NCBI GenBank assembly: GCA_951406725.2 | Contig: OX597816.1 | Coordinates: 6,510,001-6,574,000, forward strand | Length of the DNA stretch: 64,000 nucleotides | Source: Octopus vulgaris | Taxonomy: Eukaryota | Direction of reading: 5' to 3' | In this document: one piece after another, positions 1 through 64,000 of the stretch | Layout of the letters: every line of letters begins with the position of its first letter | How positions within the stretch are numbered: the first letter of the stretch is position 1 | Notes under the pieces: generated by a model | Told to the model about the DNA's origin: nothing | Seen by the model: the letters and a program-made list of their open reading frames with translations, nothing else | Database searches by the model: none | Made by a program: the position numbers and the translations under genes

Positions 1-853
1 TTGCACAACCCGAGAATTGGCAGAAAGCCTCAACCTATCAAAATCCGTCTTTCATGAACACCTGGTAAAGCTTGGGTACACAAATCACTACGATGTTTGG
101 GTACCACATGAGTTGAGTGAGAAGAACCTTTTGGATCGCATTTCCATCTGTGATTCGCTTTATAAACGGAATGAAAACGTGCTTTTTTTAAAGCAAAGTA
201 TGACAGGTGATGAGAAATAGATTAACCTACCGAAATGTTCAGAGAAAGCGATCTTGGTGTAAGCGACATGAGCCACCCTTAGCCACCCCAAAAGCGAGTC
301 TTCACCCTAAAATAGTCTTGCTTTATGTCTGGTGGGATTGGAAAGGAATTCTGTATTATGAGCTTCTCCCAAGTAACCAGACAGTTCTGTGAAATATTGC
401 ACACAACTGCACAAGTTAAAAGCAGCAATCCCTGAGTAACGTCCAGAATTGGCAAGCAGGAAGGGTGTTGTTTTCCAACATGATAACACAAGACCGCACG
501 TTTCTTTGGGAACAAGACAAAAATTGCTGCAACTCGGCTGGGATGTGTTACCTCACCCTCCATATTCACCAGATATTGCTCCTTCGGGTTTCCACTTATT
601 CAGGTCTCTGCAGAATAGTCTTAATGGTAAAAATTTCAATTCCATGGATGACGTAAAAAGATACCTTGATGAATTCTTTGCCATGAAACCACCTCAATTC
701 TGGGAAGAGGGTATTTTCAAGTTAAAGGAAAGATGGAGACGCATTGTGCAACAAAATGGTTCATATTTGGTTGATTAAAAACATAATGGCATGTATTTAT
801 TGACCTTTTTCTTTCCTTTAAAAATCGACACAAACTTTCCGGACAACCCAATA
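1..853 (+). mobile_element. Decayed mariner (DD34D-type) DNA transposon, 3' part with right TIR
   Basis: Broken ORFs 17-220, 207-392 and 449-778 carry the mariner motifs WVPHEL, TGDEK, VWWDWKGILYYELLP, HDNTRPH and HPPYSPDIAPSGFHLF. The element ends in ...aaactttccggacaacccaata, a mariner-type TIR ending in TA. Stops and frameshifts are present. Confidence 0.95.
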
Positions 854-879
854 TATACAATACAAACACATACAGAAAA

Positions 880-990
880 ATAGATAGATAGATAGATAGA
901 TAGATACATACATACATACATACATACATACATACATACATACATACATACATACATACATACATACATACATACATACATACATACATA
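880..990. repeat. Compound (TAGA)n(TACA)n microsatellite
   Basis: Read directly from the sequence. Confidence 0.97.
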
Positions 991-1758
991 GAAATATTTT
1001 AAAAATCAGCTCTGTGTGTATATATATATATATATGAAAAATCATTCATTTAGCATAAATCAACGAGACCTCCTTCAACTGAAGTTTTAGAATGCATTTG
1101 GTGAATATTTTCCCCCAGGAACGCCTGTCGGTGTAATCCCCTAGCTCGCTGATTTACGCGAAATACAAACGAAAATCTTTTTTTACGGAAGGAAAATGCA
1201 AACTATCAAATATTCTATCGCTGATTGTCAAGTAAGATAACACGTAAACTTGTATGGCTGCAGGTATTTCTAGGGTTGCAATAAAAAGAATTACCGCCTG
1301 ACAGTTATCGGAACAAACGAGAGCATTGTCACTTCTCCAGGCCATGCAAACTTAATTGTCACGTATTTCAAAGCCGTCAGAAGGCCCCTGAAGCCCATCA
1401 ATCAGGTCTACGAAAGAACGGAGGGAAAAAAAATTAGGGGATCAGTTTCCTTTTTCGAAGATAACTAGTTAAGATTATGCAACTTTCGTGGCGTATTCAT
1501 AATAATTTTGTGTAATTTAAATCCATTTTGCAGAAGAAAATATCACTAAATACGGAATAAATCAATGGAATTGAGAATATGCTGCTGCTATTAATGGTTA
1601 TAATTCCTCGGATATCAACAGCTCGGAAATTCTTTAGTATTTTTCTGACATTGATATTATACAATTGCACGTCACCATATCAAAAAATTACTGAATGCAC
1701 ACGAAAACATATGCAAATACACTTCAATACATTTGAGTATTCATACGAATATCAATAT

Positions 1759-1813
<55 letters not shown>

Positions 1814-1964
1814 TGCTTTGACAACCTGGCGAGTTTGATTCTAAGGTGTTTTGTTGGCTTGCTGTGCTTAGTTCAGTTTTTCTAAGAAAAAATTGAAAAT
1901 TTGCTATCAAGGGACCGTTGTCCATTCATATTCTTGCGACATTGTTATAAATTTTATAAAAATG

Positions 1965-2190
1965 ATGGCACTAGCAGATTCTGTAGCGCGTCATGCAAAA
2001 TGATTAGCAGTAGTTCTTCCAATTAGCTACGTTTTGAGTTCAAATCCCGTCGATGTCGACTTTGCCTTTTATCCCATCGGAGACGATAAGATAAAGTACA
2101 GGTCGAGTCCTGGGGTCGATATAATAGATTAACCTCCTCCTCCTCCTCCTAAAATTGCTGGCCTCGTGTCAAAATTCAAAACGAAAATAT
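1965..2190 (+). mobile_element. Diverged tRNA-derived SINE (family M, Meta/MESC-like core), tail type B
   Basis: Core gagttcaaatccc..gtcgactttgccttt..gataa..agtac..ggggtcgat, with tail ggcctcgtgtcaaaattc. Confidence 0.75.
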
Positions 2191-2545
2191 TCTTTTCTAC
2201 TCTAGGCACAAGGCTTGATGTTTTGGGAGAGAGGGGCCAGTCGATTAGATCGACCCCAGTACGCAACTGGTACTTAATTTATCGACTCCGAAAGGGTGAA
2301 AGGCAAAGTCGACCTCGGCGGAATTTGAACTCAGAAAGTAAAGACAGAGGAAATAGCGCGAAGCATTTCGCCCATTGTGCTAACGATTCTGCCAGCTCGC
2401 CGCCTTTCTAAACGAAAATATTCTTTTCTACTCTAGGCACAAGGTCCGAAAATTGGGGGGAGGGGGCCAGTTGATATGATTGACACCAGTACGCAACTGG
2501 TACTTAATTTATCGACCCCTAAAGAATGAAAGGCAAAGTCGAATA
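2188..2545 (-). mobile_element. SINE family M, tail type C: one full copy plus one partial copy
   Basis: Full minus-strand copy ~2188-2406 (ggcggcgagctggcagaa...ccttgtgcctagagtagaaaaag). A second 3' portion lies at ~2420-2543. Confidence 0.85.
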
Positions 2546-2736
2546 TTAAACACGTAATGTATTACGTGTATGGAAACATTTAATTTAGTTTTACGTATTG
2601 TTTTTAGTTAAAAGTAAAAGTTAACGAGAGCATGTGATCAGTTACGTGTCTACCGTGGTTTCAAATCTCCTGAACAGCCTTCGAGCGCATTGGGACTGTT
2701 TAGTGTTTCCTCATAAACATTGTTGTCTACAAGTCA

Positions 2737-4255
2737 CCGTATTTACTCGTGTATAAGTTGCATTTTTTTTTATAATTGATTTTCAGTGAAAAGCTGGAAT
2801 GCCACATCGACGGGACAAAACTGAAACTGTAAAAGAAAACAATTATGCTATCATTAAATACCAAACAGAGGAGCCACATAGAGATGAGTGCGACCTAAAC
2901 ACGAGTGCTATTTGAACCCAAGTGCGACTTATACAAGAGTGCGACTTATACAAGAGTGCGACTTATACAAGAGTGCGACTTATACAAGAGTGCAACTTAT
3001 ACAAGAGTGCGACTTAAACACGAGTGCTATTTAAACCCTATACAAGAGTGTAACTTAAACACGAGTCCTATTTAAACCCGAGTGCAACTTATACAAGAGT
3101 TTCAACTTGAACACGAGTGCTATTTAAACCCAAGTGCGACTTATACATGAGTACGACTTATACAAGAGTGCGACTTATATAAGAGTGCGACTTAAACACG
3201 AGTGCTATTTAAACCCTAGTGCGACTTATACATGAGTACGACTTATACAAGAGTACGACTTAAACACTGGTGCTATTTAAACCCAAGTGCAACTTATACA
3301 TGAATACGACTTATACAAGTGTGCGACTTATACAAGTGTGCTATTTAAACCCAAGTGCGACTTATACATGAATACGACTTATATAAGTGTGCGACTTATA
3401 CATGAATACGACTTATATAAGTGTGCGACTTATACAAGAGCGCTATTTAAACAAGAGTATTATTTAAGCCCAAGTGCAACTAATACAACTTATACAAGAG
3501 TGTAACTTGAACACGAGTCCTATTTAAACCCGAGTGCGACTTATACAAGAGTGCGACTTGAACACGGGTGCTATTTAAACCCAAGTGCAACTAATACATG
3601 AGTACAACTTATACAAGAGTGCGACTTAAACACGAGTCCTTTTAAACCCGAGTGCGACTTATACAAGAGTGAGACTTGAACACGAGTGCTATTTAAACCA
3701 AAGTGCGACTTATACATGAGTACGACTTATACAAGTGGGCGACGTATACAAGAGTGCGATTTATGCATGAGTATTATTTAAAAACGAGTGCCACTTATAC
3801 ATGAATACGACTTGTACACGAGTGCGACTTATGCACGAGTGTTATTTAAACATGAGTGTTTAAATACATGAGTACGACTTATACAAGAGGGCGACTTATG
3901 CACGAGTGTTATTTAAACATGATTGCCACTTATACACGAGTACGACTTGTACACGAGTACGACTTATGCACGAGCGTTATTTAAACATGACTGCCACTTA
4001 TACACGAGTACGACTTGTACACGAGTACGACTTATGCACGAGCGTTATTTAAACACGAGTACCACTTGTACACGAGTACGACTTGTACAAGAGTGCCACT
4101 TATACACGAGTACGACTTGTACACGAGTGCGACTTATGCACGAGTGTTATTTAAACATGATTGCCACTTATACATGATTACGACTTATACACGAGTGCGA
4201 CTTATATACAAGTGTGAATTGAACACGAATGCGTCTTATAAACAAGTAGATAGAG
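2737..4255. mobile_element. Tc2/pogo-like non-autonomous DNA transposon with expanded internal tandem repeat
   Basis: Left end ccgtatttactcgtgtataagttgca. The degenerate right end gcgtcttataaacaagtagatagag|ta resembles its reverse complement. The internal satellite is built from the same motif. Confidence 0.6.
2885..4248. repeat. 17-bp-unit minisatellite (gagtgcgacttatacaa and variants)
   Basis: About 80 units with recurring variants gagtgcgacttatacaa, gagtgcgacttaaacac and gagtgctatttaaaccc. Confidence 0.95.
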
Positions 4256-4379
4256 TAATCGATATTTGTCATTTGCAAACAGTGACGAGCATTCACGATG
4301 ACATCACAAGCGTTGTGACGTGTCGTTCATGAATATAATTATGTTTTATATACCACATGTGGCCATACAGGCAGGTCCT

Positions 4380-4590
4380 TAACTGCTTGTGCTGGCGCTA
4401 CGTAAAAATCACTCGTGCAGGCGCCACCATGCAAAAGGCACCCAGTACACTTTGTAAAGTGGTTAATGTTAGGAAGGGCATTTGGCCGTAGAAGCCATGT
4501 CAGAATAGACAATTGGAGTCTGGGTAGCTTTCAGGCTGACCAGCTCTTGTCAAACTGGAAAACGGACATTAAATGGCGACCATAATCATG
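4380..4590 (+). mobile_element. Diverged SINE-like interspersed repeat (RTE-associated type)
   Basis: Contains ggcacccagtacactttgtaaagtggtt..gttaggaagggcat..gccgtagaa and ends ggaaaacggacattaaatg. Recognised from memory only; there is no second copy in the window. Confidence 0.5.
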
Positions 4591-5064
4591 ATAAATACCG
4601 CAGCGTTTTTGGTAGAGCTAAATGTGTGGCTGGAACTATTTCTATAATCATCTTTTACTAAAATACCTTTGTGGGAGGCAATGAACGACGAACGCTCATT
4701 ATTGTCACCTATAAATGTGAGACATTATCGTTATTATATTCCGTGTAAAATAAAAAATCAATAGTGTTTCGCGAAATTATTTTCATTTTCTATTATGAAT
4801 TTTGCTTAATCTCTCCCCCGATTTACATTATGATGTGGTTATCAATTAATGAGAAAATCTTTAATCAAAATAAACCAATCGATAGAAAGACAGATTAATT
4901 AAATGCGTCACTATTGTGTCGATTGAGTTTTAACAATATGACATCAGCCTCAAACCGCGGAGACCATTTCACAACAAAATTGTCAAATCAATAATTTATG
5001 CCTCATTTTCAAAGTAGGTTAGTATCAAACCTAGATTTACATATCGCGCACACACGTGTGTGTT

Positions 5065-5177
5065 TATATACGTATATATATATATATCATATATATATAT
5101 ATATATATACATGCGTACATACATATATATACGCATACGTAAGTGCATATATATATATACATACATACATACATACA

Positions 5178-5209
<32 letters not shown>

Positions 5210-5224
5210 AGCATACGTAAGTGC

Positions 5225-5255
<31 letters not shown>

Positions 5256-5270
5256 TATACGCATACGTAA

Positions 5271-5312
<42 letters not shown>

Positions 5313-5345
5313 ACGTACCACAAAGAGAGAGAGAGAGAGAGAGAG
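5065..5345. repeat. (TA)n/(TACA)n/(GA)n compound microsatellite with a gcatacgtaagtgc interruption occurring three times
   Basis: Read directly from the sequence. Confidence 0.9.
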
Positions 5346-5619
5346 GAGGTCAATAATTAGAGAGCGGAACATCAGGAGTGAAACTCTAGCTCAGATAACA
5401 CCCACACACACATTAATCAATATGCATTTCCTTAATTACTCTATTGATATGCAAATACGTATATTATGCGGTATGTATAATACATACATATATATCAGTC
5501 AACACAACCTTAACGGCCATGATAATAATTTCACTAACATTATTACCGATAATAAAGCAGCGGTGTCCTCGTTAGCAACAAAGTCAAGCGGATACTTTTT
5601 CTTTAACATACGCCAGTAA

Positions 5620-6022
5620 TATTGATTTCAAAATTTGGCACAAGGCCAGCAATTTCGATGAAGGGGACATAGTCGATTACATCGTCGTCAGTCCTCAACT
5701 GGTACTTATTTTATCGACCCCAAAAGGATGAAAGGCAAAGTCGACCTCGGCGGAATTTGAACTCAGAACGTAGCGCCAGACGAAATACCTATTTCTTTAC
5801 TACCCACAAGGGGCTAAACACAGAGGGGACAAACAAGGACAGACAAACGGATTAAGTTGATTATATTGGACCCAGTGCGTAAATGATACTTATTTAATCG
5901 ACCCCGAAAGGATGAACGGCAAAGTCGACCTCGGCGGAATTTGAACTCAGAACGTAACGGCAGACGAAATACTGCTAAGCATTTCGCCCAGCGTGCTAAC
6001 GATTCTGCCAGCTCGCAGCCTT
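5620..6022 (-). mobile_element. SINE family M heterodimer (head + body/tail A + body/tail B)
   Basis: Two core domains with the junction gacgaaatacctatttctttac at ~5779-5800. Confidence 0.88.
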
Positions 6023-6054
6023 ATGCAGCGTACAAAATCATTGATAGATTTTAA

Positions 6055-6261
6055 CCCGGTGTCTGTCCTGTGTATATTTCTCAGGTGTCCTTGCATCATG
6101 TGATACACACTTTTGTTTTTCAATCACCTGGGCAACTTGAGAATTATGAAAGGAAAGCTTTATCTTACTCGGAACGTATGAAGTAAGCACTAACCAAAAG
6201 TCTGAAAACAAGCATGAACATCTAGGACACACAAACGAAAATGCTTTTGACGGGCAAAGGG
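6055..6261. mobile_element. piggyBac-type MITE
   Basis: TTAA|CCCggtgtctgtc ... gacgggcaaaGGG|TTAA: imperfect TIRs with TTAA on both sides. Confidence 0.55.
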
Positions 6262-6799
6262 TTAAGTCATTTTCTGCCGTTGTGCGAAACCAATAAACGA
6301 ATCTTAGTTTTATTAAAACACTTGAAGATACTGCCTCCCTTGAAACAGTAATTCCGTAGGTATTCACTAACAAGACTAAGTAGACAAATACTGTTATAGA
6401 CAGCTAATCTTTAATTAATTATCTAAAGAACCAATTAAATATTACAGTTGTGCCATATAAATATAAATTGCAAGAAAGATGCATATTGGCCATTGAAAAG
6501 CGCACAAAGACTACATGGAATCGCGTCAGTGACGAAGTGGGAATCGGTACGACGAAAATTTTAACACCAAATAATAAATTTTTAAGTAAAGAGAGCAGTT
6601 TTTGCATGTTGTCTTTTAATGGTTAATGTCTTCCATGCCCTAATTAGTTAAGTTTCAACGCAGAGTCTCAGATAAAATTACTTACAAGGTAAGTGCACCA
6701 CCAAAATAATTCTAAATGTCTTCGTGAACATTGCAAACTCTTTAACAAATTACATAACGAGTTTGAATTATTACAACAACCAGATATCATCGTCTTATG

Positions 6800-7204
6800 T
6801 GTCTCCAGACACTAATAAATTAAAACATTTTGGTGCTCCCATATATATATATATAATTCAAAATATAAACAATAAGAAACTATAAAATAAATTTATATTT
6901 ATCAAAATGAAACAAAACTAACATTAAGATAGAAAATAATGTTTATTTATGTATGATTCCACTTTATTCATATCTGATAAGTTTTCTATTATTTTGATTG
7001 CATAGACTTTGATCAGATCTTCATTGTCACCATGAACACTTCAAAAAATTCTATTTCCGATCGTATAAACCACTTTGAATATTGTCTTAGAAAGATTAAA
7101 GTGATTTCTTTTATGCCGTGAACCATTTACCATTTCTGTGGTGACTTCCTTCCCTTAGATCCTTCAGCACGTGCTTATTTTGCTTAATGGTTAATCCTGC
7201 GCTG
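6800..7204 (+). mobile_element. hAT-like MITE, diverged copy of the 31291-31709 family
   Basis: Shares attttggtgc.cccata and ...cagcacgtgcttattttgcttaatggttaatcc.gc.ctgg with the 31.3 kb copy. The left end is unclear. Confidence 0.7.
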
Positions 7205-8308
7205 GATATTACGCACACAAACATTAAGCCATAATTTCGTAGAAGACGTCTGAAAACACTTCCAAAATAATTCACAAATTAACAGATAATTTTACGAAAG
7301 TCAAATAATTTCACGAAAGTATCCTTCCTCACCGGCGCTAATAGATAAATCTCTAGCTTTGACAAATCACCAGACGCACTCATGTATGTACATTTGACAT
7401 ACTAATGCTGCAACTATATACACCTATCTGTGTTGCTATGTTTCAGCATATATATAAATCAACATCAAAGCAACGAAGATGAAAGGAAAAATCGTCATTT
7501 CCTCTCAAAAACTTTCTCTTCGTTCTTCATTTTATTCAGTTCTCACAAGTCTCGCCACTCGATAAATAAAATGTTTTTATTTCTACTCGAAAAAATAGAG
7601 TAATGATAAAAAGCAATACTTTTCAAAGTTTTTTTTTTAATTAAATTTCAAACTTTAAACATTACAAAGGTATACTGATGAAAGGAAGGATAGCTTCTGA
7701 AACACTGGTGCTTTAAAAACAAAAACAAAAAAACACCCAGAATAAAATTAATGGGATGGAGAGCGAGTAGACTGACAGAATTGGTAGAGCGACGGATAAA
7801 TGTATTGTGGTACTTAATTGTGTACGTTTGAATGTTTCCAGGTCAAATCCCGCCGAGGATGATAAACAATAATTGTCTATAACACTTTTTATGTAAACAT
7901 TTATTTTATCACTTATTCATATCTCTCATTTCTGTCATATGACATATTCAATGCAGAGAATCTTCTCGCGCGACTGGCACGTGAGTGTAAAACATGAACG
8001 TTAACCAAGGATTTGTACGGATAGCGTTCTAAGCCACATTCCTACTTTAAAAACAAACTGTTTTTATAACAACGGCCCAGAATAAACACATTTTACAATA
8101 CAACACTTTGCACTATACACTTGTGAAAATCTAATGTGAAACCGGTGATGTGTATTCCTATATTTTAAAATATATTTTTAATTAATTCCTATAATTCTAA
8201 TCAATTCCTGTTTTTTTAAATATAATTCTAATTAATTTAAAGATATTCTCTGTGCATGCATTTTCAACTTCATGTCTTCTATTCTTCTATTTGTTGGGAT
8301 TAATAATG

Positions 8309-8349
<41 letters not shown>

Positions 8350-8464
8350 GCAAAACACTCCCTTTGGTACCCCTGTTTAGATATAGTTGTGATATATCTC
8401 TTTAAACCTTGTTTTTACATTCGGTTTGCAAGATTCTTGATGTGAATTCGTGTGTTGAAACAAA

Positions 8465-8827
8465 TTTTGTTGTCCTGGTAGGGTCATTGTGCCAATAATG
8501 ATAACACACGCACTGGATCAATTCCACTTCTTTATTGTTTATCAATTGGTTAAATATCTATCCAACTAACTAAATAATTGGGTTTTTTTAATATGCTTTT
8601 TAAACAATCAATCCGTTATTTATTAGTCACTTGTATCACTGAAAAGGTCGTGAACAGCGACGAGAGAACTTTGACAAACAATCGATTGATTATCTAACCA
8701 ACACATTAAATAAATGATCGATTAGTTAGTCGATAAGATATTTAACCAATTGACTCACAATAAAGAAGTGAAATTGAACCAGTGTGTATTATTGTCATTG
8801 GCTCAATGACCCTCCCAAGGCACAAAA
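8465..8827. repeat. Long imperfect inverted repeat (~115-bp arms)
   Basis: gggtcattgtgccaat...cacttctttattgt..tcaattggttaaatatct..ctaactaa is mirrored by ttagttag..agatatttaaccaattga..acaataaagaagtg...attggctcaatgaccc. Confidence 0.85.
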
Positions 8828-9429
8828 ATTGATCTTAAATTATTTACTTCGAATGCTGCTTCCTTGAATAGAATAATATACAGAGGTCACAGCTAAATAT
8901 GTTAGTCACTAACGTCATCAATTTTTAAATTTGATAAAAAATCTTGTCCAAGTTTATTTCTGTTTGCTTAATTGTAGTAAGTGTCCTAGATGCTGGTGTC
9001 TCAAGTCACAGGACTTATGAGGTCGGTTTCTCGGGTTTCCATGGCGCATAAGTGACTGAAATGACAACAGTTCCCTGGATGTGACGCCAGTCCGTCGTGG
9101 GGCTAACTTCCCAGCATTGCTGAATCCCATTCACATCTTAGTGGAGCAGCGGGAAGTAAAATGTCTTGCTCAAGAACACAACGAACCGCTTGGTCTGAGC
9201 GTTGAAACCATGATCGCAAGATCGTGAGTGTAACATACTACCCACTAGGCAACGCTTGGTTAACAGCTGTACTCATCTAATTATTAATTATACTGCTCCA
9301 ACATGTCCGCAGTCCAACGACTGAAATAAGTAAAAGAGGAACAGGGTCTATAGCCATATTGTAGACGACTGACAGAAAATCAATTGAAATGATTTCTCCT
9401 CTGGATAGATTTTATTAATACTAATAAGG

Positions 9430-10347
9430 GGCACTCCGTCGGTTACGACGACGAGGGTCTCAGCTGATACGATCAACGGAAGAGCTTGCTCGTGAAACTA
9501 ACGTTCAAGTCGCTGAGCACTCCACAGATACATGTACCTATTTCTTTACTGCCCACAAGAGGCTAAACACAGAGAGGACAAACAAGGACAGACAAACGTA
9601 TTAAGTCGATTACAGCGACCTCAGTGCGTAACTGGTAATTATTTAATCGACCCCGAAAGGATGAAAGGAAAAGTCGACCTCGGTGGAATTTGAACTCAGA
9701 ACGTAGCGGCAGACGAAATACCTATTTCTTTATTAGCCAAAAGGGGCTAAACATAGAGTGGACAAACAAGGACAGACAAACGGATTAAGTCGATTACAGC
9801 GACCCCAGTGCGTAACTGGTACTTAGTTTATCGACCCCGACAGGATGAAAGGCAAAGTCCACCTTGGCGGAATTTGAACTCAGAACGTAGCGGCAGACGA
9901 AATACCTATTTCTTTATTACCCACAAGGGGCTAAACATAGAGTGGACAAACAAGGAGGGACAAACGGATTAAGTCGATTACATCGACCCCAGTGCGTAAC
10001 TGCTTAATTTATCGATCCTGAAGGATGAAAGCAAAGTCGACCTTGTCTTTGAACCACGAAATACGGCTAAGCATTTCGCCCGCCTGCTAACGTTTCTGCC
10101 AGCTCGCCGCCTTCCACAGCTACATGTACCCTTAACGTAGTTCACACGGAAGTTCAGCGTGACACAGAGTGTGTCAAGGCTGGCCCCTTTGAAATACAGG
10201 TACTACACATTTTTTCCGGCTGAATGGACTGGAGCAACGCTAAAATAAAGTGTCATGCTCAAGGACACGACGCGTCGCCGGGAATTGAACTCACGACCTT
10301 TACGATCGCGAGCCGAATGCCCTAACCACTAAGCCACGCGCCTTCAC
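9430..10347 (-). mobile_element. tRNA-derived SINE (gtgtccttgagca..acactt core) interrupted by a family M trimer
   Basis: Head gtgaaggcgcgtggcttagtggttaggg and tail ...gtcgtaaccgacggagtgcc. The SINE is split at 9539-10112. Confidence 0.85.
9539..10112 (-). mobile_element. SINE family M trimer (one head, three bodies) with an 18-bp TSD
   Basis: TSD tccacagatacatgtacc (9521-9538) / tccacagctacatgtacc (10113-10130). Units are ~184 bp. Confidence 0.92.
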
Positions 10348-10377
10348 TAGTACTAATACATATAAACAGAAAGAACA

Positions 10378-10779
10378 TCTTTATATATAAAAGTGGAGGT
10401 TGTGTGCTGTCTGTCTCCTACGATTTAGATTCCTAACTACTCCCACATTTTGCGGTGCAGTTTAATCAAAACCGAGTATCTTATAGTCGTGATTCATATC
10501 GAGCCCTTCTGGGTATTAGCGCGCGTCTACGATGAGTCTACGATTTTAAAAAAAAATTACCATCAATTTTTCCCATTTTTAATGTATTTTTGGCATATAT
10601 AAGGGAAGTAACTCTTTAAAAATGTATTATTAAATCTCAGAACGTAAAATGTTACAGTAACACTCCCCCCACCTTTTGTGGTTAGCCATATTGAGATGGC
10701 TATTATACTTTACATCTCTAAAAATGCTTATATAGTTATTTCCCTTACAAACCCGAGCAACGCCGGGCGATACTGCTAG
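10378..10779 (+). mobile_element. Non-autonomous Helitron, copy 1
   Basis: A|TC start, 3' hairpin cccgagcaacgccggg, CTAG|T end, no TSD. Confidence 0.9.
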
Positions 10780-11344
10780 TTTATTATATAGTTTTATGTT
10801 GGAACATTCGATCCTGGTGTTGCTAATTATACAACATTGTTGCTATTTCGACGGCTATGACTTTTCTTTTTACTTCTTTGTTGCCATGTAAATGGAAAAA
10901 AACAAGATTTTTCAGCGATAAGTTTGTTTTTTTATTTTTCTGTTATCGAAGTATTGACTTATAACGGTTCAATCAGCCTACAGCTATCCAGACACCCACT
11001 GCAACACATCGAGTGTCCTTCAGATTTGTTTGCTTGTTTGTTTGATTTATTGTTCCTTTTTACCAGTCGAGAGATGGAGTTCAATGGAAGCAGCAGATTC
11101 GGAACATTTATTATTATGATTGTAGCTGTTTGCTCTGTTTTTCTTATTGTTTGCTTGCGGACTTTTCTGACACATCAAGGAGAGAATGAAAGGGAACTTT
11201 TATCAAGGAGAATATTTCGTTATAAAAGACGCTTCGCAGCACGTTTATTTCCGAGTCATGCTTAATGATATGACAATCTGAAGACATTAAGATTAATATT
11301 TAAACTGCTTAGCAACTATGCAAAAGGATTTGCTTTGAAGTTCT

Positions 11345-11572
11345 TTGACCCTTTTGTTGCCATATTTCTATTCAAATACACGGCCATTGTTTCAATGCAT
11401 TTCGAAAATAATGAAGGAGAATTTAGTTAAATAACCTTGTTATTCAGCCGGCGTTCGAAACAGTATTTAAGATTAAATTTCGATGAAAGGTTTTAATTTG
11501 AACCACTTTAAAACATGAAGTTTGTATCAAAGAACCAGAGTGGCCCCAGGCGGGTTTATATCGAAGACGTAA
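11345..11572. mobile_element. Diverged piggyBac-type MITE
   Basis: Begins ttgacccttttgttgccatatttc and ends gcgggtttatatcgaagacgtaa, consistent with degenerate TTAACCCTTT-type ends. Confidence 0.45.
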
Positions 11573-11729
11573 TTGCAAAAGATAAAATCAAAAATATAAA
11601 CGAAACGAAACACTCTTCCAAATTCTGTGCCATTTGTGTTGTCAATAAATGGTTGTTAACAGCAATTTAATATCAGAAAGTCCATCTATCTGTATTAAAA
11701 CCAAATAATTCGTTTAATATTTTAATACT

Positions 11730-12370
11730 GTTTCTAATTTTGGCACAAGGCCGGCAGTTATTTAAGGGAAAGTAGAAATTAATGACATCAACCTAGCACT
11801 TGACTGAAACTGTATTTTATCGACCTCGAAGATATGAAAGGGGCAAAGGCGGCCTCGGCGGTATTTGAATTCAGAACGTAAAGCCGGAAGAAATGCCGCT
11901 AAGCATTTTGTCCAGAATACTGAAGATTTTACCAGCTGGCCGACTTGAGAGCAAAGTCGATCTCAGCGGAATTTTAAAATCGGAGTACAGGGGATCGGAA
12001 TAAATACCACAAGATAATTTTGTCTGATGTCCTAACACAGTGGTTTTCAACCATTTTCGCCTGTGGACTCCTTTGATTCTTATTTTTACTCTATTGGACA
12101 TCCATAGCCACTGGCTGTATATATTTTTTTAAATCCCATTATGGTCTTATAATTAAATATTATTAGTAATTGTATAAAAACAATTGTTAAAACATTTTGT
12201 GTATTGTAGAAATATAACCAAATTATTACAGACAAATTTTAACAAAATCTCATATGAACTCCCAAGGGTCACATGAACTCCCAAGGGCAACATGAACTGC
12301 CAAGGGCCACATGAACCCCCAAGGGCTACATGGACCCCGGGTGAGAACCACTGTCCCAACAATTCTGCCG
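11730..12370 (-). mobile_element. Old SINE family M copies, the second interrupted by a hAT MITE
   Basis: ggcacaaggcc, ttttatcgacc, gaattcagaacgtaaag and gctaagcattttgtcc motifs. Confidence 0.65.
12038..12353. mobile_element. hAT-superfamily MITE
   Basis: TIRs cagtggttttcaacc / gggtgagaaccactg and an 8-bp TSD tcctaaca / tcccaaca. Subterminal ~19-bp tandem repeats (catgaactcccaaggg) lie at 12251-12338. Confidence 0.88.
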
Positions 12371-12726
12371 AGAATGAGATTCAGTACCAATAGTTCTTGC
12401 GATCTGCCCACGAATTGAGAGGCGAAGCAGTTGGTGGTCGGTCAGAACTACTGTAATATGGCGCCGGTAGAATGTTCAAAGAATTGCTAGTCCGTGTTAA
12501 GAAGTAATGGCATTAATGTTTATTATCCGGTTTGGAGGAATGAAATTCAATATTGATGAGGAGAGAAGAAGCTTTGGAAAGGTGACATGCTGCCAAAGAG
12601 TTCAGAAAAGTAAGAAAGGTTTTAGTAAAGGAAAGTACAATATATGGGGAAATAACATGTCGGTAGAGGCCGGCTTAGTTGAGTCAAGATTTATGAATCA
12701 TTCAGATAAATACTTAATCTACACAG

Positions 12727-12854
<128 letters not shown>

Positions 12855-13730
12855 CAGTTGGTTTGATCAGATAACTGGTAGGCATCATTAATGGAAACGG
12901 AGTTAATTATTAACACACAAGTGCAGGAGTTCATTTCGAGTTGCATCGTAGCGGCTGCTCCCTAATTAAATATTCCGTTCTATGTTAACAGGATTGGAAA
13001 AAATTAAAAAGATAATGAACAAGATAAAAGGATAATCCACCGCCCATACGCCATCAAATATGCACAGATGAGTCCCTTTGGCAAACATTAAATATTTCTC
13101 ACTTCCTCACTGGAATGGGAGCTGATTAAAACGAGTTTTACGACAGCAATTTTAAAAAAGGGCCGAGAGTGAACGCTGGCAAATTCGGTCGACTAATGAG
13201 TAACGGTCAAAAGTTAGTCATTATTATTCTATTATCGATGCACGTCTATGATTAAGACATTTAGTTATCCAGCTCTATGTTTCATCGTCTAAAATATGGG
13301 CATATAAGAAAATTCGTTAGCTTGAATTTCTTCTATAAAGCCAAACTTGAAAAATAAAGCAAGTACACATTCTAGTACTCTAATACTCCTGTACTCAGTT
13401 ATAAACCAGAGGCAAAGATGTTGCTTGGGACAAGCGGTGTGCGACAGATTAAACTCCGTTTAAAGTTATCACACACGAACATCATCATACATCACCTGGT
13501 GGTTATCTTAAGTTATCAAAGAGTATTCCATGATGAAGGGAACATAGATGCGTATTGAAGTCAACGAAGAAACGTTCAATTATCTGGAAGCGAAATCGTG
13601 ATAATAACATCTTAAGTATAGATATATCTGATTCTACACATATTAATTAGCTCTATGGCAAGCTATCGAGTACTACCATAGCATTCACATTCGGATATCA
13701 ATCAAAGCGCGCACGCATGCGCACACACAT

Positions 13731-13874
<144 letters not shown>

Positions 13875-13979
13875 CAAATAGACAGGCAGGCAAGCAAGCA
13901 GGCAAGCACAGAGACAGGCAAGCACAGAGACAGACAGACAGACAGACAGACGGACGGACGGACAGAAAGACAGACAGAC

Positions 13980-14092
<113 letters not shown>

Positions 14093-14541
14093 TGTTTCTT
14101 TATTAGCCACACAGGGCTGCACACAGATAGAACAAATTACAAGGTAGAGCTTTTCTTTTGAAGGTTTAAGAAAAAAAAAAAAGGAAGGGGGAGTTTCGAT
14201 CAAAAGGGATCGTAAAAGGAGAGAAAGAGGACAAAAAAAGGGGGGTTTAAAAAAAGGGGGGAGGAAAAAAAATTGATCAATAGGGATCGTTATCACAGAA
14301 ATGTCAATATGAAGTGTAAAGGGGAGGACAGGTGAGGTTTACCCGTGCAAAGAAAAGCCTACGGAAAAGACCACGGTAACCTCGGTCAATGATGTCACAT
14401 TTTATATTTCTTTTTTTTTTTTTTTTTGCAAATAAGCAACTCTCTGTTTTCGATTTCTGGGTTCATAGGACTATGCTCAAGGTGGCTTCGTCATTCATAC
14501 GTGCCATTCTTGCTACATTCACCCATCTTTTTTTAAAACAT
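14093..14541 (-). mobile_element. 3' end of an L1/Tx1-like LINE inserted in (GATA)n
   Basis: The minus strand reads CFKKRWVNVARMARMNDEATLSIVL* (F..RW terminal motif), followed by a 3' UTR ending gtggctaataaagaaaca into (ATCT)n. A related piece lies at ~45030-45082. Confidence 0.6.
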
Positions 14542-14636
<95 letters not shown>

Positions 14637-14868
14637 GGCGGCAAGCTGGCAGAAACGTTAGCACGCCGGGTGAAGTGCTTAGTGGTATTTCGTCTGCCGT
14701 TACATTCTGAGTTCAAATTCCGCCGAGGTCGACTTTGCCTTTCATCCTTTCGGGATCGATAAATTAAATAACAGTTACGCACTGGGGTCGATGTAATCGA
14801 CTTAATCCCTTTGTCTGTCCTTGTTTGTCCCCTCTATGTTTAGCCCCTTGTGGGCAATAAGGAAATAA
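14637..14868 (+). mobile_element. SINE family M, full copy, tail A
   Basis: ggcggcaagctggcagaaacgttagc ... ttagccccttgtgggcaataaggaaataa. Confidence 0.92.
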
Positions 14869-14876
14869 GATAGATG

Positions 14877-14946
<70 letters not shown>

Positions 14947-15227
14947 GATAAGAAACAGAAAATGGAATTCACGAGATTCTTTATACAAAGCCACTACAAA
15001 TTTTTCGATGCATCCTGCATCTGTACCTCACAGATGAGATGCTGTTAATCAATGGTGCAGATTGCACCTCCTCTGGAATTCCTGAAGGGAATCCAGTAGC
15101 ATATGCATCACTACTGATGCTGACATCAGGTAGCCAACAACTGTGAACGTGCTTTACACAGCATCCTACAACGTTTATGCCCGAATTTGATTATAATTTT
15201 CACTATATATATGGTGGAGGTTGTGCC

Positions 15228-15717
15228 TGTCGTTATTCAGCTTTATTTCAAGATTTCTTTTCAATAGAGGAAGAAATGGTTTCTAACCTAGATCCAAGGC
15301 TCTTTCATTGGAATTTCAGCATCAAGAAGAGGGTAGTTTTGTGTGTATGTATGTATGTATGTATGTATGTATATGTGCAGATTTGTATGTTTTGTTTTAT
15401 GTATGTCTTCTCATGCATATAGTTGCATATCTAGCCATGCTCATATATATCTAAAGGATAAAATTCTGGAAAGTTTTACAGATTTTTACAGTTCCAATGA
15501 TGAATGGTATCTGTAGTCTTCAAATTAGCTTTCTCTTTTCTAGTTTTGAGAAGCCTAATTTCTCAAGATTGGTATTTAAGCAGTGTGTTGCGTATTCCAG
15601 GGTCCCAATAATTACAGGTATAAACCGGAACTTGTAATCTGTATAGAGTAACTGCAGATTCCTCAATAGTTCATCATAGGTGCTCTTTTTCACTAATCTT
15701 CAGCTTTATGTTAACAT
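15228..15717 (-). mobile_element. 3' fragment of a second RLE-type (R4-like) LINE family, abutting (TACA)n
   Basis: The minus strand reads VNIKLKISEKE/TYDELLRNLQLLYTDYKFRFIPVIIGTLEY...GTVKICKTFQNF, an RLE C-terminus with a frameshift and a stop, followed by a probable 3' UTR. Confidence 0.75.
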
Positions 15718-15730
15718 GTATGTATGTATG

Positions 15731-15764
<34 letters not shown>

Positions 15765-15890
15765 TGTATGTATGTATGTATGTATGTATGTATGTGTGTA
15801 TGTATGTATGTATGTATGTATGTATGTATGTATGTATGTATGTATGTATGTATGTATGTATGTGTGTATGTATACATGCATGTATGTATT
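15716..15890. repeat. (TATG)n microsatellite
   Basis: Read directly from the sequence. Confidence 0.97.
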
Positions 15891-16661
15891 TGTGTGATAC
15901 AGTTAATTGATTTATGAGGGATTATCCTGGTTTTGATAATCTCACTGCCAATTTTCAGGAATGCAGGAATGGAGAATTATAATTTTTTCTTTTTCAGTTT
16001 ATATTTTCATTTCTCAAATTTTTTCACTGTTATTTTCATGGATTGTATATGTAGTAAATTATAATTCACGAATTGTAATTCACGAATTATAATTCACGTG
16101 AATTATAATTCAAGTCAATCTGCTTAGAAATTCCTTTTAGTACTTTTTTCTTCTCTTTAGTTTGTGACGCGCGCTAATTAGCACATTAATTACTTCATCA
16201 TTTTTATCTGTCTTCCGCATCAGTATATATCTCGTCGTCTATGTGCGTGTGCGACAGTGACCGCTGGACTGAGTAGTGGCTGCCTTCACATCTTACAGAC
16301 CAACAAAAGCTATGTCTGTAGAAGTCTGTCGTGTGAAAGAATAATTAAAAAAGAAGCATTAAACAATTACCAAGCCATATGAATTATACATTTTGTGGAA
16401 ACAAAAAATATTATCTGCTGACTTATTCTATTACTTTGTGTTCATCCTTTCCTCTTTTCCTCATCATGTGTATTGACTGGAGGATTTAAAGTCTGGTTTA
16501 TTCTGTATTTATTATTGTACTTGTGATATGTAAACACACCTACTGGTATAGGTATAAATTCGTGATAATATCAGTTTTCTGTTGCAAATGTATTGTATAC
16601 AGGATTCTGATGAGCTGGAATTCAATTGTACCGATGTAATGATGCACCTTGTGTCTATAGT

Positions 16662-16714
<53 letters not shown>

Positions 16715-17534
16715 TATAGCAATACACTTGAGTTCGGACGTTGATGAAACAATTGTAAATGTATGTAATAAAACAATTTACTCAATCGACTCCCATTGTT
16801 AATAATTATATTCTTCGGATATTACGGGTTTTCGGAAATATGATCAGTAAAATATCCGCCGCCGATTTATAGTCATATCCGATAGCCGATAGCCTGTGCC
16901 TGTTGGCGTGGGGGATGGAGGTGTGCGTATCTGCATGTATATATAAAGCAGAAGATAATTACGTTTATAGTTTCATAAACATGCAGTAGCATGTATGCCT
17001 ATGTGCGTATGTTGTATATATAATTTGAATGTCTATTTATATATATTCATGCTAAAGTATATATTTAAATACATGTTACAACGCCTCTAGTTTATATTAC
17101 ATTTTTATATAACTCTATATACCATTGAAAAAAATATTTTATATCATTGGTTATTGAATTATTTTTCAAAAGCCAGAAACTCTCAGATCTTCCACTTCCG
17201 CTTCGATCAATAAACTTGCAGACATTTTCTTCAAAAGAATTCTACCAGATATCCAAACATGTTTGTTATTTGTTTCATCAAAGAAATAAGCAAACTTTCA
17301 CTCGTTTTCAACATGCAATCTACTTTTTTTCTTCTATATTTTCACCGTTCGATAGACGTTCACCTGGTTTGACATATGGTGGTTATGTGTGAATAACAAT
17401 TTATATGACCGTACTAGGTCTTTTTTCATAGCAACACAAATTAAACGCGCGCTTAACAAAATTATTAACGTCGGAATGTATAATAGAAATAATACATTTC
17501 TAAATCTCTGAGAGAGATTTATGCAGCAGCAGCA

Positions 17535-17731
17535 CGATAAAGTGATAGCATGTTGTCAACTTAATGTGACAGTCCCATGAAAGGGAAGAATGCTACTGTT
17601 ATTTAGCCCTAGGACACAGGAAATGTGTCAAGTCCAACAGGATACGGTGTTTCCCAAGGCTAAATAACAGTAGCATTCTTCCCTTTCATGGCACTGTCAC
17701 ATTAAGTTGACAACATACTATCACTTTGTCG
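17535..17731. repeat. Near-perfect hairpin/MITE, ~80-bp arms
   Basis: aaagtgatagcatgttgtcaacttaatgtgacagtcccatgaaagggaagaatgctactgttatttagcc and its reverse complement match with few mismatches. Confidence 0.92.
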
Positions 17732-19117
17732 GAATGTATTTCGAAATTTTGTCCGTTAATTGGGAAGAAAAAACACAACAACATTTCCTCTTTAATAATA
17801 CTGGAAATGTTGGAAAGTGAGCAGCTAGAATCTGATGTGGATATAGGTTAAACTAAGTGGGAAAAGTATTCAGTGGCTGAGAAGCAGAAGTGACTGAGTC
17901 GTATTACCTAAATTTAAGATACACCGCTTTCACGAGAGCTCGTTTGGTACAGAATCATAAATGATAAATCCTCTGTTGAGATGTCCTCTAATACAAGAAC
18001 CACGCACGTCTGCCGACTTCACGATCTACAAAGAAAATGCAGTAAGAATTTGTTGGGCTTCGGTTAAACAAAATTTATTTGTATGTGAAGCATACGATAA
18101 AAATATTAGTATTGAAGTTCCTGTTACCAGCTTCAGTGAAAAGTATTTGGTGTTATTGTTATCGTTTCTGTGTTAATATCTCAGGGTTTTTTTTAATGTT
18201 GTATGTTGATTGTAAACTGGATATTAAAGTTCAATGCAGATTCACCCAGGGCCTCTTCTATCGCATTAAAATCATTAAGATCGATTGGTACGTTTTAAAG
18301 ATCACATATACAATTACAACAGAATTTCTATGGTATAGAAACACAGCTGAGTATTCAGTTCCTCAGCCAAATACAGAAGATTTCGGTTACATAGTAATAC
18401 GACTGAATATCCATTTTTACCATTCCATAACCATTCTTCCGTGTTCATTTGTCTTTTAACTACAACTTCTCATCCACCAAAACAACCATTTGCCACTCCA
18501 TTTTCTTTCTTTTTTTCTGCTACTTTCAGATTATTTCACCGAGACTGATCTTATTAATAATCTAGAGCGACCTTCGCAATTTTTAAATCTAATCTGTACA
18601 GTTACCACATTCAAAATCCCAACACAATTTCTTTTCCTTGTTCTTTGTCGTCGTCTCTTTTTCCCTATTAAAACTACGTTACTTCCTTAATGTTCGTCAT
18701 CTCTTCGGCAAATATTTTACACTAAGATAACGTATAGTTGATTTGCAATGCTCTTCAGAAAGGCATAAACATCACAACCTCACGTTCAGTGCTCAAATCT
18801 TAACATTTTCTCTATGTGTAGTCAACTAAAATAAACATCACATTTAAACTGACAAAGATAACTTTTAAAATAACAATTAAAATTTTCATGAAATTAAAAT
18901 CTGTATTTACTTTATAATTAATCTTAGGTTTTTAAAATTGCTTTTCACTGCCACCCTCCCACCCGATACCACGAAACTCCTTTTTCCAAGACTTAGAATT
19001 ATATTTAATATTTCCTGCTTCCATCTTTTGCTTTCATTCTGAGTTCGCTGTTCACTTTTTAAATTTATTTTAGTTTTAACTTTGTTAATTACAAGTTTAA
19101 TAATATATTAGTAAACG

Positions 19118-19310
19118 TTTAATCGCTGGCAAGGCAACAGTATTTCGTTTTATGACCATAATACACTATTAAAGATATTATAGTTTATTAAATCAATACT
19201 GTTTTCTACCGTGTCTTAACGGTGTTTTAAGTATTGACTTAAACCTATAATATATTTGATAGCGTATTATGGTAATAAAACGAAATACAGTTGCTTTGTC
19301 AGGAATTAAA
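19118..19310. repeat. Imperfect palindromic MITE-like element bounded by TTAA
   Basis: ctggcaaggcaacagtatttcgttttatgaccataatac mirrors gtattatggtaataaaacgaaatacagttgctttgtcag. Confidence 0.85.
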
Positions 19311-21553
19311 TATGAATATCTTTGCCAGCAATATGTTTAACATGCAAATTGGTCTATCTGATTAAACAAGTAGGTATTTAAACAATATTTTTGTTGATAG
19401 ATGATGGATAAGATGAAGGATGAGGTACTGATGTGAGGACAATAATCCTCGAAATATGCATATACACCTTTTACCTATTTTTCTGTCTTCGATCGCATTG
19501 TTTACGTAGACGTGTTTGTTTACGAAACGTTACAACTTATAGTGTTGGCTCTGAATTTTATAGAATAACTACAGAGATAACCTTAAAAATTAGTAAATTC
19601 GTCGACTCCCTCAAATCACAGACCATAGTCAAGAATGTTTACAATTATTTTTTAATAGTAATGATTATAATACACCAATTTATAAACGGGACATTGGAAA
19701 CTGTTTCTTCACAAGATAGTTTTCCTTTCCCAGCTAAAATTTTTGTTTCTTATTTCAAAGAAATCAAAGTTTCTTGAAAAATGTTGAGAGTACTGATGAG
19801 TGGGATGTAATATTACTGCAAATTGAACCCTTCCCCCCCCCCCCCCTTCGCTTTACCGCTACCATTAATGTGCTTGAATTTACAACTGCATCTCATTTCC
19901 ACTCTGGTAAAAGTTTTCCTGCCGTCTACATTCAAAGCTCGACCAAAGAGATAAATTTTATTTCAATTGTAGAACGAGAAATAATCTCAAGAATCGGGTC
20001 TGCGAATTAATTTTAATTTCTGGATAAAGCCAGTAATTCTCATGAGAAACGCCTGTCTGTTATAAAACTTCGCCATCCTTAATCTATAAATCTTTAGAAA
20101 CCAATATTTCTTGACTAGTCTCGATCCTAAATTTCTTTATTTACTTGCTTCGTCGTTTTGTTGGGGCATTTCCGCATTATATTGTTAGGGAATTTCAGCA
20201 TTGCATTGCTAAAAGTTACCTGTGTCAGTTTAAATATGATGTTTATTTTAGTTGTCTACGCAGAGAGAAAACTATAAGATTTGAGCGTTGAATGTGAGGT
20301 TATGATGTTTATGCCTGAAGAGCATTGCAAATCAACCATACGTTATCTTAGTCCCGCATTATAATTCGTCTCTATTACAGTTTTTTTAAACAGCTCCAGT
20401 GAGACCATCTTGAGGTTTTTGCCCATCTCTTGCCATAGTCCTGATGATGAAAGATAAATAATGGACGATGTTTTGGGGGAGTTGTGTGTGAAAATGTATG
20501 AAATGCTATCTCAGTAATGACTACTTCCTATCTCATTATATTGATCAATAAGGTTGGTGAAGTAGCACAGCCGTTAGAACATGGGATAAAATTACATACG
20601 ACATTTGTTCCGGCTGTCTGCACTCTGAGTTCCGCCAAGCTCAGTTTTGCCTTTCGTCTTTCAAGGGTCGATAAAGTACCCGTGCCGTACTGGGGACGGC
20701 AATTATTATTCTCTCTCTCTCTTTCTCTCTTTCATTTTCTTTCTGGAAAAATCGACAGACTGGGGTGGAGTCCGCCAGGTTTAAAATACCTAAGACACAC
20801 CGTGTGTCATGCCACTCACCCTACGAGCCTCTCATGAGTTGAGTCCCCAAGAAAAATGAATCATGAAGCGAGTTCTTTAACTGAGCAATTTACTATTCTC
20901 GAACCAATGCACCGATTCATTATGGACCAGGAAAACGATGGTGCCATTTTATTAAGAGAGATGCATATATATTTTATCAGCTGTATTTTTGTTTCTTTTG
21001 ACGAGTAACATTCAGTAAAAGTGACTTGTTTTTCATAAACATTCATACAGATTTTAGAGAATTCCATCAAACTCTACGACTAAAATCACGTTTCATTTAG
21101 AAGTTGCATTATATTTAGCCCAAGGCAGGCAACGTTAGAAGAAAAAAATAATCTGAATTCCTGACTTTTTCGAATCATTGAATAATAGTTGATTGACTAT
21201 AGTGATTACCCTATGGGCCTTCAGATATTGATCAGAAATTGAAGAAAAACACAAAAATCCAAACTTTGCTGGAGAAGCTAGTTACAAATAAGATCAGAAC
21301 TAAATGCCAGTATTATGTTCTTTGAAACGGGAAGGGTTTATCAATAAAAAAAAGCAAATAAATCTGCATTTTAGTGTGTTTGATGTGTGTTTCGTTTTTA
21401 CAATAATATTGCTTCCTGGATCTTAGTAAACGTGCTTGAGGTAATATGATTTTTTTTTATACATCACGTGTTATTTTCTTCATAGACATGGAATATTTAC
21501 ACGACTTTTTGAAAGCGTCAGGTCTGGGAATGATGTATATTAAAGTGGAAAAA

Positions 21554-22031
21554 GGCGGCGAGCTGGCAGAAACGTTAGCACGCCGGGCCAAATGCGTAGC
21601 CGTATTTCGTCTGCCGTTACGTTCTGAGTTCAAATTCCGCCGAGGTCGACTTTGCCTTTCAACTTTTCGGAGTCAATAAATTAAGGACCAGTTACACACT
21701 GGGGTCGATATAATCGACTTAATCCGTTTGTCTGTCCTTGTTTGTCCCCTCTATGTTTAGCCCCTTGTGGGTAGTAATGAAATATATATTAACGTGGAAA
21801 AAGGCGGCGAGCTGGCAGAAACGTTAGCACGCCGGGCCAAATGCGTAGCCGTATTTCGTCTGCCGTTACGTTCTGAGTTCAAATTCCGCCGAGGTCGACT
21901 TTGCCTTTCATCCTTTCGGGGTCGATAAATTAAGGACCAGTTACGCACTGGGGTCGATCTAATCGACTTAATCCGTTTGTCTGTCTTTGTTTGTCCCGGC
22001 TGTGTTTAGCCCCTTGTGGGTAGTAATGAAA
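21554..22031 (+). mobile_element. Two tandem full-length SINE family M copies (249-bp period)
   Basis: The flank tatattaa(a/c)gtggaaaaa occurs before, between and after the two copies. Confidence 0.93.
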
Positions 22032-22255
22032 TATATATTAACGTGGAAAAACTATTATGCAAATAGTTATCAGTTTATATTTTTCTTCAGTGTAGGATAG
22101 ATTTGGAACATATAACGAACTCAGTCAAGGGACTCCTTAGTCTCTTTATCAATCATGTTAAGCAACACAACATTTTTCATCTAATCATTATAAAATATAT
22201 CAATTTCCATGTGGTGATAATTGCACTTCGCAGTCAGTTTGTTTATATAAATTTA

Positions 22256-22651
22256 CTAGCAGTATCGCCCGGCGTTGCTCGGGTTTGTAAGGGAAATAAC
22301 TATATAAGCATTTTTAGAGATGTAAAGTATAATAGCCATCTCAATATGGTTAACCAAAAGGGGGGTGTGTTACTGTAGCTTTTTACGTTCTGAGATTTAA
22401 TAATAAATTTTTAGAGAGTTACTTCCCTTATATATGCCAAAAATGCATTAAAAATGGGAAAAATTTATGGTAAATTTTTTTTTAAATCGTAGACTCATCG
22501 TAGACGCGCGATAATACCCAGAAGGGTTCGATATGAATCACGACTATAAGATACCCGGTTTTGGTTAAACTGCACCGCAAAATGTGGGAGTAGTTAGGAA
22601 TCTAAATCGTAGGAGACAGACAGCACACAACCTCTCTTTTATATATAAAGA
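22256..22651 (-). mobile_element. Non-autonomous Helitron, copy 2
   Basis: Reverse complement of copy 1, with A|TC...hairpin...CTAG|T. Confidence 0.9.
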
Positions 22652-22997
22652 TTAATGACGTAATCGGATAAAGGATGAATTCTATTTTTACTTCGAAACC
22701 ATAAGATGTGGTCAATAATCATTTTTGTTCTTCGAAATAATCATTTTGTCTAACAGCGTCGATGTTAATGTGAATACTCCGAATTTACAAGAGGCAATCT
22801 ATCACTTCTCCAATAATCAGGAAACATTCAAAATATTGCGTAAACATTTATAGAATGAATCATTGAAAAGCATATTAATTCTAGGTGGAGAATTGAAACC
22901 CGTTGAGGAGCCATATGATCACGACAACCGAAATATTTTCTATGATGTGTAATTATTGCTCTATACTCATGTTCAGTAATTACTTGACAATAATTAT

Positions 22998-23333
22998 CCT
23001 TTACTTGTTTCAGTCATTTGACTGTGGCCATGCTGGAGCACCGCCTTTTGTCGAGCAAATCGACCCCAGGACTTATTCTTTGTACGTCCAGTACTTATTC
23101 TATCGGTCTCTTTTACCGAACCGCTAAGTTACGGGGACGTAAACACACCAGCATCGGTTGTCAAGCTACGATGGACTTCTTTCAGTTTCCGTCTACCAAA
23201 TCCACTCACAAGGCTTTGGTCGGCCCGAGGCTATAGTAGAAGACACTTGCCCTAGGTGCCACTCAGTGGGACTGAACCCGGAACCATGTGGTTGGTAAGC
23301 AAGCTATTTACCACACAACCACTCCTGCGCCTA
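22998..23333 (-). mobile_element. CORE-like tRNA SINE (family C), internally deleted
   Basis: Head ggcgcaggagtggttgtgtggtaa, core gggcaagtgtcttctactatagcc and tail gtcaaatgactgaaacaagtaaa. Confidence 0.88.
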
Positions 23334-24755
23334 TGTACAGAAAATAATTACGCTAATTCTGTATGAGGAATTATGTTTAGATTTTTTGGTGAAGAAACAG
23401 AGAGTAGAGAGTTAAATATAAAAGGCTTTACGACTGCCAGTATTTGTTAGGACTTCCTTCGTCCTGTAGTCAAAGCTTCTGAATAACTCATCACCTCGAT
23501 GAGGGGTAGCAGGAAAGATGACAAAGGTTCTTCCCTAATTTCCACAATCTATGACAAAAACACTTACGTTTAGTTCTTATTACTCTTGAAACCCTCGATT
23601 TCCGGTAAATCTCTGATCAAAATCTGGCTGGAAGACAAACGAAGCAGTTCTAAGGTCAACTGAAATTTTCTTGAAATATGAAACAAATCCTTCACAAGTA
23701 GAAGCCCTTCCTGCCCGACTTTAACTTTGGTGGTTTCACTTGGCAAAGCGGAAGACCAAAAATGGCTTGAATGTCATAACATGCCGACGGGAAATAACAT
23801 CACGAGGTGAGACAAGCTGACACTGAATTAGCTTCGCTGATTGACAGGTGACGGTCGTTTAGAGAATGCATGGGCTAAGCCTACGCGCCTTCATTGGTCA
23901 GTTAAAGTTGACACAGTGTCACGTGATAACTTGCTGGAGCTACTTGCTGGAGCCTAGCAGCAGGTATTTAAAGGGAAAAAATTTGACAAGTCAGTCAGTC
24001 GCCCGCTGACACTCGTTGACGCTACATCGAAGAGGCCAGGGAACAGAAGAAAGAAGAAGAAAGAAGACATGCACCCAACACCAGAGCTGAAGACACCTCT
24101 GAAAGGGAGGGGCGCAACGTCAAAACGGTAGAGGAGTAGGGGCCGAAACCGGACGTGGTTCCTCCTGATGATGTCTCGAGCTAACTGGATCCTATAAAGG
24201 AGCTGTTGTGGTAGCAGACCACGAAACACGGTTGTAATTCCTTCCTGCGGTGGATAAACACACTCAGCACCACCAGAAGATAAGAAACAAGGGGGTATTT
24301 GCAAGTCTCGTTTATAATCCAAGTGAGAGATGAAGAATTAGGACGAATAATCATTAAAATATCCACAGAAAAGGAGGAGAAAGTCATCACCATCTGGTTT
24401 AATGAACAACCATAAGCAAGTATGCTTGGGTGGATGGATGGATGAATTAATTTCCTTAATAATCTTCATACGTCTTTATACATTATTGCATTTCCTTTCA
24501 TAATAGAGATGCACTGAATTCACCCATTATAACGCCTCTTCCTGCTCACAATAACTGCGATGGCTATAATTAATATCATAATTAAAAGTTATAACGAAAT
24601 TTGATGAATGCAGCGTAAGAAAGTCACGAATTCCTGATTGATGTATTTCAAGCCTGTTTCTCTTTTTTCGTATCATTTTCTCTTTTACAAAGAGTTCTAT
24701 ATTTCGGAAAGCGTTTCAATTCAGTTATTACATTAGACTCATACATTCATAAATA

Positions 24756-25356
24756 CCTATTTCTTTACTACCCCCAAGGGGCTAAACACAGAGGGGACGA
24801 ACAAGGACAGACAAACGGATTAAGTCGATTACAGCGACCCCAGTGCGTAAATGCTACTTAATTAATCGACCCTGAAAGGATGAAAGGCAAAGTCTACCTC
24901 GGCGGAATTTGAACACAGAACGTAACGGCAGATGAAATACCTATTTCTTTACAACCCACAAGGGGCTAAACACAGAGGGGACAAACAAGGACAGACAAAC
25001 GGATTAAGTCGATTACATCGACCCCAGTGCGTAAATGCTACTTAATTTATCGACCCCGAAAGGATGAAAGGCAAAGACGACCTCGGCGGAATTTGAACCC
25101 AGAACGTAACGGCAGATGAAATACCTATTAATTTACTACCCACAAGGGGCTAAACACAGAGGGGACAAACAAGGACAGACAAACTGATTAAGTCGATTAT
25201 AGCGACCCCAGTGCGTAAATGCTACTTAATTTATCGACCCTGAAAGGATGAAAGGCAAAGTCGACCTCGGCGGTATTTGAACCCAGAGCGTAACGGCAGA
25301 CGAAATACGGCTACGCATTTCGCCCGGCGTGCTAACGTTTCTGCTAGCTCGCCGCC
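24756..25356 (-). mobile_element. SINE family M trimer with a 15-bp TSD
   Basis: TSD atacattcataaata (24741-24755) / atactttcataaata (25357-25371). Three ~184-bp bodies and one head. Confidence 0.92.
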
Positions 25357-25417
25357 ATACTTTCATAAATATATCAACATCGAATGTTCCTGATACCAAT
25401 ATATTACCTCTATCCGG

Positions 25418-25640
25418 AAGGTGGCGAACGGGTAGAATCGCTTAGTACGCCGGACAAAATGCTTAGTAGCATTTCGTCCTTTTCCACATTCTGAGTTCAA
25501 ATGCCACCAAGGCAGACTTTGCCTTTCATTTTTTTCGGGTCGATAAAATAAGTACCAGTTGAATACTGGAGTCGATCTAATAAGCTTACGCCCTCCTCCG
25601 AACTTGCTGGCCTTGTGCCAAAATTTGAAGCCAATATATT
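25418..25640 (+). mobile_element. SINE family M, tail B
   Basis: Core present, with tail ggccttgtgccaaaatttgaagccaata. The flanking ccaatatatt(a/g)cctct is repeated. Confidence 0.8.
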
Positions 25641-25811
25641 GCCTCTTCAGGATATGAAGATAGAACTTTTTAAAAATCCCAGAAATACAGAATGGATTAT
25701 TTGTAAAATATATGAAAATAAATCCCTAGAATTAGACCAGGTGTTATTGTCACGTTCTAATTCTGTGCCATCGAAATCAAAGGTTTACTAACGGGGACAG
25801 CGCCTGTATAT

Positions 25812-25913
25812 CACCTGAGGAGATACAACTGGATCCCATTATACAGGTAAACCGCTGGTTAATTTAAATTCTGCGCATATGTGGATTTATATTGAATCGA
25901 AACGTGTGTAGTG
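25812..25913 (+). ncRNA. Candidate minimal type I hammerhead ribozyme motif (Penelope pLTR-like)
   Basis: cac CTGAGGA gatacaa...ttgaatc GAAA c gtgt g TA gtg: complete core, stem II base pairing 6 of 7, stem I 3 bp. Confidence 0.55.
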
Positions 25914-25961
25914 TTTATTAAATACCTGTCTTAATACCTGTTGACTCTATTATATTCAGTC

Positions 25962-26025
<64 letters not shown>

Positions 26026-26057
26026 ATTTATGTGTGTGTGTGTGCATTTATGTATGT

Positions 26058-26147
<90 letters not shown>

Positions 26148-26149
<2 letters not shown>

Positions 26150-26490
26150 GATACTGCATTGACGCAATTCTTAAGTGTCTACTAAATAACACCTAACCGC
26201 AACACCACTTCAGGTAGGTCGTCGGTTGAACTAATGTTTTCCAGGAAAGCAAGGTCAGTGTTTGACAAATTACTACCGGGAAGAAAAGAAAAAATGGTGA
26301 GAAATACCGAAAATAAAAAAAATACTTCAAAATCGGTGACAACGTGTTTTTTAAAATATACAGAAATGGAAAGGAAAGTTGGGAAGAAGGTATAGTCAGT
26401 AAAGGTTTAGGAAAAATAACGTACATGGTAAAAGGTCATGCGTGTGAACACAAAATACATTTAAACCAACTGGAAAAAAGATTTACGTAA
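26148..26490 (+). pseudogene. Gypsy/Ty3 integrase C-terminal relic
   Basis: Reads [42 protein letters not shown] and FKIGDNVFFKIYRNGKESWEEGIVSKGLGKITYMVK..HLNQL. Confidence 0.85.
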
Positions 26491-26664
26491 AAAAGAGTAA
26501 GACAAAAAGAAAACAAACAGAACTTTTGCAAATAGAGACAGAGCGAAAAAATATTTCAATTTTTCCCGGGAAATTAGGTAGAAATGTTTTTAAGTTTTTA
26601 AGGAGATGGTAATAAATATATAATAAATAAAAGAAAAATATTGACTCCAAGGAAAGTCAAGCTC

Positions 26665-27012
26665 AAAAGAGGGAGATGGCGTGGGGAAATCTTGACTCCT
26701 CTATGAGATAGCAGGTGAACAATCCTAAACTTTATAAAGGCGCATGCGTACTGGCAGTGCGAGGTAGTGTGGTGTGTGCAGTCGCATTTGCGAAGGCAGT
26801 CGTAGAAGTCGCTGAGAAGAGATATAAGTTTGTTACGCGTTTGTTACTGATTTAGTTTTTATAGTGTTATAACACTGTTACAGCGTAGTCTGTATGCAAA
26901 CTCAAGGATATAGGAGTTAGTATCTTTCTAATCCTTACGTCAAAGTTTTGTTTTTTCTTCGTATTAGAAAGTCCAAACAAGGTGAGAAGCCACTTTATGT
27001 ATGGCAGCGTAC
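26665..27012 (+). mobile_element. Polypurine tract and probable 3' LTR of the Gypsy relic
   Basis: aaaagagggaga directly followed by TG at 26677, with tataaa inside. The right end is uncertain. Confidence 0.55.
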
Positions 27013-27026
27013 ACACACACACACAC

Positions 27027-27070
<44 letters not shown>

Positions 27071-27268
27071 TAAAATGTTTCCGATCATCAGCTGGTAAAC
27101 TGAGCTAGTTTTCTTTGAAATATGAAATGAAAGTTCAGAGGAAACACTTATCTTTATGTTCTTTCGTTTTAGAAATTTTTGTGAACGACACCTGCGAAAA
27201 CGGCTGCCTAGAGCTCAACGCTTTTGATTTCATTTCTGATTTTCATGACAATATCATTTTAAAACGTC

Positions 27269-27373
<105 letters not shown>

Positions 27374-28449
27374 CACGACGGCTTTCATTGTGGTTTTCCG
27401 TCATCTAAATTCCACACATAAAATATAGATCCATCAAATAACTCAATCAAATTACTGACTCAACGTGTCGTATGATGGAATTGAACCCAAGGACCCCAGG
27501 GATTGCGAAATGATCATAGCCATGTCTGCACCTTGACACATATTTCAACAAACCAGCATGTGCAATTCAAAAATGCACCAGGCACGAATAGGATTTCTTA
27601 TGGTGTGTGTATGTGTGGCGAGGAGAAGGGGTTAGGGACAAACAGACAGGGACGCAGGTAGACAAAGACAGAGAGAGGGCAACAAGTACTGCCATAACGC
27701 TTACAATGAAGAGGACAAAAGATGCGAAAACTTTATTCCGAATATTTGGTTCTGTGAGAAAGTTTTTCAAACAAAAAGCGTTAATACTTCACGGGAACCA
27801 CTTTCTCTAGTCTAAGTTCTTGAGATGATAAAACTGGTACCAGTAATGTGGATGGTACACATCTATAGACCTTCTTTACAAAACTTCATTTTATATCCAA
27901 TCAAAATAAATCCTATTTTGGCGATATTTCTGTACACATTTAAGATTCTGCAGAATCTCTCCATTTAACTCTATGGTTCATCTCGCTGACCTATTCTTGG
28001 ACTAATCGCAGACATCTATTAATGGCACTTAGGTTATGCTGTTACTTCTTCGAATTAAGCTGCAATATTAACATCGCAATTGTGCTGTTCATGGTAAGTG
28101 TTATTAACGATATAGGGGCGGTGAGGTGGGGTATCTGGAGATAACACATGTATACAGACGCCTCAGTATATGGCAATATACATATATACATACGTGTGTG
28201 TGTGTCTGTGTGTGATTTGTCTTTTATACAGATATAAAGTTTTATACATAAATATTATATAAGAATATGTATACGAGGCGGGGGAAGCTGAGGAGAGAGA
28301 CACGGATGGAAAGGCATGGGTGAGTAGAACGATTTATACATATATGTGTGTGCATGTGTGTGTCTGTGAACAAGAAGGCCCGCGTGCGCACGCACACGGA
28401 TGTGAGTGTTTACACGCATATATATGTACATATATATATATATACATAC

Positions 28450-28750
<301 letters not shown>

Positions 28751-28777
28751 AAAGAATATATATATATATATATATAT

Positions 28778-28817
<40 letters not shown>

Positions 28818-29251
28818 GTTAGAGAAGGGAGGTGAGAAAGGGAGAGATATAGAGAAGATGAGAGGGAATCAAACCTCAACGAACTCCTCATACACACCCC
28901 ATACACTCACCGCCACACACTCACTCCCACCCAAAAGTATAATTGCGTCTCTATGAATGCGTGTTCGCCCCTGTTTTTAATCATTTAAATTCTTCCACTG
29001 AGGAAGGAACTGGTTTCGAACAAAGATACAAAACTCCATCGTTTGGAATGTCAATAACGGAAACAAAGCCTCATCTTAAAGTAGAGAAAATTATTGCATA
29101 TTTTCCATCGAAGTAAATCTTAGTTTAGATGTAGAGTCCAAGTAAAATGAGAGGAGTACTTATCTCTTCGTGGTGTTGTAATGCTGTTTTCGTCGATAGC
29201 GGTGTTATTAATTTCAGCCATGATCGTGTTAGCGCGAAATTCTACGTGATA

Positions 29252-29654
29252 TCTTTATACATAAAAGAGAGGTTGTGTGCTGTCTGTCTCCTACGATTTA
29301 GATTCCTAACTACTCCCACATTTTGCGGTGCAGTTTAACCAAAACCGGGTATCTTATAGTCGTGATTCATATCGAGCCCTTCTGGGTATTAGCGCGCGTC
29401 TACGATGAGTCTACGATTTTTAAAAAAAATTACCATCATTTTTTTCCATTTTAATGCATTTTTTCGCTATTATATAAGGGAAGTAACTCTCTAAAAATGT
29501 CTACGATGAGTCAACGATTTTTTAAAAAATTTACCATCATTTTTTTTTTCCATTTTTAATGGATTTTTTTGCTAATTTTTGGCAATAACTCTCTAAAAAT
29601 GCTTATATAGTTATTTCCCTTACAAACCCGAGCAACACCGGGCGATACTGCTAG
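29252..29654 (+). mobile_element. Non-autonomous Helitron, copy 3 (internal-duplication subtype)
   Basis: A|TC...CTAG|T with the 3' hairpin. The segment ctacgatgagtc...aactctctaaaaatg is present twice. Confidence 0.9.
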
Positions 29655-30232
29655 TAAGGTATATTTTCTTTTAATTCTGTTGCATTGGTAAATGAAAGGT
29701 GTTTTTCCTTTTTATATTGGGAGAAATAAACTAGTTATCGATTAAGGGTGGAGGAGTCAGCATAAATGTAGGCGAAAACGTTCAAAACGAAATTTTAAAT
29801 GGTCCTTTATGCCTGCACGCCTGACGTTGACGGTGCCATCTTGTGCAGTGTATGCATGTATGTATGTGCGTGCGTGCTTGCGTGTGTGTGTGTGTGTGTG
29901 TTCTCTTCCGAGTAAGGAGCTGCTTTCTCACAAAGATACTAAGCTCCATCGTTAGAATCTTGATAGCAAAAACAAATTCACATTTTAAATTTGACAAAAG
30001 TTTTGCATATCTTTACCGTTCCACTTTCCGATTCTACTCATAATGTGTAAATTAGCTAGTTTCTTTTTCTGAAAACCCTAGCTTTTCCCCGATTGTCAGT
30101 CAAGCATTTATTCACAAAACCAAGTGAATTTATAATTTACATACATACATACATATTTTGATTTTGTAAGCATGTCCACGAGTGTTTGACATAAGGAATT
30201 GAAAAAAGTGCCCAGATTGTTGCTGGAAAGCT

Positions 30233-30642
30233 TGTGTATGTTTGTATGTATGTATGTATGTATGTATGTATGTATGTATGTATGTATGTATGTATGTATG
30301 TATGTATGTACGTACGTATGTATGTATGTATGTATGTATGTATGTATGTATGTATGTATGTATGTATGTATGTATGTATGTGTATGTATGTATGTATGTA
30401 TATATGTATATATGTGTGTGTGTATGCATGTCTGTATGTATGTATGTATGTATGTATGTATCTATGTATGTATATATGTATATATGTGTGTGTATGCATG
30501 TCTGTATGTATGTATTTATGTATGTATGTATGTATGTATGTATGTATGTATGTATGTATGTATCTATGTATGTATATATGTATATATGTGTGTGTATGCA
30601 TGTCTGTATGTATGTATTTATGTATGTATGTATGTATGTATC
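30233..30642. repeat. (TATG)n compound microsatellite with higher-order repeated interruptions
   Basis: The block gcatgtctg occurs three times. Confidence 0.95.
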
Positions 30643-30750
30643 TGGGTACAGAAGCTGGAGGTTTCGAAGCAGCTGTCCATAGTTTTCCTCTTTCTCGTTA
30701 ATTTTCAACGAGATATTTATATCAGCAAGATAGCTGACAGAACATACTTT
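30640..30750 (-). mobile_element. Short fragment of the TACA-associated RLE LINE family
   Basis: ADINISLKINEKEENYGQLLRNLQLLYPD runs straight into (TACA)n and is homologous to the 15.5-15.7 kb fragment. Confidence 0.7.
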
Positions 30751-30799
30751 CTCTTGTCTGTCTCAAAAAACAATAACCGATTTGTTATATTTACACTTG

Positions 30800-31780
30800 A
30801 TAGAAGTCTTGAAGGCAATGTTCGACCAATATTCCTTGTGTTGCTGTTTCTGTGCGTGCTCAACAACAGGGGAGTTTTCAATATTTATTCCAGGACTGTC
30901 TTTTTTCCGAATGCCGATGTTTTTACCACAACATGGAACCCTTATCTTGCTCAGCATATCAATCTCCTGGAAACTATTCAGTGACGAGCAGCCAAACGAA
31001 TACCCGCCGTCAGGCATCTACCATACTCTGAACGTTTTGTTTCCCTGGGCGTGGACACATTAAAGCTCCGATGTCTGGCAACCGACTTGTCAGACACCCA
31101 CAAGATTATCACCCAGGTTTCTAGCAACAATCTTGGGCACTTTTTTCAGTTCCATGTGTCAAATACTCGTGGACATGTTCACAAACTCAAAAAGCAACAC
31201 ACCACTGATGACTTTCAGAAACATTTTCCCATGCTTGGAATTGCTGGAACATGGAATAAACGACCCACATCAGTTGTTAGCAGTCGAGACCAGAGTTGGA
31301 TTAAGACCCATCGTGGCCCTAAGCACTTAAAAGATTTTGGTGCCCCCATAAAAGATTATGTAATTCAAAATATAAACAATAACAAACCATAAAATAATTT
31401 TTATAATTTCTCAAAACAGTAAGAGGGGAAAATAATGTTTATTTTTGTTTGTCTCCACTTTATTTATATTTGAAAAGTTTTCTCCTACTTTTTTAAATTG
31501 CAAAGTCTTTGATCAGATTCTGAAAATTAATCTTAGGTAACATATCTCCATCTATACTAAGTAGAGACAAAGGCAGCCCGAATATTCTTTTAGCAAATTT
31601 AAAGTGATTTCTTTTGTGCCGTCAACCATTTACCATTTCTGTAGTGACCCCTCCTTCCCTTGATGCCATAAGCACGTGCTTATTTTGCTTAATGGTTAAT
31701 CCAGCACTGGTCGGGAAACTGCATCCTTCAAAACTCCCATGCTACCTGAAATTTGCCAACAATGCACCTGATGTCGCCCT
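30800..31780 (+). mobile_element. CR1-clade LINE 3' relic interrupted by a hAT MITE
   Basis: WNPYLAQHINLLETIQ*RAAKRIP..LPYSER..DTLKLR..SNTRGHVHKL..WNK.P.SVVSSRD, resuming TASFK after the MITE. A tiny inverted sister piece lies at ~30160-30225. Confidence 0.85.
31291..31709 (+). mobile_element. hAT-like MITE
   Basis: TIRs cagagttggattaa / ttaatccagcactg and an 8-bp TSD gtcgagac / gtcgggaa. Confidence 0.8.
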
Positions 31781-31873
31781 TTTTTGTAGTGTATACGACA
31801 ATTTCATTATATATAGGAAGGTAGTACCTTGATGGCATATTTGAGCAGCTATGTGTGTGTGTGTGTGTGTGTA

Positions 31874-31934
<61 letters not shown>

Positions 31935-32141
31935 ATCAAAACAGGAATATTGAAAGATTTTTTGGTATTATCTATTCCCCATTACACGTTTCATTTGCTA
32001 GAAATTACAGTCTTGTACATAGATAGATAACTAGATAGATAAATAGATACATACATACATACATACATGCATTTATATATACATATACATAATACACTCG
32101 TAGACACACACACATACATATATATATACACACAGTAGTAT

Positions 32142-32192
<51 letters not shown>

Positions 32193-32511
32193 CAGCAGCA
32201 GCAGGAGGGGGAAGGATTATTAGATCAACGTAGTATCTACAATACGTCCGTAAATGTTGGGGAAAACGAGAGAGAGGCTTGAAAGTGGTGTAATTATTAT
32301 AGCGAAATATAATTATTTGCACGGCTATAAACAGAAGCAGAAAGCAATAACGGCGATACTAAGAGAGGCCGCACTTTTAGCAAAACCAATCTAAATGATA
32401 AGGCCATAAACACATGAGGAATTAATTCGCGATTTATCTATTAATACATTGATTGACTGGGCAGTGCATAGGTCACAGATAAATGTGTGTACTATGTATA
32501 TGTATATATGT

Positions 32512-32997
<486 letters not shown>

Positions 32998-33235
32998 ACA
33001 AGTATGTATGTATGTATTTATGTATCAATCTATCATTCTAAGTACAAGATTGTAATTTGTAGTTAAATGCTCGAAACACGAGACTAGGGTCGTCCTTTAC
33101 GTTGTTTGTTTTGTTTTCCATTTGTGTCTTTGGTTCTTCGAAAGAATAATTTATGTTCCATGTACTCGTGCTTCGTACTTTTTTTGTTTCGTGACGTCCT
33201 ATACCCACATATGCATATATACACACGTATAAACG

Positions 33236-33510
33236 TTAAGTTAAGTTAGTTAAGTTAATTTTTTGGCTCAAAAAACAAAAAGCAAGGCCATGTAGGGGGA
33301 CATGGAGTTATGTACAGAGTGGTGTTCACGCAAAGAGTTCAGGCCATTTGTGGTCAAGGGAGACTTTGAACCGAGCGGTCGTCGGCATCTTCACTATCTC
33401 GTCCGGCAGCTTATTCCACGGATCCGCAACCCGGACGGAGAAAGCCCCTCTCCCTCGATTGAGATGAAATCGTCGCAGATAGAGCTTTTCGGAGTGACCC
33501 CGCAGCCGAT
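33236..33510 (-). mobile_element. CR1-clade LINE 3' end (second family)
   Basis: RLRGHSEKLYLRRFHLNRGRGAFSVRVADPWNKLPDEIVKMPTTARFKVSLDHKWPELFA*, then a short UTR and an (aactt)n tail. Confidence 0.88.
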
Positions 33511-33531
33511 GTACATATACGTATGTATATA

Positions 33532-33594
<63 letters not shown>

Positions 33595-33688
33595 GAATGG
33601 AGTTGAACGACGAATTAACAAAATTCCTTTATTTTCGACATATGTCGAAAATAAAGGAATTTTGTTAATTCGTCGTTCAACTCCATTC
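33595..33688. repeat. Perfect 94-bp spacerless palindrome
   Basis: gaatggagttgaacgacgaattaacaaaattcctttattttcgacat|atgtcgaaaataaaggaattttgttaattcgtcgttcaactccattc. Confidence 0.96.
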
Positions 33689-33836
33689 ATTAATATATTT
33701 ATATTTTAAAAAAAAAACATACAAATTTCCACACGAAAGCACGTAACTTCAAACGTGTCTTCTCTGATGTGAATTTGCTACCCGGGTATCGGTTAACCGA
33801 ATTATCCATAACAAGATAATTCATTCAACTACTCAA

Positions 33837-33889
<53 letters not shown>

Positions 33890-34269
33890 CTAAATAGAAA
33901 GACTTAGAAAGACGACTCATTTTTAATGATTAATTACAATCGTTTCTGTACCAAATCGGTTTCAATCGCCAGTTCACGCAAAAGTTCAAAGGGAGATATT
34001 TTATGTAATATTTGTGGTTTTAAGCATTAAACATCCTCAGGCCAGCATTACACGTGCACTCTTACACTGTGTGTCTTACACGTCTGGTCGTTATATCTGA
34101 GTTATATCGTGAGGCATCAAAGACTAAATGAAGATGAAAATGTAAATAGACTGTGAAAAGAAGATCAAGGCGAGTAAAATATTAACTTGGAATCTTTGTG
34201 TGAACTGGTGTTGAGAGCAGAGATGGTACGGTCTCTCTTTGTCTTTTTATTTGGAGTATATTTTATTCT

Positions 34270-34369
34270 TCTCTAAACCCACACAACGCTAAGTTGCCGA
34301 GACGTAAACACGCCAACATCGGTTGCCATGCGATGTGGGGGCGGACACAGACGCAAAAACATGCACATA

Positions 34370-34404
<35 letters not shown>

Positions 34405-34556
34405 GACAGGCTTTTTTCAGTTTCCGTCTAACAAATCCACTCACAAGGCTTTGGTCGGCTAGAGGCAATAGCAGATGACACTTGCTCAAGGTGGCACGAA
34501 GTGGGACTGAACCGGGAACCATGCGATTGGTAAGCAAGCTTCTTACCACACAACCA
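34270..34556 (-). mobile_element. SINE family C, partial
   Basis: aaatccactcacaaggctttggtcggc and gtgggactgaacc. Confidence 0.85.
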
Positions 34557-35384
34557 CATACATACATACATACATACATACATTCATACATACATACATA
34601 CATACATACGCATGTATGTATGAGTATGTATATTCCCGTGGGTGATATTCTAATTCGACATCTGAATACAATCTGTCTACACCGATATTTATATTTTGTT
34701 AAAAACATATATAATCTACTATCTATATAGTTTTATATGCATTACTAATTTAGAACACTCGTTTCGTTTATATATAAATATACCCTGACTCATAAAAGCT
34801 TCCAATCAGCTGAACAGAGATCAATACATCTGAAGTTATCTTTGCTAAAAACACCAAGTTACCTCCATCTGATATGCATACATCGAACATTAAAAAAATT
34901 AGGAGCAATTTTCCACGTAAGAAAATTTTATTTACATACCAAACTTTTATTACAGCTTAATGGCCACAAAGAAATTTATATCAATACAGTTTATTTATTT
35001 AACTAACGATTATCTTCAGAGATTAGTATGAAATTTTTAAACGTGTCTTATCTTTTTTATTTTTCTTATAGAATTCGTTTTTCCGACTATTATCTGGTTT
35101 GTAAATATAGTTCTTTATAAATGTTCATGACTTTATTTGTACATCTACCAAAGTTGTGTTACTGTACTTATGTGATACCCAGTACATTTGTTTGTAAACA
35201 TAATCTGTAAATATATGCTTAACACTCGGTTAACATTAATTTTAATGATTTATGATCAAAACTAGCCAAAAACTATTCCGCTTATCTGTTCTTTTCAAGT
35301 ACATCTAGCACCATCTTTCCAAACGTCTCCTAATACTGTGATACTCTACAGACTTAGCTTCTGCTTCTAACAAGTCGAGTACTG

Positions 35385-35960
35385 GCATTCCGTCAATTTC
35401 GACGACGGTGAGTGTTCCACTTGGTGAAGGCGGCGAGCTGGCAGAAGCGTTAGCACGACGGGCGAAATGCTTAGCAGTATTTCGTCTGCCGTTACGTTCC
35501 GAGTTCAAATTCCGCCGAGGTCGACTTTGCCTTTCATCCTTTCGGGTTCGATAAATTAAGTACCAGTTGCGCACTGGGGTCGATGTAATCGACTTAATCC
35601 GTTTGTCTGTCCTTGTTTGTCCCCTCTGTGTTTAGCCCCTTGTGGGTAATAAAGAAATAAGAGTGTTCCAGTCGGTCCGATCAATGGAACAGCCTGCTCG
35701 TGAAATTAACATGCAATTGGTTGAGCACTCCGCAGACACAGGTACCCTTAACGTAGTTCTCAGGAAGATTCAGTATGGCACAGAATGTGACAAGGCTGGC
35801 CCCCATTGAATTACAGACAACTCATTTTTGCCAGCTGAGTGGACTGGAACAACGTGAAATAGAGTGTCTTGTTCAAAGACAAAACGCGCTACCAGGACTC
35901 GAACTCACGACCTTATGACAGTAAGCCAAATCCCCTAATCACTAAACCACGCGCCTTCAC
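35385..35960 (-). mobile_element. tRNA SINE (same family as 9430-10347) with a nested family M copy
   Basis: Head ends ccacgcgccttcac at 35960. The insert is flanked by gagtgttcca(c/g)t(t/c)ggt. Confidence 0.8.
35427..35660 (+). mobile_element. SINE family M, full copy, tail A
   Basis: Full head, core and tail, with a ~16-bp TSD. Confidence 0.92.
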
Positions 35961-36230
35961 TGACAGGTCGAGCAGCCATATGCAGATACACATCCGTTGC
36001 CTTATCCTTCGGTATATTTCTACGTTGTGGTTTTGTTTGTGACTGAATGACGCCGTTTCTAGAGAGTTTCAAGATCACGGTTCGATATTCGATAGCAGAA
36101 CATTCTATAAACGCATTAGTTTATCTTGCGTAGGTTTACGCCGCCCTTGTCAGTATTTTTCTTGAGAAAATAGTGTAGACGGCTCTTGGCTTCCGATACA
36201 CACGTATACACACACACATGAATATACATA

Positions 36231-36628
36231 TATTTATATATAAAAGTCAAGTTGTGTGTCTGTCTCCTACGATTTAGATTCCTAACTACTCCCACATTTT
36301 GCAGTGCAGTTTAACCAAAACCGGGTATCTTATAGTCGTGATTCATATCGAGCCCTTCTGGGTATTATCGCGCGTCTACGATGAGTCTACGATTTAAAAA
36401 AAAATTACCATCATTTTTTTCCATTTTAATGCATTTTTTCGCTATTATATAAGGGAAGTAACTCTCTAAAAATGTGTACGATGAGTCAACGATTTTTAAA
36501 AACATTTACCATCATTTTTTTTGCATTTTTAGTGCATTTTTTTTGCTATTTTTTGGCAATAACTCTCTAAAAATGCTTATATAGTTATTTCCCTTACAAA
36601 CCCGAGCAACGCCGGCCGATACTGCTAG
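36231..36628 (+). mobile_element. Non-autonomous Helitron, copy 4 (internal-duplication subtype)
   Basis: Same body as copy 3, with the 5' TC changed to TA. The hairpin and CTAG|T end are present. Confidence 0.88.
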
Positions 36629-36803
36629 TATACAATCATCCCTTACCATATCGCGGTTTATTGTTTAAGCTTACATCGATTCCTCCATGGTGTTGTTTTG
36701 CATTTATAATAAAATAAATAAATACAAATTATAAAAATAATAGAAAAAATATACAGTACAGTACTGTTTCTACTTCGCGGAGCACATAAATGTGAAACAA
36801 AAG

Positions 36804-36889
36804 CTGTTACTCAGAGTTTCACGTTCTCGTTCGTCGGACAGTTTTGTTAGACGACGAACGGGAGCGTGAAACTCAACTCTGAGTAACAG
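36804..36889. ncRNA. Inverted pair of minimal hammerhead-like motifs (Penelope pLTR-like)
   Basis: Minus 36804-36841: ctgt CCGACGA acg agaa cgt GAAA ctc t gag TA acag. Plus 36851-36889 is a degenerate mirror copy, followed by aataaa and (TA)n. Confidence 0.55.
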
Positions 36890-36922
36890 TTTTTGTGATT
36901 TTTTGCTGCTTTTTAATAAAGT

Positions 36923-36975
<53 letters not shown>

Positions 36976-37067
36976 TAGATAGATAGATACATACATACAT
37001 ACATACATACATACATACATACATACATACATACATACATACATACATACATACATACATACATACA

Positions 37068-37099
<32 letters not shown>

Positions 37100-37378
37100 C
37101 ATACATACATACACGCGCACACACATACACATAGGTATGTATGTATATATAATTAGTCTTCGTATGAAATGGAATATCGGTTACATGGTAGTTATCTGGT
37201 GAGAGTGAAATGTGTGAAACAAATGTGAGAATCTACATTAAGATAATTTGATATTTTGGTAAAATTATGATGCCAGCAGTTTTAGAGTCTGGAAATCAAT
37301 TCTTATGCTTTGGATTATAGGCGCGAAATGTTTTGAGGGAGAAGACTAACAAAGTCTAGAGGTGTAGTTAATGCATAT

Positions 37379-37458
<80 letters not shown>

Positions 37459-37464
37459 TATGTG

Positions 37465-37534
<70 letters not shown>

Positions 37535-37799
37535 CATATAAGCACACATACACATTCATATATATGTAATCAATTTGCCAGCCTCATTAGAGGTGTCTAC
37601 ATCACTTGACTAAACCGAGCAGAAGAAGTAATCGTTCTGTTTATATACACAACAAATCCATTAACTTCAGAGAATTGGAACAGCTAATTTGCATATTATC
37701 AGTGTTTAACACATTGAAGACATACCTCTATACGCCTATGTGTGTGTACGTGTGTGTATGCCTGTATGTATATATACATATACACATACATATACACAT

Positions 37800-37861
<62 letters not shown>

Positions 37862-37864
<3 letters not shown>

Positions 37865-38070
37865 GTAAATTCCAAAAGAAAAATGAAAAACAAGCACAAG
37901 AAAAAAACAATACGAGGACTTCGTACGTGCAAGCTATTGGCAGACGCTCAGGGAACGAAAGAAAGGTGGCTTTTCGTTTCGAGCAAAGCCCTTCTCCAGA
38001 AACAGGAGACAAAAGAAAGTCCAAGAGAAAAGGAAGACGGAGGAAAAAAATCGGCAACGATTCACGATGT

Positions 38071-38073
<3 letters not shown>
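37862..38073 (-). mobile_element. Penelope-like pLTR relic in (TA)n
   Basis: The minus strand reads CTGGAGA agggc ttt gctc GAAA cg, a degenerate hammerhead core. Long (TA)n tracts lie on both sides. Confidence 0.45.
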
Positions 38074-38145
<72 letters not shown>

Positions 38146-38160
38146 TATAGGTATAGATAT

Positions 38161-38194
<34 letters not shown>

Positions 38195-38307
38195 TGGCCT
38201 GCTCGCTTAGCCAGCGGGGTGGCGTCATTCGAAGGCTAAAAAACAATGCGAACGCATTGTGACCAGCGATGTGTAACTACATCTGATGGACTGGTCGGTC
38301 ACGTGAT

Positions 38308-38373
<66 letters not shown>

Positions 38374-38377
<4 letters not shown>

Positions 38378-38489
38378 CCTTCAGCAAGTGTCTTCTACTA
38401 TAGCCTCGGGCCAACCAAAGCCTTGAGAGTGGATTTGGTAAATGGAAACTGAAAGAAGCCCGTCGTATATATGTACATATGTGTGTGTG

Positions 38490-38524
<35 letters not shown>

Positions 38525-38902
38525 CGTGCGTGTATGTTTGTGTGTCTGTGTCTGTCCCCACAACATCGCTTGACAACCGATGCTCGTGTGTTTAAGTCCC
38601 CGTAACTTAGCGGTTCGGCAAAAGAAAGCGATAGAATAAGTACTAGGCTTACAAAGACTAAGTCCCGAGGTCGATTTGCTCGACTAAAGGCGGTGCACCA
38701 GCATGGCCGCAGTCAACTGACTGAAACAAATAAAAGAGTAAAAGAGTAAAACGAGTATACATTTAACGGAACCGTTTACAGCGTAAAAATGGATTAACTG
38801 CAAATTCATTCAAAACACAGTATATTCAACATAGCCACACATCTGGCAATCATCCTAGAAGTTCTGACATGAGCTTTAGCGTGTGTATATATATATATAT
38901 AT

Positions 38903-38969
<67 letters not shown>

Positions 38970-39033
38970 TGTGTGTGTTATGTATGTGGAGTTTTTTTTT
39001 AAATAAGAAATAAATTTGTTTTGTCAAGTAGTT
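38374..39033 (+). repeat. Local duplication of SINE C plus unique flank (sister copy 40657-41333)
   Basis: The non-SINE flank aaacgagtatacatttaacgg...gacatgagctttagcgtg...gaaataaatttgttttgtcaagtagt is shared. Confidence 0.88.
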
Positions 39034-39277
39034 GTCTTATAAACAAATACGAGGTTGCCTTGATGTCTCCGCGACAGGATAGTCATCCATTACAGTGGCG
39101 ATCGATAACCAAACCTAGGGGAAGAGTTTGTTAGCTGACATCATCCGTAGATGGATTAATTTCTAAGAATTTAACCCATTAGATTTCAACTGGCATGTTT
39201 ATTATTGCTACCGGGAACTGGCGCACCAATCGTTGCAAAGTCGATCGGCTGTATGTCGTCGACGACCTGTATATATG

Positions 39278-39359
<82 letters not shown>

Positions 39360-39363
<4 letters not shown>

Positions 39364-39535
39364 ATCGAACACACATACGCAAAAACATAGATAAAGTCAG
39401 AAGGAGGCGCACAGTGAAAATTATGATGGAAAAAGAGAGGCTGTGACGTTTCGAGCAATGGCTCTTCGCCAGAAAAAGGAAAGAGAAAAAATCCGAAGAG
39501 AAGGAAATGAATAGTAGAAGAAAAGCACGTGAATC
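39360..39535 (-). mobile_element. Penelope-like pLTR relic
   Basis: Minus 39445-39472 reads CTGGCGA a gagc catt gctc GAAA cg TC, adjacent to (TA)n. Confidence 0.45.
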
Positions 39536-40010
39536 GGATGTGTATTTCTATAATGAAGTCTAAAATGTTGATAATAGTTGTACAGGACACTGTAAATGAA
39601 GAGAAGGCTTTCAAAGATAACTAGAAGACTGAAAAGAGTCCACGATATTTTAAACAATGTAGTGAGTTTTTGTTGGGTGAGTTGCATCAAATTATGGGTG
39701 GCTTATCTGGTATTCCTTGAAGGAATCTATCAAGACTCGTTTAAAGTTGATGGGATCCTTTTCCTCATGTGTCTGTCCCCACAACATCGCTTGACAACCG
39801 ATGCTCGTGTGTTTAAGTCCCCGTAACTTAGCGGTTCGGCAAAAAAGAGACCAATAGAATAAGTACTAAGCTTACAAAGAATAAGTCCTGAGGTCGATTT
39901 GCTCGACTAAAGGCGGTGCTCCATAATGAAACTCCATTCAGTGACGTTCAGGCTACAATAATGATTTTAATGAAATATATTGGATTTATTGAAAAGGCAA
40001 GATATAGAAA

Positions 40011-40283
40011 TGGAGGCGCAATGGCCCAAGGGTTAGGGCAGCGGACTCACGGTCGGAGGATCGCGGTTTCGATTCCCAGACCGGGCGTTGTGTGTGTTTA
40101 TTGAGTGAAAACACCTAAAAAGCTCCACGAGGCTCGGGCAGGGGTGGTGGCGACCCTTGTTGTACTCTTTCGCCACAACTTTCTCTCACTCTCTTTTCGT
40201 GTTTCCAGCTGGGGGGAACACATACGCCACAGAAGCCGGGAAACCGGGCCCATGAGCATGGCTGGGCTTGAAAAGGGCGACGT
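40011..40283 (+). mobile_element. SINE family R, tail 2, with a 12-bp TSD
   Basis: TSD aagatatagaaa at 39999-40010 and 40284-40295. Confidence 0.9.
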
Positions 40284-40586
40284 AAGATATAGAAAATATG
40301 GTATTTCATAAATCCAGAGGAATAGGAAAATAATGGGGAAAATATTTGGTATATTTTTTGCTGCTAAATCAATTTCCCCCTGTCCACCGTTATTACAGAA
40401 TTTTCCGCGAAAGTTTCATCCTTTACCACATCCAATTTTCAACAATGTTTGAGAAATATTAATCAAATCAAATTGTGACATTCACTTTCTACCAAAAATG
40501 AACAATCTTGAAATTTTTAGTTTGCAAGATTATAAATTTAAGATTGCTATGATTTTTCAAAGCAATAATCATTCAAACACATATAT

Positions 40587-40778
40587 ACGCAGGAGCGGCT
40601 GTGTGGTAAGTAGCTTGCTTACCAACCACATGGTTCCGGGTTCAGTCCCACTGCGTGGCACCTTCAGCAAGTGTCTTCTACTATAGCCTCGGGCCGACCA
40701 AAGCCTTGAGAGTGGATTTGGTAAACGGAAACTGAAAGAAGCCCGTCGTATATATGTACATATGTGTGTGAGTGTGTG

Positions 40779-40831
<53 letters not shown>

Positions 40832-41036
40832 CGTGCGTGTATGTTTGTGTGTCTGTGTCTGTCCCCCCAACATCGCTTGACAACCGATTCTCGTGTGTTT
40901 TAGCGGTTCGGCAAAAGAAACCGATAGAATACGTACTAGGCTTACAAAGAATAAGTCCTGAGGTCGATTTGCTCGACTAAAGGCGGTGCTCCAGCATGGC
41001 CGCAGTCAAATGACTGAAACAAGTAAAAGAGTAAAA
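40587..41036 (+). mobile_element. SINE family C, full length with internal (GT)n
   Basis: Head, CORE-like block, microsatellite and tail are all present. Confidence 0.92.
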
Positions 41037-41165
41037 CGAGTATACATTTAACGGGACCGTTTACAGAGTAAAAATGGATTAACTGCAAATTCATTCAAAA
41101 CACAGTATATTCAACATAGCCACACATCTGGCAATCATCCTAGAAGTACTGACATGAGCTTTAGC

Positions 41166-41246
<81 letters not shown>

Positions 41247-42154
41247 TGTGTGTGTTATGTATGTGGAGTTTTTTTTTAAATAAGAATTTAAATAATGATA
41301 TAAATCAGAAATAAATTTGTTTTGTCAAGTAGTAAAACATTCAATTAACTTTTTTATCTTCAGCACTCTCAATCGTATGAAATCTTGTTTTCAAATAGTT
41401 CTCTTAATGAAAATTCTGAATTCACTTCCGGTTACCTGCAGCAATGTTTGCCTACACATATATCTTTTAAATCGTTTCCCGGATAACAAACACTGAGAAT
41501 TACCTAGCTGAACAAATCCCTTTTCAAACATCGTCATTCAAAATATGCATCACATGAAAGATATCTCAAGGAGTATTACAGTATAATGTCTCTTTTTGGT
41601 TTTTGATTTTCGTTTTGTTTTTTTTCGTTAAAGGAGAGTTTGTATGTCGTTACACATTAATAATTCAATAACTCACATCCACTTAAATAATCTCAATTTA
41701 ATTTTATTCTAATTATTTTCACAATATAAACTCTTCATTCTCATGCTATGAGAGGGACTTCGAAGCCAATCATGTTAAATGAAGAACTTGAACACGTAAG
41801 TGGAATAATTCAACACCACATATCACCTTTCATAATCTGTTTAATTGTATTAATTATATATTAATTTTATTTCAGTTGTCTTTAAATTTAAAATATATTA
41901 ATTCCAACGGTTTGAAATGCTGTTTAGAACGCAACTCTTCGTTTTAAACAGATGAGTTGAACATTTCATGAAAGCAATTGGGATTACAATGCAACGAGGG
42001 CCTTACAAATCTTATTTCCAGCTATTTACTGTAAGACTTAACATTGTCAATCCCCACGTAACTATATTTTGTATTCTATTTTTGGAATTTATATTTCATA
42101 CTTCATATGTTGGTATATTAGATTATTTTCTATTTTAATATTTTGGTTGGTTTT

Positions 42155-42657
42155 CGGGCCTTGTGCTTAGAGCAAAAAAGAATATTTAGAATATTTCGGT
42201 TGCCTTAAGGCGGCGAGCCAGCAGAAACGTAAGCACGCCGGGCGAAATACTTAGCAGCATTTTGTCTGTCTTTACGTTCTGAGTTCAAATTCCGCCCAGA
42301 TCGACTTTGCCTTTCATCCTTTCGGGCTCGATAAATTAAGTACCAGTTGCGTACTGGGGTCGATCTAATCTACTGGCCCGCTCCCCAAAAATGTCGGACC
42401 TTGTGCCTAGAGTAGAAAAGAATATTTCGGTTGCCTTAGGACAGCGAGATGGCAGAATCGTTAGCAAACCGGAAAAATGCTTAGCGGCATTTCTTCCGTC
42501 TTAACGTATTCTGAGATCAAATTCCACCGTGGTCGACTTTGCTTTTCATCTTTTCGGGGTCGATAAAACAAGTTTCAATTGAACACTGAGAACAATGTAA
42601 TCAACTTAACCCCTACCCCGAAAATTCTGGCCTTGTGCCAAAATATGAAACCAATAT
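42155..42657 (+). mobile_element. Cluster of SINE family M copies (tail C fragment, full tail C copy, older tail B copy)
   Basis: gaatatttcggttgcctta is repeated around the 42209-42426 copy. Confidence 0.85.
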
Positions 42658-43306
42658 TCCGTCTGCCTTATTAATCACAATGTAAACTAGTTCAGTCTTC
42701 TCATTTCCAATTTTTCCTCCTTGCTTCCGTTTACATCGTTCTTTCCTTCCTGCCACTTCCGTTTTCCAGCTTTCATTACATAAACGTGACATATTTACTT
42801 GAGTTCCTCTTTGCAATTCCGACGATCCACAAATGAAACTGCACTAAATTAGAATCCTGAAATAATTTCACATTCATTTTGCATTTATTTCATAAGTTAC
42901 TCTACCTTCAGTTTTGATTCTTTTGTGATTTTTTAATATTTGGGTAAAGGGTAAGAGTAAAGATCATCGTCGGTCCTGAATGACCATGGGATTGCGCCTA
43001 GAAAGTCCGCCCCCCACCCACCAAGCCTCACTAACAGATAACTAATTATTACTATTAACTGCTACTCCTAGTCCTCGTTTGAAGAGTTGGTTTTTAACTA
43101 TTTTTTTGTTTATTGAAATAAATGGATCCTCTTAACCAAGGGAGGACTTGATTCCGTTCATCTGAGATTTCAATCACTTCCAGAAATATCACTGGGGAAG
43201 AATATAAAATGGTTTTTAAGAGATTTTTCTACAGAAAGTATTTGGAGTAACTGCTGCTATCGTTGTAATTGTTACTGTTGCTAATGTTGTTGTTGTTGTT
43301 GTTGCT

Positions 43307-43688
43307 GTTTGTTTGTTCGTTTGTTTGTTGAGCGAAGCGGTCTTCGTCGCAGAGTGGGAGAAGTCCGAAACGTGGTCCTTTGCTATTCGTAAGACCCGCA
43401 GAAGAGAAAGCAGGTCAACCCCCGACACCGAGAGCATCGACGGATGGATGAATGCGCATCCAGGCTCAGCGGTTACGTAGGAAGTCGGGGACAAGAAACA
43501 GGAAGAAAGAGTGAGAGAAAGTTGGAGCGAAAAAGTACAACAGGGGTCGCCACCAGCCCCTGCCGGAGCCTCGTGGAACTTTAGGTGTTTTTGCTCACTA
43601 AACACACACAACGCCTGGTCTGGGAATCGAAACCGCGATCCTCCGACCGCGAGTCCGCTGCCCTAACCACTGGGCCATTGCGCCTCCA
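43307..43688 (-). mobile_element. SINE family R, tail 3 ending (AAAC)n, within (GTT)n
   Basis: Same head and body as the 32.5 kb and 40.0 kb copies, with an unrelated 3' half. Confidence 0.88.
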
Positions 43689-43716
43689 CTGTTGTTGCTG
43701 CTGCTGCTGCTGCTGC

Positions 43717-43747
<31 letters not shown>

Positions 43748-43794
43748 GCTGCTGCTGCTGTTGTTGTTGTTGTTGTTGTTGTTGTTGCTGCTGC

Positions 43795-43867
<73 letters not shown>
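43689..43867. repeat. (GTT/GCT)n microsatellite
   Basis: Read directly from the sequence. Confidence 0.97.
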
Positions 43868-43868
<1 letters not shown>

Positions 43869-44477
43869 GCACCGATAACAACAATGGCGGTGACGGTGAG
43901 AGGAGTAGCAACGTCAGTGTTCCTGGTGGTGGAGTTGGCAAGCGACAATGGCAGCAACGACGGCGACAGAGATGGGTCCGGCGACGGTGGCGACATCAGT
44001 GACAGTGATGGTGGCGGCAATGTTATCGTTAAGAAATGAAATTCAGCAAAAAAAAAAAGTATTCTGCTAAATATCTAATCTTTTGTTCTCATCACAATGG
44101 CGAGTTCAGATGTTTAGAAAGAAGAAAAAAAAAAGAAAAAAGACACTCGACAGGTGTCTTCCTTAATCTAACAGAACCAATCAGATTATCATATTTATTT
44201 CCACGTCAACACATCTCTGTTCTATTTAGAGATATATCAAACGTAATTAGACGCCATTTTTGTATTTTATTTTCGAAAGGGAAAGAAACGCTGCGGGATT
44301 TAGAAAAATGCCTTCGGTGATAAATAAACAGCCACGGTGAGTTAACAGGAGATGACTCGCTATCCCGGTTGGTTGAAATATCGATGTCAAATTGCTATTT
44401 TCATTACAGATAGTTTAATGGATCGCTTTTAGTTTGTTTTGCTTGAGATTTTTTATGCTATCGTGACTAACGATGGC

Positions 44478-44822
44478 AGATGGTCCCGTGGCTACGGTAT
44501 TTGGCTCAAATCGTAACACTGTGAGTTCAATTCTCAGCAGCGCGTTGTGTCCTTGAACAAGACACCTTATTCCACTGAGTGGAACTGCATTCCAATGAGT
44601 GGAGCTGCATTCCACTCAGCTCAGCCAGAAAAAATAAGCTGTGTATGTAATTCAAAGGGGGTTAGCCTTGTCACATTCTATGTTACGCTGAATCTCCCTG
44701 ATGTCGACGTAAGGGGGGTAAGGTCTGTGGAGTGCTCTGCCACATGCGCGTTAATTTCAGGAGCAAGCTGTTCCGTTGATCGGATCAACTGGAATACTCA
44801 TCGTCGCAACCGACGGAGATCC
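44478..44822 (+). mobile_element. Diverged tRNA SINE (family of 9430-10347)
   Basis: gtgagttcaattc, gtgtccttgaacaagacacc and tail gtcgcaaccgacggag. Confidence 0.75.
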
Positions 44823-45082
44823 AGTTATCGTGACTAATGGCATAGGGGATCGCCATGTCACTGAGACAGAAACTTCGTATGGCTTGCTCAAGTTCGCCGA
44901 ATTAGTTACCAATGGAATCGATGTACAAGAAGGTCAGATTCTCGTCAGCAGGAAGTAACTGAACACTCGATGCATTACATACAGATCCTTTTTTCTAAGC
45001 TTGTACCTTTATCGCTTTTATCTTTATTACTATTGCCCAAGGTTCCCGTGGTCTTTTCAGTAGGCTTTTCTATCCACGGGTG

Positions 45083-45300
45083 AAAAAGGTGGTAGTAGTA
45101 CCAATAATTGTCGGAGCCCAGGGAACAGTGAGCAAAAATCTGGAGAAGTACGTGGAACAAATAGGGGCTGCAATAAGGGTGGAGCACTTGCAGAAAACAG
45201 CACTGCTTGGAACCGCTCGAATACTACGGAAAGTGCTCGAAAAATAAGGGGTGTTACCTTAGTTCATTGGCAGTGAACAGCTGACACTGTAATACAAATA
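45083..45300 (+). mobile_element. R4/Dong-like LINE 3' end (family C)
   Basis: KVVVVPIIVGAQGTVSKNLEKYVEQIGAAIRVEHLQKTALLGTARILRKVLEK*, then a short UTR and (TAA)n. Confidence 0.85.
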
Positions 45301-45319
45301 ATAATAATAATAATGAGAT

Positions 45320-45433
45320 AAAGAAGAAGAAGAAGAAGAAGAAGAAGAAGAAGAAGAAGAAGAAGAAGAAGAAGAAGAAGAAGAAGAAGAAGAAGAAGAA
45401 GAAGAAGAAGAAGAAGAAGAAGAAGAAGAAGAA
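45320..45433. repeat. (GAA)n microsatellite
   Basis: Read directly from the sequence. Confidence 0.97.
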
Positions 45434-45436
45434 AAT

Positions 45437-45637
45437 GATTTCTATTATAGGCACAAAGCACAGGGAAGATAGTCGATTACAGCGACCCTAGAATGCAACT
45501 AGTACTTAATTTATCGATCCCGAAAGGAAGAAAGGCCAAGTCGACCTCGGCGGAATTTTGAACTCGGAACGTAGCGACTGGCGAAATACCGCTGAGCATT
45601 TCGTCCAGCATGCAAACGATTCTGCCAGCGCGCCGCT
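45437..45637 (-). mobile_element. SINE family M copy
   Basis: Core and head recognisable on the minus strand. Confidence 0.8.
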
Positions 45638-45725
<88 letters not shown>

Positions 45726-45778
45726 TGATGATGATGATGATGATGATGATCATGATGATGATGATGATGATGATGATG

Positions 45779-45835
<57 letters not shown>

Positions 45836-45884
45836 GTAATAATAACAACAACAACAACAACAACAACAATAATAATAATAATAA

Positions 45885-46438
45885 ATGCCCTGATGCAGTA
45901 CCAGGCAGTGGCTCTCATGGCCTCTGATCTTAACTGATTGGAAGTGTTATCATGTACATTGTTTTGTCTTGGTATAAAAGATGGGCTACAGCAAATATTC
46001 TGCTCAATACCACAGATTTGCTTGTCCGTTGTTTGACCGTAACCAGTTGAGCATGTCCCTTAGTGGCTAACGATATGTGCATCTCTGATCACGAGCAGAA
46101 GTAGTGGGAGAGCATCATAGCCATGTGTTGAGAGGGATTCTTTGGGGTTTCAATAATTCACCTCTGGAAACATGGGTGGTTCTTTCAACATCCTTAAACA
46201 ACCCTTATTCAGGGACCTTTTGAGCAGGATGGGCTACTCAACCTGAAGAAAATTCTAACTGGGCCCCACCTGCAAGGTTATGTGCTATTTATCTTGATAT
46301 GAGATCACCATGTCGCGCACATATGGTTGTGTTGCATGTGCCTGGTGTACCCTTATCAGACGGGTAGTCATGATGGGTATACTGGGCTTCGTATATTTTA
46401 CCCGTGTCACTTTGATGGCATGAACTGCTCTCTCACTC
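45885..46438 (+). mobile_element. ~554-bp non-coding element flanked by (TAA)n, copy 1
   Basis: atgccctgatgcagtacc...gctctctcactc with sharp TAA boundaries on both sides. No long ORF or tRNA head is seen. The strand is inferred from its neighbours. Confidence 0.65.
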
Positions 46439-46519
<81 letters not shown>

Positions 46520-46540
46520 AAGAAGAAGAAGAAGAAGAAG

Positions 46541-47273
<733 letters not shown>

Positions 47274-47374
47274 TGATAATAATAATGATAATAATAATAA
47301 TGATGATGATGATGATGATGATGATGATAATAATAATAATAATGAAAATAATAATAATAATAATGATGATAATG

Positions 47375-47405
<31 letters not shown>

Positions 47406-47490
47406 TAATAATAATAATAAATAATAATAATAATAATAATAACAACAACAACAACAACAACAACAACAATAATAATAATAATAATAATAA

Positions 47491-48043
47491 ATGCCCTGAT
47501 GCAGTACCAGGCAGTGGCTCTCATGGCCTCTGATCTTAACTGATTGGAAGTGTTATCATGTACATTGTTTGTCTTGGTATAAAAGATGGGCTACAGCAAA
47601 TATTCTGCTCAATACCACAGATTTGCTTGTCAGTTGTTTGACCGTAACCAGTTGAGCATGTCCCTTAGTGGCTAACGATATGTGCATCTCTGATCACGAG
47701 CAGAAGTAGTGGGAGAGCATCATAGCCATGTGTTGAGAGGGATTCTTTGGGGTTTCAATAATTCACCTCTGGAAACATGGGTGGTTCTTTCAACATCCTT
47801 AAACAACCCTTATTCAGGGACCTTTTGAGCAGGATGGGCTACTCAACCTGAAGAAAATTCTAACTGGGCCCCACCTGCAAGGTTATGTGCTATTTATCTT
47901 GATATGAGATCACCATGTCGCGCACATATGGTTGTGTTGCATGTGCCTGGTGTACCCTTATCAGACGGGTAGTCATGATGGGTATACTGGGCTTCGTATA
48001 TTTTACCCGTGTCACTTTGATGGCATGAACTGCTCTCTCACTC
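47491..48043 (+). mobile_element. ~553-bp non-coding TAA-flanked element, copy 2
   Basis: Nearly identical to 45885-46438. Confidence 0.65.
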
Positions 48044-48103
<60 letters not shown>

Positions 48104-48151
48104 AAGAAGAAGAAGAAGAAGAAGAAGAAGAAGAAGAAGAAGAAGAAGAAG

Positions 48152-48879
<728 letters not shown>

Positions 48880-48906
48880 GATGATGATGATGATGATGAT
48901 GATGAT

Positions 48907-48939
<33 letters not shown>

Positions 48940-49300
48940 AATAATAATAATGATAGTAATAGTGCTGATAATCTATCTATCTATCTACACACACACACAC
49001 ACACACTCAAAGAGTTCAACCAACACAAAGAAAGTATTATTTGACAGGCAAGAACTCTAGTGTTGAAGACAGTCAGCCAACCAACCACCAAGCCAGCCAA
49101 CGAGACAGACAGACACTACTGTGATGGTGATACTGATAAAAAACAAAAATAACAATAATAAGATACTGCTGTGACTACACATAAAACAATATCATTGATG
49201 ATGATGGTGGTGATGGTGATGGTGATGATGATAATGATGATGGTAATGGTGGTGATAATGATGATAGTGATGGTAATGGTGATGATAATAACAATAATAA

Positions 49301-52300
49301 GCCGACTACGGCTGCTATAATGGTACGATTATAATTGTAACGGCAATGATGGCCGTCTCCCCACAAGCCAATCAAAGCTAAAAAATGATAACATTATCGT
49401 AGCACCAAAATGTTTTTGGAAACTAAAAGGAAGACTAAATCAGTATACCAAATCGCTTGTCCTATGGTTAATCTGGAAGCGCGTCCCCCAGGGAAGAGCC
49501 AGCCTGGGATCGAAAAGTCAGCAACTGGCACAAACTCTTCTCCGAATACGGACATGGATGGTCACTTGAACGGGAAATCCCCCAACTCGAGCCCTCCAAG
49601 TTCACCACCACAACCACCACAGAAAGAAAAATGTAAGCGGAACAAATGGACCCGAGAAGAGTATAAAGAAGTAATATACGCTTATTACTATGCATTAGGT
49701 AGGCCATCTCAAGAGAGACACACCGCAAACTCTTACAGTATATGGAGAACACGGAATCAAGACAGTAGGCCCTATTTGGACGAGAACAAATTAGCAAATG
49801 TGAGGAGGGATATCTTTAGAAATAACAGACTCACAGACAGTGAAATAAGCGCGATCAAGCACGCAACGGAAAATGACATAAATATAAGACACAAAGGAAA
49901 TGAAGAATCAGATGAACAGTATAGCCCGCCACGAGGCTTAATTGAAAGACTGCCATCTGACCAAAATACGCAAAGGCCTGAAGATACAAGAAATTCTATT
50001 GTACCAGTTAAAGATAGCCAGGAAAACGAAAAAACAACAGTAACTGAAGATCTCGCATTTGCTGAAGAACACAGAGAGTCTATGGCAGAAATGAGGCAGA
50101 AAATCCTGAATACGCTTGAAGTTGTAAGACATACAAGTATGAATGATAGAGAACCGCTTCATAAACTCTCAAATACAAACCAAAATAAAAAACAAATCCA
50201 AATTGGCAACTATGTAACAAATGAAATAATACGAGAATTAAAACCTGATTTTACTGAGTTAAATGAAATTATTTACGCTTCTGCTAGGGCAATTGAAACC
50301 AGCTGTATGCCCCCGAAAAAACAAAGAAAACAAAACCTGGGAAGAAATCAAACCTGGAGAAGTAAAATTGAAAAAGAGATTGAATTTATGAGAGGGGAAA
50401 TATCAATATTAAATGAACTAATATGTGGAAATGATGTAAGATCCAGAACAGGAAGAAAGATGAAGAGAAAATTTGGATCCTCACCAAGAGAAGAACTGAT
50501 ATCAATAAAAGAAACGCTGAAACAAAAAGTCCAAGCAAAAGCCCAAAGAATACGAAGATTTGAGAAGAGAAACAAGTTTTACAAGCAAAATAAGCTGTTC
50601 ACATCCAATGCCAAAAAATTCTACAGAGAAATAGGGAAGGAGAAAGTAACCGTTAAAGACCCCCCTCCCATGGAAGAAGTTCAAAACTTTTGGAAAAGGA
50701 TTTGGAGTGACAAGAAGACGTACAACATAAATGCAGACTGGATTATACAAACTGAAGGATCCTACCAAAATTTACAACAACAAGCATGGGAAGACATCAC
50801 AATAGCAGACCTAAGAAAGGCACTCACGAAGGCCCATAATTGGAAATCCCCCGGTAAAGAAAGGGTGCCGAATTTCTGGCTCGCATCGCTCCCGTGCGCA
50901 CACGGTAAGCTAGTTCAGCTGCTCAATGGAATTATGAGAGACCCAAAGAAAACACCTGAATGGTTAGCAAGTGGCATTACTTACCTACTCCCAAAGAATA
51001 ACGAAACCAACCTTCCAAAAAACTATCGGCCTATAACCTGTCTATCCACCACGTATAAAATCCTAACATCTATCCTGGCGGAGAAAACATATGCATTCAT
51101 GGAGAAGAACGATATTTTCCCCATTGAACAAAAAGGGTGCCGCCGAGGCTCTTACGGATGCAAAGATCAACTGCTAATCAATCGTATGATCCTTGAGAAC
51201 TGTCACAACAAGCGCAGAAATCTCAGCACCGCATGGATTGACTATAAAAAGGCCTTCGACAGTATACCGCATCCATGGATCTTGAGATCGCTGGACATCT
51301 TCAAAATTTCCCCTGTGATTTCAAACTTCCTGAAGCACAATATGTCGTTGTGGAATACGAATCTCCAATTATACCACTCTAATGGAGTACTTGCCTCAGA
51401 AAATATAAACATCAACTGTGGAATTTTTCAAGGTGACTCACTTTCACCTTTAATATTCTGCATAGCCCTAATACCCCTTACAAGTGAATTAAACAGAACA
51501 GGGTATGGGTATAAAATTGCCAATAAAAAAATAAGCCATCTATTTTATATGGATGACTTAAAACTTTATGGTAAAGACAATAATGAACTTGAAGGCCAAT
51601 TGCGCACCGTGAAAGCATTCAGCGATGACATCGGGATGGAGTTTGGACTTGAGAAGTGTGCCAAGGCCACTTTCCAGAAAGGGAAAGTGAAGACCACAAA
51701 TTCAGTCGTGTTAGATGTTGACACAGTCATAAGAGAGCTTGAGCAAGAACAAACATACAAATATTTAGGGATAAATGAAGGCTCAGGTATTCAGCATGCA
51801 AGCATGAAAGAGAAAATCAGGAAGGAATGTTATAGGAGAGTTCGTGCAGTCCTGAAATCTGAACTAAATGCACGTAACAAGGTGTTAGCTATAAATTCCT
51901 TAGCAGTTCCAGTTGTTACTTATAGCTACAATGTGTTGAACTGGAATATGAGTGAAGTAAAGAATATAGATAGAAAAATACGCAAGCTGCTGAGTTGTAA
52001 TAGGATGCACCACCCAAAGGCAGACGTAGATCGCCTTTACCTTCCCAGAGCCCAAGGAGGTCGAGGCCTGATCCAATTTGAACTAGCTTACAAAACAACC
52101 ACAATTGGACTGGCCAAATATCTCGAAATATCGAATGACTGGATGCTAAAGCTCGTGGAAAATCACGAGAGACGAAAGAAGCTTCATTCTATCATCAAGG
52201 AAAGCAAAAAATTTGCTATTGATCTCGTGCAGGATACCCAAACTGAACAACCCGAGGGAAGTACGGCAACTATTGTTGCAAAGAAGGTGAAAAGGATGGC

Positions 52301-53301
52301 AATGAAAAAAGCGCACGAGCAATTGGCTGATAGGTGGGAGGAGAAACCTCTGCACGGCAAATATGTGACCCGCAGCAAACAAGCTGATGTTGACCAGAAG
52401 CAAACCCATCAGTGGCTGCGGAGCTCAGGGCTAAAAGCAGAGAGCGAAGGTTTCATCCTGGCTGCTCAAGACCAAAGCCTATTAACCCGGAACTACCAGG
52501 CCAATGTGATGAAAAATGGAGCAGACCCAAAATGCCGATTCTGCAACGACATGATTGAAACAGTGGACCACCTAATCTCTGGATGTAAAGTCTTAGCACC
52601 AGTGGAGTATAAATTAAGACATGACAGAGTTGGCCAATATCTCCACTGGCTAATAAGTCGGCATTACAATATCAAAACTGCCGACAAATGGTATAATCAC
52701 CACCCTGAGGCTGTAACTGAAGGAGAAAATGTAACCATTCTGTGGGACTTTCCAGTACATACAGACCGAACCATCAAGGCCAATAAACCAGATATTGTTG
52801 TGAAAGACCAAAACAATAAAGTTTGCTTATTGATCGACATGAGTATCCCCTGTGATCATAATATCTCAGCGAAAGAGTTTGACAAGCTCAGAAAATATAA
52901 AGACCTACTCATTGAAATTGAGAAAATGTGGCATCTCAAGGCGGTTACAATACCAGTGATCGTAGGAGCACTAGGAATGATCAAGAAGGGAACCGAAAAT
53001 TATATGAGAATGATCCCTGGCTTACCATTACTGCAAGAAGTGCAAAAAATTGTCTTAACTGGTACATCACACGTATTGAGAAGAGCATTGTCGATGTGAG
53101 AACTGTTGCTGCTCATGTATTTTAATTTAACTTTAATAAAAAATAAAAAAAATTTAAAAAAATGAACGAACTACTGAGTTTGGTTTAATGGCCTACCAAT
53201 ATACACTATGAGTTTCTTTGCCCTAGGAGTCGGGAAGACACTCGGCAAGAAATGGAAGAAAATTTGAAAGAAGAAAAAAAAAAGTAATAATAATAATAAT
53301 A

Positions 53302-53302
<1 letters not shown>
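49301..53302 (+). mobile_element. Near full-length R4/Dong-like LINE (family A)
   Basis: ORF plus a ~185-bp 3' UTR with a stem (tttctttgcc...ggcaagaaa), an A-rich end and (TAA)n. The 5' boundary is only estimated, from the end of the upstream aataataa. Confidence 0.8.
49410..53099 (+). CDS. Intact non-LTR retrotransposon polyprotein: Myb-like N-terminus, reverse transcriptase, CCHC knuckle, restriction-like endonuclease (R4/Dong type)
   Basis: 1229 aa without interruption. RT motifs NYRPITCL, EQKG, DYKKAFDS, GIFQGDSLSP, FYMDDLKL, YKYLG and GGRGL; knuckle CRFC..ETVDHLISGC; RLE motifs RHD, KPDIVV, LIDMSIP and KYKDL. The true start codon is uncertain. Confidence 0.95.
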   Translation: MFLETKRKTKSVYQIACPMVNLEARPPGKSQPGIEKSATGTNSSPNTDMDGHLNGKSPNSSPPSSPPQPPQKEKCKRNKWTREEYKEVIYAYYYALGRPSQERHTANSYSIWRTRNQDSRPYLDENKLANVRRDIFRNNRLTDSEISAIKHATENDINIRHKGNEESDEQYSPPRGLIERLPSDQNTQRPEDTRNSIVPVKDSQENEKTTVTEDLAFAEEHRESMAEMRQKILNTLEVVRHTSMNDREPLHKLSNTNQNKKQIQIGNYVTNEIIRELKPDFTELNEIIYASARAIETSCMPPKKQRKQNLGRNQTWRSKIEKEIEFMRGEISILNELICGNDVRSRTGRKMKRKFGSSPREELISIKETLKQKVQAKAQRIRRFEKRNKFYKQNKLFTSNAKKFYREIGKEKVTVKDPPPMEEVQNFWKRIWSDKKTYNINADWIIQTEGSYQNLQQQAWEDITIADLRKALTKAHNWKSPGKERVPNFWLASLPCAHGKLVQLLNGIMRDPKKTPEWLASGITYLLPKNNETNLPKNYRPITCLSTTYKILTSILAEKTYAFMEKNDIFPIEQKGCRRGSYGCKDQLLINRMILENCHNKRRNLSTAWIDYKKAFDSIPHPWILRSLDIFKISPVISNFLKHNMSLWNTNLQLYHSNGVLASENININCGIFQGDSLSPLIFCIALIPLTSELNRTGYGYKIANKKISHLFYMDDLKLYGKDNNELEGQLRTVKAFSDDIGMEFGLEKCAKATFQKGKVKTTNSVVLDVDTVIRELEQEQTYKYLGINEGSGIQHASMKEKIRKECYRRVRAVLKSELNARNKVLAINSLAVPVVTYSYNVLNWNMSEVKNIDRKIRKLLSCNRMHHPKADVDRLYLPRAQGGRGLIQFELAYKTTTIGLAKYLEISNDWMLKLVENHERRKKLHSIIKESKKFAIDLVQDTQTEQPEGSTATIVAKKVKRMAMKKAHEQLADRWEEKPLHGKYVTRSKQADVDQKQTHQWLRSSGLKAESEGFILAAQDQSLLTRNYQANVMKNGADPKCRFCNDMIETVDHLISGCKVLAPVEYKLRHDRVGQYLHWLISRHYNIKTADKWYNHHPEAVTEGENVTILWDFPVHTDRTIKANKPDIVVKDQNNKVCLLIDMSIPCDHNISAKEFDKLRKYKDLLIEIEKMWHLKAVTIPVIVGALGMIKKGTENYMRMIPGLPLLQEVQKIVLTGTSHVLRRALSM

Positions 53303-53340
<38 letters not shown>

Positions 53341-54556
53341 GAATGCCTGCAGATGTTTGGTGTTGCTGACAACATCACAAATTTTCTGATGCAATACATA
53401 AAAGAGTGGAAAACCAAATTGTACTCAAGTGATGTATTCCTTGGAGAAATTAATATTAAAAGGGGAATCTTCCAAGGTGGCTCGATTCCTCCGTTACTAT
53501 TTGTAATTGCACTAATACCCATAACAATGACACTTAGGAAAGTTAAGATCGAATCCCGATGTGGGAAGAAAGGCCCATCATTGAACCATCTTCTATTTAT
53601 GGATGACCTGAAATTGTATGGGAAATCTGAAAAACAGATAGATTCCTTAAGCAAAGCAATCCAGAAGTGTGATAGGGACATCGGTATGGAATTTGGGATT
53701 ACCGAATGCTCAGTACTTAATATGAAAGGAGAGAAGAAAGCAGCCAGCAGAGGATTGAGGTTGCCACTAGGAGAGACCATGGGTGAACCCGACGGTAGTG
53801 GGTATAGATATTTAGAGATTTTGGAGTTGGATGACATTCTACACAGAGAAATGAAAGTCAAGGTCAGCGAGGCGTATCAAAAAAGGGGTGAATATGATGT
53901 TGAAATCCAACCTGAGTGCCAAAAATTTTATTACCGCGATGAATATCTGGGCAGTTGCGGTGGTCAGATATAGTGCGTCCATCCTCAAATAGACTAAGGA
54001 GGAAATATCAACACTGGATAGAAGGACGAAATAATTGATTGCTCTGCATGGAGCGCTACACTCTAAAACCAACGTAAACAGACTGTATATGAAAAGAAAG
54101 AATGGTGGCAGAGGACTAATTAGTAGAGACCATTGTATAAAGAGTAAAAGGAGGACGCTTGCCGAGTATTTGATAAATAGTGATGAAGACTTGCTGCAAT
54201 ATGCAGCGAAAGATATTCAGATGAAATGATGGACAAGGAAGAGTTTAACCAAACAGCTGAGGAGAAGAGAAAAGAAGACCTTCTTGAAATGAGAATGCAC
54301 GGATAGTTTGAAAAGAATACACAGGACGTTAAAGATAATACAGCATCGTGGGCATGGTTCGAGCGAGGTGAGTTGAAGCGTACCACCGAAAGCCTGATCA
54401 TTGCTGCACAAGACCAGGCTCTCGCTACCAAATCAGTGAAGTATAACATCTTTAAAACTTCTGACACTCAGAAATGCAGACTCTGTGGAAAGAGTGTGGA
54501 AACTGTGACCCACTTGGTAAGTGGATGTGAGAGCCTTGCACAAAAAGAATACAAGC
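53341..54556 (+). pseudogene. Decayed R4/Dong-like LINE (family D), RT to zinc knuckle
   Basis: GIFQGGSIPPLLF, HLLFMDDLKLYGK, GGRGLI, IIAAQDQAL and CRLCGKSVETVTHLVSGC, with stops and frameshifts. Cut by a SINE fragment at ~54557. Confidence 0.92.
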
Positions 54557-54954
54557 CTGAACTTGTATTTATTTCATCGACCCCGAAAGGGTTAGAGGTA
54601 AAGTCGATCTCAGTGGAAATCGAACCCAGAACGGCAAGTGCCGGAAGATGTCATTATTTTTGGTAACGGTTGTTACCTATGACATTACTACCGTAATTTT
54701 TTTTTTCTGTTGTTGTGTTTCTGGTTATTCCAAAGTACTTTTATTGACGAAGACAACAACTGCAACCATTTTCTTATCTCCCAAAAATCCTTTTTTCTTG
54801 GTTTTTTTTTTTCTTCTTCTCTTACGTTTTCAAAGAATTTTGTTTTTGCTTTTTGGCTTTTTTTTTTTGAAACAGAAAAATAATATTTTTGCCGTAATTC
54901 CTAGAAAGACTCGTGTTTGGTTGTAACAACAAAGGTTGTTGGAAAGAATTAGAC

Positions 54955-59932
<4,978 letters not shown>

Positions 59933-60350
59933 ATTAAAATGATTCTTCTCTGTGGTTTATGTTCCATGTTTTTACCTTTTTGTTTGTTTGTATTATTTAT
60001 TTATTTATTTATTTCCTATTCCCCTCCCAATCCAAGAAAACAGCTCTATTTGCTAAGTGGTTATTGTAATGACAACCTCTCCAATTATTTATCGCGAATT
60101 CATATCTCTTCTCTGACGTTAGAAACGCTATGTTTATACATTTTATTGTAAATAAATTCAGGTACAACTAGAGAGCGGTGGAATGGCAGAAACACTACAG
60201 TGACACACAAAATACTCGGGTTTTTTACTCGGTTCAAACACCGACGAGGTCCACTTTGTTGTTTATCCTTTCGGGTTACTGAAATAAGTGTCAGTTCAGC
60301 GTTGGAATCGATTCATCCCTCAGCATTTCCGGTCTTGTACCTACAATATT

Positions 60351-60754
60351 CTTTCATTCTCTTATTTGTTGCAGTCATTTGACTGCGGCCATGCTGGAGC
60401 ACCGCATTTAGTCGGACGAATCGATCCCAGGACTTATTCTTCGTAAGCCTAGTACTTATTTTATCGGTCTCGTATTCCAAAACCGCTAGATTACAGGGAT
60501 GTAAACACACCAACATCGGTTGTCAAGCGATGATGGAGGACAACCACACAAACATACACATACATACATGCATGCATATATACATATATATTTGAAGGGC
60601 TTTTTCAGTATCCGTCTACCAAATCCACTCACAAGTCTTTAGTCAGCCCGAAGCTATAGTAGAAGACACTTGCTGAAGGTGCCACAGAGTGGAACTGAAC
60701 CCGGAACCATGTGGTTTGGAAGTAAGCTTCTTACTACACAACCACTCCTGCGCC
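60351..60754 (-). mobile_element. SINE family C, full length
   Basis: Head, core and tail on the minus strand. Confidence 0.88.
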
Positions 60755-61496
60755 GAGGAAAACATTTTTAAAGTTTTACCTTTTGACTTCAGAACTTACC
60801 TGTTCCTTTTGCCGTTTTAGAAACCAACCGGATTCAGTGAAGTAAACTCGAGTTTTTGTGACTAAAGCCATAAAAACTACGGGTATAAAGAAAGTTGAGT
60901 TTCGAATTCCATTTGAGAGAGAAAATGGTGCTTCCATGTTAATGTATAAAATCATTCGTAAACAGGAGAGAAGAATTAACAAGACTACTATAAACAGATA
61001 AACATATAGAATGGTATATATTGTTGTTTTTATGTTAAACTGTCGGTTGTCCAAATTTGGTCAAATGCGTTCTTTTTCAATATTTGATTTTGGTTGTTCT
61101 TTTGGTCAAACTATCGTATCTCCAGCTACTTCAGATGCCAAGCTATGAAAATTGTCGAAGTGCAGTACAACAGTTTAGCATTTTTCAGAAGTGTAGTAAG
61201 TTCCACCTATGACACTTTTGCAAAAATATATCTGACAATGTTCATTTTTATACTTATTCCATTTGCCAACATTGCAAAGAGGGTAGATATATAGAGAGAG
61301 GTGAATTTCATCAATAAAAATATGGTAGTAGAAGATCTTAACTCATGGGCAGATTTTTTATCACACTACCTTTGGGTATCCTTGTTGCTTATTTTGATTA
61401 TAATCACCCCATTTGATTTATATGGATAATACCATACCAAATTCTGGTGTCTTTAACTTAAGTACCATATTCATCTGGATCTAAATTTTTGCAGAA

Positions 61497-61578
<82 letters not shown>

Positions 61579-62006
61579 TGTATGCATGTATTTATGTATG
61601 TATGTATAATGTATATAGTAGAATAAGAAATAGAAAATAGAAAATCTTTTGTACAGTGTTTTATATTTGCGAAAATGAAGAGAACTGGCTTTTCTGATAA
61701 TTTTTCCGATTTAATAATTTCAAGCAGTTACAAAATTGCTTTTAAGGCAGAAACTCCTATCAGTGTCACCTTTTCTAAATTTATAAACATTTAGTTATTC
61801 AAGTGGGAAAATTATCTGAAAAGCTATCTCTATTCATTTTTTCATATTAATAATAATATGAGGGAATATTTTTTCTAATTCATATATATATATATATACA
61901 CATACATACATACGTACATACATACAATAATACATACATACATACATACATATATGCATGCATACATACATACATACATGCATACATACATACATACATA
62001 CATACA

Positions 62007-62058
<52 letters not shown>

Positions 62059-62304
62059 AAATAAGAAAATAGAGATAAATCAATTCATAATTATATGTAT
62101 CAGTTACAAAAATAGACGTAATCCCTGGCAGCTGTTTCCATTTAGACTTTCGAATTTTAATTAAAATAATTAAATCATTTATAAAGTTGGATCTCGTCGT
62201 AGGTTATATTAGTTTGTTAATTTGATACATAAGTACACGGTTAATTACAATATATCATTTATCTCTATACTTATTAATGATTACCCAGAGTATAAAACTC
62301 GTTT

Positions 62305-62703
62305 ACTTTTTTATTTGTTTCAGTCATGTGACTGCGGCCATGCTGAAGTACCGCCTTTAGTTGAGCAAATCGACCCCAGGACTTATTCTTTATAACCCTA
62401 GTACTTATTCTATCGGTCTCTTTTGCCGAACCGCTAAGTTACGGGAACGTAAACACACCAACACCAGTTGTCAAGTGATGGTGGGGAGACAAATACAGAC
62501 ACAAACAACGCATACATAAATATATATATACATATATACGACGGGCTTCATTCAGTTTCCGTCTACCAAATCCACTCACAAGGCTTTGGTCGGCCCGAGG
62601 CTATAGTAGAAAACACTTACCCAAGGTGCCATGCAGTGGGACTGAACCCAGAACCATGTGGTTCATAAGCAAGCTACTTATCACACAGCCACTCCTACGC
62701 CTA
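62305..62703 (-). mobile_element. SINE family C, full length
   Basis: Head, core and tail on the minus strand. Confidence 0.9.
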
Positions 62704-63205
62704 TATTATGTTACATTTTATATATACTTCTCTAAATATACTTCCATTCCCTCCTTTATAAGCTCTATACCAATTTTTTCTATAAAACAATACTCAGCTG
62801 AGATTTTCCGTACACTTAACACATAAGACATAAAAATGTAATGGTATATCTTTTTTTCTACCTCCGATGAGATTCAAATTTATAAAGATTTATTTTAGTT
62901 AAGATTTTAAAGTCTGAATCGAAACAGCTGTCAGGGATTATGTTTATTTTTGTAATTGATAAATATTACTATTAATTGCTTTATCTCTATTTTCTTATTT
63001 TCCTTAAATAAATATAAACCTCGGTTTATTTAATTACCTATTTTTTAGTATTGAAATTAATATTCAAAATAAATAGTAGGTAATAAACCAGTAAATTCAT
63101 TGGATATTATTATCTCTTAATGAGGCTTATTTAACTTCTAATTGAACATATATATATAATATTATATATATAAAATTATATTATATTTCTACCCTCATTA
63201 TTTTA

Positions 63206-63278
<73 letters not shown>

Positions 63279-63279
<1 letters not shown>

Positions 63280-63680
63280 CGCAGGCATGGCTGTGTGGTA
63301 AGAAGCTTGCCAGTTTGCTGGATATTGTTGTAGAGCTGAAAAAGAGGTAATTTCTACTCTCCTCTTCTGGAAGCCATCTACTCGCAATGCCAGAGGGCGC
63401 GCACTCTCCTACCCTGATGTAATCTCCAGGGATACAGGCATCCAGCAACAGTACCTCCGTAATGCCATGATGGACCGTGAAGTCTGGTGTAGCATAGTAA
63501 ATTCCATTGTCTCGACCACGGTCGAACAATGATTGATGATGATTGCTTCCCAACCACATGGTTCCGGGTTCAGTCCCACTGAATGGCTCCTTGGGCAGGT
63601 GTCATCTACTATAGCCTCGGGCCGACCAAAGCTTTGTGGGTGGATTTGGTAGACGAAAACTGAAAGAAGCTCGTTGTATA
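63279..63680 (+). mobile_element. SINE family C 5' half interrupted by an RTE fragment
   Basis: gcgcaggcatggctgtgtggtaagaagcttgc [insert] ttcccaaccacatggttccggg. Confidence 0.85.
63311..63542 (+). mobile_element. RTE-clade LINE 3' end
   Basis: QFAGYCCRAEKEVISTLLFWKPSTRNARGRALSYPDVISRDTG..AMMDREVW..*, a (TGA)n tail, and ttgc duplicated at both junctions. Confidence 0.85.
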
Positions 63681-64000
63681 AATTTTATCAGAAAGATATA
63701 TCTCGGAGTTTTAGCTTAACATCATATGGATTACATTAAGGTAAAAAAAAAACAAGAACTACTTTTCAATTAAAAAAAATAATTTTTACAATTCTTCCCT
63801 ATTAATATTTTTTAAATCAGACACTATATATTCACTAGATACCACCTGTAAATATATGTAAATGTATGTTTCGGTTTTACTCCCAAGTCATTTGAACTTC
63901 CACTATTCCAATGAATAATTACTTGACATTTAGATACTATCCACAAATCTGTTCTCCTGTATTGAACTATTCTCCACTATTTAAGAATAATTATATTCGC

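What the first reader, a model, noticed from the sequence alone, without database searches (positions are those of the whole stretch)
49410..53302. Intact, potentially active microsatellite-targeting RT-RLE retrotransposon
Seen: an unbroken 1229-aa ORF with all RT, CCHC and PD-D-K motifs, a Myb-like KWTREEYKEVIYAYYYA segment and a structured 3' UTR ending in (TAA)n, while every other element here is decayed. Known: single-ORF RLE elements (R2, R4, Dong) integrate site-specifically by target-primed reverse transcription, and R2 is being developed for gene insertion. Inference: a young mollusc R4/Dong element, a candidate active mutagen and an uncharacterised RNA-templated integrase.
Basis: partly seen in the sequence, partly recalled or inferred. 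Interest (0 to 1): 0.8.

Follow-up and report, generated by a model that had tools for sequence, protein, structure and literature searches.

The report
Young Dong retrotransposon in TAA repeats
This is an unbroken copy of a young, very abundant jumping-gene family of a known kind (Dong/R4) that sits in TAA repeats, likely in an octopus; the family was likely mobile recently, but this copy carries a change at an almost never-varied enzyme position and may be impaired.

Summary
The 1229-aa ORF (49410-53099, +) is real: RT, CCHC and restriction-like endonuclease motifs match 77 full-length relatives, and the predicted fold is closest to solved R2 proteins. It is a Dong-type (R4 clade) element: single ORF, Myb-like N-terminus without zinc fingers, (TAA)n tail; relatives show (TAA)n at 3' ends (34 of 61) and 5' ends (15 of 21). 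Public runs hold many near-identical copies; this copy differs from the majority at 22 of 3831 bases. Variants shared among copies are mostly silent (19 of 23), pointing to several recent source elements. This copy has 13 private changes, including Asp484 to Glu in RT motif 0 (Asp in 77 of 77 relatives), so it is a doubtful active copy. Expression and current mobility are untested. The class is known: snail Dong targeting TAA, the Dong Myb domain (2021), and 1129 recent Dong-R4 insertions in Octopus vulgaris (2026). This scan noted octopus-like Dong nests on other DNA before. The one addition is a covarying 35-nt 3' hairpin shared across the clade, likely the RT handle. New member of a known kind; interest 0.3.

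The parts
49290..49409 (+). 5' untranslated region shared with other copies; true 5' end not fixed (at or upstream of about 49274-49301)
   Evidence: contigs of runs X4 and X7 match from 49290 and run 16 and 6 letters beyond it; imperfect AAT run at 49286-49300; no HDV-like ribozyme found
49410..53099 (+). single ORF, 1229 aa, RT plus restriction-like endonuclease
49638..49877 (+). Myb/SANT-like four-helix domain (aa 77-156), predicted DNA-binding module
   Evidence: conserved in relatives; AlphaFold pLDDT 90.5; structural neighbours Sap1, Zeste, NgTRF, R2Bm Myb, TRF1 at Z 5.2-6.2, each modest
50841..50879 (+). RT motif 0 (aa 478-490) with the private D484E change (codon 50859-50861)
   Evidence: Asp in 77 of 77 full-length relatives, 283 of 284 fetched proteins, and in all depth of runs X1, X3, X4 at 50861
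50991..51776 (+). reverse transcriptase core (aa 528-789), YMDD at 51546-51557
52533..52586 (+). CCHC zinc knuckle (aa 1042-1059)
52785..52898 (+). restriction-like endonuclease catalytic motif (aa 1126-1163)
   Evidence: motif pattern recalled from R2
53216..53250 (+). conserved 3' UTR hairpin: outer stem, 3-nt 5' bulge, 6-bp inner stem from GG, NGGNN-type loop, 1-nt 3' bulge; likely RT-recognition element
53286..53303 (+). (AAT)6 tail / target repeat, abutting an (ATT)12 run at 53305-53340
46547..47187 (+). 5'-truncated 3' end of a second Dong family (about 60% aa identity) with hairpin and (AAT)18 tail
48158..48810 (+). second copy of that fragment, part of a tandem duplicate (98.6% over 1255 columns); its long AAT array lies upstream of the intact element
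55907..56084 (+). very short 3' end of the second Dong family between AAT arrays
45086..45314 (+). 3' end of a third Dong-like family with (AAT)6 tail
53341..54555 (+). older, frameshifted Dong-like fragment (36-40% aa identity), same strand

Best explanation
This is a full-ORF copy of a young, high-copy Dong-type (R4 clade) non-LTR retrotransposon family that sits in (TAA)n repeats and likely spreads by target-primed reverse transcription, with this copy likely a recent but possibly impaired daughter rather than a proven source element. Shown: single ORF with Myb-like, RT, CCHC and RLE parts; TAA tail; same-strand stacking of six Dong pieces in AAT arrays in the window; many near-identical copies with depth rising toward the 3' end; purifying selection on shared variants. 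Inferred from R2 and Dong literature: the protein binds its own RNA through motifs -1/0 and the 3' hairpin; the Myb domain (no zinc fingers) docks on (TAA)n; the RLE nicks the (TTA)n strand; the freed 3' end pairs with the (UAA)n tail and primes cDNA; early termination gives 5'-truncated copies; every insertion leaves a new TAA tail that is a target for the next, which explains the nests. How the RNA's 5' end is made is open (no ribozyme found).
For: Domain order and motifs. Best sequence and fold matches are R2 proteins (E 4e-28; Foldseek E 1e-34). Relatives: (AAT)4 or more on the sense strand within 450 nt after the ORF in 34 of 61 loci, against 6 of 61 antisense and 3 of 269 flank windows; upstream of the ORF in 15 of 21 (two pairs look like the same locus). 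All Dong hits in the window are on +. Run X3 shows a copy starting at 50656 joined to the AAT tail of the second family (one contig, depth 2.9). 20 runs of 14 studies hold 78-88% of 409 sampled words; 16,618 contig pieces laid in X1; depth rises 5' to 3' (X7: 10.9, 24.7, 86). Shared variants at 10-90%: 4 replacement, 19 silent, p below 1e-7 against neutral; private variants 7 to 5, p 0.08-0.20. Literature: PMC7998251, PMC3812793, PMC13282606.
Against: No tree with named Dong, R4, Rex6, NeSL or HERO sequences could be built, so clade membership rests on anatomy, target and indirect links. The 5' junction of this copy is not a clean (TAA)n edge and is not fixed. No HDV-like ribozyme was found although Bombyx Dong and R4 have one (PMC3774820). 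D to E is conservative, and single motif-0 alanine mutants of R2Bm kept significant TPRT (PMC4117753), so this copy may be fully competent; the private changes could also be assembly errors or marks of a rare lineage. In O. bimaculoides a full-length Dong showed no sign of recent activity (PMC9115989). The Myb fold matches are each of middling Z.
Confidence: 0.88

Rival explanations
1. This very copy is a competent, currently active source element.
For: Unbroken ORF, all RT, CCHC and RLE catalytic residues present, hairpin and tail present, 0.6% from the majority sequence. D484E is the only one of 288 well-conserved columns where the copy departs from both its relatives and the listed majority of its own family. 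One of 284 fetched proteins also has Glu there.
Against: 13 private changes (0.34%) with a near-neutral replacement/silent ratio suggest the copy has aged in place, roughly 0.9 Myr if the octopus rate quoted in PMC13282606 applies; no laid run shows its private alleles at depth, as daughters would. In R2Bm the G408A/D410A double mutant has under 10% TPRT (PMC4117753); single changes in PGPDG cut activity and template jumping (PMC8857657, data not shown there).
Confidence: 0.2
2. The family expanded recently but is now silent or extinct; the copy is a well-preserved fossil.
For: No expression or presence/absence polymorphism was shown here; the O. bimaculoides Dong gave very few non-reference insertions (PMC9115989).
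Against: 7741 of 16,618 pieces in X1 are 99% or more alike; shared variants are under purifying selection; PMC13282606 lists Dong-R4 as the LINE group with most recent insertions in O. vulgaris.
Confidence: 0.3
3. TAA association is passive: tails are made by RT slippage and the element does not choose TAA targets.
For: A 3' tail alone does not show targeting; this copy's 5' flank is an imperfect AAT/GAT run.
Against: Relatives have (AAT)n before their 5' ends in 15 of 21 loci; a 5'-truncated copy begins in another family's AAT tail; copies are polarised.
Confidence: 0.07
4. The lineage moved horizontally between marine invertebrates at some time.
For: RT region 67% and whole protein 55.6% identical to a Penaeus japonicus protein; the element falls in a 100/99 group of 33 rows that holds two P. 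japonicus lineages. Nine coded organism labels hold 78% or more of the words.
Against: Most rows have no host name; a second Dong family in the same window is only about 60% identical, so old parallel lineages could give the same picture; no one-clade test or synonymous-distance test was run; the coded labels may be close relatives or associated samples.
Confidence: 0.3

Closest known systems
Dong elements of the R4 clade (Bombyx mori Dong, DongAg, snail DongBg, ostracod Dong1/Dong2)
   Same: Single ORF RT plus RLE, N-terminal Myb/SANT-like domain without zinc fingers, (TAA)n target (PMC7998251, PMC3812793). Named Pediculus and Sitophilus proteins, species listed in that paper's R4/Dong alignment, are 39% and 38% identical; I could not see its accession numbers.
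   Different: No HDV-like 5' ribozyme detected here, whereas Bombyx Dong self-cleaves at its 5' junction (PMC3774820). The clade-wide 3' hairpin was not found in print by my searches.
Dong-R4 LINEs of Octopus vulgaris and O. bimaculoides repeat libraries
   Same: PMC13282606: 5 families, 1129 recently active insertions, 4.73 Mb (about 4.2 kb each), defined as 2% or less from consensus and 90% or more of its length; this copy (about 4.0 kb or more, 0.6% from the majority) would likely meet that bar. PMC9115989: a full-length Dong consensus in O. bimaculoides.
R2 retrotransposons (R2Bm, R2Tg, turtle R2; PDB 8gh6, 9dou, 9nl2, 9nl3)
   Same: RT-CCHC-RLE core fold (TM 0.53-0.59 by query), motif 0, Myb domain (Z 5.2 to R2Bm 143-214), inferred TPRT.
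   Different: 15-17% identity; no N-terminal CCHH zinc finger (0 of 78 proteins); target is a dispersed microsatellite rather than one 28S rDNA site; short 3' hairpin instead of a large 3' UTR.
R4 of nematodes, Rex6 of fish, EhLINE of Entamoeba
   Same: Named as RLE elements beside Dong in PMC1635306 and PMC7998251; Rex6 also in TAA repeats.
   Different: R4 targets rDNA, EhLINE is not site-specific; no sequences of these were compared here.

Membership tests
RLE-type non-LTR retrotransposon | single ORF with RT followed by CCHC knuckle and C-terminal restriction-like endonuclease, no APE domain | tested here: met
R4/Dong clade | RT phylogeny groups with named Dong, R4, Rex6 | not testable with these tools
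   three homolog searches gave no protein named Dong, R4 or Rex6; the tree holds 50 relatives only, with no outgroup clade
R4/Dong clade | N-terminal Myb/SANT-like domain (PMC7998251) | tested here: met
   conserved motif, confident four-helix model, Myb-type DNA-binding domains among the top structural rows at Z 5.2-6.2, Rap1-Myb cluster at 0.86 (lead only); Pfam finds no Myb family and Foldseek no match under E 0.001
R4/Dong clade | no N-terminal zinc fingers (PMC7998251) | tested here: met
   CCHH pattern in 0 of 78 proteins
Dong | inserted in (TAA)n with fixed polarity | tested here: met
   3' tail in this copy; 34 of 61 3' ends and 15 of 21 5' ends in relatives; 5'-truncated copy joined to an AAT tail. 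This copy's own 5' junction is not resolved
Dong / R4 | HDV-like ribozyme at the 5' end (shown for Bombyx Dong and Ascaris R4, PMC3774820) | tested here: inconclusive
   no Rfam ribozyme; own descriptor found none here and was no better than shuffles on 11 relatives, so it had no working positive control
R2 clade | N-terminal CCHH zinc finger(s) before Myb | tested here: not met
R2 clade | insertion in 28S rDNA | tested here: not met
   flanks are microsatellite and Dong fragments; no rRNA match in 48700-53500
currently active element | full-length transcripts, polymorphic or de novo insertions, TPRT activity | not testable with these tools
   no genome held; only contigs laid

The most novel reading that the evidence does not exclude
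Dong elements are a minimal TPRT machine: one Myb domain alone reads (TAA)n, and a 35-nt bulged hairpin about 40-65 nt before the UAA tail, conserved by covariation across distant Dong lineages, is the whole RNA handle. This family is still jumping in its host from several source copies, so it would be a live microsatellite-seeding mutagen and a compact RNA-templated insertion system different from R2.
Probability: 0.3. Interest if true: 0.55.

Novelty: new member of a known kind. Interest (0 to 1): 0.3.

Why it matters
As a discovery it is ordinary: one of probably many hundreds of recent copies of a described class. It is useful as a reagent. No Dong/R4 protein turned up among solved structures (best hits are R2), and the reviews I searched name no Dong-based platform (0 occurrences of 'Dong' in PMC13580325 and PMC13708176). 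A young family with a confident model, a candidate RNA handle and a simple target makes testable how an RLE element chooses a microsatellite and one of its strands. The copy-level result matters in practice: the common allele, not this copy, is the one to assay first.

Tried and rejected
No whole genome held, so no genome-wide copy count or junction survey. Expression: no RNA holder listed; run X4 is only guessed to be RNA, so its 3594-nt contig is not counted as expression. Summed contig depth is not a copy number; I use it only for 'many copies' and the 3' rise. Reads were laid on 49290-53120 only, so the family's 3' junctions and true 5' end were not seen in reads. Single-protein locus searches found nothing in metagenome or viral contigs; a 23-nt 5' UTR pattern found nothing in viral contigs. 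Rfam: five sub-threshold chance matches here; no ribozyme in 12 relatives. HDV descriptor uninformative: a weak candidate (score 11) appears with the majority base at 49365 but is below many shuffles; rejected. Whole-UTR folding energy not significant; 5' UTR z -1.95, 5 of 200 shuffles, not pursued. Foldseek on the N-terminal domain: nothing under E 0.001. Hairpin descriptor: 25 of 63 regions hit (shuffles 9.3%, antisense 7 of 63); six hits whose inner stem did not begin with GG were dropped before the 19-row alignment, so the covariation counts lean toward the structure; the held-out search is the fairer test. The third Dong family in the window was missed by descriptor and model. Host-gene scan: 150 of 194 frames, only RT, zf-RVT and one transposase fragment. 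Earlier-findings look-ups by place and sequence were blank. Paper searches for a Dong 3' stem-loop or R4-clade mechanism: searches gave nothing on it (62 and 98 returned 0 papers); the library lacks most subscription papers, and Fell et al. 2025 was not held.
Full report
OBSERVATION. The ORF runs from ATG 49410 to TGA 53099 on +, 1229 aa, unbroken. Pfam gives RVT_1 at aa 528-789 (E 3e-29) and a sub-threshold zf-RVT. The five PDB sequence hits are all R2 proteins. A homolog search gave 761 proteins among 7992 scored candidates, the best 50-59% identical over nearly the whole length. In my alignment with 77 full-length relatives the YMDD aspartates, the CCHC ligands, P1127, D1128 and K1159 are conserved in 76-77 rows, D1143 in 70 and K1162 in 74, and the copy has them all; 79 residues precede the Myb tryptophan (median 75 in the 66 relatives that have it), so the ORF is not 5'-truncated. 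The AlphaFold model of aa 69-1229 has mean pLDDT 88.8; its seven best Foldseek matches are R2 structures, then LINE-1 ORF2p and Prp8.

N-TERMINUS. Aa 77-156 form a conserved block (W80 in 65, W112 in 73, R133 in 71 of 77), modelled as four helices at pLDDT 90.5. Against 48,161 chains eight reach Z 5 or more; they include Sap1 (Z 6.2, rmsd 4.8, 77 aligned), Zeste (5.7, 2.9, 67), NgTRF on telomeric DNA (5.4, 4.6, 75), the R2Bm Myb region (5.2, 4.2, 71) and TRF1 (5.2, 3.5, 62), but also an unrelated frog foam protein (5.8). Each Z is middling; the recurrence of Myb-type domains is the evidence. Foldseek and Pfam did not detect it. No CCHH finger pattern occurs in 78 proteins. [quoted passage not shown] So the Myb-like segment is real and already published.

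TARGET. The copy ends in (AAT)6. Five further Dong pieces lie within 45086-56084, and all profile hits are on +. In 99 related loci (79 from the best 80 of 481 confirmed stretches in a partial scan, 20 from genome contigs), 61 had a usable 3' end: 34 show (AAT)4 or more on the sense strand within 450 nt, 6 show (ATT)4, against 3 and 1 of 269 flank windows; 15 of 21 with an N-terminal match have (AAT)n upstream (some loci are duplicates or close kin). In run X3 one low-depth contig joins the 3' end and AAT tail of the window's second Dong family to position 50656 of this element, a 5'-truncated insertion into a tail. TAA targeting by Bombyx, Anopheles and snail Dong is stated in PMC3812793 and PMC1635306 (passages); the primary papers (Xiong and Eickbush 1993; Kojima and Fujiwara 2004) I did not see. 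This copy's 5' end is unresolved: contigs of X4 and X7 match from 49290 without a difference before 49365 and run on 16 and 6 letters.

AGE AND ACTIVITY. Twenty of 24 listed runs, from 14 studies and nine coded organism labels, hold 78-88% of 409 sampled words; one may be the source of the window. Four runs were laid on 49290-53120. X1 gave 16,618 pieces, 7741 of them 99% or more alike. X7, only 1.39 million letters of contigs, covers all 30 bins, with depth 10.9, 24.7 and 86 from 5' to 3', the profile expected of a high-copy family with 5' truncation (inference). Of 39 listed differences, 22 are majority alleles in X1 (0.57% of 3831 bases) and 13 are at 97% or more (private to this copy, 0.34%). 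In the ORF, sites at 10-90% are 4 replacement and 19 silent (p 4e-8 to 4e-10 against a neutral 73-79% replacement), private sites 7 and 5 (p 0.08-0.20); the two classes differ (Fisher p 0.022); three sites under 4% were left out. I read this as several source lineages under selection for protein function, and a copy that has since drifted, about 0.9 Myr at the 0.0036 per Myr rate quoted in PMC13282606, an upper-type estimate since RT and assembly errors count too. One private change is D484E in motif 0 (SPGKERV here): Asp in 77 of 77 full-length relatives, 283 of 284 fetched proteins and all depth of X1, X3 and X4 (X7 has no cover there). In R2Bm the G408A/D410A double mutant keeps nicking but has under 10% TPRT, while single mutants kept significant TPRT (PMC4117753, passages); PMC8857657 (passages) reports lower activity and jumping for single changes in this motif, data not shown. 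So impairment is plausible, not shown. Expression and polymorphism are untested.

3' HAIRPIN. Whole-UTR folding is not better than shuffles. But relatives share a 35-nt element: outer stem, YWA bulge, 6-bp stem from GG, mostly NGGNN loop, one-base bulge. A descriptor hit 25 of 63 regions (shuffles 9.3%, antisense 7 of 63); I kept the 19 whose stem begins with GG, and 18 of these lie 40-66 nt before the AAT tail. On their alignment 92.4% of 198 cells pair, 8 of 11 pairs change on both sides, covariation 0.806 against 0.273 shuffled and at most 0.218 slid; this is partly circular. A covariance model searched over 532,608 bases gave 39 matches to E 10; of 11 non-training matches under E 0.05, 10 are sense-strand 3' ends of Dong-like elements and 9 are followed by an AAT/GAT run within 28-53 nt; one sits at a contig end; by eye only three (L011, L028, L039) come from families unlike the training rows. 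In the window it marks this copy and the three second-family ends and nothing else under E 1; the third family is missed. By analogy with the 3' stem-loop of L2 LINEs (recalled, no call) it is likely the RT handle; untested. Searches found no description of it, in a library that lacks most subscription papers.

RIBOZYME. Bombyx Dong and Ascaris R4 self-cleave at the 5' junction (PMC3774820, passages). I found none here, with a method that also failed on relatives; inconclusive.

HOST AND PRIOR KNOWLEDGE. 'Octopus' is an inference from the microsatellite-rich, SINE-dense sequence (SINE likeness recalled) and from earlier notes of this scan; no call names the organism. PMC13282606 (parts 1-2 of 3 read, supplement searched for 'Dong') lists 5 Dong-R4 families with 1129 recent near-full-length insertions (4.73 Mb) and 51 families covering 92.7 Mb in O. 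vulgaris; its library is on Zenodo and was not seen. PMC9115989 (passages) found a full-length Dong consensus in O. bimaculoides without signs of recent activity. PMC8967140, PMC4640811, PMC5678591, PMC13580325 and PMC13708176 were seen as passages only. A tree of 50 RT regions puts the element among unnamed sequences and two Penaeus japonicus lineages (100/99), apart from insect rows; it has no named Dong or outgroup.

VERDICT. It works like R2 (inferred TPRT) and is, by anatomy and target, a Dong element; the phylogenetic criterion could not be tested. Family recently mobile: likely. This copy active: doubtful (0.2). New member of a known kind, interest 0.3; the hairpin and the allele warning are the useful additions.

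Noticed in passing
window 45640-48914: Tandem duplicate of a unit made of a 554-nt non-coding element (45885-46438, 47491-48043), (AAT)n(AAG)n and a Dong 3' fragment; 98.6% identical over 1255 columns; the second fragment has an in-frame stop that the first lacks.
   Followed up: partly
window 53286-53340: The (AAT)6 tail switches directly to (ATT)12; earlier notes of this scan describe opposite-strand elements that use ATT runs. No such element was identified here.
   Followed up: no
window 45246-45295: Third Dong-like family: a longer 3' hairpin with a TGGCA loop that the model does not score; its loop region resembles by eye the 3' end of the 554-nt non-coding element.
   Followed up: partly
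L010:84-167, L015:1-100, L083:130-240: Dong relatives whose 5' ends begin with a tRNA-like head (L010: Rfam tRNA 30.3 bits, gathering 29; L015 by eye) or a 5S-like stretch (L083, by eye, not found by Rfam): possible Pol III promoter capture or SINEs in the same TAA run.
   Followed up: partly
P0103, P0113, P0213: Dong-like proteins that also carry Pfam PF02338 (an OTU protease family, name recalled).
   Followed up: no
L080-L099: Twenty contigs of bacterial genome records (MAGs and two isolates) encode Dong-like eukaryotic retrotransposons, most likely contamination; one Dehalococcoidia MAG holds nine of them.
   Followed up: no
P0122 (Penaeus japonicus): RT region 67% identical to the window protein; possible old horizontal transfer among marine invertebrates, untested.
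   Followed up: partly
window 204-389: Mariner-type transposase fragment (Pfam Transposase_1, E 1e-16).
   Followed up: no
window 2886-4240: 17-bp minisatellite, about 80 copies.
   Followed up: no
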